This document shows, one piece after another, positions 1 to 64,000 of a stretch of DNA of 64,000 nt. Numbering within the stretch: the stretch's first letter is position 1; every line of letters begins with the position of its first letter. This DNA comes from Balneolaceae bacterium (lineage in GTDB: Bacteria; Bacteroidota; Rhodothermia; Balneolales; Balneolaceae). The position numbers and the translations under genes are program-made. Location: the NCBI GenBank assembly GCA_965247355.1, contig OZ252011.1:3113397-3177396 (forward strand), in the 5' to 3' direction. The notes below the pieces were generated by a model, which was not told where the DNA came from, made no database searches, and worked only from the letters and a program-made list of their open reading frames with translations.

Positions 1-572
1 CCAACACCAAAGAACTTTTTGATGTCCAGTTCTTCCAGAAAAGCTTCCATTTGATCAGGAGTAATAACTGTTAAGCCATCAGGTTTATTAAAGTCGGATG
101 CGACTTTAGCAATGAATTTATTAGGGGCTACCCCTGCAGAGGCGGTTAATTGCGTTTCTTCAAAAATACGAGCCCGGATTTCCTGAGCGATTAATGTAGC
201 TGATGGATTTTCTTTACGATTTTCAGTCACATCCAAAAAAGCTTCATCCATAGAAAGAGGTTCAACCAAGTCAGTATATTCAAAAAATATTTCCCGGATG
301 ATTGCCGACGCTTCTTTATAGGCTTCAAAATTTGCCTTTACAAAAATACCGTGTGGACAAAGTCGATAAGCTTCGTTGGTAGGCATAGCCGAATGAACAC
401 CAAATTTTCGGGCTTCATAACTACAGGTAGATACAACTCCCCTTCCACCAGGTTTTCCACCAACAATTACAGGTTTACCGCGAAGCTCAGGATTATCCCG
501 TTGCTCTACCGCAGCAAAGAAGGCATCCATATCCACATGGATGATTTTACGTGTTAGAACATCCTGATTCAT
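1..572 (-). CDS. dinB: DNA polymerase IV (Y-family), N-terminal part; the C-terminus lies left of the window
   Basis: Reverse translation from the ATG (complement of 570-572) gives [39 protein letters not shown]...[14 protein letters not shown]. This is the canonical Pol IV opening with the DMDAFF catalytic motif. The frame stays open to position 1. The + ORF 351..557 is its antisense shadow. Confidence 0.9.
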
Positions 573-620
573 AACATATATTATACATATAAATCAGGAA
601 GAATGGAATAGAGGGTTTAT

Positions 621-1916
621 CTATTCTTCAGCCTGTATCTCAGCAGCAATGGCCTGAACTTCATCAAGTACACGAAGTAAATTACCGCTCCAGATTTTTG
701 CTATTTCTTCTTCGGTATAGCCTCTTCGAACCAGCTCTAAGGTAACGTTAAAAGTTTCAGAAGCATCATCCCAGCCAGTAACCCCGCCGCCGCCATCAAA
801 ATCGGAACTGATTCCAACATGATCGATTCCGATTAAGTCTACCATATAATCAATGTGATCAACAAAGTCTGCAACATCAATTGGCTTTGCAGTTACTTCT
901 TTTTCAATTCTTGGTTTAGCCAAGACTTCAATTTCTTCATATCGTTTGTTATAAGCATCCCGCTCCTCAGGCTTCATATCCCGAACTTCTGATCTGCTTT
1001 TTTGCTCGAAGCCCTCTTCTTCAGCTACAGAACCAAAGACCTGATCGACAGCCTCTCTCCATGCCATATGCTTTTCGGCATATACATAACTTCTAAGAGC
1101 TACAGTTTGAACTACACCTCGATTTTCTTTTAAGACCATCAATTCTTCATCACTCAGGTTTCTACTCACTGAAGGGTTTATAGCCCGAGCCGAAGAATGA
1201 GATGCAATAACCGGCGCTCTGGATAAAGCCATAGTCTGTAAATTTGCATCCTTAGAAGGATGTGAGATGTCAACCATGATACCTAAGCGGTTCATTTCTT
1301 TGATAGCTTCTTTACCCAATTCACTTAAGCCATTATATTTCCACACACTATCACGCTCACCGGTATGTGAATCACTGAATTGATTATGGCCATTATGAGC
1401 AAGTGACATATACCGGGCTCCACGACTATAAAACTCTTCAATTCGATCAAGGTCTGTTGCAACCGGATAAGCGTTTTCTACCCCAATCATGGCAACGAGT
1501 TTTCCTTCTGCACTAATCCTTCGAACATCATCCGATGTTAAGGCAAGATCAATTTGATCTGGGGCGATTTCTTCAACTAAACGATGAATAGCTTCAAATT
1601 TATCAATAGCATTATCATAAGCAGCAGCATAGCCTTTTTCAGAGAGAGTATCCTGACCCGTATAAACAATAAAAAATACCACATCGAGGCTGCCCTCAGT
1701 CATTTTAGGGAGAGTAACTTGGGTGGGCAAATCCTGAGTGTAATTTCGATTTAAAGTAAAATTGCTCGTATTTATATCAGCGTGAGTATCCAGAGTGATA
1801 ACCCGGTCATGAATACCTCTCGCTTTTTCAACGAGCTCTTTGTCAGCGTTAGAGCAAGTTGAAAGACTTAAAGTGATTAAGATGAGAAGGAGAGGGAGCC
1901 CAAAAAGGTTTTTCAT
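621..1916 (-). CDS. Membrane dipeptidase (peptidase family M19), probable lipoprotein
   Basis: 431-aa ORF with a signal/lipobox (LSLSTC). It carries renal-dipeptidase-family motifs: DTHADINT, LAHNGHNQFSDSH, VDISHPS, ASHSSARA and SSDFDGGGG. Confidence 0.85.
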   Translation of the reverse strand: MKNLFGLPLLLILITLSLSTCSNADKELVEKARGIHDRVITLDTHADINTSNFTLNRNYTQDLPTQVTLPKMTEGSLDVVFFIVYTGQDTLSEKGYAAAYDNAIDKFEAIHRLVEEIAPDQIDLALTSDDVRRISAEGKLVAMIGVENAYPVATDLDRIEEFYSRGARYMSLAHNGHNQFSDSHTGERDSVWKYNGLSELGKEAIKEMNRLGIMVDISHPSKDANLQTMALSRAPVIASHSSARAINPSVSRNLSDEELMVLKENRGVVQTVALRSYVYAEKHMAWREAVDQVFGSVAEEEGFEQKSRSEVRDMKPEERDAYNKRYEEIEVLAKPRIEKEVTAKPIDVADFVDHIDYMVDLIGIDHVGISSDFDGGGGVTGWDDASETFNVTLELVRRGYTEEEIAKIWSGNLLRVLDEVQAIAAEIQAEE

Positions 1917-2133
1917 AACGTAGAAATGAAGCCTGATAATTAAAGTTAAGCGAGAGCATGAAGAAAATAATTAATGAAGGAGACATTTGTTGGATAAGAT
2001 TATTCAGAGATGGGTAGTACCAGGAAAGTTTACGAGGAGTGATGCCTTACGATTAAATTTTGGAACTTCTTTGATGGGATCATCATTAATATGTTTGAAT
2101 TGCAATATTATTAAATACTTAATTACCGATATA

Positions 2134-2394
2134 ATGAATACGTTAATGATTTTAGGATATTTGGGGCTTGGAGCTTTTGTAGGTTTTCTAAGCCACTTAA
2201 TTGTACAGGAAAGAGGTATAAAAATGATACCAAGTATTGGTGTCGCGATGGCTGGTGGACTTCTGGGTGGATTAATTTCAGCTTCTTTAGATTTGGTAGG
2301 TTCTGGTTTTTATGCGCTTATATGCTCTTTTATCGTTCTTTTTACTTTTAATGTATTTCGAACATCAAAAGAACCCGTATTTGAGACAGAATAA
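2134..2394 (+). CDS. GlsB/YeaQ/YmgE-type small stress-response membrane protein
   Basis: The ORF-track frame is 1987..2394. Only the part from ATG 2134 (MNTLMILGYLGLGAFVGFLSHLIV...GVAMAGGLLGGLISASL...) looks protein-like, with Gly-rich TM helices typical of this family. The upstream 49 codons look non-coding. Confidence 0.6.
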   Translation: MNTLMILGYLGLGAFVGFLSHLIVQERGIKMIPSIGVAMAGGLLGGLISASLDLVGSGFYALICSFIVLFTFNVFRTSKEPVFETE

Positions 2395-2464
2395 TCGGGA
2401 ACAAAACCGCCACTTAGGGTATAAGCAATCACATATCTAATATTATTAAAGCCGTGATTGTTTA

Positions 2465-2863
2465 ATGAAAAGAAAAGACCGACAAATTCAATTATTCTTA
2501 CAAATCTTTCTGGTACTTACGGGTGCCTATCTGATTGGGATAAACCTCTGGAATTTAAATTCAGATTTATGGAGCGAAGGAATCTTCGAGTTCTATAATG
2601 GAGAAGTGCCGGTTTTTAAAATAACTGCAGGTTTTATTGCAGGCTTTTTAAGCTTAATAGCATCCTGGGCGCTATGGATCAGGGCACATTGGGCATATGG
2701 ATTTACATTAATAGTATCAGGTTTACTCTTTGGGTTCAATTTAATTGGGTTGGGTGAAGCCATTCACATTAACCCATACCATGCAATACCAATGGTTTTC
2801 ATATTGATTGTAATACTTCAGAGTGTACCTTTTTTATTACGAAGAACCACACGCTACGTATAA
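2465..2863 (+). CDS. Hypothetical integral membrane protein (4 predicted TM helices)
   Basis: 132-aa ORF with four hydrophobic stretches (FLQIFLVLTGAYLIGI, AGFIAGFLSLIASWALWI, FTLIVSGLLFGFNLIGL, IPMVFILIVILQSVPFLL). I recognise no family. Confidence 0.55.
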   Translation: MKRKDRQIQLFLQIFLVLTGAYLIGINLWNLNSDLWSEGIFEFYNGEVPVFKITAGFIAGFLSLIASWALWIRAHWAYGFTLIVSGLLFGFNLIGLGEAIHINPYHAIPMVFILIVILQSVPFLLRRTTRYV

Positions 2864-2912
2864 ACTCTGACATTTCCGAAACATGACTTGAAAGAAAGAC
2901 GTGTAAGCGGAC

Positions 2913-3650
2913 ATGGAAAAAATTTCCCAAAAAGATATTGACTGGCTACTAAACCTGAAGCCTGATACCGGTTTTGATAAGACTATTCGGGAAGAGAAAG
3001 TAAAAAAGCTTTCCTTACAACGACGAGTTTTCAAGATAGCTTTTTCAGTACTCCTGATGATTGCTTTGGGAATTATTCCTTTCTTTGTACTTATTCGAAC
3101 CGCTGTTTATCTAAATCTTGCACAAGACTGGAACGGATGGGCGGCTTTAATTGGTGGAATTCTTTCCAGTACGTCCCTACTTGGTCTGTATGTTTTGTTT
3201 TTATTTCGAAAAGTGAAGAATAAAAAGTTGTTGGCTCAATTCGGATTTGGAGGGGTAGCTGCATTAGTAGGTGGTTTCTGTATTTACGGATTGATGTACC
3301 TCTCAAGTGTTAATGCCAAAACAGAAGATGTCAGACAGGTATATCGTTCATTACATCCAATTTTAAGAGTGTCTGTTGCAGCCACTACTTTAGCCGATAA
3401 AGACCTTGTGATCACAGATATCATGCGCACAGAAGAAGACTATATATCCTGGGGATTGACACCATTGCAGAGCTCTCTTCATTATGAACAAAAAGATGGC
3501 TTTGTACACGCAATTGATCTTCGTACTATCGGGCATTCTGAATTCAGAAACAAAACGCTTGAGTGGTCGCTTAAAGCGATGGGACTTCAAATTAATCGAC
3601 ATGTTGGTACTGCAGATCATTTACATGTAGCTCTTCCAATAAAAGAATAA
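2913..3650 (+). CDS. Hypothetical membrane protein with a soluble C-terminal domain (possible LAS/M15-like metallopeptidase fold)
   Basis: 245-aa ORF with three TM helices in residues ~40-130. The C-terminal part has SLHYEQKDGFVHAIDLR ... ADHLHVAL, which resembles the H..D / HxH zinc-ligand layout of LAS-type peptidases. That domain call is tentative. Confidence 0.55.
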   Translation: MEKISQKDIDWLLNLKPDTGFDKTIREEKVKKLSLQRRVFKIAFSVLLMIALGIIPFFVLIRTAVYLNLAQDWNGWAALIGGILSSTSLLGLYVLFLFRKVKNKKLLAQFGFGGVAALVGGFCIYGLMYLSSVNAKTEDVRQVYRSLHPILRVSVAATTLADKDLVITDIMRTEEDYISWGLTPLQSSLHYEQKDGFVHAIDLRTIGHSEFRNKTLEWSLKAMGLQINRHVGTADHLHVALPIKE

Positions 3651-3698
3651 TAAAAGCGCTTTTTTATTGTTTCTGAATAAGATTACCACGACCTTTGG

Positions 3699-5138
3699 AT
3701 GCCTCAAAAAAAAGACAACAAAAATCAGTTTATGTCCACATATAATTTCTTTGAACAGGTAAACAGTAATTTTGATAAAGCTGCGAAGTATACCCGTTTT
3801 GATAAGGGTGTTTTAAATCAAATAAAAATGTGTAATACCGTCTATCATGTGTCTTTTCCGCTAAGAAGAGATGACGGATCGGTGGAGGTTATCGAAGGGT
3901 GGCGCGTGGAGCATAGCCACCACAAGACCCCGACTAAAGGAGGAATTCGATATAGTCATAAAGTAGACGAAGACGAAACGATGGCATTGGCAGCTCTTAT
4001 GACGTATAAATGTGCAATTGTGGACGTTCCTTTTGGCGGGGCAAAAGGAGGGGTGAAAATCAGTACCCGAAGTTATTCTGAAAACGAGCTTGAGAGAATC
4101 ACCCGACGATATACTTTTGAGTTGGTTAAGAAAGGATTTATTGGACCTGGTGTGGATGTGCCTGCCCCCGATTATGGCACCGGAGCCCGCGAGATGGGTT
4201 GGATTTTGGATACCTATCGCCAAATGAAAGATGATATGAATGCAGAAGCTTGTGTTACCGGAAAGCCCATTCAAATGGGTGGCATTAGGGGAAGAACGGA
4301 AGCTACTGGTAGGGGAGTATATTTTGGAATCCGTGAAGCATGTAACGTAAAAAAGGATATGGATGCTATCGGGTTAGATGTAGGAGTTGAAGGTAAAACC
4401 TTCGTTGTACAAGGGCTGGGTAATGTAGGATATCATGCATCACTATATATGACGCAGGCCGGTGCAAAAATGATTGGAGTTTCTGAGCTAGAAGGAGCGA
4501 TTTACGACCCAAATGGAATAGACCTGAAAAAGCTAGTTGAATTCAGGAAAGAAACAGGAAGTATAATTGGTTTTGGTACCAGTAAAGAGCTTCCATCAAA
4601 CAAAGATATTTTCACTCAGGAATGCGATATCATCATTCCCGCGGCTCTGGAAAGCCAGATTACTGGAGATAACGCAAATGATGTTAAAGCTAGAATAATT
4701 GCGGAAGCAGCAAACGGTCCCACAACTGCTGATGCTCATGAAATATTGAAAGACAGAGGTGCTTTAATTATACCGGATACCTACCTGAACGCAGGCGGTG
4801 TGGTGGTTTCATATTTTGAATGGTTGAAAGATATTCAACATGTTCGGTATGGCAGAATGAACAAGAAGTTTGATGAAGAAAGTCTTACCAGAATAGTTCG
4901 GGAGCTGGAAAATATTACAGGTAAAGAGTATTCAGCAGATATGTTATCAAAATTGACTCATGGCGCTGAAGAAGCAGACTTAGTTGATTCCGGTCTTGAA
5001 GAGACCATGATTACAGCTTATCAACAAATTGCTGAAATTCGTGCTGAGCATAACCTGAATGATCTGAGAACCGCAGCCTTTGTCAATGCAATCAACAAAA
5101 TTGGGATCATGTACGAACAAATGGGAATCTTCCCTTGA
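3699..5138 (+). CDS. gdh: Glutamate dehydrogenase (Glu/Leu/Phe/Val dehydrogenase family)
   Basis: 479 aa with KGGIRY, the catalytic-Lys motif VPFGGAKGGV, and the Rossmann glycine motif VQGLGNVGYH. Confidence 0.9.
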   Translation: MPQKKDNKNQFMSTYNFFEQVNSNFDKAAKYTRFDKGVLNQIKMCNTVYHVSFPLRRDDGSVEVIEGWRVEHSHHKTPTKGGIRYSHKVDEDETMALAALMTYKCAIVDVPFGGAKGGVKISTRSYSENELERITRRYTFELVKKGFIGPGVDVPAPDYGTGAREMGWILDTYRQMKDDMNAEACVTGKPIQMGGIRGRTEATGRGVYFGIREACNVKKDMDAIGLDVGVEGKTFVVQGLGNVGYHASLYMTQAGAKMIGVSELEGAIYDPNGIDLKKLVEFRKETGSIIGFGTSKELPSNKDIFTQECDIIIPAALESQITGDNANDVKARIIAEAANGPTTADAHEILKDRGALIIPDTYLNAGGVVVSYFEWLKDIQHVRYGRMNKKFDEESLTRIVRELENITGKEYSADMLSKLTHGAEEADLVDSGLEETMITAYQQIAEIRAEHNLNDLRTAAFVNAINKIGIMYEQMGIFP

Positions 5139-5266
5139 TTTTTCTTGCAAATACTTTTGATAGTTGAAAAGACAGTAATTTAAACAGGATTATTTTTTTG
5201 GCAGCGTTTGGTAGTATCCATACGTATAGGTAAGTAAAGGAACCAAAAACTTATCAAGTCATTAAA

Positions 5267-5761
5267 ATGAACAAACTAAAGTTATTGTATTTTTTCGTTC
5301 TGGTAACCGTCGCTATTTCCTGCAACAATCAGGTAGGGACTGACACATTTGATATATCAACTGTATATCAACAATATTATAAAGGGAGCTCTGCTGAACT
5401 TTATGCAAATGTTGAAGATACATTATATGATTATCCTTACTCTATTGTATCTGTTGAAAGAACAAAGGGAGCCAATATTGATAGCCTGGATTTTTACTTT
5501 CAGTATAGCGGGGGAGAAGGAGGCTGTCCGGAACATTATTTCTATCTCCAATGGTCTCCCAACGATTTAATAGCCAATTCAGACACTCTCTATATTGGGG
5601 TTGCACATTTTCTTAATCAACCAGATAACTGTGAAGCATTAGTTCGAAGTAATCATAAGTTTGACTTAAACCGGTTGTTTCAGGATGACGTAAAAGATCA
5701 TGTTGATAGGCCATTAGTAATATCAAACCTGTACAGTAACGAGCGTTACTTTCTGGATTAA
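5267..5761 (+). CDS. Hypothetical lipoprotein
   Basis: 164-aa ORF with signal peptide and lipobox (LVTVAISCNNQ). No recognisable family. Confidence 0.55.
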   Translation: MNKLKLLYFFVLVTVAISCNNQVGTDTFDISTVYQQYYKGSSAELYANVEDTLYDYPYSIVSVERTKGANIDSLDFYFQYSGGEGGCPEHYFYLQWSPNDLIANSDTLYIGVAHFLNQPDNCEALVRSNHKFDLNRLFQDDVKDHVDRPLVISNLYSNERYFLD

Positions 5762-5847
5762 TTAATTGCGCATTAATAGATAGTATATTGTCCAGAGATA
5801 AAATAATAAGCCAATAGCGCTGGAAGCGAAGACATGGCATTAGCATA

Positions 5848-6408
5848 ATGATAAATGATAATAAGGATTTATCAAGAGAATTACGGTTAATCGAGGAGTG
5901 TAGTAAGCCATGGAATAAGCAATCAAAGGAAGACTTGTGCAAAGAGTACTATTCATATGCGATGAGTATTGCTATTCGATATACAAATGATAGAGAGGAA
6001 GCGGTTGAAGTAACAAATGACAGTTTTATGAAGATGTTTAAAAACCTTGATACGTTTGATCGCTCGAAGTCTTTCAAAAGTTGGTTCAGAAGAATCATTA
6101 TTAATTTGGCGATAGATCGTTATAGATCAAAAAAAGCTAAAGAAGAGAGATTAGTACTACAGGATATGAGTCCGGTTCCTGATAGATACGAAGAAATTAT
6201 TTCCTCGTTAACAGTCAAGGATATTCTTTCCCTTTTATATGAATTGCCTGAAAACCAGCGAATGGTTTTCAACTTGTTTGAAATCGAAAACTATTCTCAT
6301 CTTGAAATTTCGAACATGTTGAATATTGCAGAAAGTTCATCCCGTTCGTGTCTTACTCGCGCAAAAGCAGGACTAAGAGAGTTATTTGCCAAAAAATTTA
6401 CAGAATGA
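5848..6408 (+). CDS. RNA polymerase ECF-type sigma-70 factor
   Basis: 186 aa. Region 2 (AMSIAIRYTNDREEAVEVTNDSFMKMF ... WFRRIIINLAIDRYR) and region 4 HTH (LPENQRMVFNLFEIENYSHLEISNMLNIAESSSRSCLTRAKAGLRE) are both present. Confidence 0.85.
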   Translation: MINDNKDLSRELRLIEECSKPWNKQSKEDLCKEYYSYAMSIAIRYTNDREEAVEVTNDSFMKMFKNLDTFDRSKSFKSWFRRIIINLAIDRYRSKKAKEERLVLQDMSPVPDRYEEIISSLTVKDILSLLYELPENQRMVFNLFEIENYSHLEISNMLNIAESSSRSCLTRAKAGLRELFAKKFTE

Positions 6409-7676
6409 TGGAAGATTCATTTGATAAAAAACTAGTCCAGAAAATAAGAGACTCATTCAATGAGGCAGAGTTTCCAATCGAAGAGAAAGAATGGATTGAG
6501 CTATCAACTCTTATTGGATCAGAAAAGAAAGGGTTCATATACATTATTAGTCAGTCTTATTTTAAGGCTGCAGCAATCCTTGTTATTATTTTTGGATCAC
6601 TAGCCTGGTTTTTGATCACTGATTCAGAAAATAATCACCCCACTTTGTCTAAGAATAATGAAGTGCAAAATAAAGAAGAAGCGGAAGTTGACCCAGTCCC
6701 CCAATTAGTACAGCCGATCCTCCCCGAACCCTTTGGTGGGTCAGAACCTAAAACGGAAAACAATGTTGCGATTCAGGATGAGGATATTTTGAATCAAAAA
6801 AAGATAAAAGAAAAACCAATCTCGGAAGACCAAATAAAAAATAAGTTAGTTTTGAGTTCTGAATTGCCGAGAAGAGTGCTTCCAGATTCTTTGGTGTTTG
6901 GATTTTCAAACCGAGGTATTAATGACGAAGAGTTTTTTGGTGAAGAATTTGTAATGACAAATGCACAAGCCAGCGGGTTAACCTATAGAGAAAAGGAACC
7001 CATAATAAATATAGATGCCATAACCCCCCCTCCTTCTTTGGAGATAGAAATGTCAGGATTGGTAAGCTATGGGCAATTTGATAAAAGTGTTAACCCGGGC
7101 GTATCTGGAGGTATTGGTGCATCAATACCAGTAAATAGCAGGCTTAGTTTCATTACAGGTCTTTACATATCTAATCAAAACCTAAAAGTTGATGATAACG
7201 GAAGAACAATATCTTTTGAAAGTTCTGCCGGAGAAATACAGGAAGAGGTTTATGCAAACATTTTCGCCTTAGATATCCCATTGAACATCCGATATTATTT
7301 TCGAAGAAAGGGTAATTCACAAATATTTTTTTCAACCGGTTTTTCTTCTCTGACCTATCTGAAAGAATCCTTTATAACTGAAACCAGCATTATTAAAGAA
7401 GATGTAACTCAGGAGTCAGAAGGGGTCGTTGTCACAAGAAAGTATATTGAACAAAGCACTAATTCTTCTTCTTCGGATCCATTATCCAGAGTTGATTTAG
7501 CCGCGATCTTAAATCTGTCTTTAGGACTCCAGTATGACCTGAAGGGAAGCAACAACCTTACTATAGAACCTTATATTAAATACCCATTAACTTCTTTAAC
7601 TGGTCAGGATATACGGATTGGTTCCGGAGGGATCAAACTTGTTATAAATTTTACAGGAAAAAAAGAAAGGAAGTGA
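6405..7676 (+). CDS. Sigma-factor-coupled membrane protein: short cytoplasmic N-terminus, one TM helix, linker, then a C-terminal outer-membrane-beta-barrel-like (PorT-like) domain
   Basis: ATG 6405 overlaps the sigma-factor stop as ATGA, in the same frame as track ORF 6348..7676. The TM helix is AAAILVIIFGSLAWFLI. The C-terminal ~220 aa has alternating beta-strand patterns (FALDIPLNIRYYF, IFFSTGFSSLTYL, LSLGLQYDL, TIEPYIKYPL, GGIKLVINF). Confidence 0.6.
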   Translation: MMEDSFDKKLVQKIRDSFNEAEFPIEEKEWIELSTLIGSEKKGFIYIISQSYFKAAAILVIIFGSLAWFLITDSENNHPTLSKNNEVQNKEEAEVDPVPQLVQPILPEPFGGSEPKTENNVAIQDEDILNQKKIKEKPISEDQIKNKLVLSSELPRRVLPDSLVFGFSNRGINDEEFFGEEFVMTNAQASGLTYREKEPIINIDAITPPPSLEIEMSGLVSYGQFDKSVNPGVSGGIGASIPVNSRLSFITGLYISNQNLKVDDNGRTISFESSAGEIQEEVYANIFALDIPLNIRYYFRRKGNSQIFFSTGFSSLTYLKESFITETSIIKEDVTQESEGVVVTRKYIEQSTNSSSSDPLSRVDLAAILNLSLGLQYDLKGSNNLTIEPYIKYPLTSLTGQDIRIGSGGIKLVINFTGKKERK

Positions 7677-7699
7677 ATAAACTATTATAGTAGCTGCGA

Positions 7700-8155
7700 T
7701 TAGTTATTAACCAACTTCCCTCCTCTTACTGTTGCGCCAAGAACTAATCCGGCACTAACGAGCACCAGGTTTTTGATGATATACTGACCTTCCAGAGTTA
7801 ACCCAAACGGGAAAGATGTCCAGACTACATCCGGAAGTACTAAGATGGGGAGCGCGGTTCCCGGCATCTGCAGAAAGAGCAGCAATAATGTAATTCTCAT
7901 GAATTTTCCGACAATAAGCCCAATTCCAATCAACACCTCCCAGGTAGCAAGTACCGGGATAAATAAATCGGGATTTACAAAATAGACGGTATTTCGCACG
8001 AGTTCTTCGGCCGGACTTAATCCCGGAAAGAATTTCAATGCACCGAACCATAAAAAAATGATACCTAACCCCACTCTCATAATAACAAGACCGTAGCGAG
8101 CCATCCAGCCGGTTATGGCTTCGTCAGTCTTGTCGAACGTCTCAACGTAATTCAT
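7700..8155 (-). CDS. DoxX-like family membrane protein
   Basis: 151 aa with four TM helices. The motif [24 protein letters not shown] is typical of DoxX/DUF417-type proteins. Confidence 0.6.
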
Positions 8156-8244
8156 AACACCTCTATTAACTTGATTGGAAGCAAACTAAAGGCGTAATGT
8201 GAAAAATATGTGAAGATGGGCGAAGACTCTTTACGAGAGACAAG

Positions 8245-9357
8245 TTAAGACTTAAATTTAATCTCCACCTTAGGATTAGCATTCTTCCCTCTCAAAGCCA
8301 ACTGCTGCACCATATTATTGGATGCCCCGATAAAAGCAGTGGCAGCATTAGAGTGCTCATCTGCAATCACAATCGGCTTTCCGTTATCGCCGGCTTCGCG
8401 GATGGGTTGTTCAAGCGGTATTTCGGCCAATACCGGAACTGCGAGTTCCTCCGCTAGTCGGGAAGCTCCACCTTCTCCAAAAATATGGTACTTTTTGTCA
8501 GGCATATCCGGCGGGATGAAATAGGCCATATTCTCAATAACTCCAAGTACAGGGACCTTTACTTTGTTGAACATAGCCACCCCTTTGCGCACATCATCAA
8601 GAGCTACAGTCTGAGGAGTAGATACAATTACAGCGCCACTTAAAGGAACGGTTTGTACAATCGTGAGCTGGATGTCACCGGTTCCGGGTGGTAAATCTAA
8701 CACCATATAATCCAACTCTCCCCACTCCACATCGGTCATAAATTGTTTAATGGCGCTGGTAGCCATTGGCCCACGCCAAACCATCGCCTGATTTACATCC
8801 ACCAGAAAACCCATACTCACCATTTTGATGCCATACTTCTCAAGAGGAATCAACTTCTTTTGGGTAGTGATGTTAGGCCGTTCAAATAGATCGAACATTG
8901 TTGGGATACTAGGTCCGTATACGTCGGTATCCATGAGACCCACTTTCGCTCCGGTTCTTGCTAAAGCTGCGGCCAGATTTACTGCAACTGTAGACTTTCC
9001 AACCCCGCCCTTACCGGATGCTACGGCAATGATATTCTTCACACCAGGGAGAACCTGATTTTGTGCAGGCGCTTGTTGAGCCGGTTCCGGGCTTTTCGTT
9101 CTTTTGGAAATATTGATTCCAACCTGAATATCTACCACGGCATCTTTATCAATAAACTTATGGATTGCGCCTGTAGCCTTTTCCTTCAGGTCTATAGCAA
9201 GAGGTTCATTCTGTCCAGGCATTTCCAGAGTAAAGGACACATATTTATCCTGAACAAGAATATCCTGGATCATATCAAGGGAAATGAGATCCTGTTTTTC
9301 GGTTGGATGAAGAACGTGAGCTAGCGCTGTTTTTACTTGTTCTTTGTTGATAGACAT
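8245..9357 (-). CDS. apbC: Mrp/NBP35-family iron-sulfur cluster carrier ATPase
   Basis: 370 aa. It has an N-terminal MIP18/DUF59-like segment, the deviant Walker A VASGKGGVGKSTVAVNLA, the DLPPGTGD switch, and VLGVIENM. Confidence 0.9.
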   Translation of the reverse strand: MSINKEQVKTALAHVLHPTEKQDLISLDMIQDILVQDKYVSFTLEMPGQNEPLAIDLKEKATGAIHKFIDKDAVVDIQVGINISKRTKSPEPAQQAPAQNQVLPGVKNIIAVASGKGGVGKSTVAVNLAAALARTGAKVGLMDTDVYGPSIPTMFDLFERPNITTQKKLIPLEKYGIKMVSMGFLVDVNQAMVWRGPMATSAIKQFMTDVEWGELDYMVLDLPPGTGDIQLTIVQTVPLSGAVIVSTPQTVALDDVRKGVAMFNKVKVPVLGVIENMAYFIPPDMPDKKYHIFGEGGASRLAEELAVPVLAEIPLEQPIREAGDNGKPIVIADEHSNAATAFIGASNNMVQQLALRGKNANPKVEIKFKS

Positions 9358-9416
9358 GGAGAAACTTTGATTCTGTAATTAATTTCATTTAAAGATAAGG
9401 AGATTAAATCCCCAAA

Positions 9417-10052
9417 TCATTTTATAGAATGAGCTTTCTTCCCGGGCTCCGCATAACTAAACCGATCCAGAATTTTTGGCAAGGCATAACCATCTAAACC
9501 AGTTGCTGATACAGTATTGGCTTCTTCGAGGTTAAGCCAGCCGTCTTCACTTTGAATAGATTCACTGATGTAGATGTGCTCGATATTCGCAATGATGAAA
9601 ATACACTGGTTCTCTTTCAGGTAATACTCGTTTTCATAACTGCAGCCTAATTTGATGTGGCTTTCCTTCACAAACGGAGCTTTAAAGTCATTCAGATATT
9701 CTTCCGTTAAGCCGGCTTCAGAAAACTCAGAAACATCTGGGTCATATTTAGCTGAGGTTTGATGTGCGTGTTGAATGATATCCTTATTCACATGATTTAC
9801 AGTGAATACACCCGACTTCTTCAAATTATCATAGGTATTTCGGGTTACCGTTCTGGGGCGAAGTACAAACCCTAACAATGGAGGATTACTCCCTAAATGA
9901 GTGACCGAGCTGAAAATAGCCAGATTGGTGGTGCCTTCTTCTGAAACAGTTCCAATCAAATTAGAGGACTTATAGCCTGTAACGCTGTTTATAAAATGTG
10001 CCCGATATCTTGATGATAGTTCATTCAGGTCTTCTTTTGAATAGTATTTCAT
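9417..10052 (-). CDS. Flavin reductase-like (FMN-binding split-barrel) protein
   Basis: 211 aa. FINSVTGYKSSNLIGT...NLAIFSSVTHLGSNPPLLGFVLRP resembles the flavin reductase domain family. Confidence 0.65.
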   Translation of the reverse strand: MKYYSKEDLNELSSRYRAHFINSVTGYKSSNLIGTVSEEGTTNLAIFSSVTHLGSNPPLLGFVLRPRTVTRNTYDNLKKSGVFTVNHVNKDIIQHAHQTSAKYDPDVSEFSEAGLTEEYLNDFKAPFVKESHIKLGCSYENEYYLKENQCIFIIANIEHIYISESIQSEDGWLNLEEANTVSATGLDGYALPKILDRFSYAEPGKKAHSIK

Positions 10053-10156
10053 AGGTAATTGAATCGTTTTGCTTCTCCAAACTCAAACAAAGCTCAATTC
10101 ATTCTCCAAAAATCACTAACTTCGCGCATCTGAAACTGCTGACGGAACACAACTAC

Positions 10157-11257
10157 ATGCTTAATAAAACTCCATTCCATTCCATCCATGAAAAGCTGGG
10201 TGGTAAATTGGTCGACTTTGCCGGGTTCGAGATGCCGGTACAATATAAAGGGATAAAAACGGAACACGCTGCCGTTCGTGAAGCGGTCGGTGTTTTCGAC
10301 GTATCTCACATGGGAGAATTTTGTATAAGCGGACCAGAAGCGCTCGAACTTATTCAAAAAGTGACAGTCAACGATGTTTCTAAACTAGTATCAGGAAAAG
10401 CACAGTACTCCTGCATGTGTTATGAAGATGGCGGTATTGTTGACGACCTGATTGTGTACAAGCTGTATGAAGAAAATCAGTACATCCTGGTTGTTAACGC
10501 ATCCAATATTAATAAAGATTTAGCCTGGATTAATCAGAATAATACCTTTGATGTGGAAGTACATGATAACTCTCCGGACACCGCATTGCTTGCTGTGCAA
10601 GGTCCTAAATCGGTAGAAACACTTCAAAAGCTTACGGATCTGGATTTAAGCAGTATCGGATTTTATAGTTTTAAAATGGGCTCATTAGCGGGAATGGATA
10701 ACATTGTTTTTTCAGCAACGGGCTACACTGGCGAAAAAGGTTTTGAGTTATATTTTGATAAGAATCATGTGGACCCGGAAGCAGTTTGGGATGCAATTTT
10801 TAAAGCCGGCGAAGAATTTGGTATCGAAGCATGTGGACTTGGAGCCCGCGATACCTTACGTTTAGAGATGGGGTACGCACTGTATGGCAACGACATCACC
10901 AAAGAAACTCATCCACTGGAAGCACGTTTAGGATGGATTACTAAATTTGATAAAGATGATTTTGTGGGTAAAGAGGTACTTCTCAAAAAGAAAGAAGCAG
11001 GAATTGCTCGACAATTAGTAGGTTTTGTGTTGGATGACCAGCGCTCAATCCCAAGAAACGGGTACCAGATTATGAATGAAGACGGGGAACATATCGGGGA
11101 AGTTACCAGCGGAACAATGTCCATAACTTTAGGTAAAGGAATAGGGATGGGATATGTGGAGAAAGCCTATGCGGCTGAAGGCTCTGCAATTAATATCGCT
11201 ATTCGTAAAAAAACTGCGGCGGCTGTTGTATCGAAACCGCCCTTCATAAAGAAATAA
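10157..11257 (+). CDS. gcvT: Glycine cleavage system aminomethyltransferase T
   Basis: 366 aa. TPFHSIHEKLGGKLVDFAGFEMPVQY, VGVFDVSHMGEF, LAVQGPKS and TGYTGEKGFEL are hallmark GcvT segments. Confidence 0.92.
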   Translation: MLNKTPFHSIHEKLGGKLVDFAGFEMPVQYKGIKTEHAAVREAVGVFDVSHMGEFCISGPEALELIQKVTVNDVSKLVSGKAQYSCMCYEDGGIVDDLIVYKLYEENQYILVVNASNINKDLAWINQNNTFDVEVHDNSPDTALLAVQGPKSVETLQKLTDLDLSSIGFYSFKMGSLAGMDNIVFSATGYTGEKGFELYFDKNHVDPEAVWDAIFKAGEEFGIEACGLGARDTLRLEMGYALYGNDITKETHPLEARLGWITKFDKDDFVGKEVLLKKKEAGIARQLVGFVLDDQRSIPRNGYQIMNEDGEHIGEVTSGTMSITLGKGIGMGYVEKAYAAEGSAINIAIRKKTAAAVVSKPPFIKK

Positions 11258-11267
11258 AGAGAGTTTA

Positions 11268-12005
11268 ATGCCGGATTTAAGTTACATAGATGTTTTCTTT
11301 TCAGTGCAGGCTTACCAGGAGGAAGACCTTCGCGGAAAGAGTGCTGTGATTATCGATATTTTAAGAGCTTCTTCAAGTATCGTTACCGCTGTGCATAATG
11401 GTGCAAAGAAAGTGATCCCCGTTGAGGATATGAGTGATGCTATGAAAATCGCCCGAACTATGGATCAAAATGACTTTCTTCTTTGTGGGGAAAAAGATGG
11501 GGTGAAGATTGAGGGTTACCATTTAGGGAATTCACCTCAGGAATACACCAAAGAAACGGTAGGTGATAAAACGTTGATCATCAATACTACCAATGGTACG
11601 AAAGCAATAAAAAAAGCGAATCTGGCAAACCGAATTTATATCGGTTCATTTTTGAATCAGAAAAGTATTCTTGACGCCCTTGCAGAACATGATGACGAAG
11701 TAGTTCTGATTTGCTCAGGCTGGCGTGGACGTCTTGCGCTGGAAGACACAATGTTTGCAGGTTCTTTGATTCACAAATTGTGTAATGGTAACCTGCCGGA
11801 TAAAACCAAAGACGGCGCTAAAGTAGCATTTGGTTTGTACGAAAAATTTGGGGATGCTTTGGAAGAGACTATCCAAAAAAGTGATCATGCGTATCGCCTG
11901 CGAAATCTGGTACCCGAAGACGATGTGCCTTTTTGCTGTCAGGTCGATAAATTTGACGTACTACCGGGAATGAAAGACGGAATTATTACCAACTTAAATG
12001 GCTAA
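11268..12005 (+). CDS. comB: 2-phosphosulfolactate phosphatase
   Basis: 245 aa. VIIDILRASSSIVTAVHNGAKKVIPV ... LCGEKDGVKIEGYHLGNSP ... TTNGTKAI match the ComB family pattern. Confidence 0.8.
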   Translation: MPDLSYIDVFFSVQAYQEEDLRGKSAVIIDILRASSSIVTAVHNGAKKVIPVEDMSDAMKIARTMDQNDFLLCGEKDGVKIEGYHLGNSPQEYTKETVGDKTLIINTTNGTKAIKKANLANRIYIGSFLNQKSILDALAEHDDEVVLICSGWRGRLALEDTMFAGSLIHKLCNGNLPDKTKDGAKVAFGLYEKFGDALEETIQKSDHAYRLRNLVPEDDVPFCCQVDKFDVLPGMKDGIITNLNG

Positions 12006-14544
12006 GAAGAAACTTAATACAGCAGGAGCACCAAAAGGACTGGATTCTAACCGTAAGGTTGAGATCGTTGGGATTATTGTAATTGCCATTGCCATACTGC
12101 TGGGATTGAGTATTCTTTCTTATACCCCTGAAGATTATCAATACGCACGAAGTCTGGCGTTTTCGGATCTTTTTAACCCGGACGCCAATTCCCGTCTGGT
12201 GCAAAACTGGCTGGGTCCTGTTGGGGCATATATTTCTCATTTTTTAGTGTACACCCTGTTTGGCTACACGAGTTTTCTTCTGGCTGTTCTGATTGGATAT
12301 AACGGCTGGCATGTATTTCGTCGTCGACCATTTAATGATAATGGCTGGCTGAATATCCTCTCTGTTTGGGGGATGATTCTCCTTTCTACCTTCATTGGCT
12401 GGCTAAACCAAAATGCTGATTTCCCTGATGATTCTGTATGGAGCGGTGCTGCCGGGGTTGCGATTTCAAGAGTGCTCCAAAATATTACGGGTATTGGTTC
12501 CATCTTTATTCTTTCGGTATTGATGCTGGTTACCCTACTGTTATTTTGGGATCGTGATCTTCAAAAAACCATCGATAATGTGAAAATCTGGATGGATAAT
12601 ATGCGGGAGAAAATGGAAGAGTCCCGTATCGCCAGAGAGGAAAAGAAGGCACAACGTATCGCAGAACGGGAAGAACGAATCGCTGAAAAGAAAGCGGAGC
12701 TGGCACTCAAGAAGGAAGAAAAGGAATCCGAGCAAGCAGAGAAAGAACGAAATGCTAAAATCAAAAAGCGCCAGATAGCGGAGGCAAAAACCAAAGAAGA
12801 AGCGGTTAAGCCAAAGCCAAGTATCGATGAGATTGTAGAGAAATCAGAGGAAGAAGACAGAAAGCGAATCGAAGAAGAAAGGGCTGTGGTTAAGACATTG
12901 GATACACGTCAACGTGCAGTACTGGAGAAGAAGGAAGAGATTTCGGAAGATGAGGCTGAAGACGATGTAGAAGTTGCCATTTATAAAGGCGAAGGTGATG
13001 AAGAGGCCGGTGAAAAGGATCTGGATAAAATCAACGAAGACAAGGCGAAGGAAGTCCCGGTCATCAAGTATAAATTCCCAACTATTGATCTGCTTACCTC
13101 TCCTCCAAACGAAGGAAATGAAGTTGACCTGGAGGAAATCAAAGAAAACAAGCGCATTATTCTTGACAAACTGAAGCGCCACAAAATTGAGATTGTGGGC
13201 ATCAATGCTATTGTTGGACCAACGGTTACATTGTATGAACTGGAACCGGCTCCGGATGTGAAAATCAGTAAGATTGAGAGTTACTCCAATGACTTGAAGA
13301 TGGCAACGGCTTCGAAAGGATTGCGGATGCTCTCTCCTATTCCGGGGAAATCTGCAGTTGGGATTGAAGTACCAAACAGTACACGGGAAACGGTTTATAT
13401 CAAACAGGTCATCAATACTAAGAAGTTTGTAGAAACCAATATGGTACTTCCGGTGGCATTTGGTAAGACCATTGAGAATGAAGTGTTTATGCTCGATCTC
13501 ACCAAGATGCCTCACTTGCTGGTAGCCGGAGCAACAGGTTCAGGTAAATCAGTTGGGATAAATACCATCATCACCTGTCTGTTATACAAATGTCACCCGG
13601 ATGATCTCAAGTTTGTGATGATTGATCCCAAGAAAATCGAACTATCACTCTATCGAAATATCCAGAATCATTTTCTGGCGATGTTACCCGATGCCGATGA
13701 ACCTATCATAACCGATACATCTAAGGCACTCGATACGCTGAATAGTGTGTGTAAAGAAATGGATGATCGATATGATCTTCTCAAAATGGCTATGGTACGG
13801 GACATTAAAGCATATAATGCCAAATTTAAAGACGGAGAACTGGAAGACGATTTGGGTCACCGTCATCTCCCTTACATTGTTGTAATCATCGATGAGTTGG
13901 CTGATTTGATGATGACGGCAGGAAAACAAATTGAAGAGCCAATAGCACGTATTGCTCAACTGGCACGAGCGGTTGGAATCCATATGGTAGTGGCAACTCA
14001 GCGACCTTCAGTAAACGTAATTACGGGTACCATCAAAGCAAACTTCCCGGCACGTGCAGCCTATCAGGTAGCATCTAAAGTAGATTCCAGAACTATTCTG
14101 GATCAGGGTGGAGCGGATCAGTTGGTAGGAATGGGTGATATGCTATTCACGAATGGTGCTGGTATGACCCGAATCCAAAATGCTTTTGTTTCTACCGAAG
14201 AAGTGGAATCCATAAACGCATTTATTGGTCAGCAGGCAGGATACAAAGAGCCATTTCACTTGCCAATTATTCAGGAAGATAATACCGGCATCCCCGATCC
14301 GTTAGAAGACATAGACGAAATGTTTGAAGCAGCAGCCAAAGTGGTGATACTTCATCAACAAGGTTCGGTTTCCCTCCTTCAGCGAAAACTGAAAATCGGA
14401 TATAACCGGGCTGGAAGAATTATAGATCAATTATTTAATGCAGGGATTGTTGGACCATATCAAGGGAGTACCGCACGAGATGTACTTATTCAGGAAGAGG
14501 ATGAACTACAGGAGATTCTGGATGGGCTTAAAGACCTCAATTAA
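11998..14544 (+). CDS. ftsK: DNA translocase FtsK
   Basis: 848 aa. It has N-terminal TM helices, a long charged linker, a motor domain with Walker A GATGSGKSV and Walker B VVIIDELADL, and a gamma winged-helix (SVSLLQRKLKIGYNRAGRIIDQL). It overlaps the comB stop by 8 nt. Confidence 0.92.
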   Translation: MAKKKLNTAGAPKGLDSNRKVEIVGIIVIAIAILLGLSILSYTPEDYQYARSLAFSDLFNPDANSRLVQNWLGPVGAYISHFLVYTLFGYTSFLLAVLIGYNGWHVFRRRPFNDNGWLNILSVWGMILLSTFIGWLNQNADFPDDSVWSGAAGVAISRVLQNITGIGSIFILSVLMLVTLLLFWDRDLQKTIDNVKIWMDNMREKMEESRIAREEKKAQRIAEREERIAEKKAELALKKEEKESEQAEKERNAKIKKRQIAEAKTKEEAVKPKPSIDEIVEKSEEEDRKRIEEERAVVKTLDTRQRAVLEKKEEISEDEAEDDVEVAIYKGEGDEEAGEKDLDKINEDKAKEVPVIKYKFPTIDLLTSPPNEGNEVDLEEIKENKRIILDKLKRHKIEIVGINAIVGPTVTLYELEPAPDVKISKIESYSNDLKMATASKGLRMLSPIPGKSAVGIEVPNSTRETVYIKQVINTKKFVETNMVLPVAFGKTIENEVFMLDLTKMPHLLVAGATGSGKSVGINTIITCLLYKCHPDDLKFVMIDPKKIELSLYRNIQNHFLAMLPDADEPIITDTSKALDTLNSVCKEMDDRYDLLKMAMVRDIKAYNAKFKDGELEDDLGHRHLPYIVVIIDELADLMMTAGKQIEEPIARIAQLARAVGIHMVVATQRPSVNVITGTIKANFPARAAYQVASKVDSRTILDQGGADQLVGMGDMLFTNGAGMTRIQNAFVSTEEVESINAFIGQQAGYKEPFHLPIIQEDNTGIPDPLEDIDEMFEAAAKVVILHQQGSVSLLQRKLKIGYNRAGRIIDQLFNAGIVGPYQGSTARDVLIQEEDELQEILDGLKDLN

Positions 14545-15151
14545 ATTCAGTTTATTTTTGGTATTTATTGGATTGACTTCCATTTCACAGAATCTACAAG
14601 CCCAAAGCCGTGTTTTTGAAGAATTAAAAACCCGGTTTCAGGAAGGTTCTGTATTCCATGCCGATTTTCAGCACACTTATACAGATGCGTATACCGATGA
14701 AACATCTACTTCTGATGGCTTAATCTGGATTGATCAGAATGGATACAAACTGGAAAGTGAAGACAAAATTATTGTGGTGGATGGCGAACTCTCGCAGGTA
14801 TACGAGGCTTTCCGGAACCGTCTTATTGTGAGTGAATATGATGCCGAGGAGGATGATTTTGCTCCATCAAGAATGTTAAGTGGTTTAGATGATACTTATT
14901 CAGCCAATCAGGAAAGACTTGCTAGTGGAAACACATTAGTGAAGCTGGTTACTGAAGATGATTTTGCAACTTTTCTCACCGTAGAAATTGAAGTGAGCCC
15001 GAATCTCGAACCGCTAAAAATAACAGCATACGATTTCGCAGATAACATAATCATCACTACCTTTACAAACGGTAGATTCGAAACAAGTACCGAAGACACT
15101 TTTAAACTAGATGTTCCGGAAGACGCGGAAATTGTCGATATGAGATTTTAA
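14522..15151 (+). CDS. lolA: LolA-like outer-membrane lipoprotein carrier protein
   Basis: I prefer the ATG at 14522 because of its signal peptide (MGLKTSIKFSLFLVFIGLTSISQNLQA). It is in frame with track ORF 14438..15151. The position directly after ftsK matches the widespread ftsK-lolA synteny. The sequence-level family match was judged by eye only. Confidence 0.6.
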   Translation: MGLKTSIKFSLFLVFIGLTSISQNLQAQSRVFEELKTRFQEGSVFHADFQHTYTDAYTDETSTSDGLIWIDQNGYKLESEDKIIVVDGELSQVYEAFRNRLIVSEYDAEEDDFAPSRMLSGLDDTYSANQERLASGNTLVKLVTEDDFATFLTVEIEVSPNLEPLKITAYDFADNIIITTFTNGRFETSTEDTFKLDVPEDAEIVDMRF

Positions 15152-15156
15152 TTCCG

Positions 15157-16170
15157 ATGAACAAATTCCTTAAAATTTTTGCTAGTGTTGCTTTTGCAGC
15201 ACTTTTTTTGTGGCTGGCTTTCAGGAATGTAGAGTTTTCGGAAATCCTCGAAGCTTCAAGGGGGATGTCTTACGGCTGGCTGTTTCCATTTACTTTTTCA
15301 TTGATCATTGCTCATTATACCCGGGCCGAACGTTGGAGAATGTTATTTAACGACGGAGGAGCAGTCCCTCATCGATGGACCTTATTCACCGGAGTAATGT
15401 TTGGTTATCTTACCAACATTCCATTTCCAAGATTGGGAGAAGTAGCCCGGCCTGTTTATGTAGCCCGTCAAATTAGTGAGAGCAATTCTAAAATTATTGG
15501 CACGATTGTACTCGAAAGACTGATTGATGTGGTAAGTATGTTGCTGATCATGGCTGTAGTCGGTATTACGCTTGTTTCCGATCCGGAAGTGTTGTCACGA
15601 TTATTTGGAGTGGATGTAACCGACCCGGAAGTATATACATCTATTTTAAAATGGCTGTTGATTGGATCGATAGTGGCTGCAATTGTTGGCTTTATTTTCT
15701 TTAAAGTGATCGCGAACCTGAGCAAGAAAAAAGGGAAGCTTGGCGATTTCATTACCAAGGTTCGTGAAACCGCCCGCAGCTTTTTTCAGGGAATTCTTTC
15801 CATCCGGAAACTTAAAAACTGGCCTTTATTTATTCTATATACCATCATCATCTGGGTATTCTACATTTTGATGATGTACCTCCCCTTCTGGATGTTCGAC
15901 ATGCAAAACATCTATGATCTCTCTTTTACTGATGCTATTGTGCTCACAATGGTTTCTGCAGTAGGAATCTCTATACCAACCCCGGGTGGTGTAGGTAGTT
16001 ATCATTTATTCATCACGTACAGTCTGTTTGTACTTTATGCTGTCCCCGAAGTAACCGGACTAGCTTTTGCAACCATCACGCATGCCGTTACCTTGTTGCT
16101 TGTGATTATTATCGCCCCAATCTGTTTAGCGATAGATAAGTTTGTGGTTTTGAAGAGAGAGGCGAAATAG
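15157..16170 (+). CDS. Flippase-like / lysylphosphatidylglycerol-synthase TM-region family (UPF0104) membrane protein
   Basis: 337 aa and polytopic. The N-terminus (FASVAFAALFLWLAFRNVEF...) and overall topology are typical of UPF0104. Confidence 0.6.
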   Translation: MNKFLKIFASVAFAALFLWLAFRNVEFSEILEASRGMSYGWLFPFTFSLIIAHYTRAERWRMLFNDGGAVPHRWTLFTGVMFGYLTNIPFPRLGEVARPVYVARQISESNSKIIGTIVLERLIDVVSMLLIMAVVGITLVSDPEVLSRLFGVDVTDPEVYTSILKWLLIGSIVAAIVGFIFFKVIANLSKKKGKLGDFITKVRETARSFFQGILSIRKLKNWPLFILYTIIIWVFYILMMYLPFWMFDMQNIYDLSFTDAIVLTMVSAVGISIPTPGGVGSYHLFITYSLFVLYAVPEVTGLAFATITHAVTLLLVIIIAPICLAIDKFVVLKREAK

Positions 16171-16232
16171 CAATAAAGATAATTGCTTCCTCTGGTTAAA
16201 TACATTTTCTTAAGGTTAGTTGGAGGTAACTT

Positions 16233-17366
16233 ATGTCTTTAAAAAATTTTAGTGTACTTGGTTTAGTTCTATTCCTATTTTGTTTAACAGGTTGCAACAT
16301 CACCGATAATGAAAGACCCAATTCCAAGCCTGTAGGAAACGATTTTAAACTAGTAGCTCATATAGGTAACAACCCCCCTGGTTTTTGGATATTTAACACA
16401 GACTCTCTCACAGTCATTGATTCCATATATACTCAAGAAGAAAGAATTGGGTATATAGATGTAGACTCAAATAAAGAAAGTATTTATTGGATAGATGGAA
16501 TTGTTCAAAAAAAAATAAACACATATAATTTAACTAGTAAATCTAAGTCTGCGGTTAATACAAGAGGAATAAATTTAAAAGTAAGTAGTGATGGAGAATA
16601 CATTTTAACCTACAAAAATTACGAACCCGGACTTTCTGAAATCTATGATTCTGAAGATATGAATATTGTAGCGTCAGATTCATTAGGAAGGTTTTTGGAT
16701 GTTTTTACCATACCTGATACACCAATATTTTATGCAGTTGTGTTCAAAGAAGAAGGTGAATCACAACAGAGTAAATTAGTTTCTTTAAATCAAGAAAATT
16801 TACAGATTGAGAATGAAGTTTTATTAGATTTTATAAGTTTTTCGCGTGTTTATGACATGGGATTATCACATGATGCTAAATACTTTTTCTTATCTAATAC
16901 AGATAGGTCGGGTGCATTTGGAAATTTTGTGGTGTATGATTTAGAAGCAAGAGCAAAAGTTAGTGAATTTGAAACAGGACCTTACCCTACGTTTTCTATT
17001 AGTCCGGATGGAGAGAATATTTACATAACATCAAGAAGAAGCGTAAACGAAATTACGCCCAAAAAAATACAAGTTCTTCATTACGATACAATTGATAAAC
17101 ATATCGAAATTATTATAGATGACCCCGCAGAAATAGGACTCGAAGGACAATATGTTGAAAGTGAGCATATTTTAGTTAGTCCAGATGGCAAATCGATTTA
17201 TCTGGCTCCGGGGAATAAAGATATGGCTACAGGTAAATACTCCAATATCTTGCAATTCGATGTTGAAAACAAAAGAGTGGTTAATAGTTATGAGATACCT
17301 CGGGATTCATTAGGTCGCTATTCTACTTTTTTATTAAATATGGGGTTAGTTGAGACTGAGAATTAA
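16233..17366 (+). CDS. Beta-propeller (YVTN/YncE-like repeat) lipoprotein; strongly AT-rich gene
   Basis: 377 aa with lipobox LFCLTGC. It has repeated xSxDGxxIYxx strands (SSDGEYILTY, SHDAKYFFLS, SPDGENIYITS, SPDGKSIYLAP). Two 100-nt hand counts gave about 24-27% GC, against about 43% for the neighbouring gene. Confidence 0.6.
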   Translation: MSLKNFSVLGLVLFLFCLTGCNITDNERPNSKPVGNDFKLVAHIGNNPPGFWIFNTDSLTVIDSIYTQEERIGYIDVDSNKESIYWIDGIVQKKINTYNLTSKSKSAVNTRGINLKVSSDGEYILTYKNYEPGLSEIYDSEDMNIVASDSLGRFLDVFTIPDTPIFYAVVFKEEGESQQSKLVSLNQENLQIENEVLLDFISFSRVYDMGLSHDAKYFFLSNTDRSGAFGNFVVYDLEARAKVSEFETGPYPTFSISPDGENIYITSRRSVNEITPKKIQVLHYDTIDKHIEIIIDDPAEIGLEGQYVESEHILVSPDGKSIYLAPGNKDMATGKYSNILQFDVENKRVVNSYEIPRDSLGRYSTFLLNMGLVETEN

Positions 17367-17541
17367 GAACATTTCGGGGCAAAAACCTGAATTCCAATTT
17401 TAATAAACAGAATAGCGCCAACAAATGGAAAGTGTCCTGAATAAAGGAACTTCTATCCACACTCGAGGTACATCTTTTTCGTTAGGTAAGGGCTTAAACC
17501 TTGCTTCAAAATTTAGTACCTTCAGCAAACCCATTTGCAAA

Positions 17542-19263
17542 ATGACGTTCCGCACAACCACGCTTATTCTATTCGCGCTGTTCTTAAGTGTTGAGATACA
17601 GGCTCAAACTACGGGAGGGAACCCTCAAAATTCCCTTCTCCCCGAAATTAATCCACAGGACATTGAAATCCGAAGCGAATTCAGGGCTCGTTTTCCGGGA
17701 CTTCGCAGGCAACCTATTTTAGGCTTCAACCCAAAGCCAAGGGTATTCAGGATTGATCCCAACCGAATGCCTTTCATGGAATCCCGTGACGAAGCTGTTG
17801 CCAACATCGCCATTACTCAACTGGATCGGCCAGAGCCTCCGCAAAGATCCATTCTCAAAACTCCGGATCGAACGACTGGTTTATTAAAGGCAGGGATTGG
17901 TAACTACCTTACTCCCGAAGTTGAAGGATATTTTTATCATGGATTGAATGATAAAAGTGCGCTGTCGGGGAATATTAATTACAGGTCTACAGATGGACAT
18001 TTAGATGACCCGGAACTTAGTAGCTTCCGTTATTTTGATGGAGACATTCGTTTTCATTCCAAAGTAAAAGAAGATGTAAAGCTTTCTGTTGGAGCTGGCT
18101 TTCTGAGCGATTTCAACCGAATGTTCAATTTAGATCCGGTTTTCCAGAATGGAATTGGTGAAACAGCCAGGAAAGATTATCTCGGATTTGGAGGAGATGT
18201 CTCCATCACCAAAACAGTAAATGCGTTAGACGGCTGGGAGCTGAATATTGGTGGAAATGCTTTCTCTGTAGACTTGGATGCAGGAAATACTACCCGGACT
18301 GGTGAAGTAAACGAACAGGTTATCAATGCCAGCTTTGACAAATACTGGGCAGGAAGTCGGTTGTATGAGACCTTCCATATAAAGGGAGCTGTTTCAGGTG
18401 GAAATTATCAGTTTACCGGGGTTGAGTCACAACAATGGCTGGATAGCCGTGCTTCCATTGAATATCGTAAGTTGTTGGATTTTAGTGCGCACATTACCGC
18501 AAACGCAGGTCTTGCTTATGTTTCTGATGGATTTTCAAATCGAATCTATTTTACCCCAGAGCTTAAACTACGGTACAATCTGAGGGATGCTGTGATTGTT
18601 ACCGGTCGTGCATTTGGCGCCCCAAATATGCAAACGGTTCTGGAGCATCATCAAACCAATCGATTCCTGAATTTCGAAACCGCACTTCAACACAGCTATA
18701 CTTCCGGAGTTTATGGTGAGGTTGCTTTTCAGGCACTGGAAGGAAACCGCATTTTTGGCGGAATCAGCTACGAGCTGACCAAAGATTACGCTTTTTACCA
18801 GCGCTCGCAACCAAATGGAGGTCTGATAAACAGCTTCGAGTTTTATGAAGTACAGTATGGGAAAGCGAATATATTTGAGTTATTTGGTGGAATTACTCAG
18901 CAATTAGTTCCGGAAAAGTTTTGGTTTGATGGTCGTTTTTACGCTCGCAGACCTAAGTTAGCCAATGCTGGAGACATTCCTTTTGAAGAGCGACTTGGGG
19001 TGAATGGTTCATTCTCATATAAGCCAATCGATAAGCTTAAAATTACCAGTTGGGCTGAATATGTAGGCAAACGAACAGCTCCTTCCTCAACCAATGATTT
19101 AAAAGCCTTTTTGCTGTTAAATGCTGGTGCTGAGTACCAAATTACCAATAGATTTGGTGTTTATGTGAAAGTGTTGAATATTTTGGGGCAGAACTACGAA
19201 ATTTGGGAGGGTTATCAGGAACGACCACTGCAGGCCTTCGGAGGATTAACGCTAAAATTCTAA
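17542..19263 (+). CDS. Outer-membrane beta-barrel protein, TonB-dependent-receptor-like barrel without a recognisable plug domain
   Basis: I prefer the ATG at 17542 because of its signal peptide (MTFRTTTLILFALFLSVEIQAQ). It is in frame with track ORF 17425..19263. There is alternating beta-strand periodicity throughout. The C-terminus ...LQAFGGLTLKF is a typical OMP terminal signature. It is too short (573 aa) for plug plus 22-strand barrel. Confidence 0.6.
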   Translation: MTFRTTTLILFALFLSVEIQAQTTGGNPQNSLLPEINPQDIEIRSEFRARFPGLRRQPILGFNPKPRVFRIDPNRMPFMESRDEAVANIAITQLDRPEPPQRSILKTPDRTTGLLKAGIGNYLTPEVEGYFYHGLNDKSALSGNINYRSTDGHLDDPELSSFRYFDGDIRFHSKVKEDVKLSVGAGFLSDFNRMFNLDPVFQNGIGETARKDYLGFGGDVSITKTVNALDGWELNIGGNAFSVDLDAGNTTRTGEVNEQVINASFDKYWAGSRLYETFHIKGAVSGGNYQFTGVESQQWLDSRASIEYRKLLDFSAHITANAGLAYVSDGFSNRIYFTPELKLRYNLRDAVIVTGRAFGAPNMQTVLEHHQTNRFLNFETALQHSYTSGVYGEVAFQALEGNRIFGGISYELTKDYAFYQRSQPNGGLINSFEFYEVQYGKANIFELFGGITQQLVPEKFWFDGRFYARRPKLANAGDIPFEERLGVNGSFSYKPIDKLKITSWAEYVGKRTAPSSTNDLKAFLLLNAGAEYQITNRFGVYVKVLNILGQNYEIWEGYQERPLQAFGGLTLKF

Positions 19264-19266
19264 ACT

Positions 19267-19464
19267 ATGACGAAAGATTTTTTAAAGGCTTTTGGGATTG
19301 TAATACGAGATCAGATCATCATGAAAAATTCGGTGGAAATATCGGGGCTCGGTTCGTTCAAGGCGGTACATCATAGCCAGAAACAGGAGAAAAAAGCGGA
19401 TGGAAAAACTGTGATGCTCCCTCCTAAAGACGCCATCGAGTTTACAGCTGAACAAAAGGGGTAA
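19267..19464 (+). CDS. Small HU-like (HU/CCDC81-type) domain protein
   Basis: 65 aa. SVEISGLGSFKAVHHSQKQEKKADGKTVMLPPKDAIEFTA resembles the beta-arm half of the HU fold. It lies 3 nt after the upstream barrel gene and in the same frame as the next ORF. Confidence 0.5.
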   Translation: MTKDFLKAFGIVIRDQIIMKNSVEISGLGSFKAVHHSQKQEKKADGKTVMLPPKDAIEFTAEQKG

Positions 19465-19467
19465 TCA

Positions 19468-21225
19468 ATGCATATAGATCATCAAAAACTGGTTGAACTG
19501 CTTACGGATGCATCCGGAATTGAAGCAGAGAAAATAGAGAAACAAATCGGGGAATTAGTAGAAGAAATTCATCAGGCACTTGAAGATGGTGAGGCCTATG
19601 AGATTGAAGGTTTTGGAATTTTTAGTGGCATTGGAAATCGGGTATTATTTATACCATCCAAAGAACTGGAAACCGAGATCAACTTTAAGTATGTGGGAAT
19701 GGAACCCATCGAGCTTGAGGAGAGTCAGGTTCAGAAGGAAGAAAAAGAAGAGGACGAAGACCCATTTGCAGAGCTTCAGGGGGATGCTTCGGAAAGTAGA
19801 AGAGATCCCTTTGCTGGTTTGGTAGAAGATTTTGATGAAGAAGAAACGAAGGATTCAGCCGAACAGCCGGATGATGAACAAGAACATCAGCCAGGACCCA
19901 ATGAATGGGGTATTGATGCACATAAAGAGGAAAATACAGGTGCAAACCGGTTAATTTCTAGTTTGATGGGCGAAGAGTATAAAGAAGAAGCTGAAGAAGC
20001 TGAAGAAGCTGAACCAGAGGCTGAAAAAGAACCTTTGACAGAAGGGGAAGTAGTGGAAGATGAAGTTTCTTTCGATGATATTTTCGGTGAAACAGAAGAA
20101 AAATCAGAAGGTGAACCGGATAGCGAACAACAGGAAGAATCAGTTGGTGGCCTTGATGCAGAGCTGGCTAGTTTAATGGCTGAGGAATCTGAAGTAAGGT
20201 CAGAGGATGAACTTGCTGCAGGAATAGTTGACGATGATTCTGCAGATATATTTGGAGACTACGAAGAAGGATCAGAAGGTGAATCGGATAACGAACAAGA
20301 GGAAGCAGACGCGGATGAGGAGACTATTGATGAAATGTCAGAAGAGTTAGAGACTTCTGAGAAGGAAGAACCTCAGGAATCTGAAGCCAAAGCTGATGAC
20401 GAACACGAAGAGTCGAAGCTGGACGAAACGGAAGACGATTTCGATGACTTTGACGATCCATTCCTAGAACTGGATTCTGAGGAAGAGCCTGTTGAAGAAA
20501 GTGCAGCGAATCAGGGTGAAGATATCATTCCGGTAATAACTAATATTTCTTCCGATTTAGAACCAGCGGTAAAAGAAGAGCCCAAGGAAAAAAAGAAAAA
20601 AGATAAGCCAAAGAAAACTAAAACGGATCCTCAACCAGCCCCGGTATGGTTATGGATTGTGTTAGTATTAGTAGTTTTGGTTGGGGCTACAGTCGGGCTC
20701 GGATATTTCAGTATTATCAATATTCCTGGAATTACCCCACAGGTTGCAACAAATACTACACCGGCCATTACTACACCTCCGGTACAACAATCACCTGCTG
20801 CAACCCAACAACCAGAGGAAACGCCGGCTGATGAGGTGCCAAATGAAAGTGATTCTCAGGAAGAACAGCCACCTGCTCAGGAACAACAGACTCCCGCTGA
20901 AGTACCAGTTTCAGTAGGAACGACCGAAGTACCGGTTGATCAGTCTAAATATGGAATGACAGGCACAGTTGATGAGACTGCTAACGATGGTTATACCATT
21001 GTTTTATACTCTTTGAGTATTGAATCAAATGCTTTTGTTAAACGGCAGGAATTATCGGAAGCAGGGTTCCGTGCACTTGTTACTCCAATTTCTTCAGAAC
21101 AATATGGAACCTTATGGCGGGTTAGTATAGGTCAATTCGCCAGCTTAACAGATGCGGCAATTGCATCAGAGGATATGCCCGCTGAATACAAACAAAGTTA
21201 TTTTATCAAACGAATTACAAACTAA
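19468..21225 (+). CDS. SPOR-domain protein with an N-terminal HU-like module, a long acidic disordered region and one TM helix
   Basis: 585 aa. The N-terminus LVELLTDASGIEAEKIEKQIGELVEEIHQALEDGEAYEIEGFGIF is HU-like. About 290 aa are D/E-rich. The TM helix is WLWIVLVLVVLVGATVGLGYF. The C-terminal SPOR-like domain is GYTIVLYSL...FRALVTPISSEQYGTLWRVSIGQFASLTDA. Confidence 0.8.
   Translation: MHIDHQKLVELLTDASGIEAEKIEKQIGELVEEIHQALEDGEAYEIEGFGIFSGIGNRVLFIPSKELETEINFKYVGMEPIELEESQVQKEEKEEDEDPFAELQGDASESRRDPFAGLVEDFDEEETKDSAEQPDDEQEHQPGPNEWGIDAHKEENTGANRLISSLMGEEYKEEAEEAEEAEPEAEKEPLTEGEVVEDEVSFDDIFGETEEKSEGEPDSEQQEESVGGLDAELASLMAEESEVRSEDELAAGIVDDDSADIFGDYEEGSEGESDNEQEEADADEETIDEMSEELETSEKEEPQESEAKADDEHEESKLDETEDDFDDFDDPFLELDSEEEPVEESAANQGEDIIPVITNISSDLEPAVKEEPKEKKKKDKPKKTKTDPQPAPVWLWIVLVLVVLVGATVGLGYFSIINIPGITPQVATNTTPAITTPPVQQSPAATQQPEETPADEVPNESDSQEEQPPAQEQQTPAEVPVSVGTTEVPVDQSKYGMTGTVDETANDGYTIVLYSLSIESNAFVKRQELSEAGFRALVTPISSEQYGTLWRVSIGQFASLTDAAIASEDMPAEYKQSYFIKRITN
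19984..20010 (+). repeat. In-frame 9-bp tandem repeat (gaagaagct x3) encoding (EEA)3
   Basis: Read directly: gaagaagct occurs at 19984, 19993 and 20002, inside the acidic region of the SPOR protein gene. Confidence 0.9.
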
Positions 21226-21233
21226 TCATCTAC

Positions 21234-21941
21234 ATGAACATTGCTCTTTTTCTATTGCAGGATTCTACAGCAGTTGCTGACTCGTTAGCACTTTCGCTTC
21301 AGGAAGACCAAATTTCCTTTTTTGACCTATTGGTGGAAGGTGGGGTTTTAATGATCCCGATTTTGGTGCTATTCCTGATATCAATCTACGTAATTGTAGA
21401 ACGCTGGAGTGCTTTATCCAGATCTCATACCGATACCACCAGATTTCTTGGATCCATTGAAGGAATGTTGAAATCAGGTAAACAAACGGATGCTATCGCT
21501 TACTGTGATGATTTCGATAAGCCGCTGGCACGAATTATCAAGGCGGGAATAAAAAGATTAGGTCGTCCTATTCGCGATATCGAAGATGCAATTGACAATG
21601 CCGGAAAAAAAGAAATTTTCTTTCTTGAAAAGAAAATGAATTGGCTTGCCACAATTGCAGGTGTGGCGCCGCTTATTGGATTCACAGGAACGGTAACAGG
21701 TATGATAGAAGCCTTTATGGACATTCAATCACTCCAGGGAAATGTAAATCCCAGTGCACTTGCAGGAGGTATCTGGGAAGCATTGATTACTACCGCAGCT
21801 GGTCTGATTGTGGGTTTGATTGCCTTTGGATTCTATAACTTTCTGCTGGGTAAAATCAACCGCTCCATTTTTGAGCTGGAAAATGCATCAGCAGATTTCA
21901 TTGATCTGCTACAATCTCCCGCACCTAAAAAACAGGCGTAA
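21234..21941 (+). CDS. exbB: MotA/TolQ/ExbB proton-channel family protein
   Basis: 235 aa with three TM helices and the conserved C-terminal segment LATIAGVAPLIGFTGTVTGMIEAF ... ALITTAAGLIVGLIAF. Confidence 0.85.
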   Translation: MNIALFLLQDSTAVADSLALSLQEDQISFFDLLVEGGVLMIPILVLFLISIYVIVERWSALSRSHTDTTRFLGSIEGMLKSGKQTDAIAYCDDFDKPLARIIKAGIKRLGRPIRDIEDAIDNAGKKEIFFLEKKMNWLATIAGVAPLIGFTGTVTGMIEAFMDIQSLQGNVNPSALAGGIWEALITTAAGLIVGLIAFGFYNFLLGKINRSIFELENASADFIDLLQSPAPKKQA

Positions 21942-21943
21942 TT

Positions 21944-22360
21944 ATGGCACGCGATTTCAGACGAGGCGATAAACGACTTACTCCCCTTTCGCTGTTTTCA
22001 CAGTCGTCATTGACGGACATTGTGCTTTTGTTACTGATTTTCTTTCTGCTTACCTCTTCCTTTGTCACCAATTTCGGTATTAAGGTGAACATCCCCCGTG
22101 CAGAAAGCGGAGCGGTTCAGGAAAATCAATACATCTCGGTTGCCATTACAAAAGACGGGCAGTTTTATGTAGAAGGAGATTTGACCGCAACAGGATCTTT
22201 AGCGGGTGCTATCCGCGATGCAAAAAATAATAAACCGGAAGGCACAATCGTATTAAGAGCAGATAAAGATGCCACGGTAGATGATGCCGTTCGGGTACTT
22301 AACATTGGGAAGGCATTAAACCTTAAACTAGTAATGGCCACGGAACAAGGCTCACTGTAA
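21944..22360 (+). CDS. exbD: ExbD/TolR biopolymer transport protein
   Basis: 138 aa with an N-terminal anchor containing LTDIVLLLLIFFLLTS, followed by a periplasmic domain (IVLRADKDATVDDAVRVLNIGKAL). Confidence 0.85.
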   Translation: MARDFRRGDKRLTPLSLFSQSSLTDIVLLLLIFFLLTSSFVTNFGIKVNIPRAESGAVQENQYISVAITKDGQFYVEGDLTATGSLAGAIRDAKNNKPEGTIVLRADKDATVDDAVRVLNIGKALNLKLVMATEQGSL

Positions 22361-22361
22361 T

Positions 22362-23177
22362 ATGAAACCTCAATTCACTAAAGATGATCAACGGGCGCTG
22401 GGAACTACCATTGGGGTAGCTGTGCTGCTTCTTGCATTTTCACTTTGGTACACCATAGATATGGGGCGCAATCTCCGTCCATCTTTTATTGAGGTTGAAT
22501 TTGGGGAATTTCAAACAGGACGATTATCTCAGTTTTCTGAAGTACAAAATGAGCAGGTTGCTACTCGCCAGAATCCTTCTGAAACAGAAACGGAAGAGCC
22601 AGTAGAAGAAGCTCCGGAACCGGAAGAAACACCTGAAACCCCGGCCGAAGAAAACATAAAACCTGTTGACTTACCCGATCAGGTGGAAGAAGTAGTTGAA
22701 GAGGTGGTTCAAACACCTGAGACAGAAGTCATTGATCCTACCCAAACTTCCGAGGAAACAGAAGAACAGGTCGAAGTACCTCCTCAGGCTCAGGAAGAGG
22801 AAGAACAAAATGAAGGAGCCGATGAAAGTGGTGATCCGGACGGCGCTATTGGCGATGTAAACTCTGATCAGGGAATTGGAACTGACGATGAAAAAAGCTC
22901 TCCATATGAATTGCAATGGGAAGGTGATATTGAGCGGGCGCCTATGGTTCAGCCGTTACCGAGCAATAACGCGAATACAGAAGCAGTAATAACTGTTCGT
23001 TTTGAAGTTCGCCCGAATGGAACAGTAGGTCGGATTATACCACTCAGAAAAATGAATCCCGAGCTTGAAACTGAGGTTATGAGTACGCTGCGTACATGGC
23101 GCTTTTCCCGTCTCCCAAGCGGTGTTCCCCAGCAAGCACAATGGGGTACCATTACCTTTCGCTTTGTGTTTGACTGA
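22362..23177 (+). CDS. TonB/TolA-like energy-transducer protein (TM anchor, acidic linker, TonB-C-like domain)
   Basis: 271 aa. The TM helix is LGTTIGVAVLLLAFSLWYTI. An E/P/T-rich linker follows. The C-terminus is AVITVRFEVRPNGTVGRIIPLRK...EVMSTLRTWRFSRLP...GTITFRFVF. It starts 1 nt after exbD. Confidence 0.7.
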   Translation: MKPQFTKDDQRALGTTIGVAVLLLAFSLWYTIDMGRNLRPSFIEVEFGEFQTGRLSQFSEVQNEQVATRQNPSETETEEPVEEAPEPEETPETPAEENIKPVDLPDQVEEVVEEVVQTPETEVIDPTQTSEETEEQVEVPPQAQEEEEQNEGADESGDPDGAIGDVNSDQGIGTDDEKSSPYELQWEGDIERAPMVQPLPSNNANTEAVITVRFEVRPNGTVGRIIPLRKMNPELETEVMSTLRTWRFSRLPSGVPQQAQWGTITFRFVFD

Positions 23178-23268
23178 TTATCCTCCTCACAAAATTTTTC
23201 TCCACCCTTCCCTTTGATTAGTTACATTTAGTGAATAATAAGCTGAAAAACTAACTAACAAGGATTTT

Positions 23269-26200
23269 ATGAAGCGACTGATCATCGGATGCTTAGCACT
23301 ATTCATAAGCATTTCATTTTCGGAAATTACCACAGCACAGATTTTTGGACATGGTGCGGAAACTCAAAACCCAACGTATACTAATCAGGGTTTTAAAGAT
23401 TTGAAATTCAGGAATATTGGTCCATTCAGAGGAGGAAGATCGGTAGCGGTAGCCGGGCACGATGATCAGCCTTATACCTTCTATACTGGATTTACAGGTG
23501 GTGGAGTATATAAGACTACTGACGGTGGAAATTCATGGGTTAACATTAGTGATGGCTTTTTTAAAACGGGTTCGGTGGGTGCGATAGATGTTGCTGATTC
23601 TGACCCGAATGTGATTTATACAGGAATGGGGGAAACTGACATCCGGGGAAATATGAGTGCCGGAGATGGAATGTATAGATCCACGGATGCAGGGAAAACC
23701 TGGACTTATCTTGGACTAGGGGAAAGCCAGTTTATCGGAGATATCGAAATTCATCCCGAAAATCCGGATGTGGTTTGGGTTGCTGCAATGGGTCAAATTT
23801 TCGGTGAAGAAGGAAATGAAGAACGAGGGGTGTTTAAAACCACAGACGGTGGTAAAACATGGAATAAAGTACTATTCAGAAATAATAAAACCGGAGCGGT
23901 AGATATCGCTGTGGATCCAAATAACTCCAGAATTCTGTTTGCAGCATTATGGGAAGCCTACCGGAATCCATGGGAAATGAGTAGTGGTGGTGAAGGCAGT
24001 GGTTTATTTAAAAGCACTGATGGAGGTGAGACCTGGAAAGAAATTACACAAAGTCCGGGGCTGCCTAAAGGGTTGGTTGGGAAAATTGGAGTGTCAGTTT
24101 CCCCTGTAAATTCGAACCGAGTATTCGCTATTGCTGAGAATGCGAAAGGCGGTGGACTTTTTCGATCAGAAGACGGTGGTGATACTTGGCAAAGGGTAAG
24201 TGCAGACCGTAATCTTCGTCAAAGAGCGTGGTATTATTCTAAAGTTATTGCTGATCCGGGAAATGAAGATGTAGTATATGTTCTGAATGTAGGATTTTGG
24301 AAATCAACCGATGGCGGTAAAACATTCAGCAGAATTCGGACTCCACACGGTGATCACCACGACCTTTGGATTGCGTCAGATAATCCACAGCGAATGATTA
24401 TTGGTGATGATGGAGGCGGACAGGTTACCTATAACGGAGGGCAGGGTTGGTCCAGTTATTACACGTCTGCTACAGCGCAGATTTATCAGGTGACGACTGA
24501 CAATCAGTTTCCATACATGATTTATGGCGCACAGCAGGATAACAGTACTTTTGCTATTAAAAACAGAACCAGTGGTAGTGGAATTGATGAAAGCGACTGG
24601 TGGCCGGTGGCTGGTGGCGAAAGTGGATATATTGCTCCCGATCCGGATAATCCAAATGTAACCTACGGCGGAAGTTATGGTGGCTACCTTAACAAGTACG
24701 ATAAAGAACTTGGACTAAGTGATCGTATTGATGTATGGCCGGATAACCCAATGGGAGCCGGAGCTAAAGACCTGAAATATCGGTTCCAGTGGACGTTTCC
24801 GATTATCATCTCTCCTCATAATTCAGATGTGTTGTACACAACATCGCAACATGTTCACCGATCCACTAATGAAGGCATGAGCTGGGAGGAAATAAGTCCG
24901 GATTTAACCCGAAATGATAGTACGAAGCAGGATGAATCCGGCGGACCTATTACCAAAGATGATACTTCGGTTGAATACTATAACACCATTTTCACCTTTG
25001 CAGAATCCCCGATTGAACCGGGATTACTATGGGCAGGATCGGATGATGGGTTGATTCATATAAGCCGTAATAATGGAGAAAGCTGGGAGAATGTAACACC
25101 ACGAGGATTACCTGAAACGATGATCAGTATCCTCGACGCTTCTCATCACGATCCCGGTACTGCTTATTTTGCAGCGACCCGATACAAGTTCAACGACTAC
25201 CAGCCGATGATCTATAAAACCACCAATTACGGACGTAGCTGGACAAAAATAACGAATGGAATTCCTGCTATGGATTTCACCCGCACTGTTCGTGAGGACC
25301 CGAATAAAGCAGGCTTATTATATGCAGGAACTGAAACCGGACTTTACATTTCATTTGATGCAGGTGAAAACTGGCAAAGTTTCCAGCTTAATCTACCGGC
25401 AGTTCCTATAACTGATCTAGCCGTTCATAAGCGAGATAAAGATTTGATCGTAGCAACTCAGGGGCGATCGTTTTGGGTATTTGATGATCTTCCAGTACTC
25501 CATCAAATAAGTGAAGAAATTACTGAATCGGAGCACCATCTTTTTGATCCGGAGGATACTTATTTGTTCGGAAGAGGTGGAAACTTTAATCCTTCGGGAA
25601 CTACCGGCCAAAATCCTACTCCCGGTGCTGTAGTATATTATATGCTTGGACGCGATGTAAGCGAAGAAATTAAGCTTGAGTTTCTGGATATGAGAGATAA
25701 TGTAATTAAAACATACTCCAGTAAGAAAGATGACCGTGATCGACCGGTGAAGGAATCTCCATTATTTTATGAGGAAGAAGATCAGCGAAGACCTTCCGTT
25801 GTTTCAGATAAGGCAGGGCTTAATAAGTTTGCCTGGGACCTGGAATATCCCGGAGTAACCAATCTGGATGGTCGCCAAATCTTATGGGCAGGCAATACTT
25901 CAGGTCCGGATGCAGTGCCAGGAACCTATAAAGTTCGCATGTACATTGGCGAAGACATGGTGGGCGAACAGGATTTTGAAGTGATGAAAGACCCTCGTTT
26001 AACCGATGTATCTCAGGAGGATTTGATAGCTCAGTTTGAACTCGTTCAGACTATTAACGCTAAGCTCGATACTACGCACAAAGCGATTAACAGAATAAAA
26101 AAGGTGCGGGATGAGATTAACGAGCTGATGAGTGAAACGCAGAGCAACGAAGAGCTTCAGGAAAAAGCTAAAGCCATGATTGCAGCAATCACAGCTATTG

Positions 26201-26460
26201 AAGAAGAGCTGTATCAAACCAAAGCAGAAGCCACCCAGGATGTATTAAACTTCCCAATTAAGCTAAATAACAAACTCGCGGCATTAAAAGGAACGGTTGC
26301 TACCGGATTTGGCCGGCCAACGGATCAGCAGTATGCGGTTTTCGAAGAGCTGGGAGCTAAAGTAGATGTTCAGCTGGAAAAGTTGCAGGCGATCTGGAAT
26401 GGGGAATATGAAAATGTACTTCAGGAGCTCGAAAACCCCAGTGTGCCTATTGAAAATTAA
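23269..26460 (+). CDS. Secreted BNR/Asp-box repeat, sortilin (VPS10)-like beta-propeller protein
   Basis: 1063 aa with a signal peptide. It has many Asp-box repeats (TTDGGNSW, STDAGKTW, TTDGGKTW, STDGGETW, SEDGGDTW, STDGGKTF, SRNNGESW, TTNYGRSW). Confidence 0.8.
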   Translation: MKRLIIGCLALFISISFSEITTAQIFGHGAETQNPTYTNQGFKDLKFRNIGPFRGGRSVAVAGHDDQPYTFYTGFTGGGVYKTTDGGNSWVNISDGFFKTGSVGAIDVADSDPNVIYTGMGETDIRGNMSAGDGMYRSTDAGKTWTYLGLGESQFIGDIEIHPENPDVVWVAAMGQIFGEEGNEERGVFKTTDGGKTWNKVLFRNNKTGAVDIAVDPNNSRILFAALWEAYRNPWEMSSGGEGSGLFKSTDGGETWKEITQSPGLPKGLVGKIGVSVSPVNSNRVFAIAENAKGGGLFRSEDGGDTWQRVSADRNLRQRAWYYSKVIADPGNEDVVYVLNVGFWKSTDGGKTFSRIRTPHGDHHDLWIASDNPQRMIIGDDGGGQVTYNGGQGWSSYYTSATAQIYQVTTDNQFPYMIYGAQQDNSTFAIKNRTSGSGIDESDWWPVAGGESGYIAPDPDNPNVTYGGSYGGYLNKYDKELGLSDRIDVWPDNPMGAGAKDLKYRFQWTFPIIISPHNSDVLYTTSQHVHRSTNEGMSWEEISPDLTRNDSTKQDESGGPITKDDTSVEYYNTIFTFAESPIEPGLLWAGSDDGLIHISRNNGESWENVTPRGLPETMISILDASHHDPGTAYFAATRYKFNDYQPMIYKTTNYGRSWTKITNGIPAMDFTRTVREDPNKAGLLYAGTETGLYISFDAGENWQSFQLNLPAVPITDLAVHKRDKDLIVATQGRSFWVFDDLPVLHQISEEITESEHHLFDPEDTYLFGRGGNFNPSGTTGQNPTPGAVVYYMLGRDVSEEIKLEFLDMRDNVIKTYSSKKDDRDRPVKESPLFYEEEDQRRPSVVSDKAGLNKFAWDLEYPGVTNLDGRQILWAGNTSGPDAVPGTYKVRMYIGEDMVGEQDFEVMKDPRLTDVSQEDLIAQFELVQTINAKLDTTHKAINRIKKVRDEINELMSETQSNEELQEKAKAMIAAITAIEEELYQTKAEATQDVLNFPIKLNNKLAALKGTVATGFGRPTDQQYAVFEELGAKVDVQLEKLQAIWNGEYENVLQELENPSVPIEN

Positions 26461-26528
26461 AAATTGAAACTATTTAAGCTCAGTTACCTTTATACTAATG
26501 TAAGTACTAATAAAATATATTATTTATA

Positions 26529-26732
26529 ATGAGTATTAAAGAAAAGACATTAGAGCAATTAGAAGCAAAAATTGAGAACATTGAGCAGTTTATTTCAGAT
26601 AATGGAGTCGGTTCAAAATATCTTTCTAAAGCAGAACAAGTTCAGAGAGATGTAAACCTTGGACTAGCTGTTGCCGGATTTGTAGGTCTAGCAGGACTCT
26701 CTGCCTGGGCAATTATGAGAGGCTCAGATTAA
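26529..26732 (+). CDS. Small tail-anchored membrane protein, hypothetical
   Basis: 67 aa with a coiled N-terminus and a C-terminal TM segment LGLAVAGFVGLAGLSAWAI. It could still be a spurious ORF. Confidence 0.4.
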   Translation: MSIKEKTLEQLEAKIENIEQFISDNGVGSKYLSKAEQVQRDVNLGLAVAGFVGLAGLSAWAIMRGSD

Positions 26733-26735
26733 GAT

Positions 26736-27974
26736 TCAAAACAGGACACTAAGCTGGATGGTGATTACATCATCGTCCAGGTCAGGTCCATCATCTTTTG
26801 AAAGCAGGTAAGAAGCTTTCAATAACACATTTCGCCGAAGCTTATATCCGGCAGCAAACTCCATGCGCTGCCTATCAAATGTCCAGGGCGTAGTCGTCTC
26901 ATCTACTTTATCATTATTAATATCCCTTCTGTAGATTTCAATTTCTCCTTCAAACATCTGTTCATAACGAACGGCAAGATATCCACCGACTAAAAGAGGT
27001 AAATCATAAATAAACTCACCTGAAAAATGATCCGTAGTTGCTTTTCCTGTTCTTCTGGCATCAGAAGTTGAAGTTTCAGGATCATAGAAAGGAGCTTTGA
27101 AAAAAGCTTGATTCCATTCAACATTCAAGGTGTAATAACGATAATTAAGGGTTAAGTCTGCACCCATCAGTGATTGAGGATACCCTGAAAGATCATACAC
27201 CAATAAAGAATCATTCGCTTCATCATCCATAATAAACGACCCTTTGCTGTAAGAAGCTCCAAGTTGCGCCCAAATAGCTGGCCTGAATACTACCCTTCCC
27301 ACCCATGCAGGACTATCAAATTCACCAAAATCGAAATGTGATGAACTTGGAGCCAGTGTAGCGGCGATGTCAAAACTGAGCCACCTTGACTCTCCAAAAG
27401 CATGAGAGATTTTAATTCCCTGTGAATACATTCGTGGGTAAATCATACTTAATCCGTGCTCCTCATCACCGTACAAGTCCTGAATCGCTGAAGGATCGCT
27501 AATTCCATCCTGAAGATGGCCAAATCTATTACTTACAGGCAAACCTGCAGAGTGAGACATTGGTAAATGAACGAATGGATTTTCACTGGAAAGAAATTTG
27601 GTTGAGTAGCCCCCATAAGGAGTAACAAATCGCCCGGCCGTAGCTATAAAGTCGGAATCGAAATCGGGAGACCAGTTGATATTCATCACTGAGAAAAAGG
27701 GGGAACTCAACTTTTTTCCTTCATAGTGATCAGCCTGTAGCACGCTATTTATAAACCATTGTTCAGAGATATTCGCAGAAAGAAAAAGCCGGATATTAGG
27801 TGTATATAATGAAAGACCCTCTGCAGGGGTTTGATTTACATACGGCGAAGAATCATCACCGCTAATTCTGATCTCAAAATCTGTAAGACCGGAAATATTG
27901 ATTTGTGCGTTCGCGGGTTTAATAACCATGAGACTGATTAAAAGTATACACAATGAAAAGAGTCGCATTTTCAT
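26736..27974 (-). CDS. Outer-membrane beta-barrel protein (porin-like), third gene of the cupredoxin-cyclase operon
   Basis: 412 aa with signal peptide MKMRLFSLCILLISLMVIKPANAQ, alternating-hydrophobic strands and the terminal ...ITIQLSVLF. The start is 1 nt downstream of the cyclase stop. Confidence 0.6.
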   Translation of the reverse strand: MKMRLFSLCILLISLMVIKPANAQINISGLTDFEIRISGDDSSPYVNQTPAEGLSLYTPNIRLFLSANISEQWFINSVLQADHYEGKKLSSPFFSVMNINWSPDFDSDFIATAGRFVTPYGGYSTKFLSSENPFVHLPMSHSAGLPVSNRFGHLQDGISDPSAIQDLYGDEEHGLSMIYPRMYSQGIKISHAFGESRWLSFDIAATLAPSSSHFDFGEFDSPAWVGRVVFRPAIWAQLGASYSKGSFIMDDEANDSLLVYDLSGYPQSLMGADLTLNYRYYTLNVEWNQAFFKAPFYDPETSTSDARRTGKATTDHFSGEFIYDLPLLVGGYLAVRYEQMFEGEIEIYRRDINNDKVDETTTPWTFDRQRMEFAAGYKLRRNVLLKASYLLSKDDGPDLDDDVITIQLSVLF

Positions 27975-27975
27975 A

Positions 27976-29766
27976 TCAATTGTCCTCCAAATGTGGAACG
28001 GTTTCTAACTCATTTTGCCAATCGATCTCATAAATTTGAACAAGGTTTTGAATTCCTTTTACCTGAATTTGTTCAAGTTCTTTAGTGGGGATTTTTCTTT
28101 CAAGATTTAGAAATACTGGCTTAGATATTAAAATCTGATGTTTTCCTGCTGCAGAACACAATCGGGCGCCAAGATTTACTGTATTTCCAAGCACGGTATA
28201 ATCCATTCTGTTTTCACTTCCCATTGCTCCCATAACAGCTTCACCACTATTTATTCCAATGCCCACAGCCAGCTCAGATTGTTCCTGGTTCAGCATAGAT
28301 GGGAGTTGTTGCTGAATTCGTATAGCTGTTCGTACAGCTTTTTGATCTTTATCAGGTCCCTGAAATACGGCGACAAGTTCATCCCCAACAAACTTATCTA
28401 CATCACCACCATACTCCTGAACGAGTTCAGCCTGAAAACTCAGAAGGTTGTTTAACATATCGATGACTTCTTCAGGAGTATGTTTCTCGCTCCAGGCAGT
28501 AAAGCCACGAATATCAGAAAAGAACACAGTAATATCCCTCCGTTCGCCCCCAGGTTCAATTCGGCTTAGATCTTTTTGAATGGCGTCAAGTGTGGCTTCA
28601 GAAACAAACTTGAGCATTAATAATCGTTCACGAAGCCCTTCAATCAGGTGATTGAATGCCGAGGTTAAGGTTCCAATTTCATCTTTGGTTGTAATTGGGA
28701 CTTCTTCACTAAAATCTTCCTTCTCAACCCGGAGGACCCCTTGGACGAGTAAATCAATAGGTCGCGTAATGCGTTTTGTGAGAAGGATACTTATAAAAAC
28801 AGAAGCTAGAATTGCCAATAGTCCGATCCCAAAAATTACTAATTGTAGGTTTTGTAATGGGATTAATGCCCGGCTCAAAGATTTTGCTACTGCGTAATAT
28901 CCTTTTATTCCGGTGACTTCATCGTCTAATTGAAACATGGGTGCCAGATAAACCAACCATGTTTCTCCGTTTATTGATATTTCTGAAGTTTGAGCACTCT
29001 TACTTTTAAGAACTTCATAGGTATCCTCATGCACTCTTTTGTTTAACAGATTTTCATCCTGCTCCATAAGGTTTTTAAGTGAAGTAGCAATAAGACGGTC
29101 ATCTACATAAAAAATCACTTCCATCCCGATATCTCTGGAAAGTTGCTCTGTTTCAATCTGGCGAATTGGGAGCCCATACGAAAGTGTTCCAACAAGATTA
29201 TAACCTGCCCAAATCGGAATGGTAATCACATTAAAATAACGATCATTCTCTTTCCAGATGTAAGTTTGATCGGGCATATATCCATTTAAGGCCTCAGTTA
29301 CTCCTTCCCGGTCGGCGATAGAAAATTGTGGTAGCTTGTAGGTTGAAAGCTGTCCTAAGGGCTTGCCTTGATTATCAGAAACCAACAAAAGACCAGAAGA
29401 ATCAGGATTGGTAAAAAAGCTTTCAGGAATTAATGAGTCGGGAATAATGGGGTCAAAGTCGAGCAGGTACCGAAGCTCATCGCGAATTTTTTGTGTCACA
29501 GTTACTGTATCGCCAGTAGAAATAGCTGCTTTTAGGCTTGGAATATCAGCTAATAAAATAGCAGTTTGACGAAGCTGACGGAATCGAATATCCTGAATAC
29601 GCTCAAATATCCGACCGGCTTCCTGAAAATTTGTATCAATATCATCCCGGATACGGTTTTCTACTAACTGTCCCACACCAATCAGGAGGGATAGTACCGT
29701 AATAAGTACCAAACCAACAAAGCCGGAAAGAAGCTTCCATCGTAAACTGAAAAAGGATGACTTCAT
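27976..29766 (-). CDS. Membrane sensor adenylate cyclase (TM, periplasmic sensor, TM, HAMP, class III cyclase domain)
   Basis: 596 aa with two TM helices flanking a domain of about 290 aa. HAMP is RPIDLLVQGVLRVEKEDFSEEVPITTKDEIGTLTSAFNHLIEGL. The cyclase motifs are ITVFFSDIRGFT, DKFVGDELVAVF, GIGINSGEAVMGAMG and YTVLGNTVNLGARL. Confidence 0.88.
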   Translation of the reverse strand: MKSSFFSLRWKLLSGFVGLVLITVLSLLIGVGQLVENRIRDDIDTNFQEAGRIFERIQDIRFRQLRQTAILLADIPSLKAAISTGDTVTVTQKIRDELRYLLDFDPIIPDSLIPESFFTNPDSSGLLLVSDNQGKPLGQLSTYKLPQFSIADREGVTEALNGYMPDQTYIWKENDRYFNVITIPIWAGYNLVGTLSYGLPIRQIETEQLSRDIGMEVIFYVDDRLIATSLKNLMEQDENLLNKRVHEDTYEVLKSKSAQTSEISINGETWLVYLAPMFQLDDEVTGIKGYYAVAKSLSRALIPLQNLQLVIFGIGLLAILASVFISILLTKRITRPIDLLVQGVLRVEKEDFSEEVPITTKDEIGTLTSAFNHLIEGLRERLLMLKFVSEATLDAIQKDLSRIEPGGERRDITVFFSDIRGFTAWSEKHTPEEVIDMLNNLLSFQAELVQEYGGDVDKFVGDELVAVFQGPDKDQKAVRTAIRIQQQLPSMLNQEQSELAVGIGINSGEAVMGAMGSENRMDYTVLGNTVNLGARLCSAAGKHQILISKPVFLNLERKIPTKELEQIQVKGIQNLVQIYEIDWQNELETVPHLEDN

Positions 29767-29768
29767 AG

Positions 29769-30467
29769 CTAAGGGTTAAGAGTTATAGTGCCGATCTGAG
29801 ATGTTTGTCCGCTTTGTACGTTAACCTGAGTACTAGATTCTTGGTAGCCAAGTGCATACAATGTAAGTTCATAAGAACCGTCCCCGATACCTGAAAAAGA
29901 AAAAGGATCACCACTTTTTACTTTTGTCCAGGCAATGGCATTTTGCGGAAGCACATAAATGATGGCATGCATGTTGGAATGGATATCACAGAATACGTCT
30001 ACCACTCCCGGTTTTTCAAAAGTTACATCAAAATGTTCGCCTTTAGGGCGTCGACCCACATCAAATTTATGAGGGCTCGTTAAGCTGAATACATTATGAT
30101 ACACAGGATCTGAATTTTGAATTCTTACCCTTCCACCAAGCTCGACGGGTAATATGGAAGGCACAAATTTCTGATCCTTCTGATTCAAAAACTGGAATGC
30201 TTGTGGCAAGGAGTTATTAGCACCAACACCTTTTAGAACAACAAGAATAGAGTCTGTGGAGGCTTGGCTAGCTCCTGAAGGAGACGGGCGACCGTAAAGA
30301 CCACCGCCGAAACGTCCCGGGCGGTTTTTTGGAGTTAGAACCGCGGTTCCTTCTACAGAGCCATTAAAAACAGTAACCTCCTGTTTAGATTGAGAAGGCG
30401 ATGATACTCCAAAAAAGCTTAATATTAAGCCGATTAACAAAGAGTATAGAGCGGTGTGTAAGTTCAT
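29769..30467 (-). CDS. Secreted cupredoxin (type-1 copper-like) protein with a C-terminal CarboxypepD_reg-like beta-sandwich
   Basis: 232 aa with a signal peptide. Candidate copper ligands are H124 (DPVYHNVF) and C160-x2-H163-x2-M166 (VFCDIHSNMH), the same Cys-His-Met spacing as amicyanin. The C-terminal segment is SYELTLYALGYQESSTQVNVQSGQTSQIGTITL. Confidence 0.65.
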   Translation of the reverse strand: MNLHTALYSLLIGLILSFFGVSSPSQSKQEVTVFNGSVEGTAVLTPKNRPGRFGGGLYGRPSPSGASQASTDSILVVLKGVGANNSLPQAFQFLNQKDQKFVPSILPVELGGRVRIQNSDPVYHNVFSLTSPHKFDVGRRPKGEHFDVTFEKPGVVDVFCDIHSNMHAIIYVLPQNAIAWTKVKSGDPFSFSGIGDGSYELTLYALGYQESSTQVNVQSGQTSQIGTITLNP

Positions 30468-30499
30468 TGATCCCGATTTAAGTCGGAATTAACTTATAA

Positions 30500-30549
30500 A
30501 TGCATAAAACAGCAAGAAATCAGGATTCAGATTCCGACCCTGAATCCTG
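30500..30549 (-). terminator. Probable intrinsic terminator overlapping the mscS-family stop codon
   Basis: There is a perfect 10-bp inverted repeat, caggattcag (30521-30530) / ctgaatcctg (30540-30549), with a 9-nt loop. On the minus-strand RNA it is followed by AUUUCUUGCUGUUUUAUG. Confidence 0.55.
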
Positions 30550-31524
30550 GCGCTCTTCCTCATTCTCAGGAATTGCATTCCTGAAATTGATATCTCGTTG
30601 TGGGAAAGGAATTTCTATTTCCATTTCTCTGAATTTCCTGACAATTGCCTGATTCAATTCATTCAGGACATTATACTTTTTCTTAACATCAGGAATCCAA
30701 ACCAATAACTTCATATCCCAGGCTGAATCTCCAAAATTACGGAGATGCACATCATGAGCGGGATTTTTGAGGACATTTTCACTTTCTTCAGCAACCTCAT
30801 TCAATGCTTTTAGCACATCCTCCAGATTAGAACCATATGCTACTCCAACATTCACTTGAAGGCGATAGGTTGGATCTCCATGCGAATAGTTTATTACATC
30901 CTGAGAAACAAACTGTGAGTTCGGAACAATGATAGAAATATTATCGAGCGTCTTAACTTTTGTTGAGCGAATATTGATTTCCTGAACATCCCCTTCAATA
31001 TTACTAACCTCAACACGATCACCCACACTAATAGGACGTTCGAAAAGGACAATTAAACCTGAGATAAAGTTAGAAGTAACATTCTGAAGACCAAAACCAA
31101 TACCGACAGAGAGAAACCCAAAGATTACGGCTAGCCCGGTAAGATTAATTCCTAAGAATTGAAAAGAGACGAATATCCCAATGATCACAATTACATACTG
31201 AGACATTCTTGCAAGCGTATATCTCAGGCCGCTGTCATGTATAAACCGGGGGAGAACTTTTTTGTTTAGAAGTCTTTTAACAAAAGAGGCCAGATACGAA
31301 AACCCAATTATAAAGAGAATGAATACGATAATGGACATAAATGTGACCGGGGTGTCCTGTATCTCAAAGAGGGTCACATTTAAAAAATCACGAACATATG
31401 TGAAAATCTCAGTTATGGAATAGTCGGTCGGGTCCGGGATAACAAAAGTTGAGTCTGTTTCGATGATTGAAGAATCCGGATTAACCGAACTGGTATCTAT
31501 TTGCTGATTAAAGAGTTGATTCAT
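30520..31524 (-). CDS. Mechanosensitive ion channel (MscS family)
   Basis: 334 aa with three TM helices, then the MscS beta-domain (VGDRVEVSNIEGDVQEINIRSTKVKTLDNISIIVPNSQF). Confidence 0.85.
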   Translation of the reverse strand: MNQLFNQQIDTSSVNPDSSIIETDSTFVIPDPTDYSITEIFTYVRDFLNVTLFEIQDTPVTFMSIIVFILFIIGFSYLASFVKRLLNKKVLPRFIHDSGLRYTLARMSQYVIVIIGIFVSFQFLGINLTGLAVIFGFLSVGIGFGLQNVTSNFISGLIVLFERPISVGDRVEVSNIEGDVQEINIRSTKVKTLDNISIIVPNSQFVSQDVINYSHGDPTYRLQVNVGVAYGSNLEDVLKALNEVAEESENVLKNPAHDVHLRNFGDSAWDMKLLVWIPDVKKKYNVLNELNQAIVRKFREMEIEIPFPQRDINFRNAIPENEEERQDSGSESES

Positions 31525-31558
31525 TTATATTTTAAACTCATTGGTTCACAATAATGTA

Positions 31559-31595
31559 CAAAAAAACCGAAGCAGGTTTAGTTCCCACTTCGGTT
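31559..31595 (-). terminator. Rho-independent terminator of glgP
   Basis: The minus-strand RNA reads AACCGAAG-UGGGAACUAAACCUG-CUUCGGUU followed by UUUUUUG. It starts 26 nt after the glgP stop. Confidence 0.75.
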
Positions 31596-31621
31596 GTAAA
31601 TATATCGGACTCAGGTAAATA

Positions 31622-34099
31622 CTATTTCTTAAGCTTTACAAGCTCAGTTTGCCAAATCTCATCATTATAATCTTTGATGGTTCGGTCGCTCGAGAACTTA
31701 CCGACTTTAGCTACATTCAGAATAGCCTTCTTATTCCATTCTGTTTCGTTCTTGTAAACTTTATCTACTTCTTCCTGAGCTTTTACATAAGCCTCATAGT
31801 CTGCAAGCACCATGAAGTAATCCCCTTCATGCAGTAATGCATTTATGATCGGGTGGAACAGGTTTTTATCTTCCGGTGAAAAGAAACCATCACGAATTTG
31901 ATCAAGTGCCCGTTTCAATTCAGGATTTGCGTGGTAGTAGGTTTGAGGGTTGTAACCGGCTCTTCGCAGGTCATCCACGTCTTCAACCTCGAGTCCAAAG
32001 ATAAAGATGTTGTCATCTCCTACTTCTTCTTTGATCTCAACATTTGCGCCGTCCAGCGTTCCTATCGTAAGTGCCCCATTAAGAGCAAACTTCATATTTC
32101 CGGTACCCGAAGCCTCCATTCCTGCAGTCGAAATTTGCTCAGAAAGGTTGGCGGCTGGGATCATCATTTCAGCTAAAGTCACACGATAGTTCTGGAGGAA
32201 AATACATTTCAGTTTATCCTTCACATCGGGATCATTATTGACCTTTTCACCGATAGCGTTAATCAGTTTAATATGATTCTTTGCCATCGTATAACCGGGA
32301 GCTGCCTTTCCTCCAAAAATGACTGTACGAGGAGCAACATCCAGGTCTGGGTTTTCCTTAATGCGATTGTAAAGCGTAATGACATGTAAGGCGGCCATCA
32401 ACTGACGCTTGTATTCGTGTATACGCTTAATCTGGATATCAAACATCGAAGTTGGATCGACTTCGATGCCCATGTCATCCTGAATGTATTTCGCTAGTCG
32501 TTTCTTGTTATTTAGTTTAATCTCAGCAAAGGATTTCTGGAATTTCTTGTCCTCAGCAAACTTAGAGAGCTGTTGAAGTTCGTCGAGATTAGTGATCCAT
32601 CCATTCCCGATTTTATCAGTAATTAAAGAGGAAAGTTCTGGATTACATTGTTTCAACCAGCGGCGAGGAGTAATACCATTCGTTTTATTGGTGAACTTAT
32701 CAGGATACATTTCATCAAAATCTCTGAACATAGATTCTTTGAGAAGACGTGAATGTAGTGCTGCCACTCCATTTACTTTCTTTGATCCAACAATTCCCAG
32801 ATGTGCCATATGCACAACCGGATTTTCGCCCTCACCAACAATACTCATTCTGCTCATCCGGTTTTTGTCATCTCCGAACTGCACTTTGATCTTATCCATG
32901 AAACGGCGGTTAATTTCATAGATAATATTGAGGTGACGAGGGAGTAAGCTCCTCACTAAAGAAACGGGCCATTTTTCCAGTGCTTCAGGAAGCAGTGTGT
33001 GGTTGGTGTACGCCATTGTGTTAACGGTGATATCCCACGCCTTATCCCATTCCATATCTACTTCATCAAGAAGTACCCGCATCAATTCCGGAATTGCGAG
33101 ATTCGGATGGGTATCATTACACTGAACCGCAACACGTTCCGGAAGTTTGGTCCAGTCATCCGTTTGGTTTTTGAACCGGCGTAAGATGTCCTGCATAGAT
33201 GCAGATACAAGGAAGTACTCTTGCTTCAGACGAAGCTCCTGTCCAACAAACATCTTATCATTTGGATAAAGAACTCGTGTAATATTCTGTTCCAACTGGT
33301 TATCGCGAACAGCATCGATATACTGTCCTTGATTAAAGCTTTGCAAGTCAATAGCAGTATCAGATTCAGCCTTCCACAAACGAAGATTGTTTACAATGCC
33401 ATTGTCATATCCCGGAATAGGAGTATCGTAAGCAACAGCCAGAACTTTTTTTGTGTTCTCCCATTTGTATTCAATTTCACCGCTTGGTTTTGTGAACATA
33501 TGCTGGTGTCCATAAAAATCTACCGGATATTGAATCTTAGGACGTACCACATCCCAGGGATTTCCGTATCGTAACCAGAGATCCGGTTTTTCGATTTGAA
33601 ATCCATTCTCAATTTTTTGGTAAAAAATACCATAATCGTAACGAAGACCATAGCCAGTTGCAGGAACTCCAAGGGTTGCCATTGAGTCGAGAAAGCAGGC
33701 TGCGAGACGACCAAGCCCCCCGTTTCCAAGCCCGGCATCCCATTCAGCATTTCGGATTTCATCATAATCCAACCCCAAGTCTTCACAGGCATCTGCGACT
33801 TCCTGCTGCACATCTAAATTCACCACCATATTATCCAGCAAGCGTCCAATCAAGTATTCCATCGAGAGGTAATAAGCACGCTTTACCCCGGTTTTATGAT
33901 AGGTTTGTTGGGTATTAATCCATCTGTCATGGAGACGATCCATCAAGGTGAGCACTACACTTCGGTAATTATCCCAGTTGGTTCGTGAGTATTCGTCTTT
34001 AGCCAGCGTATGTCGCAGGTGTAATTTGATGTCTTCTCTTAATGAATCTTTGTTCAAGCCGGAGCGCACGGCTACTTCGTTTAAATTCTTTTTGCTCAT
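31622..34099 (-). CDS. glgP: Glycogen/maltodextrin phosphorylase
   Basis: 825 aa. It has the GT35 hallmark segments LGNGGLGRLAACFLDS and YTNHTLLPEALE, and the pyridoxal-phosphate lysine motif EASGTGNMKFALNGA. Confidence 0.93.
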   Translation of the reverse strand: MSKKNLNEVAVRSGLNKDSLREDIKLHLRHTLAKDEYSRTNWDNYRSVVLTLMDRLHDRWINTQQTYHKTGVKRAYYLSMEYLIGRLLDNMVVNLDVQQEVADACEDLGLDYDEIRNAEWDAGLGNGGLGRLAACFLDSMATLGVPATGYGLRYDYGIFYQKIENGFQIEKPDLWLRYGNPWDVVRPKIQYPVDFYGHQHMFTKPSGEIEYKWENTKKVLAVAYDTPIPGYDNGIVNNLRLWKAESDTAIDLQSFNQGQYIDAVRDNQLEQNITRVLYPNDKMFVGQELRLKQEYFLVSASMQDILRRFKNQTDDWTKLPERVAVQCNDTHPNLAIPELMRVLLDEVDMEWDKAWDITVNTMAYTNHTLLPEALEKWPVSLVRSLLPRHLNIIYEINRRFMDKIKVQFGDDKNRMSRMSIVGEGENPVVHMAHLGIVGSKKVNGVAALHSRLLKESMFRDFDEMYPDKFTNKTNGITPRRWLKQCNPELSSLITDKIGNGWITNLDELQQLSKFAEDKKFQKSFAEIKLNNKKRLAKYIQDDMGIEVDPTSMFDIQIKRIHEYKRQLMAALHVITLYNRIKENPDLDVAPRTVIFGGKAAPGYTMAKNHIKLINAIGEKVNNDPDVKDKLKCIFLQNYRVTLAEMMIPAANLSEQISTAGMEASGTGNMKFALNGALTIGTLDGANVEIKEEVGDDNIFIFGLEVEDVDDLRRAGYNPQTYYHANPELKRALDQIRDGFFSPEDKNLFHPIINALLHEGDYFMVLADYEAYVKAQEEVDKVYKNETEWNKKAILNVAKVGKFSSDRTIKDYNDEIWQTELVKLKK

Positions 34100-34158
34100 T
34101 ATCCTAAAATCTTATTATTCCGGTAAATTAGTAATGTAATAGTAACTAAGTGATATTA

Positions 34159-35034
34159 TCAGTTTTGTTTTTTGTAGACCCCTAAATCCGGTTCGAAAAG
34201 TGGCCGGGTTAAGTTAGCTAAGAAACCAAGTTTATGAAACGACTCATATGCATTAATAGCAACAAAATCCTGCATGAAAATGCCAAAAACAGAGGAACCG
34301 CTTCCACTCATTGAAGCATAGCTGGCCCCAAAATCATAGAACTGATCTTTAAGATTTCCAACCAGTTCCAACCGTGGAAAAACGGCAGGCTCAAGGTGGT
34401 TTTGAAGTAGGTAGTGCCACTCTTCGATGTCGTCTTCAAGCAGGATGTTTTTCAGGGAAAAATCAGGTTCTCCCAGTGGCTGACAGTATTGATATGCTTC
34501 CGGCGTTTTACTTTCAATATTTGGAAATACCGTCACGATATATGCATCTGGTTGGATATCTAAATACTCAATTTCATCTCCCAAACCAGTTCCAATTCCG
34601 GGTTTTCCGTATACGAAGAAAGGGACATCTGCTCCAAGTTGCTTTCCAAGCCTTGCAAGATCATCGGTAGTAAGTCCCAGATTTGCGATTTTATTGATCA
34701 TTCGGAGAGTTGTCGCCGCGTTACTGCTTCCTCCTCCTAGTCCGGCACCTGCTGGGATATTCTTCTGAACAGAAATTTTAAATTGATCTCTGAGTCCGGC
34801 TTCTTCCTGGAGAAGCTTTATTGCTTTTACAATCAGGTTGGAGTCATCCACAGGAATTTTTTCATCGCTCATTACCAATTGCATTTGGCTGGATGGGGTT
34901 ATCTCAAAGCGATCATTCCACTCGATAAAACAAAACCCTGTCTCAATAGTATGATAGCCATTCGGAAGGCGTTCGAGCACATTAAGTCCAAGGTTAATTT
35001 TTGCATAAGAATTTGAAATCCACACTTCCTTCAC
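34159..35034 (-). CDS. ispE: 4-(cytidine 5'-diphospho)-2-C-methyl-D-erythritol kinase
   Basis: 291 aa. AKINLGLNVLERLPNGYH and the GHMP-kinase motif IPAGAGLGGGSSNAA are present. Confidence 0.9.
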   Translation of the reverse strand: MKEVWISNSYAKINLGLNVLERLPNGYHTIETGFCFIEWNDRFEITPSSQMQLVMSDEKIPVDDSNLIVKAIKLLQEEAGLRDQFKISVQKNIPAGAGLGGGSSNAATTLRMINKIANLGLTTDDLARLGKQLGADVPFFVYGKPGIGTGLGDEIEYLDIQPDAYIVTVFPNIESKTPEAYQYCQPLGEPDFSLKNILLEDDIEEWHYLLQNHLEPAVFPRLELVGNLKDQFYDFGASYASMSGSGSSVFGIFMQDFVAINAYESFHKLGFLANLTRPLFEPDLGVYKKQN

Positions 35035-36446
35035 TTTAAGAAATCCTCCTTATTTTCCATCATATACTGATAAGCAGCATCATGATCATTTGGGATATCG
35101 CCATTCAGAATTGCTTCTTTAACGGCATCTTTAATATCACCAATGGTTCTGGAGGGTTTTATATTCAGTGCTTTCATTATTTCATCACCAGATAATGGGT
35201 TTTTCCAGTTTCTAATTCGGTCTTTCTTTTCAACCTCTTTAATCTTCTTTTCTACTTTGTTAAAGTTCTCCTGAAAGCGTTCAACTTTATTTTCGTTTTT
35301 GCTGGTGATGTCGGCACGGCACAGGGTCATCAAATCGTCGATGTAATCTCCAGCATCAAAAATAAGGCGCCTGATAGCGCTATCGCTTACTTCATCAGAC
35401 ACCAAAGCAATAGGGCGTAAATGCAAACGAACCAGCTTCTGAACAAACTTCATACGTTCATCCAAAGGTAGGTTTAGCCTCCGGAAGATTCTCTTAGTCC
35501 ATTTAGCTCCCAAAGCATCATGTCCATGAAAGGTCCACCCTACCTGCTCATCAAAGCGTTGAGTTGGCGGTTTAGCAATGTCGTGCATAATAGCAGCCCA
35601 GCGAAGCCACAAATCTTCACTAACTTCAGCAACATTATCAAGTACCTGAAGCGTGTGCCAGAAATTGTCTTTATGTCGCTGACCGTTTACCTCTTTTACT
35701 CCGTGCAAATCCACCATTTCCGCGAAAAACTCATTTAATAAACCCGTTTTAAAGAGCATGGTAAATCCTATTGAAGGCTTTTTTGCCAGAATAATTTTAT
35801 TCAGCTCTTCAATAATTCGTTCTTTAGAAATGATATTGATCCTTCCGGCCATGTCGGTTATGGCCTTGAAGGTTTCTCCATGGATGTGGAAGTTTAGTTG
35901 CGTCGCAAAACGGATAGCTCGCATCATGCGAAGTGGATCATCACTAAAAGTCTGTTTCGGATCGATTGGCGTACGGATGATTCCGGACTTAAGATCTTTC
36001 ATTCCTTCAAAAGGATCGTTCAATACCCCAAAATCATTTTTATTAAGCGACCAGGAAAGGGCATTGATGGTTAAATCCCTTCGAAGTTGATCGTCCTCAA
36101 GGGTTCCATTCTCAACAATGGGCTTACGTGAATCTCTTCGGTAGCTTTCTTTTCTCGCCCCAACAAATTCCAACTCAATCCCATCCAACTTTACTTGTGC
36201 TGTTCCAAATTGCTTATATACAGCAAGCGATGAATTGGGTAAAGTCTTATGTACTTCCTGTGCGAATTTAATTCCTGAACCAAGTGTAACAAAGTCAATA
36301 TCAGGATCATCTTTCAGGCGATCCAGATAGTAGTCACGTACATACCCTCCAACAACATATACAGGTTGGTTTAGTGTATGTCCAATCTCGCTGATAGTCT
36401 TAAAAACAGTGGTGTGAAGGCTTGGAATGTCGTACTCTAATTTCAT
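35031..36446 (-). CDS. cca: CCA tRNA nucleotidyltransferase / poly(A) polymerase family protein with HD domain
   Basis: 471 aa with VVGGYVRDYYL...DIDFV (nucleotidyltransferase head), RDLTINAL, DPLRMMRAIRF and an HD region (AIMHDIAKP). It overlaps ispE by 4 nt. Confidence 0.82.
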   Translation of the reverse strand: MKLEYDIPSLHTTVFKTISEIGHTLNQPVYVVGGYVRDYYLDRLKDDPDIDFVTLGSGIKFAQEVHKTLPNSSLAVYKQFGTAQVKLDGIELEFVGARKESYRRDSRKPIVENGTLEDDQLRRDLTINALSWSLNKNDFGVLNDPFEGMKDLKSGIIRTPIDPKQTFSDDPLRMMRAIRFATQLNFHIHGETFKAITDMAGRINIISKERIIEELNKIILAKKPSIGFTMLFKTGLLNEFFAEMVDLHGVKEVNGQRHKDNFWHTLQVLDNVAEVSEDLWLRWAAIMHDIAKPPTQRFDEQVGWTFHGHDALGAKWTKRIFRRLNLPLDERMKFVQKLVRLHLRPIALVSDEVSDSAIRRLIFDAGDYIDDLMTLCRADITSKNENKVERFQENFNKVEKKIKEVEKKDRIRNWKNPLSGDEIMKALNIKPSRTIGDIKDAVKEAILNGDIPNDHDAAYQYMMENKEDFLK

Positions 36447-36553
36447 AGCAACGAAAGATAGGAATGTTCAGGGTGGCTTTCAGGACTATGAGAATTTTAA
36501 TTTCATATAAAAGCTAGATATTGTAACATGAGAAAAATTAAACGGGATGTAGT

Positions 36554-36955
36554 ATGAGTTTTCCTACAAACTGGCTAATTGCCACTAATGGAAGTAAATT
36601 TGCAAGCGAAGCGGTTAAACACGCTGGCTTATTAAGTGCAGAGTTAACTAATAAGCCAAAAGTAACCATTCTGGTTATTGCTACTGAAAAAGAGACCGAA
36701 GATATTGCTTTAGGTATTGTAGAAATGGCCAAGTTTCTTTTTGAAGAAGAAGGTGGTAAACAAGTTGAGCCAAGACTGGAAGTAAGAATCGGGCAACCGG
36801 GACCTACCATTGTTGAAACAGCTAAGGAATTAGGGTGTGATCATATTCTTATTGGGGGTGCCGACTTCAAATGGGATATTCATGATGACTCACCAGGAGG
36901 AGTGAGTAATTACATAATAGCGCGCTTTGATGGCGTTATTACGGTAGTTAAATAA
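36554..36955 (+). CDS. Universal stress protein (UspA family)
   Basis: 133 aa. WLIATNGSKFASEAVKHA... and the C-terminal DHILIGGADF...GGVSNYIIARFDGVITVV fit the Usp fold pattern. Confidence 0.75.
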   Translation: MSFPTNWLIATNGSKFASEAVKHAGLLSAELTNKPKVTILVIATEKETEDIALGIVEMAKFLFEEEGGKQVEPRLEVRIGQPGPTIVETAKELGCDHILIGGADFKWDIHDDSPGGVSNYIIARFDGVITVVK

Positions 36956-37155
36956 GTTTTTTGACCAGGTATTTTTCTGACCCCATTAATAACCGTTTGA
37001 AAAAAGCTAATCTATAGGTTTAAAGGGTTCTCGTACCTTTTTGACTGAATAAAAACTTTACTTTAAAAGCTAAAAAAACAGAATAATTAGAAAATCTAAC
37101 TGCTATTAGCGACACATTATTAGTAAATTTTAATGTTAATTTTTTCTAATAAATA

Positions 37156-37632
37156 ATGCGTTGGGTAGCTCAGATGAAAACTAAAGTAGAACTTACTGCA
37201 TCAGTCCTTATGGTCATTTTGTTTTTTGTAACAACATCTGGCTTGAACTCTGATGCCAACTCTTCCCTGAATGAGCGACTCACTTATGATATTCAGAACA
37301 AGGCAGAAACAGGATACAGCATTATTAAAGCTGAATTAAGTAATCTTCAAGAACTGATATCAGTAGAGGCTTCAAGGCTTATTTTTAAAAACACTCAGGG
37401 AGAGGTTCTTACTATTTATAAGGATGAAACAGGATTAGCTGTAATGAAGGAAAGTACGGGAATAGCTAATATGCTTTCGCTTCAACTGGAAGAATTAAAG
37501 TTCGAGCTTACCTCTGATCAGAAAGCCATTAAAGTAAATCTTTCTACTGAAAGATCAATTATTCATTCATCAGGTGATAAAGTAGAATACTCCGGATTTA
37601 CTACAGGAACTATTAAACTTCCGAAGAGTTAG
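37156..37632 (+). CDS. Hypothetical membrane-anchored protein
   Basis: 158-aa ORF with one N-terminal hydrophobic helix (LTASVLMVILFFVTT). I recognise no family. It is preceded by a 200-bp AT-rich spacer. Confidence 0.45.
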   Translation: MRWVAQMKTKVELTASVLMVILFFVTTSGLNSDANSSLNERLTYDIQNKAETGYSIIKAELSNLQELISVEASRLIFKNTQGEVLTIYKDETGLAVMKESTGIANMLSLQLEELKFELTSDQKAIKVNLSTERSIIHSSGDKVEYSGFTTGTIKLPKS

Positions 37633-37790
37633 TCGATTTCTACAATGGAATGATCTCCTACATCAATTTTTCCTTTCACGTTTTTTATTGAGGTATTAGC
37701 CCCAATAGTAGACCCAGAAGTTTCAACATCTACAAGAGAGGCATCCAAAGTACCAGCCGCTCCAAGAGTAAAGAATTTTTTACGATCCAT
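37629..37790 (-). pseudogene. Chimeric 53-codon remnant ORF: a Tat-signal-like start fused to a duplicated nucleotidyltransferase C-terminus
   Basis: Hand translation gives MDRKKFFTLGAAGTLD|ASLVDVETSGSTIGANTSIKNVKGKIDVGDHSIVEID*. The part after the bar is encoded by the 96-bp repeat copy and matches the C-terminus of the 39094..40107 gene. It falls below the 60-aa ORF-track cutoff. Confidence 0.6.
37649..37744. repeat. Left copy of a 96-bp direct repeat
   Basis: aatgatctcctacAtcaatttttcctttcacgttttttattgaggtattagccccaatagtagacccagaagtttcaacatctacaagagaggcat is identical to 39123-39218 except at 37662 (A versus G). Confidence 0.95.
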
Positions 37791-37805
37791 TATTTAAAAA
37801 AAACT

Positions 37806-39110
37806 TTATTCATTATAAATAATAGGAATATATTCCCAAATATCCATCGCACGATCGTCATTCGAATGGCTAATAAAAGTTGAACCTACCCCAACAAATA
37901 TTCGCCCATCAATTACACCTGCATTCATGTGAACGCGCCCTGTACCGGGGTATTCCGTATTAATTTTTCCCCAAGTTTCACTTAAAGGATTAAAATGCCA
38001 AAAATCGTTTAAATAAATATCAGGTTGATGTCGTTCAAATTTAGCACCTCCTAAAACATAGCCTGAAATTTTCGTTTGAAAAAAAACAGATTCCGTTCTC
38101 TCGTCCCCAGGAAAATCTTCTAATGTACTCCATATATTAGTACTTGAATCATACTTCCAAATATCTTTGAAAGATTCTCTATCATTGAACCCAAGACCAA
38201 CATATCCAAAACCGTTAAAAGAAAAAGCAACTTTACCATTTAAACCAAGGCCAGGGTAATCTGCTTTTCTGGTCCATAAATCATTTGCAGAATCATATTC
38301 CCACATAACTCTTGACTCATCTACAGTCCCACCTCCCGTTACATAAGCTTTATCTCCAATAACAAACACAGTGGATTTGTCCCTGGGTGACCCTGGAAAA
38401 TCCATCATCTTAGACCAACTATTACTCGCGGGGTCATATCTCCATAAATCATTAAAATAATTTATACTACAAAGTCCAGAACCGGTACAATTTGACCCAA
38501 GTCCTACATATCCGTACCCATTAATTGTAAAAGAAATAGAATTAATACGAGCGCTTGATGGGAGGTTAGCTATAAGATCCCAAGAGTCTGAGAGCAGGTA
38601 ATATTTATAGAAAATATTAGTGTAATCCCTACCGACTCCTGAGCCGACATAAAGAGTATCATTTATTACAAAAGCTGCAGCTCCAGCTAAAATCCCATTT
38701 TCAAAATCAGATTTTTGTATCCAGAAATTTTCAGGTAATGTTTTTGTAGAAATTTCTTCTCCATAAATAACTTCATTATCCGCGGTTTTGATGTATGAAT
38801 TGAAATAATAAGTAGTATTTGGTTCAAGCGTCTGAACTCTACTTTCAAATTGATTTTCAACAGAAATAACACCAAGAGAAATAGAAGAATTGCTAATCGT
38901 AGGATCTGCAGTTTCAGACCAAACAAAACCATGGTCAACTATTTGTGTACCACCAATCTTGAGTATCTCCGCCTTAATATCTATGTAGTTAGCATAGGTA
39001 TTAAATATTTCAAGTGTAATAACACTAGGTTCATTATTACTTGAGCCATCACATGAATTAATAAAGAAAATTAGTAGAACTATAAAGATAAATCTATCCA
39101 TTTCGATCAA
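37806..39110 (-). CDS. Kelch-repeat beta-propeller lipoprotein with an N-terminal Ig/FN3-like domain
   Basis: 434 aa with lipobox LIFFINSC. It has repeated Kelch-like blades (xxGYVGLG, NDLWRYDPxxNSW, KDIWKYDSSTNIW, NDFWHFNPLSETW, MDIWEY). Two 100-nt hand counts gave about 36% GC. Confidence 0.75.
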   Translation of the reverse strand: MIEMDRFIFIVLLIFFINSCDGSSNNEPSVITLEIFNTYANYIDIKAEILKIGGTQIVDHGFVWSETADPTISNSSISLGVISVENQFESRVQTLEPNTTYYFNSYIKTADNEVIYGEEISTKTLPENFWIQKSDFENGILAGAAAFVINDTLYVGSGVGRDYTNIFYKYYLLSDSWDLIANLPSSARINSISFTINGYGYVGLGSNCTGSGLCSINYFNDLWRYDPASNSWSKMMDFPGSPRDKSTVFVIGDKAYVTGGGTVDESRVMWEYDSANDLWTRKADYPGLGLNGKVAFSFNGFGYVGLGFNDRESFKDIWKYDSSTNIWSTLEDFPGDERTESVFFQTKISGYVLGGAKFERHQPDIYLNDFWHFNPLSETWGKINTEYPGTGRVHMNAGVIDGRIFVGVGSTFISHSNDDRAMDIWEYIPIIYNE

Positions 39111-40107
39111 TATTTAGTCTCGAATGATCTCCTACGTCAATTTTTCCTTTCACGTTTTTTATTGAGGTATTAGCCCCAATAGTAGACCCAGAAGTTTCAA
39201 CATCTACAAGAGAGGCATGATCTCTAATTATAGTGTTCTCTATTTTTGAGTTATTGATACTTGTGCCAGCTTCGATACTTACTTTAGGTCCAATAGTACT
39301 GTTCTCAATAACTACATCATCAGCAATAAATACCGGTGGGATGATAGTGGATCCGGGATATTTTGAAGTATCGAAACTATGGTTTTCTTTGGTAATGATC
39401 TCTCCTGTTGTTTCCAGCCATGCTGGGAGCGTTCCACAATCAAGCCATTCATCAACAGTAGCTATTTTGAACACTTTACCCTCGTTGATCATATTATCGA
39501 GAGCTTCTGTTAAGAAATATTCACCGCCAGGACCTTTGATATCTTCATCAATTACCCGGTTAACCTGCCGTTTTAGCTCCTGTCCATCTTTAAAATAATA
39601 GACCCCGATAATGGCAAGATCTGATATAAATTCCTGAGGCTTTTCGACAAATCCGGTAATAGTTTCTCCTTCATGAACAGCTACTCCAAAACGGGAAGGG
39701 TCTTCAACACGCTTTAACCAGATTACACTATCAGCGCCTTCAATATTAAATTTTTCTTTACTATCGAAAAGAGTGTCAGCAAAAGCAACGATAACTTCGC
39801 CATCCAGATCTTCACTGGCACAAGCCACAGCATGAGCTGTTCCAAGAGCAGGAAACTGAACTCTGAAGGTAGCTTTGGCATTATGCCGTTCACTCATTTC
39901 AGAAAGCTGGTCTTTAATGTCCTGACCGAAATCAGGTCCTAAGATGTATACAATTTCATCAATCTTACGGTCTAGTGTTCGAATGAAGGTTTCAACAAGC
40001 CGTTCAATAATCATGGTACCAGCAACAGGAAGCAGGGGCTTAGGAACAGTATGTGAATGAGGACGAACACGGGTACCGCGACCCGCCATTGGGATAATTA
40101 ATTTCAT
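39094..40107 (-). CDS. Sugar-phosphate nucleotidyltransferase with a C-terminal left-handed beta-helix (hexapeptide) domain
   Basis: 337 aa. The N-terminus is MKLIIPMAGRGTRVRPHSHTVPKPLLPV (the G-x-G-T-R nucleotidyltransferase signature). The C-terminal hexapeptide repeats are VVIENSTIGPKVSIEAGTSINNSKIENTIIRDHASLVDVE.... The last 17 nt overlap the Kelch gene start. Confidence 0.8.
   Translation of the reverse strand: MKLIIPMAGRGTRVRPHSHTVPKPLLPVAGTMIIERLVETFIRTLDRKIDEIVYILGPDFGQDIKDQLSEMSERHNAKATFRVQFPALGTAHAVACASEDLDGEVIVAFADTLFDSKEKFNIEGADSVIWLKRVEDPSRFGVAVHEGETITGFVEKPQEFISDLAIIGVYYFKDGQELKRQVNRVIDEDIKGPGGEYFLTEALDNMINEGKVFKIATVDEWLDCGTLPAWLETTGEIITKENHSFDTSKYPGSTIIPPVFIADDVVIENSTIGPKVSIEAGTSINNSKIENTIIRDHASLVDVETSGSTIGANTSIKNVKGKIDVGDHSRLNIDRNG
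39123..39218. repeat. Right copy of the 96-bp direct repeat (inside the 3' end of the nucleotidyltransferase gene)
   Basis: Same 96 bp as 37649-37744, offset 1474 bp, with one mismatch at 39136. Confidence 0.95.
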
Positions 40108-40230
40108 ATCTTTTAGATGATTAAAGAAAACTTATTCATTTTAAGTTAGTGAATATACCGCAGCTAATTTTTAAATTCGAACGTGTTTTAGAAATCAATA
40201 AAGTAGCATACTAACCTAATAATTCACTTT

Positions 40231-41916
40231 TTGTATTATACAATACTAGACGCACTTTCAATTGTATTCTGCCTGATATTCATACGGTTTTACTGGTATA
40301 GAATCCGGTTTTTTTTGCATGTATTCCAACAGGTAGGTTATAAGCAAAACGAATACTGGCACTGGCTGAGAGATAATTGGGAACGAAAAGTTATACCTGC
40401 AGACCTTGCTATATTTAATATATTTCTATTTGGTCTGGTGGTCGGTTTGGAATGGTTAGACATTGAAATTACTAACTCATCCAAGGCTGTAATTCTGTTT
40501 CTGCTTTCGTTTTTTTGGTTTGGTTCGGTAAAAAAATACAAATCAGAAAAAGTAAAAAAACCACTGGTGTTTACCTCAAGGATGAAACGCCTGACGATCC
40601 CGGTTGCACTAATTGCGTTATTTATACCAACTTATTTTAGTGTTTGGACATATAGTGGACTTCTTCCGTTTTTCTGGGTTTCAGTTCCAACATACGATCC
40701 GGGTCTTCTTTCTTTCGACGTCATTTTATTAGTTTTTGGATGGATATTTGGAGCGCTACTTCTTCCCTTCTTCATCTTTATTGGTAGTTCTATTACAAAA
40801 CCCATTGAAAGAAGTATCCAAAATGGATTCAAAAAGCAGGCCAGGGAAAAACTAGCTTCCATGCCCCACTTGAAAGTCATTGCTTTAACAGGAAGCTATG
40901 GTAAAACGAGTACCAAGTTTATGGTTCGGGATTTATTGAAGGAGCGTTATAGCGTATGCTCAACTCCGGGAAGCTACAATACTCCAATGGGTATTTGTAA
41001 AGTGATCAATAATGATCTCCAATCTCATCATCAGATTTTAATTCTGGAAATGGGTGCCCGTTATCCAGGGAATATTCAGGAACTTTGTGATATCGCCCGT
41101 CCTGATATTTCAATAGTTACGAATGTGGGTGTGGCTCATCTTGAAACCTTTGGTTCACAGGATGTAATTGCCAGAGAAAAAGGAAGATTGGTAGATAATC
41201 TTGAATCAGGTGGGGTAGCTATACTCAATGCTGATGATCCACGTGTTTCTAAAATGGGGGAGAACCGGACTGATATAAAACGTATCCTTGTAGGATTAAA
41301 TGAGGGAAGTATTACTGCCGGGGATATTACATACGATACTTCCGGTTCTAATTTTGAGATTAGTTTCAAAGAGGAAAAACAGTCTATTCAAACCCAAATA
41401 CTTGGTGCTCATAATGTGCAGAATATGCTTTTGGCTATTGGAGCAGCCCATCACCTGGGAATCAGACCAAAAACGATGGCGATAGCAGCAAAGAATATCG
41501 AGCCGGTGGAACACCGATTAGAACTAAAAAAGCAAGGTGAGCTTTTTATAATTGATGACGCTTTTAACTCCAATCCGGTTGGGGCAAAAAATGCGGTGGA
41601 AATATTAGGTCAGTTTAAATCAGGAAATCGGGTCATTATTACGCCCGGAATGATAGAACTGGGTGATATTGAATACGAAGAAAATAAAGACTTCGGTAGA
41701 GCCATTGGCAACGCGAAACTCGACTTAGTAATTTTGGTTGGCGAAGAGCGGGCAAAACCTATTCAGGAAGGAATAGAAGAGGCGGCTGAATCAACTCAAA
41801 ATGTGAAAGTAGTAAATAGTTTGTTTGAAGCTAATGACTTGGTAAGAGAATACGCGAAGCCGGGGGATGTTATCTTGTATGAGAACGATCTTCCGGATGT
41901 ATATAATGAACAGTAG
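40231..41916 (+). CDS. MurF-type Mur ligase with an N-terminal polytopic membrane domain replacing the usual N-domain
   Basis: 561 aa with a TTG start as given in the track, so the start is uncertain. Residues 1-200 contain 5-6 hydrophobic helices. After that come VIALTGSYGKTSTK (P-loop), DISIVTNVGVAHLE, LGAHNVQN, HRLE and DDAFNSNPVGAKNAVE, as in UDP-MurNAc-tripeptide--D-Ala-D-Ala ligases. Confidence 0.75.
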   Translation: MYYTILDALSIVFCLIFIRFYWYRIRFFLHVFQQVGYKQNEYWHWLRDNWERKVIPADLAIFNIFLFGLVVGLEWLDIEITNSSKAVILFLLSFFWFGSVKKYKSEKVKKPLVFTSRMKRLTIPVALIALFIPTYFSVWTYSGLLPFFWVSVPTYDPGLLSFDVILLVFGWIFGALLLPFFIFIGSSITKPIERSIQNGFKKQAREKLASMPHLKVIALTGSYGKTSTKFMVRDLLKERYSVCSTPGSYNTPMGICKVINNDLQSHHQILILEMGARYPGNIQELCDIARPDISIVTNVGVAHLETFGSQDVIAREKGRLVDNLESGGVAILNADDPRVSKMGENRTDIKRILVGLNEGSITAGDITYDTSGSNFEISFKEEKQSIQTQILGAHNVQNMLLAIGAAHHLGIRPKTMAIAAKNIEPVEHRLELKKQGELFIIDDAFNSNPVGAKNAVEILGQFKSGNRVIITPGMIELGDIEYEENKDFGRAIGNAKLDLVILVGEERAKPIQEGIEEAAESTQNVKVVNSLFEANDLVREYAKPGDVILYENDLPDVYNEQ

Positions 41917-41928
41917 CTTAAAGCCCGA

Positions 41929-43155
41929 TTATTCATATCGAACGGCTTCAGCAGGCTGAATCTCAGAGGCTCGTTTAGAAGGAAACCAACTTGCTGCCAG
42001 ACAAAGGAAAAGGCTTCCCAAAAGTACAATCGTGATATCCATCAACCGAACATCCACCGGATAAGCATTAATAATAAATGCTGAGGAAAGTTTGATAATG
42101 CCAAATTCTTGTTGTAGCCAACAGAGTAAAAAGCCAATAGATCCTCCTATTCCGCATCCAATTAATCCGATATAAAGTCCCTGTTTTCTGAAGATTGATT
42201 TAATACGGTTTTTAGAATATCCCATCGAAATAAGGATTCCGATATCTCTTCTCTTCTGAATAACTATCATCGTGAGTGACCCAATTATATTGAGTACAGC
42301 CACCACTACAATAATCATAAGAATTACATAAGCGGCCCATTTCTCGAGGTTCATCACATCATACAAAGGCTTTTGAAGGTCATACCAGGTCGAAATAGTG
42401 TAATTACTTCCAAGTGTAGCCTGCAGGGTTTTCTTAACAGATTCTGCGTCTTCGTTGTTAGTAAGTTTAATATCGACGCCGGATATTGCATTTCGGGCAT
42501 TAAACAACCTTTGCGCAGCTTTTAGATCAACAAAAACCTGTGGGCCATCTGCTACCTGTTGCAGAAAGTAAGAGCCACGTACATCAAAGCGATAAGATCG
42601 GGGAACGGTAATTTGAGTGAGTGCTTTTTTCATACCCGAAGCACTAAGTAGAGCGATTTCATCTCCCGTACCCAGCAACATTTCCGACCGAATTTGTTCT
42701 GGAATTACAGCTCCGGGTTTACGATTCCGGACCTCAACCTCAAAAACACCGGAGGTAACACTTTCTTTGATATTTACGAGTTCAAAAAATCGATTTGTAT
42801 CAATTCCTCTAACATCTACAACGGAATTTCGATCATCTCCATAGCTCAATAGTGCTTTTCCTTCCACAAAAGGGGAATAGATTTTAATCTCAGGGATCGA
42901 ATTCAATTCATCAAGTAATTCCTGATTTTGTGTAAAAACGGTGCCTGAAGCAGATTCAATACGAATATCCGGATCATAAGAAAGCAGCAGGTTCTTAATT
43001 ACATCAAAAAAGCCATTGAATACCGAAAGCACCACAATTAAAAGGGCGGTACCAATGGTTACTCCTGCAATACTTATATAAGTAAGTGTGGAGATAAGTG
43101 AAATATGTTTACGGGAGAAAAGATATCTCCGGGCAATAAAACCTGTGTTATCCAT
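41929..43155 (-). CDS. Lipoprotein-releasing system permease (LolC/LolE, FtsX-like)
   Basis: I prefer the start at the internal Met (MDNTGFIARRYLFSRKHISLISTLTYISIAGVTIGTALLIVVLSVFNGF), which is the typical LolC/E opening. The C-terminal FtsX-type TM bundle is present. The track ORF extends 15 codons upstream. Confidence 0.85.
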   Translation of the reverse strand: MDNTGFIARRYLFSRKHISLISTLTYISIAGVTIGTALLIVVLSVFNGFFDVIKNLLLSYDPDIRIESASGTVFTQNQELLDELNSIPEIKIYSPFVEGKALLSYGDDRNSVVDVRGIDTNRFFELVNIKESVTSGVFEVEVRNRKPGAVIPEQIRSEMLLGTGDEIALLSASGMKKALTQITVPRSYRFDVRGSYFLQQVADGPQVFVDLKAAQRLFNARNAISGVDIKLTNNEDAESVKKTLQATLGSNYTISTWYDLQKPLYDVMNLEKWAAYVILMIIVVVAVLNIIGSLTMIVIQKRRDIGILISMGYSKNRIKSIFRKQGLYIGLIGCGIGGSIGFLLCWLQQEFGIIKLSSAFIINAYPVDVRLMDITIVLLGSLFLCLAASWFPSKRASEIQPAEAVRYE

Positions 43156-43227
43156 ATTCAAAAATAGACAATAAGAGCCATCAAAACACTTAGAAATCAA
43201 CTCAAATGCTTTACTCTAAAATTCTTA

Positions 43228-43235
43228 TATTTTTG
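43228..43235 (+). promoter_or_regulatory. Candidate Bacteroidota-type -7 promoter element (TAnnTTTG) upstream of glgB
   Basis: tatttttg at 43228-43235 lies 21 nt upstream of the glgB ATG and matches TAnnTTTG. I saw no clear -33 TTG, so this is weak. Confidence 0.3.
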
Positions 43236-43255
43236 CCCCTTCTAACAGAACAATT

Positions 43256-45460
43256 ATGAGCGCAACACTTTCTAAAGAAATTATTGAATCGATATCAAAT
43301 GGCTCCCATGGTGATCCGTTTTCAATATTAGGACTTCATGAAATAAAAGTAGACAAGAAAGATAAGCTTGTGCTCCGAGCGTTCAGGCCCGAGGCTGAGA
43401 AAATCAAAGTAAATATTGGGTCTTCAAAAGCGATCGAGTTAGAAAGAATATCTCAGGAAGGCCTTTTTGAATATGTGTTTCCAAGAAGGAAAAAAAGATT
43501 CGAGTATACCTTAACTATCACACCCTATGATGGTGAAGAATTTACTGTAAATGATCCGTATGTATACGGCTCGATGATAAGCGACTTTGATTTACAGCTT
43601 TGGGGAGAGGGGAATCATCATAAAGCGTATACCTTTATGGGTGCACATCTCAAAGAAGTAGATGGAGTGAAGGGAACTCATTTTGTAGTAACCGCTCCAA
43701 GTGCAACTCGTGTAAGTGTTATTGGGTCTTTTAATAATTGGGATGGAAGAGTTCACCGGATGAGAAAATTCCATGATCAGGGATTATGGGAGATATTTAT
43801 ACCACATGTTGGTGAAGGTGATTTTTACAAGTACGAGATTAAGTCTCCCGTTCAGGATCCTCCGCTGAAAAAAGCGGATCCATTTGCTTTTAGTTCAGAA
43901 TTACGTCCTGGAACAGCATCCAAAGTCTACAACCTTGATGGGTATAAATGGGGTGATAAAGAGTGGACGGAAAAGCGTTCTGAGACACAGGCTCATGATC
44001 AACCTATTTCGGTATATGAAGTACATGCAGGATCCTGGAGAAGAAAAGTTGGAGAAGAACCCGGCTTTTTAAGTTATCGTGATCTGGCCGAACAATTGGT
44101 GCCTTACGTGAAGGAAATGGGATATACCCATGTTGAGTTACTTCCAATTGCAGAGCATCCTTACGATCCATCGTGGGGATATCAGATTACAGGCTATTAT
44201 GCACCTACAAGCAGATTCGGCTCGCCACATGATTTCATGTATTTTGTTGATGAATGCCATAAAGCGGGTATTGGAGTAATTCTGGATTGGGTTCCGGCTC
44301 ATTTTGCAAAAGATGATCATGGCTTACGACGGTTTGATGGAACAGGTTTATATGAGCATGAAGACGCGCGTCAGGGAGAGCATAAAGACTGGGGCACCTG
44401 CATCTTTAATTTTGGGAGAACCGAGGTTCAAAACTTTTTGATTTCAAATGCACTCTATTGGTGCGATCAGTTCCATATTGATGGACTTCGTGTTGATGCA
44501 GTAGCATCTATGCTATACCTGGACTATTCCCGGGAGGAAGGAGAATGGATCCCAAACAAATATGGTGGTCGTGAAAATATCGAAGCGATTGAATTTTTGC
44601 GCCGCTTTAATGATTCAGTACATCATCATTTCCCTGGTACAATAACTTTTGCGGAAGAATCTACCTCATGGGGAGGGGTTTCCCGCCCAACGGATACGGG
44701 TGGGTTAGGTTTTGATTTTAAGTGGAATATGGGCTGGATGAATGATACGCTGGACTATATTGAAAAAGACCCGATTTTTAGAAAATACCATCAGGGTGAG
44801 CTCACCTTTTCCATGATTTATGCCTTCAGCGAGAATTTTACACTTCCTTTTTCACATGATGAAGTAGTACATATGAAACAGGCAATGCTGGCAAAGATGC
44901 CCGGAGATGACTGGCAGAAATTTGCAAACCTGAGACTTTTGTATACTTATATGTATGCTCATCCCGGAAAACAATTATTGTTTATGGGGTGTGAATTTGG
45001 TCAATGGGAAGAATGGAGTGAGTCAAAATCGCTTGATTGGCATTTGCTGGATTGGCAAAATCACCAGGGTATTCAGTTGTTAGTGAAGGATTTGAATAAA
45101 CTGAATAAAGAAGTACCGGCGCTTCATGAAGTAGATTTTGATTGGAAAGGTTTCGAATGGCTGGACATAAACGATGCTGATAACAGTATCATTTCGTTTA
45201 TTAGAAAGGCAAATGACCCGGAAGACTTTATCATTACAGTATTAAATTTTACTCCTACTGTCCATTACGATTATATTATCGGAGCTCCAGTAGCAGGAGA
45301 GTATGAAATCATCATGAATAGTGATTCAGAATTTTATGGAGGAAGCAACGTCGGAGACGCCGTGCTTAATGCTGAATGGAACGAGTGGCAAAATCAACCT
45401 GCACAAATGAAAGTAACAATTCCCCCTTTAGCTGGAATAATATTAAAACTAAAGAAGTAA
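43256..45460 (+). CDS. glgB: 1,4-alpha-glucan branching enzyme
   Basis: 734 aa with the GH13 catalytic regions [30 protein letters not shown] and FSHDEVVH. Confidence 0.93.
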
Positions 45461-45466
45461 GCTAAT

Positions 45467-46966
45467 ATGAGATTTCCGCGTTCTAGTGGCACGCTTGTAC
45501 ATCCTACCTCATTCCCGGGAAAATATGGGATTGGAGATTTTGGTAATGAAGCCAGAACATTTTTAGATTTTCTTGAACGAACCCACCAAACTATCTGGCA
45601 GGTGTTGCCATTAACTCCAACCGGATATGGCAATTCTCCGTACGCAAGTTTTTCTGCTTTTGCGGGAAATCCATATTTGATTAGCCCTGATATTTTAGTC
45701 TCTAAAGGTTTGCTAACCAAGGCGGAAGCTGCAAAAACTGAATTACCAGCAAGAGTTGAAGTAGACTACGACAAAGCATTTTCGAATAAAGATGCACTCT
45801 TTAAAATTGCCAGTGAGCGATTCTATGCTAGCTTGAACACAGAAGAAGAGAAAAAATTCAAAGCGTTTAAAAAAGAAAATAAACACTGGCTGGATGATTA
45901 TGTATTGTTCATGGCATGCGCGCTTCACTACAATAAACAGCCTTGGAACACATGGGATAAAGATATCGCTCAACGAAAACCTACCGCGCTAAAATCCTAT
46001 AAGAAGAAGTTTAAAGATGAAATTGAGCTCCAGTACTGGATGCAATATGAGTTTGACAATCAATGGATGAATCTAAAGAAATACGCGAATGACAAAAATA
46101 TTCGCGTGGTTGGCGACATCCCTATTTTTGTGGATCATAATAGCTCAGATGTATGGGCTAACCCAAAATATTTTGAGGTAGATAAACAAGGTAACCGGGT
46201 ATTAGTAGCTGGCGTGCCTCCGGATTATTTTAGTGAAACCGGTCAATTATGGGGGAACCCTCAATACAATTGGAAAGAGCTTGAGAAAGATGGCTTCTCA
46301 TGGTGGGTTGATCGGTTTAAGCATATGTTTAAAACCTGTGACGCGATTAGAGTAGATCATTTCAGGGGATTTGATGAATATTGGGAAGTAAAAGCAGATG
46401 AAAAAACGGCTATCAATGGCACGTGGGTTCAGGGTCCGGGAGAGAAGCTATTCGATACTATTCTAAAAGAGTGTGGAGAGCTTCCGATTATTGCTGAGGA
46501 TCTGGGATTTGTAACCGAAGGTGTTGAAAAACTACGCGATAAATATGCATTTCCCGGTATGAAGATTATTCAATTCGCTTTCGACGCGGATTCAAAGAAT
46601 GCTTTTTTACCCCACAACTACACGCAAAATAGTGTGGTTTATACGGGAACGCATGATAATGACACAACTATAGGTTGGTTTAACCAAGCCCCGGAAGAAG
46701 AGAAACACCGTGTTAGGGTATATACAAAATCAGATGGAGCCGAAATAAACTGGGAATTTATTCGTCTTGGTATGCTCTCAGTATCTGATCAAGCTATATT
46801 TCCTTTGCAGGATTATATGAATTTAGATGGATCTCACAGAATGAATTTTCCTGGAACTTCATCTGGAAACTGGCTATGGAGGTACACTCATGCCATGTTT
46901 TCTTCTTTGGATGAAGATCGTATCCGCTTTTTAATCGACTTAAGTAACCGCAAAAATGATGCTTAA
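45467..46966 (+). CDS. malQ: 4-alpha-glucanotransferase (amylomaltase, GH77)
   Basis: 499 aa. RSSGTLVHPTSFPGKYGIGDFG, SPYASFSAFAGNPYLISP, RVDHFRGF, IIAEDLG and YTGTHDNDT are classic MalQ segments. Confidence 0.92.
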   Translation: MRFPRSSGTLVHPTSFPGKYGIGDFGNEARTFLDFLERTHQTIWQVLPLTPTGYGNSPYASFSAFAGNPYLISPDILVSKGLLTKAEAAKTELPARVEVDYDKAFSNKDALFKIASERFYASLNTEEEKKFKAFKKENKHWLDDYVLFMACALHYNKQPWNTWDKDIAQRKPTALKSYKKKFKDEIELQYWMQYEFDNQWMNLKKYANDKNIRVVGDIPIFVDHNSSDVWANPKYFEVDKQGNRVLVAGVPPDYFSETGQLWGNPQYNWKELEKDGFSWWVDRFKHMFKTCDAIRVDHFRGFDEYWEVKADEKTAINGTWVQGPGEKLFDTILKECGELPIIAEDLGFVTEGVEKLRDKYAFPGMKIIQFAFDADSKNAFLPHNYTQNSVVYTGTHDNDTTIGWFNQAPEEEKHRVRVYTKSDGAEINWEFIRLGMLSVSDQAIFPLQDYMNLDGSHRMNFPGTSSGNWLWRYTHAMFSSLDEDRIRFLIDLSNRKNDA

Positions 46967-47032
46967 AAGCTAACCTTTAAAAGAATTACCCTTTTTAGTA
47001 TATTGGGTGCTTCGATTTAGAATTATTTTATT

Positions 47033-47851
47033 ATGCCATTTTCACTTAATAATCTTCCAAAAAGGTCGGAAAAACCCCGAAAAGAAGGGATAACACTTGT
47101 ACTTGATAAAGGTTACAGTGTCCGCCAAGTTGAAGACTTTTGCTCTGTATGTGCTGATTATACCGATGTTGTTAAATTGGGATGGGGGACTTCATATGTT
47201 ACTCCAAACCTGGAAGACAAAATCAAAGTATATACTGATGCCGGTATTCCGGTATATTTTGGAGGAACCCTCTTTGAAGCGTATTTGCTACGTGATCAAT
47301 TAGATGCGTATAGAAATCTGCTTGATAAGTACGAAATCAAATCATTGGAAGTATCCAATGGAACTATTTGGATTTCAGATGAGAAAAAGCAAAAGATTAT
47401 CAAAGAGCTTAGTAAAGATTACACCGTTTACTCTGAAGTTGGAAGTAAAAACCCAAATGAAATAATCCCACCTTATAAATGGGTCAATGTTATAAAGCAA
47501 GAGTTAGATGCCGGTGCTTCTAAAGTAATTTGCGAAGCACGTGAAAGTGGTACTGTTGGAGTTTTTAGACCGAACGGAGAAGTTCGTTCAGGGCTAATCG
47601 AAGAAATCACCGATCAAATTCCTGTAGAAAAACTCATTTTTGAAGCTCCGCAAAAAGAGCAACAGGTATGGTTTATAAGAAAATATGGTAGCAATGTTAA
47701 TCTAGGTAATATTCAACCGGAAGAAGTTATTCCATTAGAAACTTTACGTCTCGGTTTGAGAAGTGATACGTTGATGGATTTCTACTCACTGGATGAAGAC
47801 AATGAACTAGACCAAGTAATAAAAGAGAACAAAATCTCTAACGAAGAGTAA
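47033..47851 (+). CDS. comA: (2R)-phospho-3-sulfolactate synthase
   Basis: 272 aa. LPKRSEKPRKEGITLVLDKGYS..., VKLGWGTSYV, YFGGTLFE, LEVSNGTI and SEVGSK follow the ComA family pattern. Confidence 0.82.
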   Translation: MPFSLNNLPKRSEKPRKEGITLVLDKGYSVRQVEDFCSVCADYTDVVKLGWGTSYVTPNLEDKIKVYTDAGIPVYFGGTLFEAYLLRDQLDAYRNLLDKYEIKSLEVSNGTIWISDEKKQKIIKELSKDYTVYSEVGSKNPNEIIPPYKWVNVIKQELDAGASKVICEARESGTVGVFRPNGEVRSGLIEEITDQIPVEKLIFEAPQKEQQVWFIRKYGSNVNLGNIQPEEVIPLETLRLGLRSDTLMDFYSLDEDNELDQVIKENKISNEE

Positions 47852-47864
47852 GTAGAAAACATTT

Positions 47865-48662
47865 ATGAAAATATTATACGCAGCGGCTGAAATTTCCCCT
47901 TTTGCAAGAATGACCTACACAGCCGATTTGCTTCGGTTTTTGCCGGCATCATTACAAGATAAAGGTTTTGAAATACGGATTTTATTGCCCAAATATGGTA
48001 CCATTAATGACCGAAGAAACAGACTTCATGAAGTAATCCGCTTATCCGGAATAGAAGTTGAGGTGGGTGATACTAAAGAGAGTATGAAAATAAAGGTGGC
48101 TAGCATACCAAACGCTAAGCTTCAGGTTTATTTTCTTGATAATGACACCTATTTCAAGCGAAAAGGTCTTTTCAAAGACCCTAAAAACGATGAATTTTAT
48201 CCAGATAATGCTGAGCGACTCGCCTTCTACAATAAAGGGGTACTTGAAACAGTTATGAAGCTCGGTTGGGAGCCGGACATAATCCACTGCCATGATTGGC
48301 CTGCAGGATTAATCCCGCTTCTGGTTAAAACCAAATATAAGGACGAGAAGATCTTTCAGAATACACAAGTGATCTATAATCTTCATCATCCTGAAAACGA
48401 AGGAACTGCTGATACAGCAAAAATTTTAGAATTACTCGGTTTACCTGAAGATGTTGACATCAACAAGTTAACAGAAAACGGTAAAGTTGATTTATTGAAA
48501 CTCGGTTTGATGTTCAGCGATCATGTTGTAACCGGAAATTATCTAAAGGATGAATTCGATGAAGTATTCAAGGAACTGAATATTACTCCGAAGCAAATCC
48601 AAGGGTCTCCGGAAGATGTATCAAGCAAGTTTTCAGACTATTACAAAGTCATAGCCGAATAA
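47865..48662 (+). CDS. Half-size glycogen/starch synthase homologue (GT5 N-terminal domain only)
   Basis: 265 aa. MKILYAAAEISPFARMTYTADLLRFLPASLQDKGFEIRILLPKYG and IIHCHDWPAGLIP match the N-terminal Rossmann half of GlgA. There is no C-terminal GT1 domain before the stop at 48660-48662. Confidence 0.75.
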   Translation: MKILYAAAEISPFARMTYTADLLRFLPASLQDKGFEIRILLPKYGTINDRRNRLHEVIRLSGIEVEVGDTKESMKIKVASIPNAKLQVYFLDNDTYFKRKGLFKDPKNDEFYPDNAERLAFYNKGVLETVMKLGWEPDIIHCHDWPAGLIPLLVKTKYKDEKIFQNTQVIYNLHHPENEGTADTAKILELLGLPEDVDINKLTENGKVDLLKLGLMFSDHVVTGNYLKDEFDEVFKELNITPKQIQGSPEDVSSKFSDYYKVIAE

Positions 48663-48677
48663 AAAGAGAATTATTTA

Positions 48678-49883
48678 ATGCACATTAAGACTAAAGCTGC
48701 CAGATTCTGGCAGCTTGCTTTTTCTATAATCATACTAAGTACTTTTATTGGCTGTCAGGATCCTGGAACCCTGGGAGGGGGGTTTATAGATAAAACAGAT
48801 ATAGATGTTGATACTCTTCTGATAACAAACCTCAATGTAATAAATCAGGATGCCTATCTGGGTCGTCTAGGTCGTTCAGCTACTGGCAGATATGATGATG
48901 ATCTGTTTGGTAGTATTGAGTCAGTATCATTTTTTAAGCCTTCTATATTTCGTTCTGCAGATACGGTTGTTTTTGATGCAAATACTGTATTCAAATTACA
49001 ACTTTCGCTTCAGGAGGGGGAAATATATGGGGATACCACTCAGACTGGAAATTATTCTATCTATCGTGTAAGCTCACTTTGGAGGGGATCAGCCTTTCGT
49101 AACAGTATGTCAATCAATTATGATGAAGCGGAAGTAATTGGCCAATTTACAGATGCTGATATAGATACTAATGGAGTTGTTGAAGTAGAGCTTATTGGTT
49201 CATGGAAAGACGATTATATATCATTCTTCAACGAGCCGGATGATACCAGAGATAACCTTTATAAACAGAATGATTTTGGTCTGGCAGTAGTCCCTGATGC
49301 AGCAAATGGTAAAGTAATATATGCTAATTATTTGCTTTCAACTATTGAAGCACTTGCGGAGGATACAACATCTCATTTTATTCTTGATTGGGGTTATGAT
49401 TTAGAAAGGACAGGCATAACCACAGAACCAGAAAGACTTCGACTTCAAACTACTTTTAATAATATACTTAAACTCGATCTTTCTTCTTTTGCAGATGAGA
49501 TAAGTGACATTAATTTTGTACGTGCGGAATTAGTATTTAACAGAGATACTCTTCAGCTTCAGAGCACATTAGAACAAAATGAAGTCCGGTCTCCTTCTTT
49601 GGGATTAGGAATGTCGTTAGGCCCATTAGATGATGTTGCTTATGAGATTGCGTTTGGTACTATAGATTTATCGGCTGCAGCACGTGACGATGGAACTTAT
49701 AGATTTAACATTACCAATATTTTGAACAACTATCTTCACGGCGAATTTTCAATCGATGATCTGTACCTGTACTTAAGCGCTAATCAAGGAACATTAGCAT
49801 ATACTTCGCTATATAATGTTGGAACCGATCCGGAACTTGCACCAAGAGTGATCTTATACGGACTCGAATCAGGAGTGAGATGA
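48678..49883 (+). CDS. Lipoprotein, probably DUF4270 family
   Basis: 401 aa with lipobox LSTFIGCQDPG. The family guess rests mainly on my recollection that short glgA is paired with DUF4270 in Bacteroidota. It needs an HMM check. Confidence 0.45.
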   Translation: MHIKTKAARFWQLAFSIIILSTFIGCQDPGTLGGGFIDKTDIDVDTLLITNLNVINQDAYLGRLGRSATGRYDDDLFGSIESVSFFKPSIFRSADTVVFDANTVFKLQLSLQEGEIYGDTTQTGNYSIYRVSSLWRGSAFRNSMSINYDEAEVIGQFTDADIDTNGVVEVELIGSWKDDYISFFNEPDDTRDNLYKQNDFGLAVVPDAANGKVIYANYLLSTIEALAEDTTSHFILDWGYDLERTGITTEPERLRLQTTFNNILKLDLSSFADEISDINFVRAELVFNRDTLQLQSTLEQNEVRSPSLGLGMSLGPLDDVAYEIAFGTIDLSAAARDDGTYRFNITNILNNYLHGEFSIDDLYLYLSANQGTLAYTSLYNVGTDPELAPRVILYGLESGVR

Positions 49884-51187
49884 AAAAACGAAATTCACTA
49901 AAAATATTAGCAACTATATTCACTCTTGCATTAAGTCCCTATTTGGTGCAGGCTCAGGATTCTGATGAAGGTATTGGTGGTTCTCCATATTCGGTATTTG
50001 GCTTAGGAATGCCACAGGATATTACATCAGACAACTTTAAAGGGCAGGGAATTTTAGGTGTTTCCGGAATTACTCAGGAAATGACAAATTTATCAAACCC
50101 GGCATTGTGGAGCAGATCATATTTTACGCAAGCGTTTACAGGCTTAAATCTAAGCAAATTCAATCTGAAGACTAGTTCAGGAAGTGAAGAAACTTCCAAT
50201 TTCGGATCTGGATATTTGCATGCCTTATTCCCGATTTCTCCAGGCAAACTTGGGTTATCAGTCAGTCTTTATCCTGTTACCAGAACTAATTACAGGTTTG
50301 CAGATTCTGGAACATTTTTGTCTTCACCAACTGATACCGTTGCTTTTGCTAATGAAATCAGAAATAGTGGCGGTTTAAATAAGTTTGAGGTTGGCTTTGG
50401 TCTGAAATTAACCAAGCATATTTCGTTTGGTTATGCACCATCGGTAGCTTTTATGTCACTTCAAAATGATGAGTCAATTACCTTTAATTCAGGCGCATTT
50501 AACGCACAGAATCAAAGAGTAAATAATACCGGAGTAGCTTTTTCTCAGCGTTTTGGGTTATCAGCTTTATTCGAAAGTGTACTTCGGGAGACAGATAGAA
50601 TTGCACTCGGAGCAACTCTGACGCTACCCTATACAATTGGAACAAAATCCAGTTTTAAGGTAACGAAAACCATTCAGGGAATAGAAGAAGAAGTTGATTA
50701 TACATCATCTATTCCCGTTTCAGAAGGTAATGTTAATGTTCCACTTGGGGCTTCTTTTGGTTTAGGTTACGGACCTTCGCAATTCATAAATTTTGCAGTA
50801 GAAGGCATTTACCAGCAATGGAGCGACTACTCCAATGATTTGGCCCTTTCACAGCAATCAGTTTTAAAGGATAGATGGAAGGTTGGCTTTGGTGGACAGT
50901 TTCACCCATATAAAAATAATTCCGGAAGATTTTTTTCAAGATTTAAATATTCCGGTGGGCTATCTTATGACACCGGTCATTTGACTATTCAAGGGAATGA
51001 CATTAGTACTCTGTGGATTAATACGGGTTTGGGGATTTTATCAAGAAGATCGTCTTCTGTTGATATCAGCTTCCAGTATGGTTTCCGGGGAACAACAGAC
51101 AATAACTTAATACAAGAGCGGATTTGGACGTTAGGTCTTTCTGTGAATTTGACCGAGCTCATGTTTATCCGTCAAAAGCTTAGATAA
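49880..51187 (+). CDS. Outer-membrane beta-barrel protein (FadL/PorV-like, family uncertain)
   Basis: 435 aa with signal peptide ...LSPYLVQAQ. The GGSPYSVFGLGMP opening and alternating strands are present. The start overlaps the previous stop as ATGA. Confidence 0.55.
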   Translation: MKKRNSLKILATIFTLALSPYLVQAQDSDEGIGGSPYSVFGLGMPQDITSDNFKGQGILGVSGITQEMTNLSNPALWSRSYFTQAFTGLNLSKFNLKTSSGSEETSNFGSGYLHALFPISPGKLGLSVSLYPVTRTNYRFADSGTFLSSPTDTVAFANEIRNSGGLNKFEVGFGLKLTKHISFGYAPSVAFMSLQNDESITFNSGAFNAQNQRVNNTGVAFSQRFGLSALFESVLRETDRIALGATLTLPYTIGTKSSFKVTKTIQGIEEEVDYTSSIPVSEGNVNVPLGASFGLGYGPSQFINFAVEGIYQQWSDYSNDLALSQQSVLKDRWKVGFGGQFHPYKNNSGRFFSRFKYSGGLSYDTGHLTIQGNDISTLWINTGLGILSRRSSSVDISFQYGFRGTTDNNLIQERIWTLGLSVNLTELMFIRQKLR

Positions 51188-51253
51188 TTCTATAGTAATA
51201 AATTCTTGAACTACAGAGTTTATATAACGCATTAATTAACAAAATTAGAAGCA

Positions 51254-52591
51254 ATGAAACTATTAGCTACAATATTAGGGATTTTATTTGTGGGTTCATC
51301 TTTTGCATATGCTCAGGATGATTGTAACCCAAACCCACCTGATGGGATGCAGGAAATAGCCGCATTTTCCATTTTTCAAGGGAATTACAATAATGGCGAC
51401 TATCCATTCGCACTCCGTTACGGGCGCTGGATGACATGTAAAAAGCCAACTGAAATTGAAGGAATCCCAGCCGGACGATTCAACCTTTCTACTCAGTATT
51501 CAAAGTTCATTAATATATACACTAAGATTGGGTTAGAGAAGGAAGACCCGAGTGAAAAAGAAGCATACATAGATACTGCATTGGCACTTTTTGAAGAGAG
51601 TTTTGAACTTTTTGCAGAAACTCCAGAGGAAGAATTTGAACTGTATCAGAGAAGAGGACGCTACTTCCTTGAAAATTATAATGCCATAGATGACGGTCTA
51701 CAGAAAGCGTATCAGGATTTTGAAGCGATGTTTGAGCTCGACCCTGAGCGAACTACTACAACAGCTAATGGATATTATATCCGAGTAACAGTGGATAATA
51801 TGGTTCGCCAGAGTCGTAAAGATGAAGTGATTGCAATGATTGAAACAGCAACTCCTTTTGCCAGCCCTGAGATACAAACATTCTTTGATGAAACACTTGA
51901 AAAACTATTTGATGCCCCGGAAGAGCGTATTGAATTCTTTAGTGGTAAACTTGAAGATAACCCCGATGATATTGATGCATTGAGAAGTCTTGCAGATGCA
52001 CAGGAAGACTTGGATATGCAGGATGAGTTAATGGTTACTTTGAAGAAAATCCACGAATTAGATCCTACTTATGACAGTGCTCTTTCACTGGCAGATATTG
52101 AAAAAGGAAACGCTCAGTACACAGAAGCTGCAGAGCTTTATAAAGAAGCGCTTGAAAAAGCTCCAAATGATCAGGCAAAAAAAGAAATAAATATTGATTT
52201 ATCAGATGTGTACGCAAGTATGGGACAACTTCAAACAGCAAAGGGATACATTACTGCTGCATTGAGCATTGATTCCAATTATGGATTAGCTTATTTGAAG
52301 ATGGCTTCCATTTATGGACAAGCGGTGAGCTCTTGCTCAGATGGTCGTAAACTTGAGGCAAAAGATAAAGTAGTGTATTGGGTAGTGGTAGATTATCTGA
52401 ACAAAGCTAAGCGTGTAGATCCTTCTGTAACTAATACTGTGAACTCACAGCTTGCGACCTACGAAGCTGTGACTCCATCAACAGAAGATAAGTTCTTTAC
52501 ACTAAGCTATGAAGATGGACAAAGTGTAAAAGTAGATGGTTCCTTAATGAGTTGCTACAGCTGGATTAATGAAACCACTACGGTTCGATAG
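51254..52591 (+). CDS. TPR-repeat protein, secreted
   Basis: 445 aa with a signal peptide. It has TPR-like helices (NAQYTEAAELYKEALEKAPND, YASMGQLQTAKGYITAALSIDSNYGLAYLKMASIY). Confidence 0.6.
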   Translation: MKLLATILGILFVGSSFAYAQDDCNPNPPDGMQEIAAFSIFQGNYNNGDYPFALRYGRWMTCKKPTEIEGIPAGRFNLSTQYSKFINIYTKIGLEKEDPSEKEAYIDTALALFEESFELFAETPEEEFELYQRRGRYFLENYNAIDDGLQKAYQDFEAMFELDPERTTTTANGYYIRVTVDNMVRQSRKDEVIAMIETATPFASPEIQTFFDETLEKLFDAPEERIEFFSGKLEDNPDDIDALRSLADAQEDLDMQDELMVTLKKIHELDPTYDSALSLADIEKGNAQYTEAAELYKEALEKAPNDQAKKEINIDLSDVYASMGQLQTAKGYITAALSIDSNYGLAYLKMASIYGQAVSSCSDGRKLEAKDKVVYWVVVDYLNKAKRVDPSVTNTVNSQLATYEAVTPSTEDKFFTLSYEDGQSVKVDGSLMSCYSWINETTTVR

Positions 52592-52643
52592 TTTGCTATC
52601 AACCTAAACATTTGTATCTTTTCTCATCTTCTGATAAGATTTA

Positions 52644-52676
52644 GGTGCGGAGGAAAAACTCCGCACCACTTTTTTA
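52644..52676 (+). terminator. Rho-independent terminator after the TPR gene
   Basis: The stem is ggtgcggag (52644-52652) with ctccgcacc (52659-52667). The loop is gaaaaa. The sequence acttttttaa follows. Confidence 0.8.
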
Positions 52677-52748
52677 AGCTCTCCTTTTTTCATTCAAAAC
52701 ATTACTGGTTTCGAAACTTCCACTAAGGAGAAAACACAATTTATTTTA

Positions 52749-53978
52749 ATGGCACGGAAAAAGAATTACAAAAACCGTAACAAGAATCGTAATAACAAAA
52801 ACAGAAACCGCAATAATAAGAAAGGCGGCAATGTTTTTATTCCCAAGTTTTACTGGAATAATAATCAAGGGATAGCGGGTAAATACGCCGGAGTTCTGGA
52901 AATTAATACCAAAGGCTGGGGGTTCATCCGGAAACTGGATTATGAATTCAGTTATAATCCTCAGGATCCCTTTTTGAAACCTGAGGAAGTAAAGGCACTT
53001 GATTTAAGACAGGGCTTGATTCTGGAAGGGGAGTTCGAAGAAGACAATCAGGGAAATAAACACGTTCACTCCGTAGAGTTTGTAAATAGAAAACCGGTTG
53101 AATTCTGGACTAAATGTTCAAGGTTTGAACGCCAGACTCCTATTATGCCAGTTGAATGGATTAAGATGGGAGAGCATGCTGAAGATACAGAAATGCGTGT
53201 TATCGATTTGGTAGCTCCGATTGGTAAAGGGCAACGTGCATTGATTGTTGCGCCTCCAAGAACAGGTAAAACCGTGCTATTGAAACAAATTGCCAATGCG
53301 CTTTCTGCTCATCATGAAGACATACACCTGAGTGTATTATTAGTGGATGAACGACCGGAGGAAGTGACTGATTTTATCCGCTCTACTGATGCCGAGGTAT
53401 TTGCTTCATCAAACGATAAAAAGACACAAAGCCATATTCGAATCACAGAAATGGCTCTTGGATATGCAAAACGTAAAGCAGAGATGGGTGAAGATGCTGT
53501 GTTGCTTATTGATTCGATGACACGTCTTGGACGAGCTTACAACGCTGTACAGACTAATAGTGGCAGAACATTATCCGGTGGTTTAGATATTAGGGCGCTT
53601 GAAATTCCTAAAAAGATTTTTGGTTCAGCTCGTAAAATTGAAGGTGGTGGATCACTAACCATTATCGCTACCTGTTTGGTAGAGACTAACTCTAGAATGG
53701 ATGATTTGATTTTCGAAGAATTCAAAGGAACAGGAAATATGGAGTTGGTACTCGACCGTGAGCTAGCCAATGATCGTATTTATCCAGCGATTAACATCAC
53801 GGCATCCGGGACAAGAAACGAGGACAAGTTTATCACAGACTCACTTGAAGAACGTAACGTGGTCCGCCGGTATCTGTTGAAGAAATCTCCCAGAGAATCT
53901 ATGTTGGGATTACTGAAGGTGCTCAAAAACACCGACAGTAATCAGGAGTTACTGAACCAGATCGCTGCAATTGCCTGA
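52749..53978 (+). CDS. rho: Transcription termination factor Rho with a short N/R/K-rich N-terminal extension
   Basis: 409 aa with a CSD-like RNA-binding segment (GVLEINTKGWGFIR), Walker A IVAPPRTGKT, LLVDERPEEV, LLIDSMTRLGRAYN and PAINITASGTR. Confidence 0.93.
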   Translation: MARKKNYKNRNKNRNNKNRNRNNKKGGNVFIPKFYWNNNQGIAGKYAGVLEINTKGWGFIRKLDYEFSYNPQDPFLKPEEVKALDLRQGLILEGEFEEDNQGNKHVHSVEFVNRKPVEFWTKCSRFERQTPIMPVEWIKMGEHAEDTEMRVIDLVAPIGKGQRALIVAPPRTGKTVLLKQIANALSAHHEDIHLSVLLVDERPEEVTDFIRSTDAEVFASSNDKKTQSHIRITEMALGYAKRKAEMGEDAVLLIDSMTRLGRAYNAVQTNSGRTLSGGLDIRALEIPKKIFGSARKIEGGGSLTIIATCLVETNSRMDDLIFEEFKGTGNMELVLDRELANDRIYPAINITASGTRNEDKFITDSLEERNVVRRYLLKKSPRESMLGLLKVLKNTDSNQELLNQIAAIA

Positions 53979-54299
53979 TTATGCTACAGGCATGCTTGGA
54001 TCGATCTCATTAGACCAGGCCGTAATTCCTCCTTTAAGGTTGTAAACATTCGTGAAGCCATTGCTTTCCATGATCCCGATTGCACGCCCGCTTCTTCCAC
54101 CTGAACGACACATCATTACAACTTCAGCATCTTTATCTGCTTCAATTTCATCAAGTCGGCTTGGTAATTCCCCTAAAGGAATATGTTGTCCATCAAGATT
54201 AGAGACTAGGTACTCTGTGTTTTCGCGGACATCAATTAAAAGGAATTCATCTCCACTTTCTTTCTTTTCTTTTAGTTCCTGAACAGTTATTTCTTTCAT
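53979..54299 (-). CDS. Rhodanese-like sulfurtransferase domain protein
   Basis: 106 aa with the active-site loop MCRSGGRSGRA. Confidence 0.85.
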   Translation of the reverse strand: MKEITVQELKEKKESGDEFLLIDVRENTEYLVSNLDGQHIPLGELPSRLDEIEADKDAEVVMMCRSGGRSGRAIGIMESNGFTNVYNLKGGITAWSNEIDPSMPVA

Positions 54300-54302
54300 T
54301 GT

Positions 54303-55061
54303 TTAATTGTTTTTGTATCGGTCTAGTTTAAAAGTCTGGCCAAGATATAGTTTTTTGGCCTTTTCATCATTTGCTAAGGTATCGGCATCACCTTCCATCA
54401 AAATTTTGCCTTCAAACATGAGGTAAGCCCGGTCGGTGATAGCCAATGTTTCATGAACATTATGATCAGTGATCAGAATTCCAATATTCTGATCCTTGAG
54501 TTTGGAAACAATTTCCTGGATGTCTTCAACGGCAATAGGATCTACTCCGGCAAAGGGCTCATCCAGAAGTATGAATTTTGGATTGGTGACCAGGGCTCGT
54601 GCGATTTCTGTTCTGCGACGCTCACCACCTGACAGGCTATACCCTTTGCTGTTAACTACTGTATGGAGCGAGAATTCTTCGATGAGGCGGTCACAGCGCT
54701 CTTTAATTTCCTGTTTGGTATAATCTAAAAATTGAAGCACCGACTCCAGGTTCTGCCTAACCGTTAGATTCCGAAATACACTGGCTTCCTGAGCCAGATA
54801 ACCGATACCTTTTCGGGCACGCTTATACATTGGTGTCTGGGTGATATTCTCTTCATTCAGAAAAATCTTTCCGGCGTTAGGAGTAACCAAACCTACCATC
54901 ATATAAAAGGTAGTGGTTTTGCCGGCTCCGTTAGGACCGAGCAGACCTACTATTTCACCCTGCTCAACATTAATGGACACTTCGTCCACTACGGTACGCT
55001 TACGGTAACGTTTTACCAGTCCCTGACTGTGAAGTTTTAAAGGTGAGGATTCGCTGCTCAT
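54303..55061 (-). CDS. lptB: LPS export ABC transporter ATP-binding protein
   Basis: 252 aa with Walker A GPNGAGKTT, the signature LSGGERRR, Walker B ILLDEPFAGVD and an LptB-like C-terminus. Confidence 0.88.
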   Translation of the reverse strand: MSSESSPLKLHSQGLVKRYRKRTVVDEVSINVEQGEIVGLLGPNGAGKTTTFYMMVGLVTPNAGKIFLNEENITQTPMYKRARKGIGYLAQEASVFRNLTVRQNLESVLQFLDYTKQEIKERCDRLIEEFSLHTVVNSKGYSLSGGERRRTEIARALVTNPKFILLDEPFAGVDPIAVEDIQEIVSKLKDQNIGILITDHNVHETLAITDRAYLMFEGKILMEGDADTLANDEKAKKLYLGQTFKLDRYKNN

Positions 55062-55080
55062 ACAGAGAAGGTACTAAATC

Positions 55081-55779
55081 CTACCCTATCGACAAGGAAT
55101 TTAGAATAGAATCAAAAATAGGTTTTCCGTCTTCGGATCCTAAGATTTGCTCCATAGCGCGTTCCGGGTGAGGCATCATACCCAAAACATTTCTTCCATC
55201 ATTGGTAATACCTGCAATGCTATCGATGGAGCCATTAAAATTGGCTTCCTCGGTTAGATTGCCAGAGGCATCGCAGTAACGGAAAAGAATCTGATCTTTA
55301 TCCTGTAGCGATTTGAGTCCAACATCACTTATGAAGTAATTTCCTTCTCCATGAGAAACGGGGATATTGAAAACCTGACCTTTTTCTAATCCTGAGGTAA
55401 AAAGAGAATTGTTAGTTTCACAGCGCATATTGATGCTCTTGCACACGAAACGAAGTTTGTGATTATGCATCATCGCTCCCGGAATCAATCCAGCCTCAAG
55501 CAAAATCTGAAATCCATTACAAATACCCATAACAGGACCACCTTTTTCGGCAAACTTTACCACTTCCTGCATAATGGGTGAGAATCGTGCGATAGCTCCT
55601 GAGCGAAGGTAATCACCATAAGAGAATCCTCCGGGTACAATCAAAAAATCGATGCCGGAAAGATCGGTATCTTTATGCCAGAGAAATTTCACTTCGCAGT
55701 TCATTACATGCTTCATTGCATGGTATGCGTCATGATCACAATTAGAGCCGGGGAATACGATTACGCCAAATGTTGCCAC
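55081..55779 (-). CDS. purQ: Phosphoribosylformylglycinamidine synthase, glutaminase subunit
   Basis: 232 aa. VIVFPGSNCDHD, the nucleophile motif GICNGFQ, and MPHPER are present. Confidence 0.92.
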   Translation of the reverse strand: MATFGVIVFPGSNCDHDAYHAMKHVMNCEVKFLWHKDTDLSGIDFLIVPGGFSYGDYLRSGAIARFSPIMQEVVKFAEKGGPVMGICNGFQILLEAGLIPGAMMHNHKLRFVCKSINMRCETNNSLFTSGLEKGQVFNIPVSHGEGNYFISDVGLKSLQDKDQILFRYCDASGNLTEEANFNGSIDSIAGITNDGRNVLGMMPHPERAMEQILGSEDGKPIFDSILNSLSIG

Positions 55780-55782
55780 GTT

Positions 55783-56112
55783 TTATCCTTTTATTTCGGT
55801 AACAAGTTGAATTTCTTTTAAAACGCTGTCAATTCGAAGACACTCTTCAAACTCACCTTCGTGAACCATTGCTTTTCCTTCGTTATGAACCTGCCAGGTA
55901 AGTTTCTCGGCATGAGAAAGAGAACATCCGGTCGCTTTCATCAGTTGCTCGATTACTTCATCAAAGGTATGAATGTCGTCATCATATAAGAAAAGGCGCC
56001 AGGGCGTTTTAACCTGCTCCTCAACTTCTGATTCGGTTTTGGTTTCCGTAGCTTCCTCAAGATCGGCCAACACCGTTTCGGTATAGTGCGTATCAAGAGT
56101 TTCGGATACCAT
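55783..56112 (-). CDS. clpS: ATP-dependent Clp protease adaptor ClpS
   Basis: 109 aa. TPWRLFLYDDDIHTFDEVIEQLMKATGCSLSHAEKLTWQVHNEGKAMV matches the ClpS core. Confidence 0.85.
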   Translation of the reverse strand: MVSETLDTHYTETVLADLEEATETKTESEVEEQVKTPWRLFLYDDDIHTFDEVIEQLMKATGCSLSHAEKLTWQVHNEGKAMVHEGEFEECLRIDSVLKEIQLVTEIKG

Positions 56113-56113
56113 T

Positions 56114-56359
56114 TTATTGATCGATTTCGATTTCGAAATCTTCCATTACTTCGTTGGCCAGTAATTTGGCGCAAGCAGTTTCAACAATTTCTTTTGCGGT
56201 AGATTCGGAATCGGCATTTACATCCAGTTCAATAAATTTACCAATTCGCACTTTCTCAACCTGATTGATCCCAAGGTTTTGAAGTGCATGATGAGCCGCT
56301 TTCCCTTTTGGATCAAGAATTGAAGGGCGCAGCGTTACATTTACTTTAGCTTTGTACAT
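56114..56359 (-). CDS. purS: Phosphoribosylformylglycinamidine synthase subunit PurS
   Basis: 81 aa. MYKAKVNVTLRPSILDPKGKAAHHALQNLG is the typical PurS opening. Confidence 0.88.
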   Translation of the reverse strand: MYKAKVNVTLRPSILDPKGKAAHHALQNLGINQVEKVRIGKFIELDVNADSESTAKEIVETACAKLLANEVMEDFEIEIDQ

Positions 56360-56485
56360 GATGGAGCTTCGTTTAAAGTGAGGTCTAAATTTAAGGCTTA
56401 TTGTGTTTAGCTGCTAAAGGCTTTTCAGGATTTTTTTGATTGAGTGAATAATCCGGTTAACGAAGTATTGAAACCCGTTAAGGGG

Positions 56486-56527
56486 GTATAAAATAAAAGC
56501 TGTCATCCTGAACTTGTTTCAGGATCT
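56486..56527 (-). terminator. ATCCTGA-arm hairpin downstream of miaA, a possible terminator / REP-like element
   Basis: atcctgaa (56505-56512) pairs with ttcaggat (56518-56525) across a 5-nt loop. On the minus-strand RNA it is followed by GACAGCUUUUAUUUUAU. Confidence 0.45.
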
Positions 56528-56549
56528 TACGATTCGACCTCCCCTCTAT

Positions 56550-56570
56550 CCCCTCCTTCGCAAGGAGGGG
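56550..56570. repeat. GC-rich 9-bp-stem hairpin (cccctcctt cgc aaggagggg) between purS and miaA
   Basis: Read directly. It lies 34 nt past the miaA stop on the minus strand and has no adjacent U-tract. Confidence 0.6.
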
Positions 56571-56603
56571 AGGAACTACCATGAAAGAAAAATGTGTATC
56601 AGA

Positions 56604-57527
56604 TCAGGGGAGGTCTGAATTACTGAGATTCTCCAAAACCTGCTTTTTCATCTCTTCAATAGAAAGAACATCCGCATCAAGCCATTCAATAAACTCCCAT
56701 CTCCGAAACCAGGTAAGCTGTCGCTTAGCATATCTTCGGGTGTTGGTTTTGATCTTCTCGATCATTTCGTTTTTGGTGAAGTCACCATCTATATAGGTGA
56801 TCACTTCCCGATACCCAACCGTTTGTAGCGATTGCAAATCTTTGGAAAAACCTTGATCCAGAATGGATTTTAATTCTTCAATGAGCCCCTTTTCAACCAT
56901 CAAATCTACTCTCTGATTGATTCTGTCATACAACTTCTCCCGTGGATGATGGAGCCCGAAAACGATGGTGTTTTCCGGTAAAGTGATTTCTTTTTTCTGA
57001 TGAAAAGAGCTAAACGGCTTTCCGGTTTGCATCCACACATCTAATGCGCGAATAATCCTTTGTCGGTTCATCCCATCTATTCGTTTGATATAATCAGGGT
57101 CGACTTCTTTAAGTTTTTCGAATAGCGGCTCAATGCCTTCTTCTCCAATTTGGTGATTGAGTTGAGCAATGTTTTCATCGTTGGAATCCGGGATATCGCT
57201 GAAGGGCTGAATGAGTCCGGTAAGATGAAGTGTGCTACCTCCGGCATAAATCACATGATCAGAATGTTGTAGAATCTCCTCCTCCCAATCTTTAGCTCGC
57301 TCTACAAATTTTACTGCGCTGTCGTCATCTTCCAGTTCCAGATTGGAAATATTGTAATGCCGAACTCGATTTAGTTCTTCAGGAGAAGGCTTTGCCGTTC
57401 CGATATCCAAGCGTTTATAACACTGACGGGAATCTGCAGAAATGATAGACGTCCCCAATTCCTCAGCAAGCTGAAGAGATAATTCCGTTTTACCGGATGC
57501 TGTTGGACCTAGGAGGATTATGCGCAC
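56604..57527 (-). CDS. miaA: tRNA dimethylallyltransferase
   Basis: 307 aa with the P-loop LLGPTASGKTELS, plus SADSRQCYKRLDIGTAKP and RRYAKRQLTWFR. Confidence 0.92.
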   Translation of the reverse strand: MRIILLGPTASGKTELSLQLAEELGTSIISADSRQCYKRLDIGTAKPSPEELNRVRHYNISNLELEDDDSAVKFVERAKDWEEEILQHSDHVIYAGGSTLHLTGLIQPFSDIPDSNDENIAQLNHQIGEEGIEPLFEKLKEVDPDYIKRIDGMNRQRIIRALDVWMQTGKPFSSFHQKKEITLPENTIVFGLHHPREKLYDRINQRVDLMVEKGLIEELKSILDQGFSKDLQSLQTVGYREVITYIDGDFTKNEMIEKIKTNTRRYAKRQLTWFRRWEFIEWLDADVLSIEEMKKQVLENLSNSDLP

Positions 57528-57558
57528 TATTCTTTTTTTCTAAAAGGTAGGGAATAAG

Positions 57559-57629
57559 TAATCCTGAGCAAAAGAGAAGAAACTTTGTAGGTATCCGCTC
57601 AGATCCTTCGGAGGTACCCTCAGGATGAC
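57559..57629. repeat. Nested palindromic REP-like element with ATCCTGAG / CTCAGGAT arms and a GTCATCCTGA end
   Basis: atcctgag (57561-57568) pairs with ctcaggat (57619-57626). An internal gctcagatcc sits between them. The complement of 57601-57629 reads gtcatcctgagggtacctccgaaggatct, which shares GTCATCCTGA...GGATCT with 56502-56527. Confidence 0.6.
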
Positions 57630-57647
57630 TAGTAGAGAGGTATGATA

Positions 57648-58763
57648 TTACCCCTTCCCCTTCAAATTAAACTTCAGCGAGATGCGATGAGTGTAACCAA
57701 GGTTGCTGGAGGTTCCTGCAAAGCTGGCAAAGCCGTAGTCGATATAAAAGGAAGCAACCCGGAACCCAAGTCCGAGCGTTGGAGAGACAGTGAACCCTGC
57801 TTCAGGGTCAGTGATGAAATCAGTTAATCCCGCGCGGGCAGAAATTCTGTTCTTATAGGTAACCTCTCCACCGATGTGTGGCTCGATACTCATCGAGCCA
57901 ATATTCATGTAATAAGCTCGTCTGTTTTCGAAAAGCAGGTTTAGATCTGCGGCTGCCAGAAAATCAAAATCAGTGAGCGAGAATGCTTTGGAAGCACCCA
58001 ATCGAACAGAGGGAAGTACATACTCATTTTGTCCGGATGGGATAGAATCCCCAAAAGTTTTCTGGAAAGACTGACCATTTGAGCCGTTGAATTCTTCTTC
58101 ATTTACGGTCCACATTTTCTGCATGGTGGTTACATCCTGAATAGAAGCTCCTAAATCAACGAAATCTGTTTTGTACTGCGCACCTATATCAATGCTATAT
58201 CCCCAGGCATTGGCGAAAGGTCCAAGTCGCTGATTAATTATCTTAGCGGAGGCTCCATAGGAAAGTCGATCGGAATGTTTTTTGGCGTAGGACAGAAAGA
58301 TGGCTACATCAGCCGCACTGAATTTTGTGATATACGATTCGGTATCTTCTCTGGGACCTCCATTAGGACCTCGCTCATTATCCCACGCATTCAAAGTATT
58401 TGCGATGTTATCTACTCCTTGTCGGAAAAAACTAACACCGACCACCCCATTTCCGGATTTCAATGGCATTGCAGCCGCGCCGTAATCATATCCCACAATT
58501 CCACCAAAACGTTCGGAGTGCATATAAATCAGTTCGGGTTGTTCGAGCTGTGAGAGTCCGGCGACGTTCCAGTATCCAGCTGTAACATCATTAGCAAGTG
58601 CTGAGTGCGTTCCTCCCATTCCGAGTGCCCGAGCCCCTGCTCCGGTACTGAGGAAGTCATTTCCATACTTCGCCAATGCAGACTGAGCCTGAGCAGAGAA
58701 GCTGAATAAGCTGATTATAAAGAGCGCTGAAAAGATTCTTTTCATCAAAAAAAGAGAGTTCAA
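57648..58763 (-). CDS. PorV/PorQ-like outer-membrane beta-barrel protein (type IX secretion-associated family)
   Basis: 371 aa with signal peptide ...FSAQAQ. The opening GNDFLSTGAGARALGMGGTHSALANDVTAGYWNVAGL and the barrel periodicity resemble the PorV/PorQ family. This is judged from memory only. Confidence 0.5.
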   Translation of the reverse strand: MNSLFLMKRIFSALFIISLFSFSAQAQSALAKYGNDFLSTGAGARALGMGGTHSALANDVTAGYWNVAGLSQLEQPELIYMHSERFGGIVGYDYGAAAMPLKSGNGVVGVSFFRQGVDNIANTLNAWDNERGPNGGPREDTESYITKFSAADVAIFLSYAKKHSDRLSYGASAKIINQRLGPFANAWGYSIDIGAQYKTDFVDLGASIQDVTTMQKMWTVNEEEFNGSNGQSFQKTFGDSIPSGQNEYVLPSVRLGASKAFSLTDFDFLAAADLNLLFENRRAYYMNIGSMSIEPHIGGEVTYKNRISARAGLTDFITDPEAGFTVSPTLGLGFRVASFYIDYGFASFAGTSSNLGYTHRISLKFNLKGKG

Positions 58764-58935
58764 AAATTAATACTACAGTAGCGCTTTAACGATAAGAAAA
58801 CAGGGTTATTTGAATAATAAAATCGTGTTCTCTCTGGTTGCGGAGGGAACAACTATTTCTTAGTATAAGCACATCATTTTGAAAGGGCAAGATTGGGGAA
58901 TAAATTGTCCTTAACATACAATAACACACGGATTC

Positions 58936-60051
58936 ATGAAATTTTCTGTATCAAGTAGCGAACTTAACAAAGGCCTTTCAGCGGTAATCGGAGCCGTACC
59001 CTCTAAGGCAACCCTTCCAATTCTCGAAACTATTTTATTTCAGAGTGAAGATGGAAAGCTGAAATTGACTGCCACCGACCTTGAAATTTCTATCATTGAG
59101 TACATCGAAGCAGATATTGAAGAAGATGGAGCGGTAGCGATTCCTGCCCGAAGATTACTTGAAACGTTGAGGCAGCTTCCAAACATCACCGTGTTTTTTG
59201 ACGTGGATGATCGCAAGAATATCAATTTCCGCACTGATAAAGGTAATTATAAGCTGGTTGGTGACGAAGCTGATGAATTCCCTGAAGTTCCTAATCTTGA
59301 TGACGGTACGCACATAACTTCTACTTCTGAGCTTGTTCACAAGGCCATCGATAAAACTTTGTTCGCCGTTTCAAGTGATGATCTTCGCCCGGCTATGATG
59401 GGTGTTTATTTCCAGATTGGAACCGAAGAAAGTAAATTTGTAGCTACTGACGGGCACCGTTTAGTGAAATACACCAACAGAGAAATCACAGCAGATAACG
59501 ATGTGAATTTCATCATTCCTGATAAAGCACTCAGCCTGATCCAGAAAACAATTTCCGGTGAAGATTGCGATGTAACCGTAACTCAGGATCACGCTCGCTT
59601 CAAAAGTGGAAATACCATTTTAATCACTCGACTGATCAATGAGCAGTATCCGAACTACGATTCTGTAATTCCCCGTGATAATGACAAGTTTTTGACGATC
59701 AGTAAAGAGCAGATGCTTTCTACGGTAAAACGTGTATCTATCTTTTCCAGCTCAACCACCCGTCAGATTCGCCTGCAAATGGAAACAGATAAGCTGACCA
59801 TACGTGCCGAAGATTTGGATATGAGTAGTGAGGCAAAAGAAACCATTGAATGCGACTATTCAAATGAAGGCATGGAAATTGGATTTAATGCTAAATATCT
59901 GGGTGATGTACTCAGTAACATTGATGATGAAGAAGTGAGTTTTGAATTTTCATCCCCAAACCGAGCCGGTATTGTTAAGCCGTCTACCAGTGATGACAGT
60001 GAAGACATCCTGATGCTGGTGATGCCGGTGATGCTAAATAGTTATGCCTGA
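58936..60051 (+). CDS. dnaN: DNA polymerase III beta sliding clamp
   Basis: 371 aa. MKFSVSSSELNKGLSAVIGAVPSKATLPILETILF, LTATDLEISI, ATDGHRL and the three-domain length are all consistent. Confidence 0.92.
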   Translation: MKFSVSSSELNKGLSAVIGAVPSKATLPILETILFQSEDGKLKLTATDLEISIIEYIEADIEEDGAVAIPARRLLETLRQLPNITVFFDVDDRKNINFRTDKGNYKLVGDEADEFPEVPNLDDGTHITSTSELVHKAIDKTLFAVSSDDLRPAMMGVYFQIGTEESKFVATDGHRLVKYTNREITADNDVNFIIPDKALSLIQKTISGEDCDVTVTQDHARFKSGNTILITRLINEQYPNYDSVIPRDNDKFLTISKEQMLSTVKRVSIFSSSTTRQIRLQMETDKLTIRAEDLDMSSEAKETIECDYSNEGMEIGFNAKYLGDVLSNIDDEEVSFEFSSPNRAGIVKPSTSDDSEDILMLVMPVMLNSYA

Positions 60052-60838
60052 TAGCCAGGTAATCACTCTTACTACCGATTTTGGAACTCAGGATCACTAT
60101 GTAAGTGCCATGAAGGCAGTGATTCTGGGAATCTCACCTAACGCACGTTTTATAGATGTTTCTCACGATATCCCTCCACAGGATATCATGGCTGGAGCAT
60201 GGGTAGTTCGAAATTCAGCTTTTCTATTTCCTACTGAAACGGTGCATTTGGTTGTGGTTGACCCTGGAGTTGGCACCGACAGACATCCTATTATCCTGAA
60301 AATTGAAGATCAGTATTTTGTAGGTCCTGATAACGGGATATTCTCCTTGTTATATGATGAGTTCAAATACAAAGCTTACAAGTTAAACAATCCTGAGTAT
60401 TGGAGGAAAGATCGTTCCAGAACCTTTCATGGACGAGACATTTTCGCTCCGATAGCGGCTCATATAAGTAATGGAGTCGATTTAAAAGAACTTGGTGATC
60501 CTATCAAAGACTTGGTGACCTATCATTGGGCAACTCCAATAGGTGATAAAGACGGACTTCAGGGTTGGGTAATTCATATTGACCGGTTTGGGAATCTGAT
60601 CACCAATATTTCTGAGAGTTTATTAGAAGACACCGCCGGGCGGAGAAAAGTCAAAATTTATGTCGGGAACACAATTATTGATCACCTGGTAAATACTTTT
60701 GGAGATGTGGAACCCGGTGAACCGGTTGCTTTTATTGGGAGCTCGGGGATGCTGGAAGTAGGCATAAACAAAGGAAATGCTGCGAAGATGTTAAGTGTTG
60801 ACAAAGGTGCGCAGATATCGTTGGTGCTACAGAAGTAG
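60044..60838 (+). CDS. SAM hydrolase / SAM-dependent halogenase family protein (S-adenosyl-L-methionine hydroxide adenosyltransferase, DUF62)
   Basis: 264 aa. ITLTTDFGTQDHYVSAMKAVILGI, VVVDPGVGT, GPDNG, FHGRDIFAP and IDRFGNLITN are family hallmarks. It overlaps dnaN by 8 nt. Confidence 0.85.
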   Translation: MPDSQVITLTTDFGTQDHYVSAMKAVILGISPNARFIDVSHDIPPQDIMAGAWVVRNSAFLFPTETVHLVVVDPGVGTDRHPIILKIEDQYFVGPDNGIFSLLYDEFKYKAYKLNNPEYWRKDRSRTFHGRDIFAPIAAHISNGVDLKELGDPIKDLVTYHWATPIGDKDGLQGWVIHIDRFGNLITNISESLLEDTAGRRKVKIYVGNTIIDHLVNTFGDVEPGEPVAFIGSSGMLEVGINKGNAAKMLSVDKGAQISLVLQK

Positions 60839-60891
60839 CGAAACACTACGATAACTGAGGCGTAAGCCGTTCCCAAATTAACAGAAAGGAC

Positions 60892-61698
60892 ATGAATTTA
60901 GAATTACGATCACCGGTTGATGAACGTGCTACCATCCAGGTACCAAAGGATGTAGCCGAGCTTTCCAGACCTTTTAATGGCACTGTTTGCTCTCAGGAAG
61001 GTGATGAATACAAGGTCAGGAACAACATTATTGATATACTGGGTAAGGAACCTGCATTCAGTTCACTTGCCCAAAGTACCAATCACTTCAAATTGACCGC
61101 CTCTATTTATGAAGATATCTGGCGTAAAAGGTCTCTTTCTCTTCTTTCAGGTGAAGATTTCCCCATCGAAAAGGAACATGAGCTTTTGATTGAATGGACA
61201 GCTCCAAAGGCTGGCGGACTATATTTGGATTTAGGATGTTCAACAGCGTTGTATGGCAGAGCACTAAAAGCAGCACAGAAAAAAGCTGATATCGTAGCAC
61301 TGGATTTTTCCTCACAAATGCTGGAAGAAGCACGATTCAAAGCAGAAGCTGACGAAACCGATATGTTTCTGGTTCGCGCTGACGGGAAAGAAATTCCTTT
61401 TTTCAGCAAGACGTTCGATGGGATTGTAATGGGAGGAACTCTGAATGAATTGTCTGAAGAATTGAAAGTATTGTACGAAGCTCGTCGGGTTATTAAACAG
61501 GATGGAGTGTTTTTTGTGATGCATCTCATCAAGAGTGATGCCTGGTACGGACGTTTACTTCAGGAATCGGTTTCTTTGGGGGGGATTAATTTCTGGTCGG
61601 TAGAAGAAAGCAATACGCTGTTCAAACAGGCAGGATTTAAGGTAGCGGATCAATTAGTAAGAGGAATTGTTTGTTTTTCTAAGTTGGTACCTAATTAA
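60892..61698 (+). CDS. Class I SAM-dependent methyltransferase
   Basis: 268 aa with motif I YLDLGCSTALYGR, the post-I segment VALDFS, and DGIVMGGTLNEL. Confidence 0.78.
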   Translation: MNLELRSPVDERATIQVPKDVAELSRPFNGTVCSQEGDEYKVRNNIIDILGKEPAFSSLAQSTNHFKLTASIYEDIWRKRSLSLLSGEDFPIEKEHELLIEWTAPKAGGLYLDLGCSTALYGRALKAAQKKADIVALDFSSQMLEEARFKAEADETDMFLVRADGKEIPFFSKTFDGIVMGGTLNELSEELKVLYEARRVIKQDGVFFVMHLIKSDAWYGRLLQESVSLGGINFWSVEESNTLFKQAGFKVADQLVRGIVCFSKLVPN

Positions 61699-62093
61699 TT
61701 CTGAAATCGAAAAACAATAGGAAGGGAGTAGTTTATACATACAGGCTCACCTTGCTGATTACCAGGAACAAACCGCGCTTCAAGGAGTGCTTTTTTAGAA
61801 GCTTCATATGTTCCATATCCAATTCCACGAATAAGCTTAGGCCTGATTGGAATTCCTTCCTTATTCACAATAAAGCCAATAGTGACCCTGCCTTCGAGTC
61901 CATTTTCAATGGCCTCTTGAGGATATTCAACCCTTTGCTGGAGTTTAGCCAAACCTCCAATTAGTTAGGGCATTGTTTCAGCTACATCCAAAACAAAGGG
62001 ACACCCTTCTATAATAGGTTGTTCGTTCTCAAAAATTCCACAGGAGTGGAAAAGAAATAGAAGAAGAAGTAAAAAAGGAAATACATTCTTCAT
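61695..62093 (-). pseudogene. TonB C-terminal-domain lipoprotein gene interrupted by an in-frame TAA at codon 43
   Basis: The ATG (complement of 62091-62093) gives MKNVFPFLLLLLFLFHSCGIFENEQPIIEGCPFVLDVAETMP. A TAA (complement of 61965-61967) follows. The same frame then continues LIGGLAKLQQRVEYPQEAIENGLEGRVTIGFIVNKEG...PIVFRFQN, a TonB_C domain. The total is 399 nt, or 133 codons, in one frame. Confidence 0.7.
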
Positions 62094-62095
62094 GC

Positions 62096-63721
62096 TTACA
62101 TTCTTTCCGGAGCGGTAATCCCCAGAATCGTCAATCCGTTTTTAAGAACCTGAGCGGTAGTTCTGGCCAACTCAATACGTGCCTGGGCAAGATTTTCATC
62201 GACACCAATAATCCGGCAATCATGGTAGAAGGTAGTAAAGGCTGAAGCCACATCATTCAGGTAGTTAATCAAACGGTGAGGTTCACGGGCATCCGCGGCG
62301 CTTTGAATGGCTCCAGGAAATTTGAACAGGGTTTTGATCAACGAAGTCTCAGCATCTTCTTTCAGCAGACTAAGTTGAACATCTCCATCAAAAGAATACT
62401 CCTCTTCTGCTTTGCGGAGAATGCTGAAAATACGGGCATGCGCATACTGAAGATAAAACACCGGGTTTTTCTCACCGGCTTCTTTAGCCTGGGCAATATC
62501 AAATTCGAGATGTGTATTTGGAGATCGCATCAAAAAGAAGAAGCGGGTTACATCAGAACCTACTTCATCCATCAGCTCATCCAGTGTTATAAAGTTTGCT
62601 TTTCGAGTACTCATTTTGAAGGGCTGACCGTCTTTCACAATCGTCACAAACTGATACACGATTACATCCACTTTATTGGTATCGTATCCTAAAGCTGAAA
62701 TTCCGGAAAGAACGTCCGGATAAGTGGCGATATGATCCGCGCCAAAAATATCGATACAAAGATCATAACCACGATCCAGTTTATTAGCATGGTAAGCAAT
62801 ATCAGGAAGACGGTAGGTTGGTTCTCCTGTACTTTTTATGAGTACAGTGTCTTTTTCTTTGCCAAACTCTGTGGTTTTAAACCAGGTCGCTCCATCGGAA
62901 TCGTAGACCAATCCCTTTTCTTTTAGTCTTGAAACTACGGAGTCAATATCACCACCATCGTATAAGCTATGTTCATTAAAATGATTATCCATGTGGATTT
63001 TCATTCTATCCAAAGTATCACTGATATCTTCGAAAATGGCTGCTTCTGCTTTTTCTTTGAACGGAGTCCAGTCAGCATCAATCAGCCCCTCCCCTTTGTC
63101 ATCAGCCAGTTCTTTGGCGATATCCCGGATATACTCACCTTCATAGCCGCCTTCAGGGAATTCTGATTCTTTTCCTAACTCCTCGAGGTAACGAGCTTGC
63201 ACACTTTGACCAAGCACACGCATTTGGCGGCCTGCGTTATTGAAGTAATATTCCCGGTCAACTTCTGCTCCTGTCCATTCCATGAGTCGTGCGACGGTAT
63301 CACCTAATACAGCATTTCTTCCATGACCAACGGTTAAAGGTCCGGTTGGATTAGCACTTACGAACTCAATCTGAATCTTCTTTTCTTTTTGGGAATCTGT
63401 TTTCCCATAATCTGATCCCAAATCAATAATCGAAGCGAGTTCATCATAGAGATAATCTTCAGCAAACCTGAAGTTGATAAATCCGGGTCCTGCTATTTCA
63501 ACGGAAGAGATTTTGGCGTCATCGTAAGTCAATCCATCGATGATCTGTTGAGCAATTGCCCTCGGATTATTCCGTAAGGGTTTAGCAAGCATCATCGCGA
63601 TATTAGTGGAGGCATCTCCATGACTTTCCACTTTCGGAGCTTCCAGATGTATTTCAGGAGTTTCTTCTAAATCAAATTGCGCCAGCGAGGCCTTTATAAT
63701 CTCTTCGAGGTATTTGTTCAT
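62096..63721 (-). CDS. argS: Arginine--tRNA ligase
   Basis: 541 aa with the class I HIGH-type motif SANPTGPLTVGHGRN, a KMSKS-like FKMSTRK, and a DALR anticodon-binding C-terminus. Confidence 0.93.
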   Translation of the reverse strand: MNKYLEEIIKASLAQFDLEETPEIHLEAPKVESHGDASTNIAMMLAKPLRNNPRAIAQQIIDGLTYDDAKISSVEIAGPGFINFRFAEDYLYDELASIIDLGSDYGKTDSQKEKKIQIEFVSANPTGPLTVGHGRNAVLGDTVARLMEWTGAEVDREYYFNNAGRQMRVLGQSVQARYLEELGKESEFPEGGYEGEYIRDIAKELADDKGEGLIDADWTPFKEKAEAAIFEDISDTLDRMKIHMDNHFNEHSLYDGGDIDSVVSRLKEKGLVYDSDGATWFKTTEFGKEKDTVLIKSTGEPTYRLPDIAYHANKLDRGYDLCIDIFGADHIATYPDVLSGISALGYDTNKVDVIVYQFVTIVKDGQPFKMSTRKANFITLDELMDEVGSDVTRFFFLMRSPNTHLEFDIAQAKEAGEKNPVFYLQYAHARIFSILRKAEEEYSFDGDVQLSLLKEDAETSLIKTLFKFPGAIQSAADAREPHRLINYLNDVASAFTTFYHDCRIIGVDENLAQARIELARTTAQVLKNGLTILGITAPERM

Positions 63722-63818
63722 TCGTAGTTCTGTTTCGGATTCGGTTAAAGATAAGGGAAATCAGAATTAGGAATCAGAGGTTTTCAATAAACAATATTCA
63801 ACAAGGAATAAACAAAGC

Positions 63819-64000
63819 TCATCGATTTTTATTCATGTTTGATTGAGCAGTCGAAATACTTTTGAAAATTATAGCAATAAGCTGATCACATTCGGAGATA
63901 GCTTGATCTAATGAGGGGTCATTTAGTAAAGGATGTTTCTTAATCAGAGTTAGACAAATAAATGTCTCCTTAAGCTCTTTTTGCCCAATTTTTAGTTTGT
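63819..64000 (-). CDS. Four-helix-bundle (23S rRNA intervening-sequence-type) protein, C-terminal part; the N-terminus lies right of the window
   Basis: Hand translation of the minus strand gives ...KLKIGQKELKETFICLTLIKKHPLLNDPSLDQAISECDQLIAIIFKSISTAQSNMNKNR* with the stop at the complement of 63819-63821. The pattern resembles the C-terminal helices of that family. Confidence 0.45.
   Translation of the reverse strand, partial: KLKIGQKELKETFICLTLIKKHPLLNDPSLDQAISECDQLIAIIFKSISTAQSNMNKNR

Follow-up and report, generated by a model that had tools for sequence, protein, structure and literature searches.

A three-gene locus of an uncultured Balneolaceae bacterium, encoding a predicted exported cupredoxin (g1), a predicted inner-membrane sensor adenylate cyclase (g2), and a modeled porin-like barrel (g3), recurs across phyla with swapped output and probably represents an uncharacterized envelope sensing module. 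The new point is that g1 follows the dCache_3-HAMP input of g2 rather than its cyclase. The first-pass annotation of the window (the whole 64,000-nt stretch of DNA analyzed) had proposed the three genes as one signaling module, and their co-localization extends well beyond this genome: a search seeded with g1 yielded 59 loci, of which 52 have g1, the sensor gene, and g3 side by side and 2 more are interrupted by contig ends; all 14 metagenomic loci retrieved with the sensor domain have the three genes side by side as well. The trio is also adjacent around five sampled members of the g1 family, i.e., two from the homologue search (P0127 and P0151) and three representatives of a 50%-identity library (P0268, P0324, and P0350). 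In Balneolales, g1 and g3 lead to the dCache_3-HAMP input and the input leads back to them; starting from g1, this association reaches across phyla regardless of the output domain. Since g1, g2, and g3 each have homologues at E < 1e-100, a chance pattern is ruled out for the three-gene observation. The adjacent sensor is missing beside some g1-family genes, namely, one on Sinorhizobium meliloti pSymA, which adjoins SCO and Sox genes, and those at loci L054 to L058; the family is thus not exclusively a signaling accessory. Our literature search found no paper describing this trio.

The output attached to this constant input varies among lineages. It is a cyclase in 38 loci, and this cAMP-output version occurs in a clade centered on Balneolaceae and Gracilimonas plus a few metagenome-assembled genomes labeled Chitinophagales, Saprospiraceae, or Bacteroidetes. 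A HisKA_2 plus HATPase kinase takes its place in Fodinibius and Aliifodinibius, and a HisKA plus HATPase kinase in Cytophagia and KSB1, where a sigma-54 response regulator is encoded nearby and the gene order is g1-g3-g2. In Comamonas and Novosphingobium, a domain search confirmed a GGDEF-EAL output, and the Burkholderia counterpart is an EAL-domain protein by annotation. Retention of g1 with the dCache_3-HAMP input while the outputs change strengthens the idea of a cupredoxin as sensor partner.

The three genes lie on the minus strand at 30467..29769 (g1), 29766..27976 (g2), and 27974..26736 (g3), exactly as first annotated. The intergenic gaps of 2 and 1 nt were likewise borne out, with the g1/g2 junction reading TAG-CT-ATG (spacer at 29767..29768) and the g2/g3 junction TGA-T-ATG (spacer at 27975..27975). 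Spacing between g1 and g2 is at most 4 nt in 41 of 46 related loci. A terminator-like hairpin on the minus strand (30521..30549), at the end of an upstream MscS-family gene and followed by a 52-nt intergenic region (30468-30519), likely marks the 5′ boundary of the three-gene unit; this feature is a pattern match only, and overall counts in the promoter and terminator scans showed no excess over shuffled controls. The MscS gene lies upstream of the trio in the closest relatives only.

The product of g1 (232 amino acids; 29769..30467) combines a putative type-1 copper domain with a small β-sandwich. Its single hydrophobic segment (residues 3 to 24) is N-terminal and constitutes a predicted export signal (residues ∼1 to 24; 30396..30467), in agreement with the proposed secretion. 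No lipobox Cys was found, C160 being the sole Cys of the protein, and the segment may remain as an uncleaved anchor. The cupredoxin domain (residues ∼73 to 173; 29949..30251) is delimited by the strands of an AlphaFold2 model (pLDDT 81.5). Foldseek matched this model to the C-terminal cupredoxin of NirK (6hbe; E 4.8e-6), to amicyanin (1id2; E 8.8e-6, TM score of 0.68 on the target), and to pseudoazurin and plastocyanin. With phmmer, g1 hit plastocyanin 1bxu (E 0.0025) and aligned to the same NirK domain, which likewise carries C-x2-H-x2-M; the putative copper ligands line up in both alignments. The two Pfam matches, Cupredoxin_1 and Copper-bind, fall under their gathering scores (17.5 versus 27; 16.1 versus 21.2), and it is therefore the fold model and the conserved ligands that underpin the cupredoxin call. 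Codon inspection placed the four putative copper ligands (29970..30098) where they had been assigned: H124 (30096-30098) in NSDPVYHNVFS, and C160 (29988-29990), H163 (29979-29981), and M166 (29970-29972) in VFCDIHSNMHA. All four are invariant across the complete homologues aligned, down to 21% identity (alignments A1, 25 sequences; A3, 13; and A5, 8, including Proteobacteria at 21 to 24% identity); the sole exception, in alignment A2, is the truncated remnant L056. The suspected CarboxypepD_reg-like sandwich (residues ∼177 to 230; 29778..29939), of the CarboxypepD_reg/fn3_3/PEGA-like type, is supported by a Pfam match to fn3_3 that clears the threshold (E 1.2e-6) and by a sub-threshold one to CarboxypepD_reg (E 4.4e-5) and is modeled as five strands with pLDDT above 90. 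The 159 homologues of g1 derive chiefly from Balneolaceae and Gracilimonas.

Resemblance to amicyanin extends to the His followed by Cys-x2-His-x2-Met spacing noted at first pass and to a His-Asn pair, with N-x-[DE]-x3-H-N-V in g1 recalling amicyanin NREAMPHNV. Amicyanin, pseudoazurin, and plastocyanin share the cupredoxin fold of g1; unlike them, g1 has an additional sandwich at its C terminus and an invariant Tyr within a Gly-rich linker, is sub-threshold in Pfam, and has sensor genes as neighbors in place of genes for dehydrogenases or reductases. PGAP names the family "methylamine utilization protein" in Proteobacteria, a name for which every gene context examined lacked support. According to annotation and alignment, these proteobacterial genes are true g1 homologues that retain all four ligands; the gene next to them again specifies a dCache_3-HAMP input, and an outer-membrane-barrel-like protein is encoded too. 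The proteobacterial version differs in its c-di-GMP turnover output, in the added gene for an exported truncated hemoglobin that adjoins the cupredoxin gene, and in its barrel, a DUF3034 protein for which hhalign detected no homology to g3 (probability of 0.2). These pairs with dCache_3-HAMP-GGDEF-EAL proteins are known from annotation; we found no study of them in the literature.

The 596-residue g2 protein (27976..29766) is predicted to be a membrane sensor cyclase that makes cAMP from ATP. The order of transmembrane segment, periplasmic domain, transmembrane segment, HAMP, and cyclase stood up to reanalysis, whereas the length of the periplasmic domain, previously put at about 290 residues, was corrected to ∼262 on the basis of hydropathy and Pfam (residues ∼38 to 299; 28870..29655). 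Hydrophobic segments at residues ∼10 to 37 and 300 to 334 correspond to TM1 (29656-29739) and TM2 (28786-28869), which flank this domain. Judged from sequence, the domain is a double-Cache domain of the dCache_3 family: in isolation it scored 27.8 bits against a threshold of 25.7, and 11 of 14 orthologous periplasmic domains matched the same model (best E 8.3e-16). It has no Cys, and the alignment revealed no invariant His or Met; hence, no intrinsic metal or redox site is apparent in it. HAMP follows at residues 328 to 380 (28627..28785; E 7.1e-13), and the class III, IIIb-type catalytic domain at residues 410 to 574 (28045..28539; Guanylate_cyc E 4.7e-27). All six catalytic residues are present, i.e., the metal-binding D418 and D462, the substrate-specifying K458 and T524, recognized earlier in DKFVGDE and YTVLGNTVN, and N531 and R535. 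They align with Pseudomonas aeruginosa CyaB (3r5g; E 5.5e-32), the nearest solved relative, through FFSDIRGFT, DKFVGD, and MDYT..G..VNL..RL. The metal, Lys/Thr, Asn, and Arg motifs of the two catalytic domains are identical, whereas the CyaB input is a MASE2 membrane domain and that of g2 is periplasmic dCache_3 plus HAMP.

The g3 protein (412 amino acids; 26736..27974) has the predicted signal peptide (residues 1 to 23, ending ANA/Q; 27906-27974) and the QLSVLF C terminus described at first pass. It matched no Pfam or NCBIfam family, and its 72 homologues are annotated as hypothetical throughout. Its all-β AlphaFold2 model (pLDDT 84.7) folds as a porin-like barrel, nearest OprP and OmpF, which supports the suggestion of one component per envelope layer. 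OprP 2o4v was the best Foldseek match (E 3.2e-13), followed by OmpT, OmpF, and a chitoporin; the matches to OprP/OprO, OmpF, and OmpT span E values of 3e-13 to 1e-11, with TM scores of 0.5 to 0.66. OprP and g3 are similar in length, and strand 5 of g3 is followed by a long loop. Sequence identity to OprP/OprO and general porins is ∼10 to 13%, and g3 lies outside the porin families of Pfam and NCBIfam.

YfiBNR (TpbB) of P. aeruginosa is also a three-gene, envelope-spanning system (Malone et al. 2010); it has a small regulator in the periplasm, one protein in the outer membrane, and an inner-membrane transducer with a PAS/Cache-like periplasmic domain, HAMP, and a nucleotide-cyclase-type output. 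None of its parts has a homologue in the trio, and the likeness is in logic only: YfiR belongs to DUF4154 and g1 to the cupredoxins, YfiB is an OmpA/Pal-like lipoprotein versus the porin-like g3, and the output is GGDEF versus a class III adenylate cyclase. Residues 208 to 381 of g2 gave a weak NCBIfam match to DgcN/YfiN (E 1.6e-5), far under the cutoff. In LuxP-LuxQ and TorT-TorS, a periplasmic protein, the true ligand receptor, docks on a double PAS/Cache-type transducer domain encoded by an adjacent gene; these pairs differ in that the partner is a small-molecule periplasmic binding protein instead of a metalloprotein, in the absence of an outer-membrane component, and in having kinase outputs only. 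The earlier comparison with FecR/CHASE2-type triads holds as an analogy only, since the trio contains no such domain.

On balance, we favor the view that the trio is one transcription unit encoding a tripartite envelope sensor with a cupredoxin co-sensor, probably with a redox read-out. The porin-like channel g3 would admit the stimulus to the periplasm or tether the complex, and g1, an exported amicyanin-like type-1 copper domain joined to a small β-sandwich, would dock on the Cache domain of g2 as an accessory co-sensor. By reading the state of the g1 copper center, dCache_3 would act through HAMP on a homodimeric class IIIb adenylate cyclase producing cAMP from ATP. The favored variable is the Cu(II)/Cu(I) oxidation state, i.e., periplasmic redox or electron-acceptor status, because the g1 site retains every element of the electron-transfer signature (a His-Asn pair plus a short C-x2-H-x2-M loop) and because the proteobacterial operon adds an exported truncated hemoglobin. 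The geometry of type-1 copper sites is almost the same in both redox states, and such a read-out would thus need a subtle switch, for which a His-flip, as in reduced amicyanin, or altered charge is a candidate. The main alternative, which we regard as unlikely, retains the architecture and has g2 read copper loading (apo versus holo g1), g3 being the copper route through the outer membrane. The invariant ligand set would suit copper sensing, as would the SCO copper chaperone gene beside one g1-family member and the accepted role of porins in copper entry (PMC7558416). Against it, Met- or His-rich motifs, typical of periplasmic copper-trafficking proteins, are absent from g1, whose mature form has one Met and one Cys in total; homologues from outside Balneolales do not retain H136 and H141, the two His residues of the long g3 loop; no copper-homeostasis genes lie beside the module within the window; and the proteobacterial partner is a hemoglobin, not a copper-handling protein.

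By analogy with the structural genes adjoining two-component regulators in cinA-cinRS and the cop and cus operons, g1 and g3 might instead be cargo, i.e., an electron carrier and a porin of a redox or uptake pathway co-expressed with or regulated by g2. Classical cupredoxins do act as electron shuttles, some g1 homologues occur without a sensor in respiratory or sulfur-oxidation contexts, and the sigma-54 regulator of the histidine-kinase versions could control the operon. We nonetheless judge this arrangement decidedly unlikely, as no donor or acceptor redox enzyme is conserved beside the trio in Balneolales and the same slot is filled by cyclases and GGDEF-EAL enzymes, neither of which are local transcription regulators. 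Moreover, linkage tracks the periplasmic input domain whichever of the four outputs is attached and in both gene orders, a pattern that, together with the conserved g1-to-g2 spacing, is typical of the subunits of one machine. A point against the favored co-sensor model is that direct binding of small molecules is the usual mode of dCache domains, and g2 might accordingly have a ligand of its own, with g3 as its specific channel and g1 only oxidizing, reducing, or presenting it. The substrate specificity of OprP, the nearest fold match of g3, would fit such direct sensing, which we consider very improbable: a type-1 copper protein offers no catalytic site at which a substrate could bind, and no ligand-binding motif could be assigned in the Cache domain, whose sole sequence match in the PDB is the WalK sensor domain (E 0.024). 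Outside the Balneolaceae/Gracilimonas-centered clade, the dCache_3-HAMP input module acts on histidine kinases or c-di-GMP enzymes in place of the adenylate cyclase.

The three minus-strand genes encode a 232-aa exported protein (g1; 30467..29769), a 596-aa sensor adenylate cyclase (g2; 29766..27976), and a 412-aa outer-membrane barrel protein (g3; 27974..26736), with open reading frames exactly as first noted. The junction sequences, TAG-CT-ATG between g1 and g2 and TGA-T-ATG between g2 and g3, agree with the 2-nt and 1-nt gaps read in the first-pass annotation, and the trio forms an operon-like unit with one component per envelope layer. None of the three genes has a paralogue within the window. 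Promoter and terminator scans yielded counts no higher than those of shuffled controls, and an Rfam scan of the region detected no RNA family at E <= 0.1. The end of a same-strand MscS-family channel gene (30520-31524) lies 52 nt upstream of the trio, and its stop codon is overlapped by an 11-bp terminator-like hairpin (30521-30549). This channel was discarded as a fourth member of the module because it occupies the upstream position only in the closest relatives and because the terminator-like hairpin separates it from g1. Downstream of g3, a convergent plus-strand gene ends at 26460. Reading of the translations alone suggested an ExbD-like gene, a TonB-like protein with an acidic Glu/Pro-rich linker, and a 1063-aa BNR/sortilin-like repeat protein, the gene of which is convergent with g3, as the downstream neighbours (21944-26460); none of them is kept beside the trio in other genomes. 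The nearest relatives are Balneolaceae metagenome-assembled genomes (MAGs), and the nearest genome locus (L020) shares 80%, 93%, and 85% identity in g1, g2, and g3, respectively; this assigns the window to an uncultured member of the Balneolaceae.

To assess conservation, we defined the module as a g1 homologue adjoining, on the same strand, a dCache_3-HAMP transducer and a barrel of ~390-410 aa without a Pfam family. A genome scan with the g1 alignment, using one genome per species, retrieved 58 loci, and a contig look-up added one more. The module was found in the window and in 52 of these 59 loci, as well as in all 14 loci of a sensor-seeded scan and in five sampled family members, which bears out the co-localization on which the first-pass annotation had staked its proposal. 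The g1-seeded loci comprised 38 with the order g1-g2-g3 and a cyclase output, 9 with the same input and another output (either contiguous or truncated by the end of the contig), 5 with the order g1-g3-g2' (g2' being a g2-type sensor), 2 in which the contig ended after g1-g3, and 5 with no neighbouring sensor detectable by g2 similarity. The last group consists of one locus each from Acidobacteria (with g1 downstream of a histidine kinase gene and that of a sigma-54 regulator) and Polyangium, two weak matches in Wallbacteria, and a truncated remnant in Fodinibius halophilus. Spacing between g1 and g2 did not exceed 4 nt in 41 of 46 loci. When metagenomes were scanned with the sensor domain only, g1 was immediately upstream and g3 downstream in every one of the 14 loci; this search used a close alignment (A8), so reciprocity is shown for the Balneolales-like range only. 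For five other g1-family members, of which two came from the homologue search and three represent 50%-identity clusters, the contigs all showed the same neighbours. Association of g1 and g3 with the dCache_3-HAMP input is thus conserved, and it is reciprocal within the Balneolales range.

The g1 family comprises thousands of sequences and, with E <= 1e-30, 250 clusters at 50% identity. Searching a library of 1.84 billion proteins with the g1 profile returned 15,645 matches, a figure that is not a family size because it is inflated by giant CarboxypepD_reg-repeat proteins. These proteins, of 2,000-6,000 aa and with 15-58 CarboxypepD_reg-like repeats, dominate the raw matches. Some library proteins (P0244, P0249, P0258, P0290, and P0339) carry 2 to 7 g1-profile repeats, and in several cases their best-matching stretch falls in the cupredoxin region. 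In F. halophilus, the remnant (L056:7854-8303) is cut off just past the HNVF motif and has no adjoining g2 or g3, with a PAS-rich HisKA_2 kinase nearby on the other strand; it is a decayed copy of the module. A Balneolales MAG (L035:6940-7479) has a second cyclase-domain gene immediately upstream of g1, the product of which is 37% identical to g2 residues 376-542.

A lone hydrophobic stretch (residues 3-24) marks the N terminus of g1, which lacks a lipobox and has C160 as its sole Cys. Curated cupredoxin profiles all scored below threshold on it: Pfam Cupredoxin_1 (PF13473; 17.5 bits versus 27), Pfam Copper-bind (PF00127; 16.1 versus 21.2), and the NCBIfam pseudoazurin model (13.1 versus 109.85). 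NCBIfam has no model for g1 or for its proteobacterial homologues. The cupredoxin assignment nonetheless holds on the joint evidence of pairwise alignment, predicted fold, and ligand invariance. With phmmer, residues 100-166 aligned with plastocyanin 1bxu (E 0.0025), and g1 also aligned with the additional cupredoxin at the C terminus of Thermus NirK (6hbe), where the loop CSIHPYM shares the C-x2-H-x2-M spacing of CDIHSNM in g1. In the AF2 model (pLDDT 81.5), residues 73-173 form an all-beta core with the Greek-key beta-sandwich fold of cupredoxins, and Foldseek matched this core with probability 1.00 to the NirK 6hbe C-terminal cupredoxin, amicyanin 1id2, pseudoazurins, and plastocyanins, at TM scores on the target of about 0.55-0.74. 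The putative ligands H124 (followed by N125), C160, H163, and M166, originally picked out by eye, align with the ligand positions of plastocyanin and the NirK cupredoxin. No substitution at these positions occurs in 25 Balneolales sequences with identities as low as 36% (alignment A1), in a cross-phylum set (A3), or in proteobacterial homologues at only 21-24% identity (A5); in a set of 12 sequences (A2), the sole exception is the truncated F. halophilus remnant, which is without the C-terminal three ligands. The likeness of the Cys-His-Met spacing to that of amicyanin, also pointed out at first reading, fits the amicyanin ligand loop, which we take to be C92-x2-H95-x2-M98, and amicyanin is among the top structural matches. 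Judged from its sequence, g1 is a divergent cupredoxin branch lying outside curated sequence families and carries an intact putative type-1 copper ligand set. Type-1 copper proteins hold one copper and have a Cys-to-Cu charge-transfer band at ~600 nm and a small EPR A-parallel.

Outside the cupredoxin core, the C-terminal 50 residues of g1 exceeded the Pfam threshold for fn3_3 but not those for CarboxypepD_reg and PEGA, which also matched. The C-terminal CarboxypepD_reg match (29778-29939) spans profile positions 40-81 only, and residues 36-44 (30340-30362) form a strand, GSVEGTAVL, that resembles the usual first strand of CarboxypepD_reg, which raises the possibility that the cupredoxin sits as an insertion within the beta-sandwich. 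The protein also has a Gly-rich linker (FGGGLYGRP) of low AF2 confidence. Its Tyr, Y58 (30294-30296, within 30270-30335), is invariant in the 25 Balneolales sequences and at least 90% conserved in the cross-phylum set, and it may be a docking motif.

In g2, two hydrophobic segments (~10-37 and 300-334, the second extending into the start of HAMP) enclose a periplasmic domain followed by HAMP (residues 328-380; 49.1 bits in Pfam). The first-pass annotation had rightly placed a sensor between two transmembrane segments; it had put the domain at about 290 aa, whereas it spans ~262 residues and is here identified as dCache_3. This double-Cache family scored 27.8 bits on the isolated domain, versus a threshold of 25.7, and 24.4, just below threshold, on full-length g2. 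Among orthologous sensor domains, 11 of 14 matched (best E 8.3e-16); membership is thus borderline for this g2 sequence and clear for the orthologue set. The periplasmic domain contains no Cys, and no His or Met is invariant among orthologues, so that it shows no apparent metal or redox site of its own. Its profile had a sole, weak match among PDB sequences (WalK, E 0.024), from which no ligand can be inferred.

The catalytic domain of g2 matched Guanylate_cyc (PF00211) at residues 410-574 with E 4.7e-27 and 95.2 bits, versus a threshold of 21.9. Its best solved relative is CyaB of Pseudomonas aeruginosa (3r5g; E 5.5e-32), with which the motifs FFSDIRGFT, DKFVGD, and MDYT..G..VNL..RL match column by column. 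This alignment locates the full class IIIb set: the metal-binding Asp residues D418 and D462, the substrate-specifying K458 and T524, the transition-state Asn N531, and the Arg R535. Both metal ligands, on which the earlier cyclase assignment depended, are therefore in place, as is the Lys/Thr pair that it had read. By this residue set, the cyclase appears intact. A Lys/Thr pair in class III cyclases predicts ATP, which is accordingly the predicted substrate of g2.

No curated family covers g3. Pfam gave no matches at E <= 1, NCBIfam has no g3 model and gave a sole match to the LbtU porin model (E 0.032; 13.7 bits versus 90), and the 72 homologues are all labelled 'hypothetical'. The protein has a signal peptide ending ANA/Q, no lipobox, and a C-terminal Phe, with terminal F or Y in 12 of 12 aligned relatives. 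Its AF2 model (pLDDT 84.7) is all-beta and forms a large antiparallel barrel of about 16-18 strands, with a long, partly helical loop following the fifth strand. The best Foldseek matches were OprP 2o4v (E 3.2e-13), Vibrio cholerae OmpT, OmpF, and chitoporin, at TM 0.5-0.66 and 9-14% identity. As modelled, g3 is a porin-like barrel of an unnamed family, in line with the secreted barrel ending in Phe described at first reading. Two His residues in the long loop, H136 and H141, were considered as metal-binding candidates and dismissed, as they are not conserved in a distant branch.

The output domain attached to this input varies between lineages. In Fodinibius and Aliifodinibius, similarity to g2 ends at residue 382, the end of HAMP, and is followed by HisKA_2 with HATPase. 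Cytophagia, KSB1, and unclassified MAGs have the order g1-g3-sensor; the output there combines HisKA and HATPase, with a gene for a sigma-54 response regulator close by. In Comamonas and Novosphingobium, the Pfam architecture of the sensor is TM-dCache_3-HAMP-GGDEF-EAL. Since g1 tracks the input across these outputs, it is linked to the periplasmic input domain and not to cAMP synthesis, and the form with a cyclase represents one clade's version of a far wider module. Of the copper/redox-to-cAMP module proposed in the first-pass annotation, the trio itself, the nature of the signal aside, is real and conserved, but cAMP is one of four outputs. At four loci (L047, L053, L059, and L071), two small opposite-strand genes lie between the sensor kinase and the sigma-54 regulator, one of them with a PIN domain in L059, which suggests a toxin-antitoxin-like pair. 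The sigma-54 protein is probably the response regulator of the kinase, and the two small genes are found again in several distant forms of the module.

On proteobacterial plasmids, homologues of g1 carry the annotation 'methylamine utilization protein' or 'carboxypeptidase regulatory-like', and a gene for an 'EAL domain-containing protein' follows 4-6 nt after them. In Burkholderia, Caballeronia, and Novosphingobium, the operon has two extra genes, encoding a DUF3034 protein and a group 1 truncated haemoglobin, and thus four in all: DUF3034, truncated haemoglobin, cupredoxin, and dCache_3-HAMP sensor (L064:3583-7796, L061:4390-8887, and L062:4509-6901). The sensor gene encodes GGDEF-EAL according to Pfam in the Novosphingobium locus (L061), is annotated 'EAL domain-containing protein' in L064, and has decayed to a 138-aa 'cache domain' fragment in L062. 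With its signal peptide and C-terminal ...LQLAY, the DUF3034 protein is probably an outer-membrane barrel; homology between it and g3 was not detected (hhalign probability 0.2). The truncated haemoglobin has a clear Sec signal peptide in the Burkholderia and Caballeronia loci (L064 and L062) and a possible one in Novosphingobium. Exported truncated haemoglobins are unusual. The pairing of an exported haem protein with a cupredoxin that is itself exported hints at electrons or a gas (O2/NO) as the input, on circumstantial grounds and from distant relatives. The Sinorhizobium meliloti pSymA locus (L063, 5100-5480) has a g1-family gene, annotated in two pieces in this strain, without an adjoining sensor, in surroundings that include an SCO copper chaperone, a metallophosphoesterase, and SoxYZ/cytochrome genes. 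Some g1-family members may be plain electron carriers.

We consider it probable that g1 acts as a cupredoxin co-sensor of the g2 sensor system. In such an arrangement, g1 would dock on the Cache domain of g2, the state of its copper centre would bias HAMP and hence the activity of the cyclase dimer, and g3 would let the stimulus in or anchor the complex. Type-1 copper sites are structurally rigid between redox states, so the read-out would depend on charge or on the His-flip that reduced amicyanin-type loops are known to undergo. Alternatively, g2 could read the copper occupancy of g1 instead of its redox state; we rank this below redox sensing, mainly because of the exported haem protein next to the cupredoxin in the proteobacterial operons.

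Two further explanations are less likely. In one, g1 and g3 would be co-expressed cargo and not input; the constancy of g1 alongside the sensor domain through changes of output is the pattern expected for an input-side partner. In the other, g2 would bind a small molecule directly and g1 would only process it; no ligand-binding motif could be assigned to the sensor domain. Building on the co-sensor reading, a broader proposal can be advanced, although only tentatively: a blue-copper co-receptor, its oxidation state or occupancy read directly by the double-Cache domain, would define a widespread and unrecognized class of periplasmic redox/copper sensors. Its input would feed cAMP, c-di-GMP, and two-component outputs across five or more phyla, and its proteobacterial version, wired to an exported truncated haemoglobin, would form an extracytoplasmic O2/NO-to-second-messenger chain.

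All domains of the module fall within established folds or families: cupredoxin (assigned from its fold and ligands, not by HMM threshold), dCache_3, HAMP, class IIIb cyclase, and porin-like barrel. In its logic, the module resembles YfiBNR, which also combines an outer-membrane protein, a periplasmic regulator, and a HAMP transducer, and LuxPQ and TorTS, in which a periplasmic protein is the true receptor of a double PAS/Cache sensor. No part of these systems is homologous to those of the module, so the relation is one of analogy and not of membership. YfiBNR-type membership was rejected on the parts themselves: YfiR is a DUF4154 periplasmic repressor and YfiB an OmpA/Pal-like lipoprotein, whereas in g1 a cupredoxin is joined to a beta-sandwich, and g3 is a porin-like barrel that lacks a lipobox. 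Dependence of a transmembrane sensor on a periplasmic accessory protein has precedents, but to our knowledge none of them involves a cupredoxin; the novelty would lie in a cupredoxin as the accessory of such an envelope sensor. In the full-text literature covered, mostly that outside subscription journals, no paper linked a cupredoxin or a 'methylamine utilization protein' with a cyclase, a HAMP domain, a sensor kinase, a Cache domain, or a c-di-GMP enzyme, and none dealt with DUF3034, truncated haemoglobin/GGDEF/EAL, or dCache_3 in this context.

The swapping of outputs is of practical use, as it leaves a choice of read-out for one and the same input: cAMP in a cya mutant of E. coli, c-di-GMP by reporters in Burkholderia, or phosphorylation of the kinase. 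If g1 is the input, the module would constitute a new bacterial route linking second messengers to the redox or copper status of the periplasm, and it would provide a function for the large orphan g1 family, currently mislabelled 'methylamine utilization protein' in Proteobacteria, and for two unnamed families of outer-membrane barrels.

What the first reader, a model, noticed from the sequence alone, without database searches (positions are those of the whole stretch)
37649..39218. A 96-bp near-perfect direct repeat brackets an AT-richer Kelch lipoprotein gene inserted into the 3' end of a nucleotidyltransferase gene
Seen directly: 37649-37744 and 39123-39218 are identical over 96 bp. The single exception is A at 37662 versus G at 39136, which is synonymous in the coding frame (GAT/GAC). 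The offset is 1474 bp. The right copy is the true 3' end of the nucleotidyltransferase/LbH gene and encodes ASLVDVETSGSTIGANTSIKNVKGKIDVGDHS. The left copy is orphaned. The only complete gene between them is the Kelch lipoprotein gene (37806..39110). Its first 17 nt overlap the new end of the enzyme gene. My hand counts on 100-nt samples gave about 36% GC inside the Kelch gene and about 44% in the enzyme gene. Inference: a recent insertion duplicated about 100 bp of target and changed the enzyme C-terminus. The left copy preserves the presumed original ending ...DHSIVEID*, whereas the enzyme gene now ends ...DHSRLNIDRNG*. No integrase, transposase, IS ends or tRNA are visible. The mechanism could be a Campbell-type single crossover on a short homology, or a duplication-associated capture, rather than a classical mobile element.
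Basis: partly seen in the sequence, partly recalled or inferred. Interest (0 to 1): 0.65.

Follow-up and report, generated by a model that had tools for sequence, protein, structure and literature searches.

The report
Recombination scar flanking a captured Kelch gene
The 97-bp direct repeat is real, but it is a recombination scar rather than a mobile-element footprint: a piece of another version of this variable Balneolaceae locus, carrying a Kelch lipoprotein gene, was spliced into the 3' end of a conserved sugar-nucleotidyltransferase gene through one homologous junction and one microhomology junction.

Summary
The repeat is confirmed. Copies 37648-37744 and 39122-39218 match at 96 of 97 positions, 1474 bp apart, and it is the only repeat of 40 nt or more in the window. 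An independent metagenome scaffold (L081, 99.25% identical) shows the same enzyme-repeat-Kelch-repeat order. The organism is a Balneolaceae bacterium.

The left copy and its IVEID* tail are the original enzyme 3' end. They run collinearly into the convergent 158-aa gene in an empty-site scaffold from the same sample (L083) and in two other species (L082, L003).

The left copy is not simply orphaned. It is fused in frame to the first 16 codons of a Tat-signal sugar-phosphate isomerase gene ("geneX"). In the closest geneX-bearing relatives this gene sits downstream of the enzyme, behind a variable secreted-protein gene. The fusion point falls in up to 10 nt shared by geneX and the enzyme (TGCCTCTCTT). 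The new tail RLNID is itself a family-type enzyme C-terminus.

The 1474-bp insert therefore came from another version of the same hypervariable enzyme|Usp locus. It entered by homology-facilitated illegitimate recombination, or equivalently by circularisation followed by a single crossover. No transposase, integrase, inverted repeats or tRNA are present.

This is a known kind of event with a clear natural example. Interest is modest.

The parts
39122..39218 (-). Right repeat copy. It is the in-service 3' part of the enzyme gene (codons about 297-329, ASLVD...GDHS).
   Evidence: In L081 the differences from the window in this copy are 1 nonsynonymous and 1 synonymous; across the enzyme gene they are 1 nonsynonymous and 5 synonymous.
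37648..37744 (-). Left repeat copy. It is the displaced original 3' end of the enzyme gene and now forms codons 16-48 of a chimeric 53-aa ORF.
   Evidence: It is collinear with the enzyme 3' ends of L083, L082 and L003.
37629..37647 (-). Tail A: the third base of the Ser codon, then IVEID and the stop codon. This is the ancestral enzyme C-terminus. Its stop overlaps the stop of the convergent 158-aa gene.
39094..39121 (-). Tail B: RLNIDRNG and the stop codon. It is an alternative, family-like enzyme C-terminus that came in with the Kelch gene. Its stop overlaps the Kelch ATG (ATGGATAG).
   Evidence: It matches enzyme tails of other species at up to 11 of 15 nt, for example GDHSALNID in L035.
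37806..39101 (-). Kelch lipoprotein gene (431 aa). The protein has a signal helix, invariant Cys17, an N-terminal beta-sandwich and a six-bladed Kelch propeller.
   Evidence: Pfam and NCBIfam hits. AlphaFold model with pLDDT 92.5 and PDB Kelch-domain matches. The only relatives above 44% identity among 5.8 billion proteins are itself and the L081 copy.
37745..37790 (-). geneX stub: the first 46 nt (about 15.3 codons) of the 16-codon stub MDRKKFFTLGAAGTL(D/G) of a Tat-like-signal sugar-phosphate isomerase/epimerase gene. Codon 16 is completed by 37744-37743, inside the junction zone. The rest of the gene is gone.
   Evidence: The L081 version matches L001 geneX at 19 of 19 aa. The stub matches the L001 and L087 geneX starts at 47-48 of 57 nt. 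Full-length geneX is an AP_endonuc_2 protein.
37734..37744 (-). Junction zone. geneX and the enzyme share TGCCTCTCTT here (codons G/H-A-S-L), giving a microhomology of up to 10 nt. Position 37744 is enzyme-type in the window and geneX-type in L081.
   Evidence: GASL is native to several geneX homologues.
37629..37790 (-). Chimeric 53-aa ORF made of the geneX 5' end and the enzyme 3' end. It is probably a pseudogene.
   Evidence: Both differences between the window and L081 in this ORF are nonsynonymous. It has no Pfam match.
37156..37632 (+). Convergent 158-aa gene of unknown function. It is the native neighbour of the enzyme gene in the empty-site arrangement.
39094..40107 (-). Sugar-phosphate nucleotidyltransferase + LbH gene (337 aa). 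It is a conserved core gene and forms the right border of a hypervariable slot.

Best explanation
The locus between the conserved nucleotidyltransferase gene and the Usp gene is a gene-content hotspot in Balneolaceae. The window's lineage originally had the 'E' version: an enzyme ending ...GDHSIVEID*, convergent with a 158-aa gene.

DNA from a 'geneX-type' version of the same locus was then recombined in. That version had an enzyme ending ...GDHSRLNID..., followed by the Kelch lipoprotein gene and then geneX. One junction used homology in the enzyme's 3' end. The other was an illegitimate joint at a microhomology of up to 10 nt (TGCCTCTCTT) between codons 16-19 of geneX and codons 296-299 of the enzyme.

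Two routes give the same product. One is homology-facilitated illegitimate recombination (HFIR) of a linear fragment. The other is microhomology circularisation of a 1474-bp piece followed by a single (Campbell) crossover in the 97-bp homology.

The outcome has five features:
- The enzyme keeps a full reading frame with a new, equally family-like tail.
- Kelch is placed directly behind the enzyme gene, and its start overlaps the enzyme stop.
- The old 3' end is displaced downstream as a 97-bp direct repeat.
- That displaced end is fused to the geneX start as a 53-aa junk ORF.
- The repeats leave Kelch deletable by ordinary homologous recombination.

Shown directly: the repeat, the identity of each piece, the microhomology, the empty-site allele and the hotspot. 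Inferred: the existence of the donor allele (Kelch followed by intact geneX), the polarity of the event and the route.
For: Repeat and uniqueness.

Hotspot: the order glgB-LolE-MurF-like-enzyme-[0 to 5.3 kb variable]-Usp-CCA-ispE-glgP is conserved in about 50 species. Kelch is absent from all 80 species loci.

The E arrangement is native:
- L083 has CCA-Usp-158aa-tailA-repeat-enzyme, and its left flank is 98.1% identical to the window.
- L082, whose enzyme is the closest at 93% aa, has tail SVEIE and a remnant of the 158-aa gene.
- L003 is collinear with the window over 643 nt.

The stub is geneX: 19 of 19 aa and 47-48 of 57 nt match L001 and L087.

The geneX-bearing relatives sampled (90-91% enzyme identity) carry the order enzyme, variable secreted gene, geneX, then further genes, then Usp.

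Tail B behaves like an orthologous enzyme tail: mean 6.9 of 15 nt identity to other species' tails, against 7.1 for tail A, with a best of 11 of 15.

The insert holds only Kelch. There are no inverted repeats and no tRNA.

Literature:
- HFIR junctions usually show 3-10 bp of microhomology.
- In E. coli, single crossovers of circularised molecules left 109-950 bp duplications of the homologous locus (PMC3240628).
- Displaced 3' ends downstream of an incoming module are described for V. cholerae T6SS and Rhs loci (PMC5361080).
Against: - No genome or contig with the proposed donor arrangement (Kelch followed by intact geneX, enzyme ending RLNID) was found. The Kelch protein has no relative above 44% identity other than the L081 copy, and two JGI metagenome scans found nothing.
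- If the right copy came with a donor from another species it should be diverged, yet the copies match at 96 of 97 positions while the tails differ at 7 of 15. This requires a conspecific donor, a crossover right at the conserved GDHS codons, or later gene conversion.
- Classical HFIR usually gives insertion plus deletion, not a duplication.
- The empty-site evidence is one short-read metagenome scaffold plus a consistent k=31 graph. That scaffold also carries an unexplained patch with 18% divergence.
Confidence: 0.6

Rival explanations
1. Two-step or reversed-polarity origin. One version: a geneX-type ancestor (enzyme-tailB-Kelch-geneX) first made a microhomology-mediated tandem duplication of the 1474-bp unit, and homologous recombination with an E-type allele then replaced everything distal to the second repeat copy. 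The other version: a geneX-type genome was the recipient, and an E-type fragment anchored in Usp/CCA joined illegitimately at geneX codon 16.
For: The stub::repeat junction is exactly what a tandem duplication between the two TGCCTCTCTT sites would create. The geneX-type arrangement is common in near relatives. Tandem duplications are frequent events (general knowledge).
Against: It needs two rare events in quick succession, because a 1.5-kb tandem duplication is unstable. The nearest relative by enzyme sequence (L082) and L003 both show the E-type arrangement, so the backbone was probably E-type. No tandem-duplicated form was seen.
Confidence: 0.15
2. The Kelch segment is a reversible cassette. 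RecA-mediated exchange between the 97-bp repeats repeatedly excises it as a 1474-bp circle and re-integrates it, so the E and K forms interconvert within a population. This would act as an on/off switch for a surface lipoprotein, and the empty-site scaffold would be a revertant rather than an ancestor.
For: Both forms occur in one marine sample at similar depth, about 4.6 against 4.7. A crossover in the 82 nt upstream of the SNP would give exactly the repeat sequence seen in L083.
Against: The E-form scaffold differs from the K form by an 18%-diverged patch in the enzyme gene and by its own repeat SNP. The two are therefore separate lineages, not switching clones. No joint or circle junction appeared in the laid contigs. 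The E arrangement exists in other species that never had Kelch.
Confidence: 0.1
3. A mobile element or site-specific integration inserted a foreign Kelch cassette and generated a long target-site duplication.
For: Direct repeats bracket a single AT-richer gene that is absent from relatives.
Against: There is no transposase or integrase, no terminal inverted repeats and no tRNA. A length of 97 bp is far beyond known target duplications (general knowledge). Both insert ends are homologous to genes of this same locus, not to element ends.
Confidence: 0.03
4. Assembly or polishing artefact: a collapsed or mis-joined repeat.
For: k=31 contigs alone cannot tell the integrated form from an empty site plus a 1474-bp circle.
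Against: An independent scaffold from another study joins the enzyme, the right copy, Kelch, the stub and the left copy, with copy-specific SNPs that phase the path. The repeat node in X1 has double depth.
Confidence: 0.02

Closest known systems
Homology-facilitated illegitimate recombination (HFIR): de Vries & Wackernagel 2002, Prudhomme et al. 2002, Meier & Wackernagel 2003, as cited in PMC5361080 and PMC3240628
   Same: One junction lies in sequence homologous to the recipient. The other lies in a short microhomology, here up to 10 nt against the 3-10 bp reported as typical. Foreign DNA of about 1.4 kb was captured without any mobile-element function.
   Different: Experimental HFIR usually pairs the insertion with a deletion of recipient DNA. 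Here nothing was lost and 97 bp of the anchor ended up on both sides. Competence and the donor are unknown.
Single-crossover (Campbell-type) integration of a circularised non-replicating fragment (Amarir-Bouhram, Goin & Petit 2011, PMC3240628)
   Same: This route produces a direct duplication of part of the homologous locus around the insert (109-950 bp in that study). The 97 bp seen here is the same signature at the short end.
   Different: The experimental events used a plasmid during conjugation in E. coli. Here the circle would have to form by a microhomology joint between geneX and the enzyme gene. No circle or plasmid backbone was seen.
Displacement of 3' ends at Rhs, CDI and T6SS effector-immunity loci ('orphan' arrays; Kirchberger et al. 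2017, PMC5361080)
   Same: An incoming module with its own version of the conserved gene's 3' end takes over the reading frame. The old 3' end is pushed downstream, keeps a stretch of the conserved sequence and becomes an orphan.
   Different: There is no toxin or immunity logic here. The conserved gene is a housekeeping-type sugar nucleotidyltransferase, only one displacement is seen, and the orphan is fused to the start of a third gene.
Chromosomal gene-content hotspots flanked by core genes (general knowledge of bacterial pangenomes)
   Same: The same pair of core genes (enzyme and Usp) brackets 0-5.3 kb of different accessory genes in different species, and no mobility genes are present.
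   Different: In this case the actual junctions of one exchange are preserved at nucleotide resolution.

Membership tests
IS/transposon insertion with target-site duplication | Transposase gene within the insert | tested here: not met
   The only complete gene in 37745-39121 is the Kelch lipoprotein (Pfam and NCBIfam).
IS/transposon insertion with target-site duplication | Terminal inverted repeats at the insert ends | tested here: not met
   The repeat finder reports no inverted repeat at the ends and none of 40 nt or more in the window.
IS/transposon insertion with target-site duplication | Short target duplication (a few bp to about 14 bp) of sequence unrelated to the element | tested here: not met
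   The repeat is 97 bp. The insert ends are an enzyme-type tail and a geneX start, both homologous to genes of this locus.
Integrase-mediated genomic island | Tyrosine or serine recombinase gene and an att site, often at a tRNA | tested here: not met
   There is no tRNA in the 64-kb window. The neighbours are conserved core genes in about 50 species. No recombinase domain was found in the six ORFs scanned at the locus.
HFIR / single-crossover capture product | One junction inside homology shared with the recipient locus | tested here: met
   The 97-bp repeat is the enzyme 3' end and ends exactly where the two tails diverge.
HFIR / single-crossover capture product | Other junction at a microhomology between otherwise unrelated sequences | tested here: met
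   The geneX start and the enzyme share TGCCTCTCTT at the joint. The L001 orthologue matches 8 of these 10 nt, and GASL is native to geneX.
HFIR / single-crossover capture product | An uninterrupted recipient allele exists | tested here: met
   Scaffold L083 and the X2 k-mer graph show 158aa gene-tailA-repeat-enzyme. This rests on a single sample and short reads.
HFIR / single-crossover capture product | An identifiable donor allele carrying the insert in its native context | tested here: not met
   No Kelch followed by intact geneX was found. Only the architecture (variable secreted gene followed by geneX) is seen in relatives.
HFIR / single-crossover capture product | A DNA uptake or transfer route (competence, conjugation) | not testable with these tools
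   Only a 64-kb window is available and there is no experimental system.
Tandem duplication | Two complete head-to-tail copies of the unit | tested here: not met
   Only 97 bp is present twice. After the second copy come tail A and the 158-aa gene, not tail B and Kelch.
Core-gene-flanked gene-content hotspot | Same flanking core genes with different intervening genes across genomes | tested here: met
   The enzyme-to-Usp spacing ranges from 7 bp to 5.3 kb, with contents that include geneX, a GH26-like lipoprotein, a beta-lactamase-fold T9SS protein, the 158-aa gene and Kelch.

The most novel reading that the evidence does not exclude
The 97-bp repeats make the Kelch lipoprotein gene a recombinase-free, reversible cassette. 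RecA-dependent excision restores the original enzyme gene exactly, and the excised 1474-bp circle (or its linear form taken up by a neighbour) can re-enter any E-type genome by a single crossover. A scar of illegitimate recombination would then have become a self-contained vehicle for spreading a surface protein gene within a population. This would explain why the E and K alleles co-occur at about equal abundance in one marine sample.
Probability: 0.1. Interest if true: 0.55.

Novelty: new member of a known kind. Interest (0 to 1): 0.3.

Why it matters
This is a clean natural example of accessory-gene capture at a core-gene boundary without any mobile-element machinery. Both junctions are readable at base resolution. 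The pre-insertion allele is recoverable from the same environment. Relatives show the type of locus version the insert came from.

The case also shows how such events create chimeric junk ORFs that annotation pipelines call as proteins. It shows that a conserved enzyme can swap its last few codons without harm. And it shows that near-identity of repeat copies is a poor clock where gene conversion can act.

It does not reveal a new mechanism or system.

Tried and rejected
- At 80% likeness the X2 layout is swamped by other Balneolaceae. It gave one uninterpretable joint (37595 to 39269), which I did not use.
- Two scans of JGI metagenome contigs, one for the geneX-stub pattern and one for the tailA/repeat pattern, found nothing.
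- No RNA runs hold the locus, so co-transcription of the enzyme gene, Kelch and the stub could not be checked.
- The sigma-70 and terminator scans gave no more hits than shuffled sequence and were ignored.
- I looked for a closer geneX, which might mark a donor lineage, among 120 homologues. Only L001's protein shares the stub's 19 N-terminal residues, and no context contains Kelch.
- A second enzyme paralogue as an intragenomic donor was rejected. The 328-aa and 334-aa pairs in the hit list have identical C-termini on the same contigs and look like alternative start calls.
- Lower GC was rejected as proof of foreign origin. The native 158-aa gene is also low (36.1%), so the low GC marks accessory genes of this slot generally.
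- Paper PMC122324 (de Vries & Wackernagel) is not held, so it is cited only through papers that cite it.
Full report
**Observation.** The window carries a direct repeat. Copy 37648-37744 equals copy 39122-39218 over 97 bp with one mismatch (37662 A / 39136 G), at an offset of 1474 bp. Sixteen further nucleotides on the outer side match at 9 of 16. No other direct or inverted repeat of 40 nt or more exists in the 64-kb window.

All three genes here lie on the minus strand:
- A 337-aa NTP_transferase + left-handed beta-helix enzyme, 39094..40107.
- A Kelch gene, 37806..39101. Public annotation uses the ATG, giving 431 aa (P0121).
- A 53-aa ORF, 37629..37790.

A 158-aa gene on the plus strand (37156..37632) converges on the 53-aa ORF, and their stop codons overlap. 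The mismatch is synonymous.

GC content is 34.7% for Kelch (2nd percentile of 1300-bp windows), 40.4% for the enzyme, which equals the window mean, and 36.1% for the 158-aa gene.

**Not an artefact.** The species occurs in only three public runs. In X1, which holds 99% of the sampled words, the k=31 contigs break at the repeat. The collapsed 82-bp node has depth 16, against 6.8-9.8 for its neighbours.

A scaffold from a different study (L081, ENA ERZ23491154, 1998 bp) is 99.25% identical to window 39690..37693. It therefore joins the enzyme, the right copy, tail B, Kelch, the stub and 52 nt of the left copy. Each of its copies carries private SNPs (39158 and 39187; 37718 and 37744), and these phase the path.

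**Who and where.** The enzyme's homologues are Balneolaceae proteins, with a best match of 93%. In 80 species loci the gene order glgB-LolE-MurF-like ligase-enzyme-[variable]-Usp-CCA-ispE-glgP is conserved. The stretch between the enzyme and Usp varies from 7 bp to 5.3 kb. Kelch is in none of these loci. In a collection of 5.8 billion proteins its only relatives above 44% identity are itself and the L081 copy. The slot is a gene-content hotspot.

**The left copy is the original 3' end.** Nearly all 120 homologues end GDHS plus 4-6 residues of the pattern [x][LIV][END][ILM][x], and IVEID fits this pattern.

The left copy, tail A and the 158-aa gene are collinear with three other sequences:
- L083, a scaffold from the same metagenome as L081. 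It reads CCA-Usp-158aa gene-tail A-repeat-enzyme, with no Kelch, and its left flank is 98.1% identical to the window.
- L082, the contig with the closest enzyme (93% aa, tail SVEIE). It retains the last 34 codons of the 158-aa gene next to the enzyme.
- L003, which has an intact 56%-identical homologue in the same convergent position and aligns over 643 nt.

The E arrangement is therefore vertical and older. The X2 k=31 graph agrees with this. The left-flank contig (depth 9.9) and the Kelch contig (depth 4.7) both flow into the same enzyme contig without an alternative exit. Window-like and L083-like versions of the enzyme each have depth of about 4.5.

**The ends of the insert are locus-derived.** The 16 codons in front of the left copy are MDRKKFFTLGAAGTL(D/G). 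They are the start of a Tat-like-signal, xylose-isomerase-like TIM-barrel gene (AP_endonuc_2), which I call geneX. The L081 version matches L001's geneX at 19 of 19 residues. The DNA matches L001 and L087 at 47-48 of 57 nt.

In the geneX-bearing relatives I looked up (enzyme 90-91% identical; L001, L085-L089), the order is enzyme, one variable secreted-protein gene, geneX, one more gene, then Usp. The variable gene is a 355-aa GH26-like lipoprotein, a 300-aa protein, or a 506-aa beta-lactamase-fold protein with a T9SS tail. Kelch, also a lipoprotein, sits exactly in that variable position in front of the geneX start. Its features are a signal helix, an invariant Cys17, a beta-sandwich and a six-bladed propeller, in a model with pLDDT 92.5.

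At the other end, tail B (RLNID...) is as similar to other species' enzyme tails as tail A is. Its mean identity is 6.9 of 15 nt against 7.1 for tail A, and its best is 11 of 15. GDHSALNID occurs in L035. The insert is therefore a slice of a geneX-type version of this same locus: enzyme tail, Kelch, and the first 46 nt of geneX.

**The junctions.**
- Right junction: identity stops at the third base of the Ser codon of the conserved GDHS motif.
- Left junction: geneX natively reads ...G-A-S-L... (L081 stub GGT GCC TCT CTT) and the enzyme reads ...H-A-S-L... (CAT GCC TCT CTT). The joint therefore lies somewhere within up to 10 shared nucleotides, TGCCTCTCTT.

Position 37744 is geneX-type in L081 and enzyme-type in the window. 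In L081 the two copies differ at 3 or more of the 52 comparable positions, whereas in the window they differ at 1 of 97. I infer that the event predates the split of these two strains (0.75% divergence) and that gene conversion may have re-homogenised the copies in the window's lineage. Copy identity is therefore not a reliable age estimate.

**Mechanism.** The simplest account uses one homologous exchange in the enzyme's 3' end and one illegitimate, microhomology-mediated joint. Two routes give the same product:
- Homology-facilitated illegitimate recombination (HFIR) of a linear fragment. Its junctions typically show 3-10 bp of microhomology (PMC3240628).
- Circularisation of the 1474-bp piece at the microhomology, followed by a single crossover in the 97-bp homology. 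In E. coli that route was the commoner outcome and left 109-950 bp duplications of the homologous locus (PMC3240628).

The architecture is a new module bringing its own 3' end and pushing the old one downstream as an orphan. It parallels the displacement model for T6SS effector-immunity and Rhs loci (PMC5361080).

No transposase, integrase, inverted repeat or tRNA is present.

**Consequences.** These are inferred.
- The enzyme keeps its conserved sequence through GDHS and swaps a variable tail, which is probably neutral.
- The Kelch start overlaps the enzyme stop (ATGGATAG), which suggests co-expression.
- The 53-aa ORF is a chimeric relic. Both differences between the window and L081 in it are nonsynonymous, against 1 nonsynonymous and 5 synonymous in the enzyme gene and 4 and 3 in Kelch.
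- The direct repeats allow precise loss of Kelch by homologous recombination.

**Weak points.**
- The donor allele (Kelch followed by intact geneX, with enzyme tail RLNID) has not been found.
- The contrast between 96 of 97 identity in the repeat and 8 of 15 in the adjacent tails needs one of three things: a conspecific donor whose islet edge lay at GDHS, a crossover at that motif, or later gene conversion.
- The empty-site evidence comes from one short-read sample. L083 also carries an unexplained 314-bp patch (39322-39635) that is 18% diverged from the window and only 89% identical to its best match, L082.
- I could not lay reads on L083.

**Verdict.** The 'target duplication' and the 'orphan' need replacing by recombination between two versions of a hotspot locus through a microhomology joint. 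This is a well-preserved example of a known process and not a new kind of system.

Noticed in passing
window 36955-39094, compared with loci L001-L089 (about 9000-14000 in locus coordinates): The slot between the nucleotidyltransferase gene and Usp is a gene-content hotspot across Balneolaceae, ranging from 7 bp to 5.3 kb. Recurrent occupants are geneX (a Tat-signal sugar-phosphate isomerase-like gene), various secreted or lipoprotein genes, and the 158-aa gene. No mobility genes were seen.
   Followed up: partly
L083 3001-3314 (equivalent to window 39322-39635): The empty-site scaffold has a 314-bp patch inside the enzyme gene with 57 mismatches (18%) to the window, flanked by identical sequence. 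Its best match is only 89%, to L082, another Balneolaceae in the same sample. It could be a short recombination import or strain mixing in the assembly.
   Followed up: partly
L082 1352-1453: The species with the closest enzyme (93% aa) keeps only the last 34 codons of the 158-aa gene between the enzyme and Usp. This is a decayed remnant showing that the gene was ancestral to this clade.
   Followed up: yes
window 39094-39101: The enzyme stop and the Kelch start overlap as ATGGATAG. This layout suggests translational coupling and implies that tail B and Kelch were neighbours before the capture.
   Followed up: no
window 40231-41916 (+), divergent from the enzyme gene: A 561-aa MurF-like Mur ligase with an extra N-terminal membrane region of about 200 aa is paired head-to-head with the nucleotidyltransferase in every Balneolaceae locus examined. 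The two may form a functional pair in cell-wall or sugar-nucleotide metabolism. The enzyme itself falls below every NCBIfam cut-off (RmlA-long 178 bits against a cut-off of 320).
   Followed up: no
window 37744 and 37718, compared with L081: At the base next to the homology boundary the window is enzyme-type (GAT) and L081 is geneX-type (GGT). The copies are also more alike in the window than in L081. Both points hint at gene conversion between the repeat copies.
   Followed up: partly
window about 40109 (run X1) and 37595/39269 (run X2): Two features in the laid contigs remain uninterpreted. One is a minor branch (depth 2) just upstream of the enzyme start in X1. The other is a single low-similarity contig joint in X2 that skips 1673 bp.
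   Followed up: no
window 37629-37790: The chimeric 53-aa ORF is called as a protein in public annotation (P0244, NCBI/ENA). This is an example of a recombination relic entering protein databases as a singleton family.
   Followed up: yes
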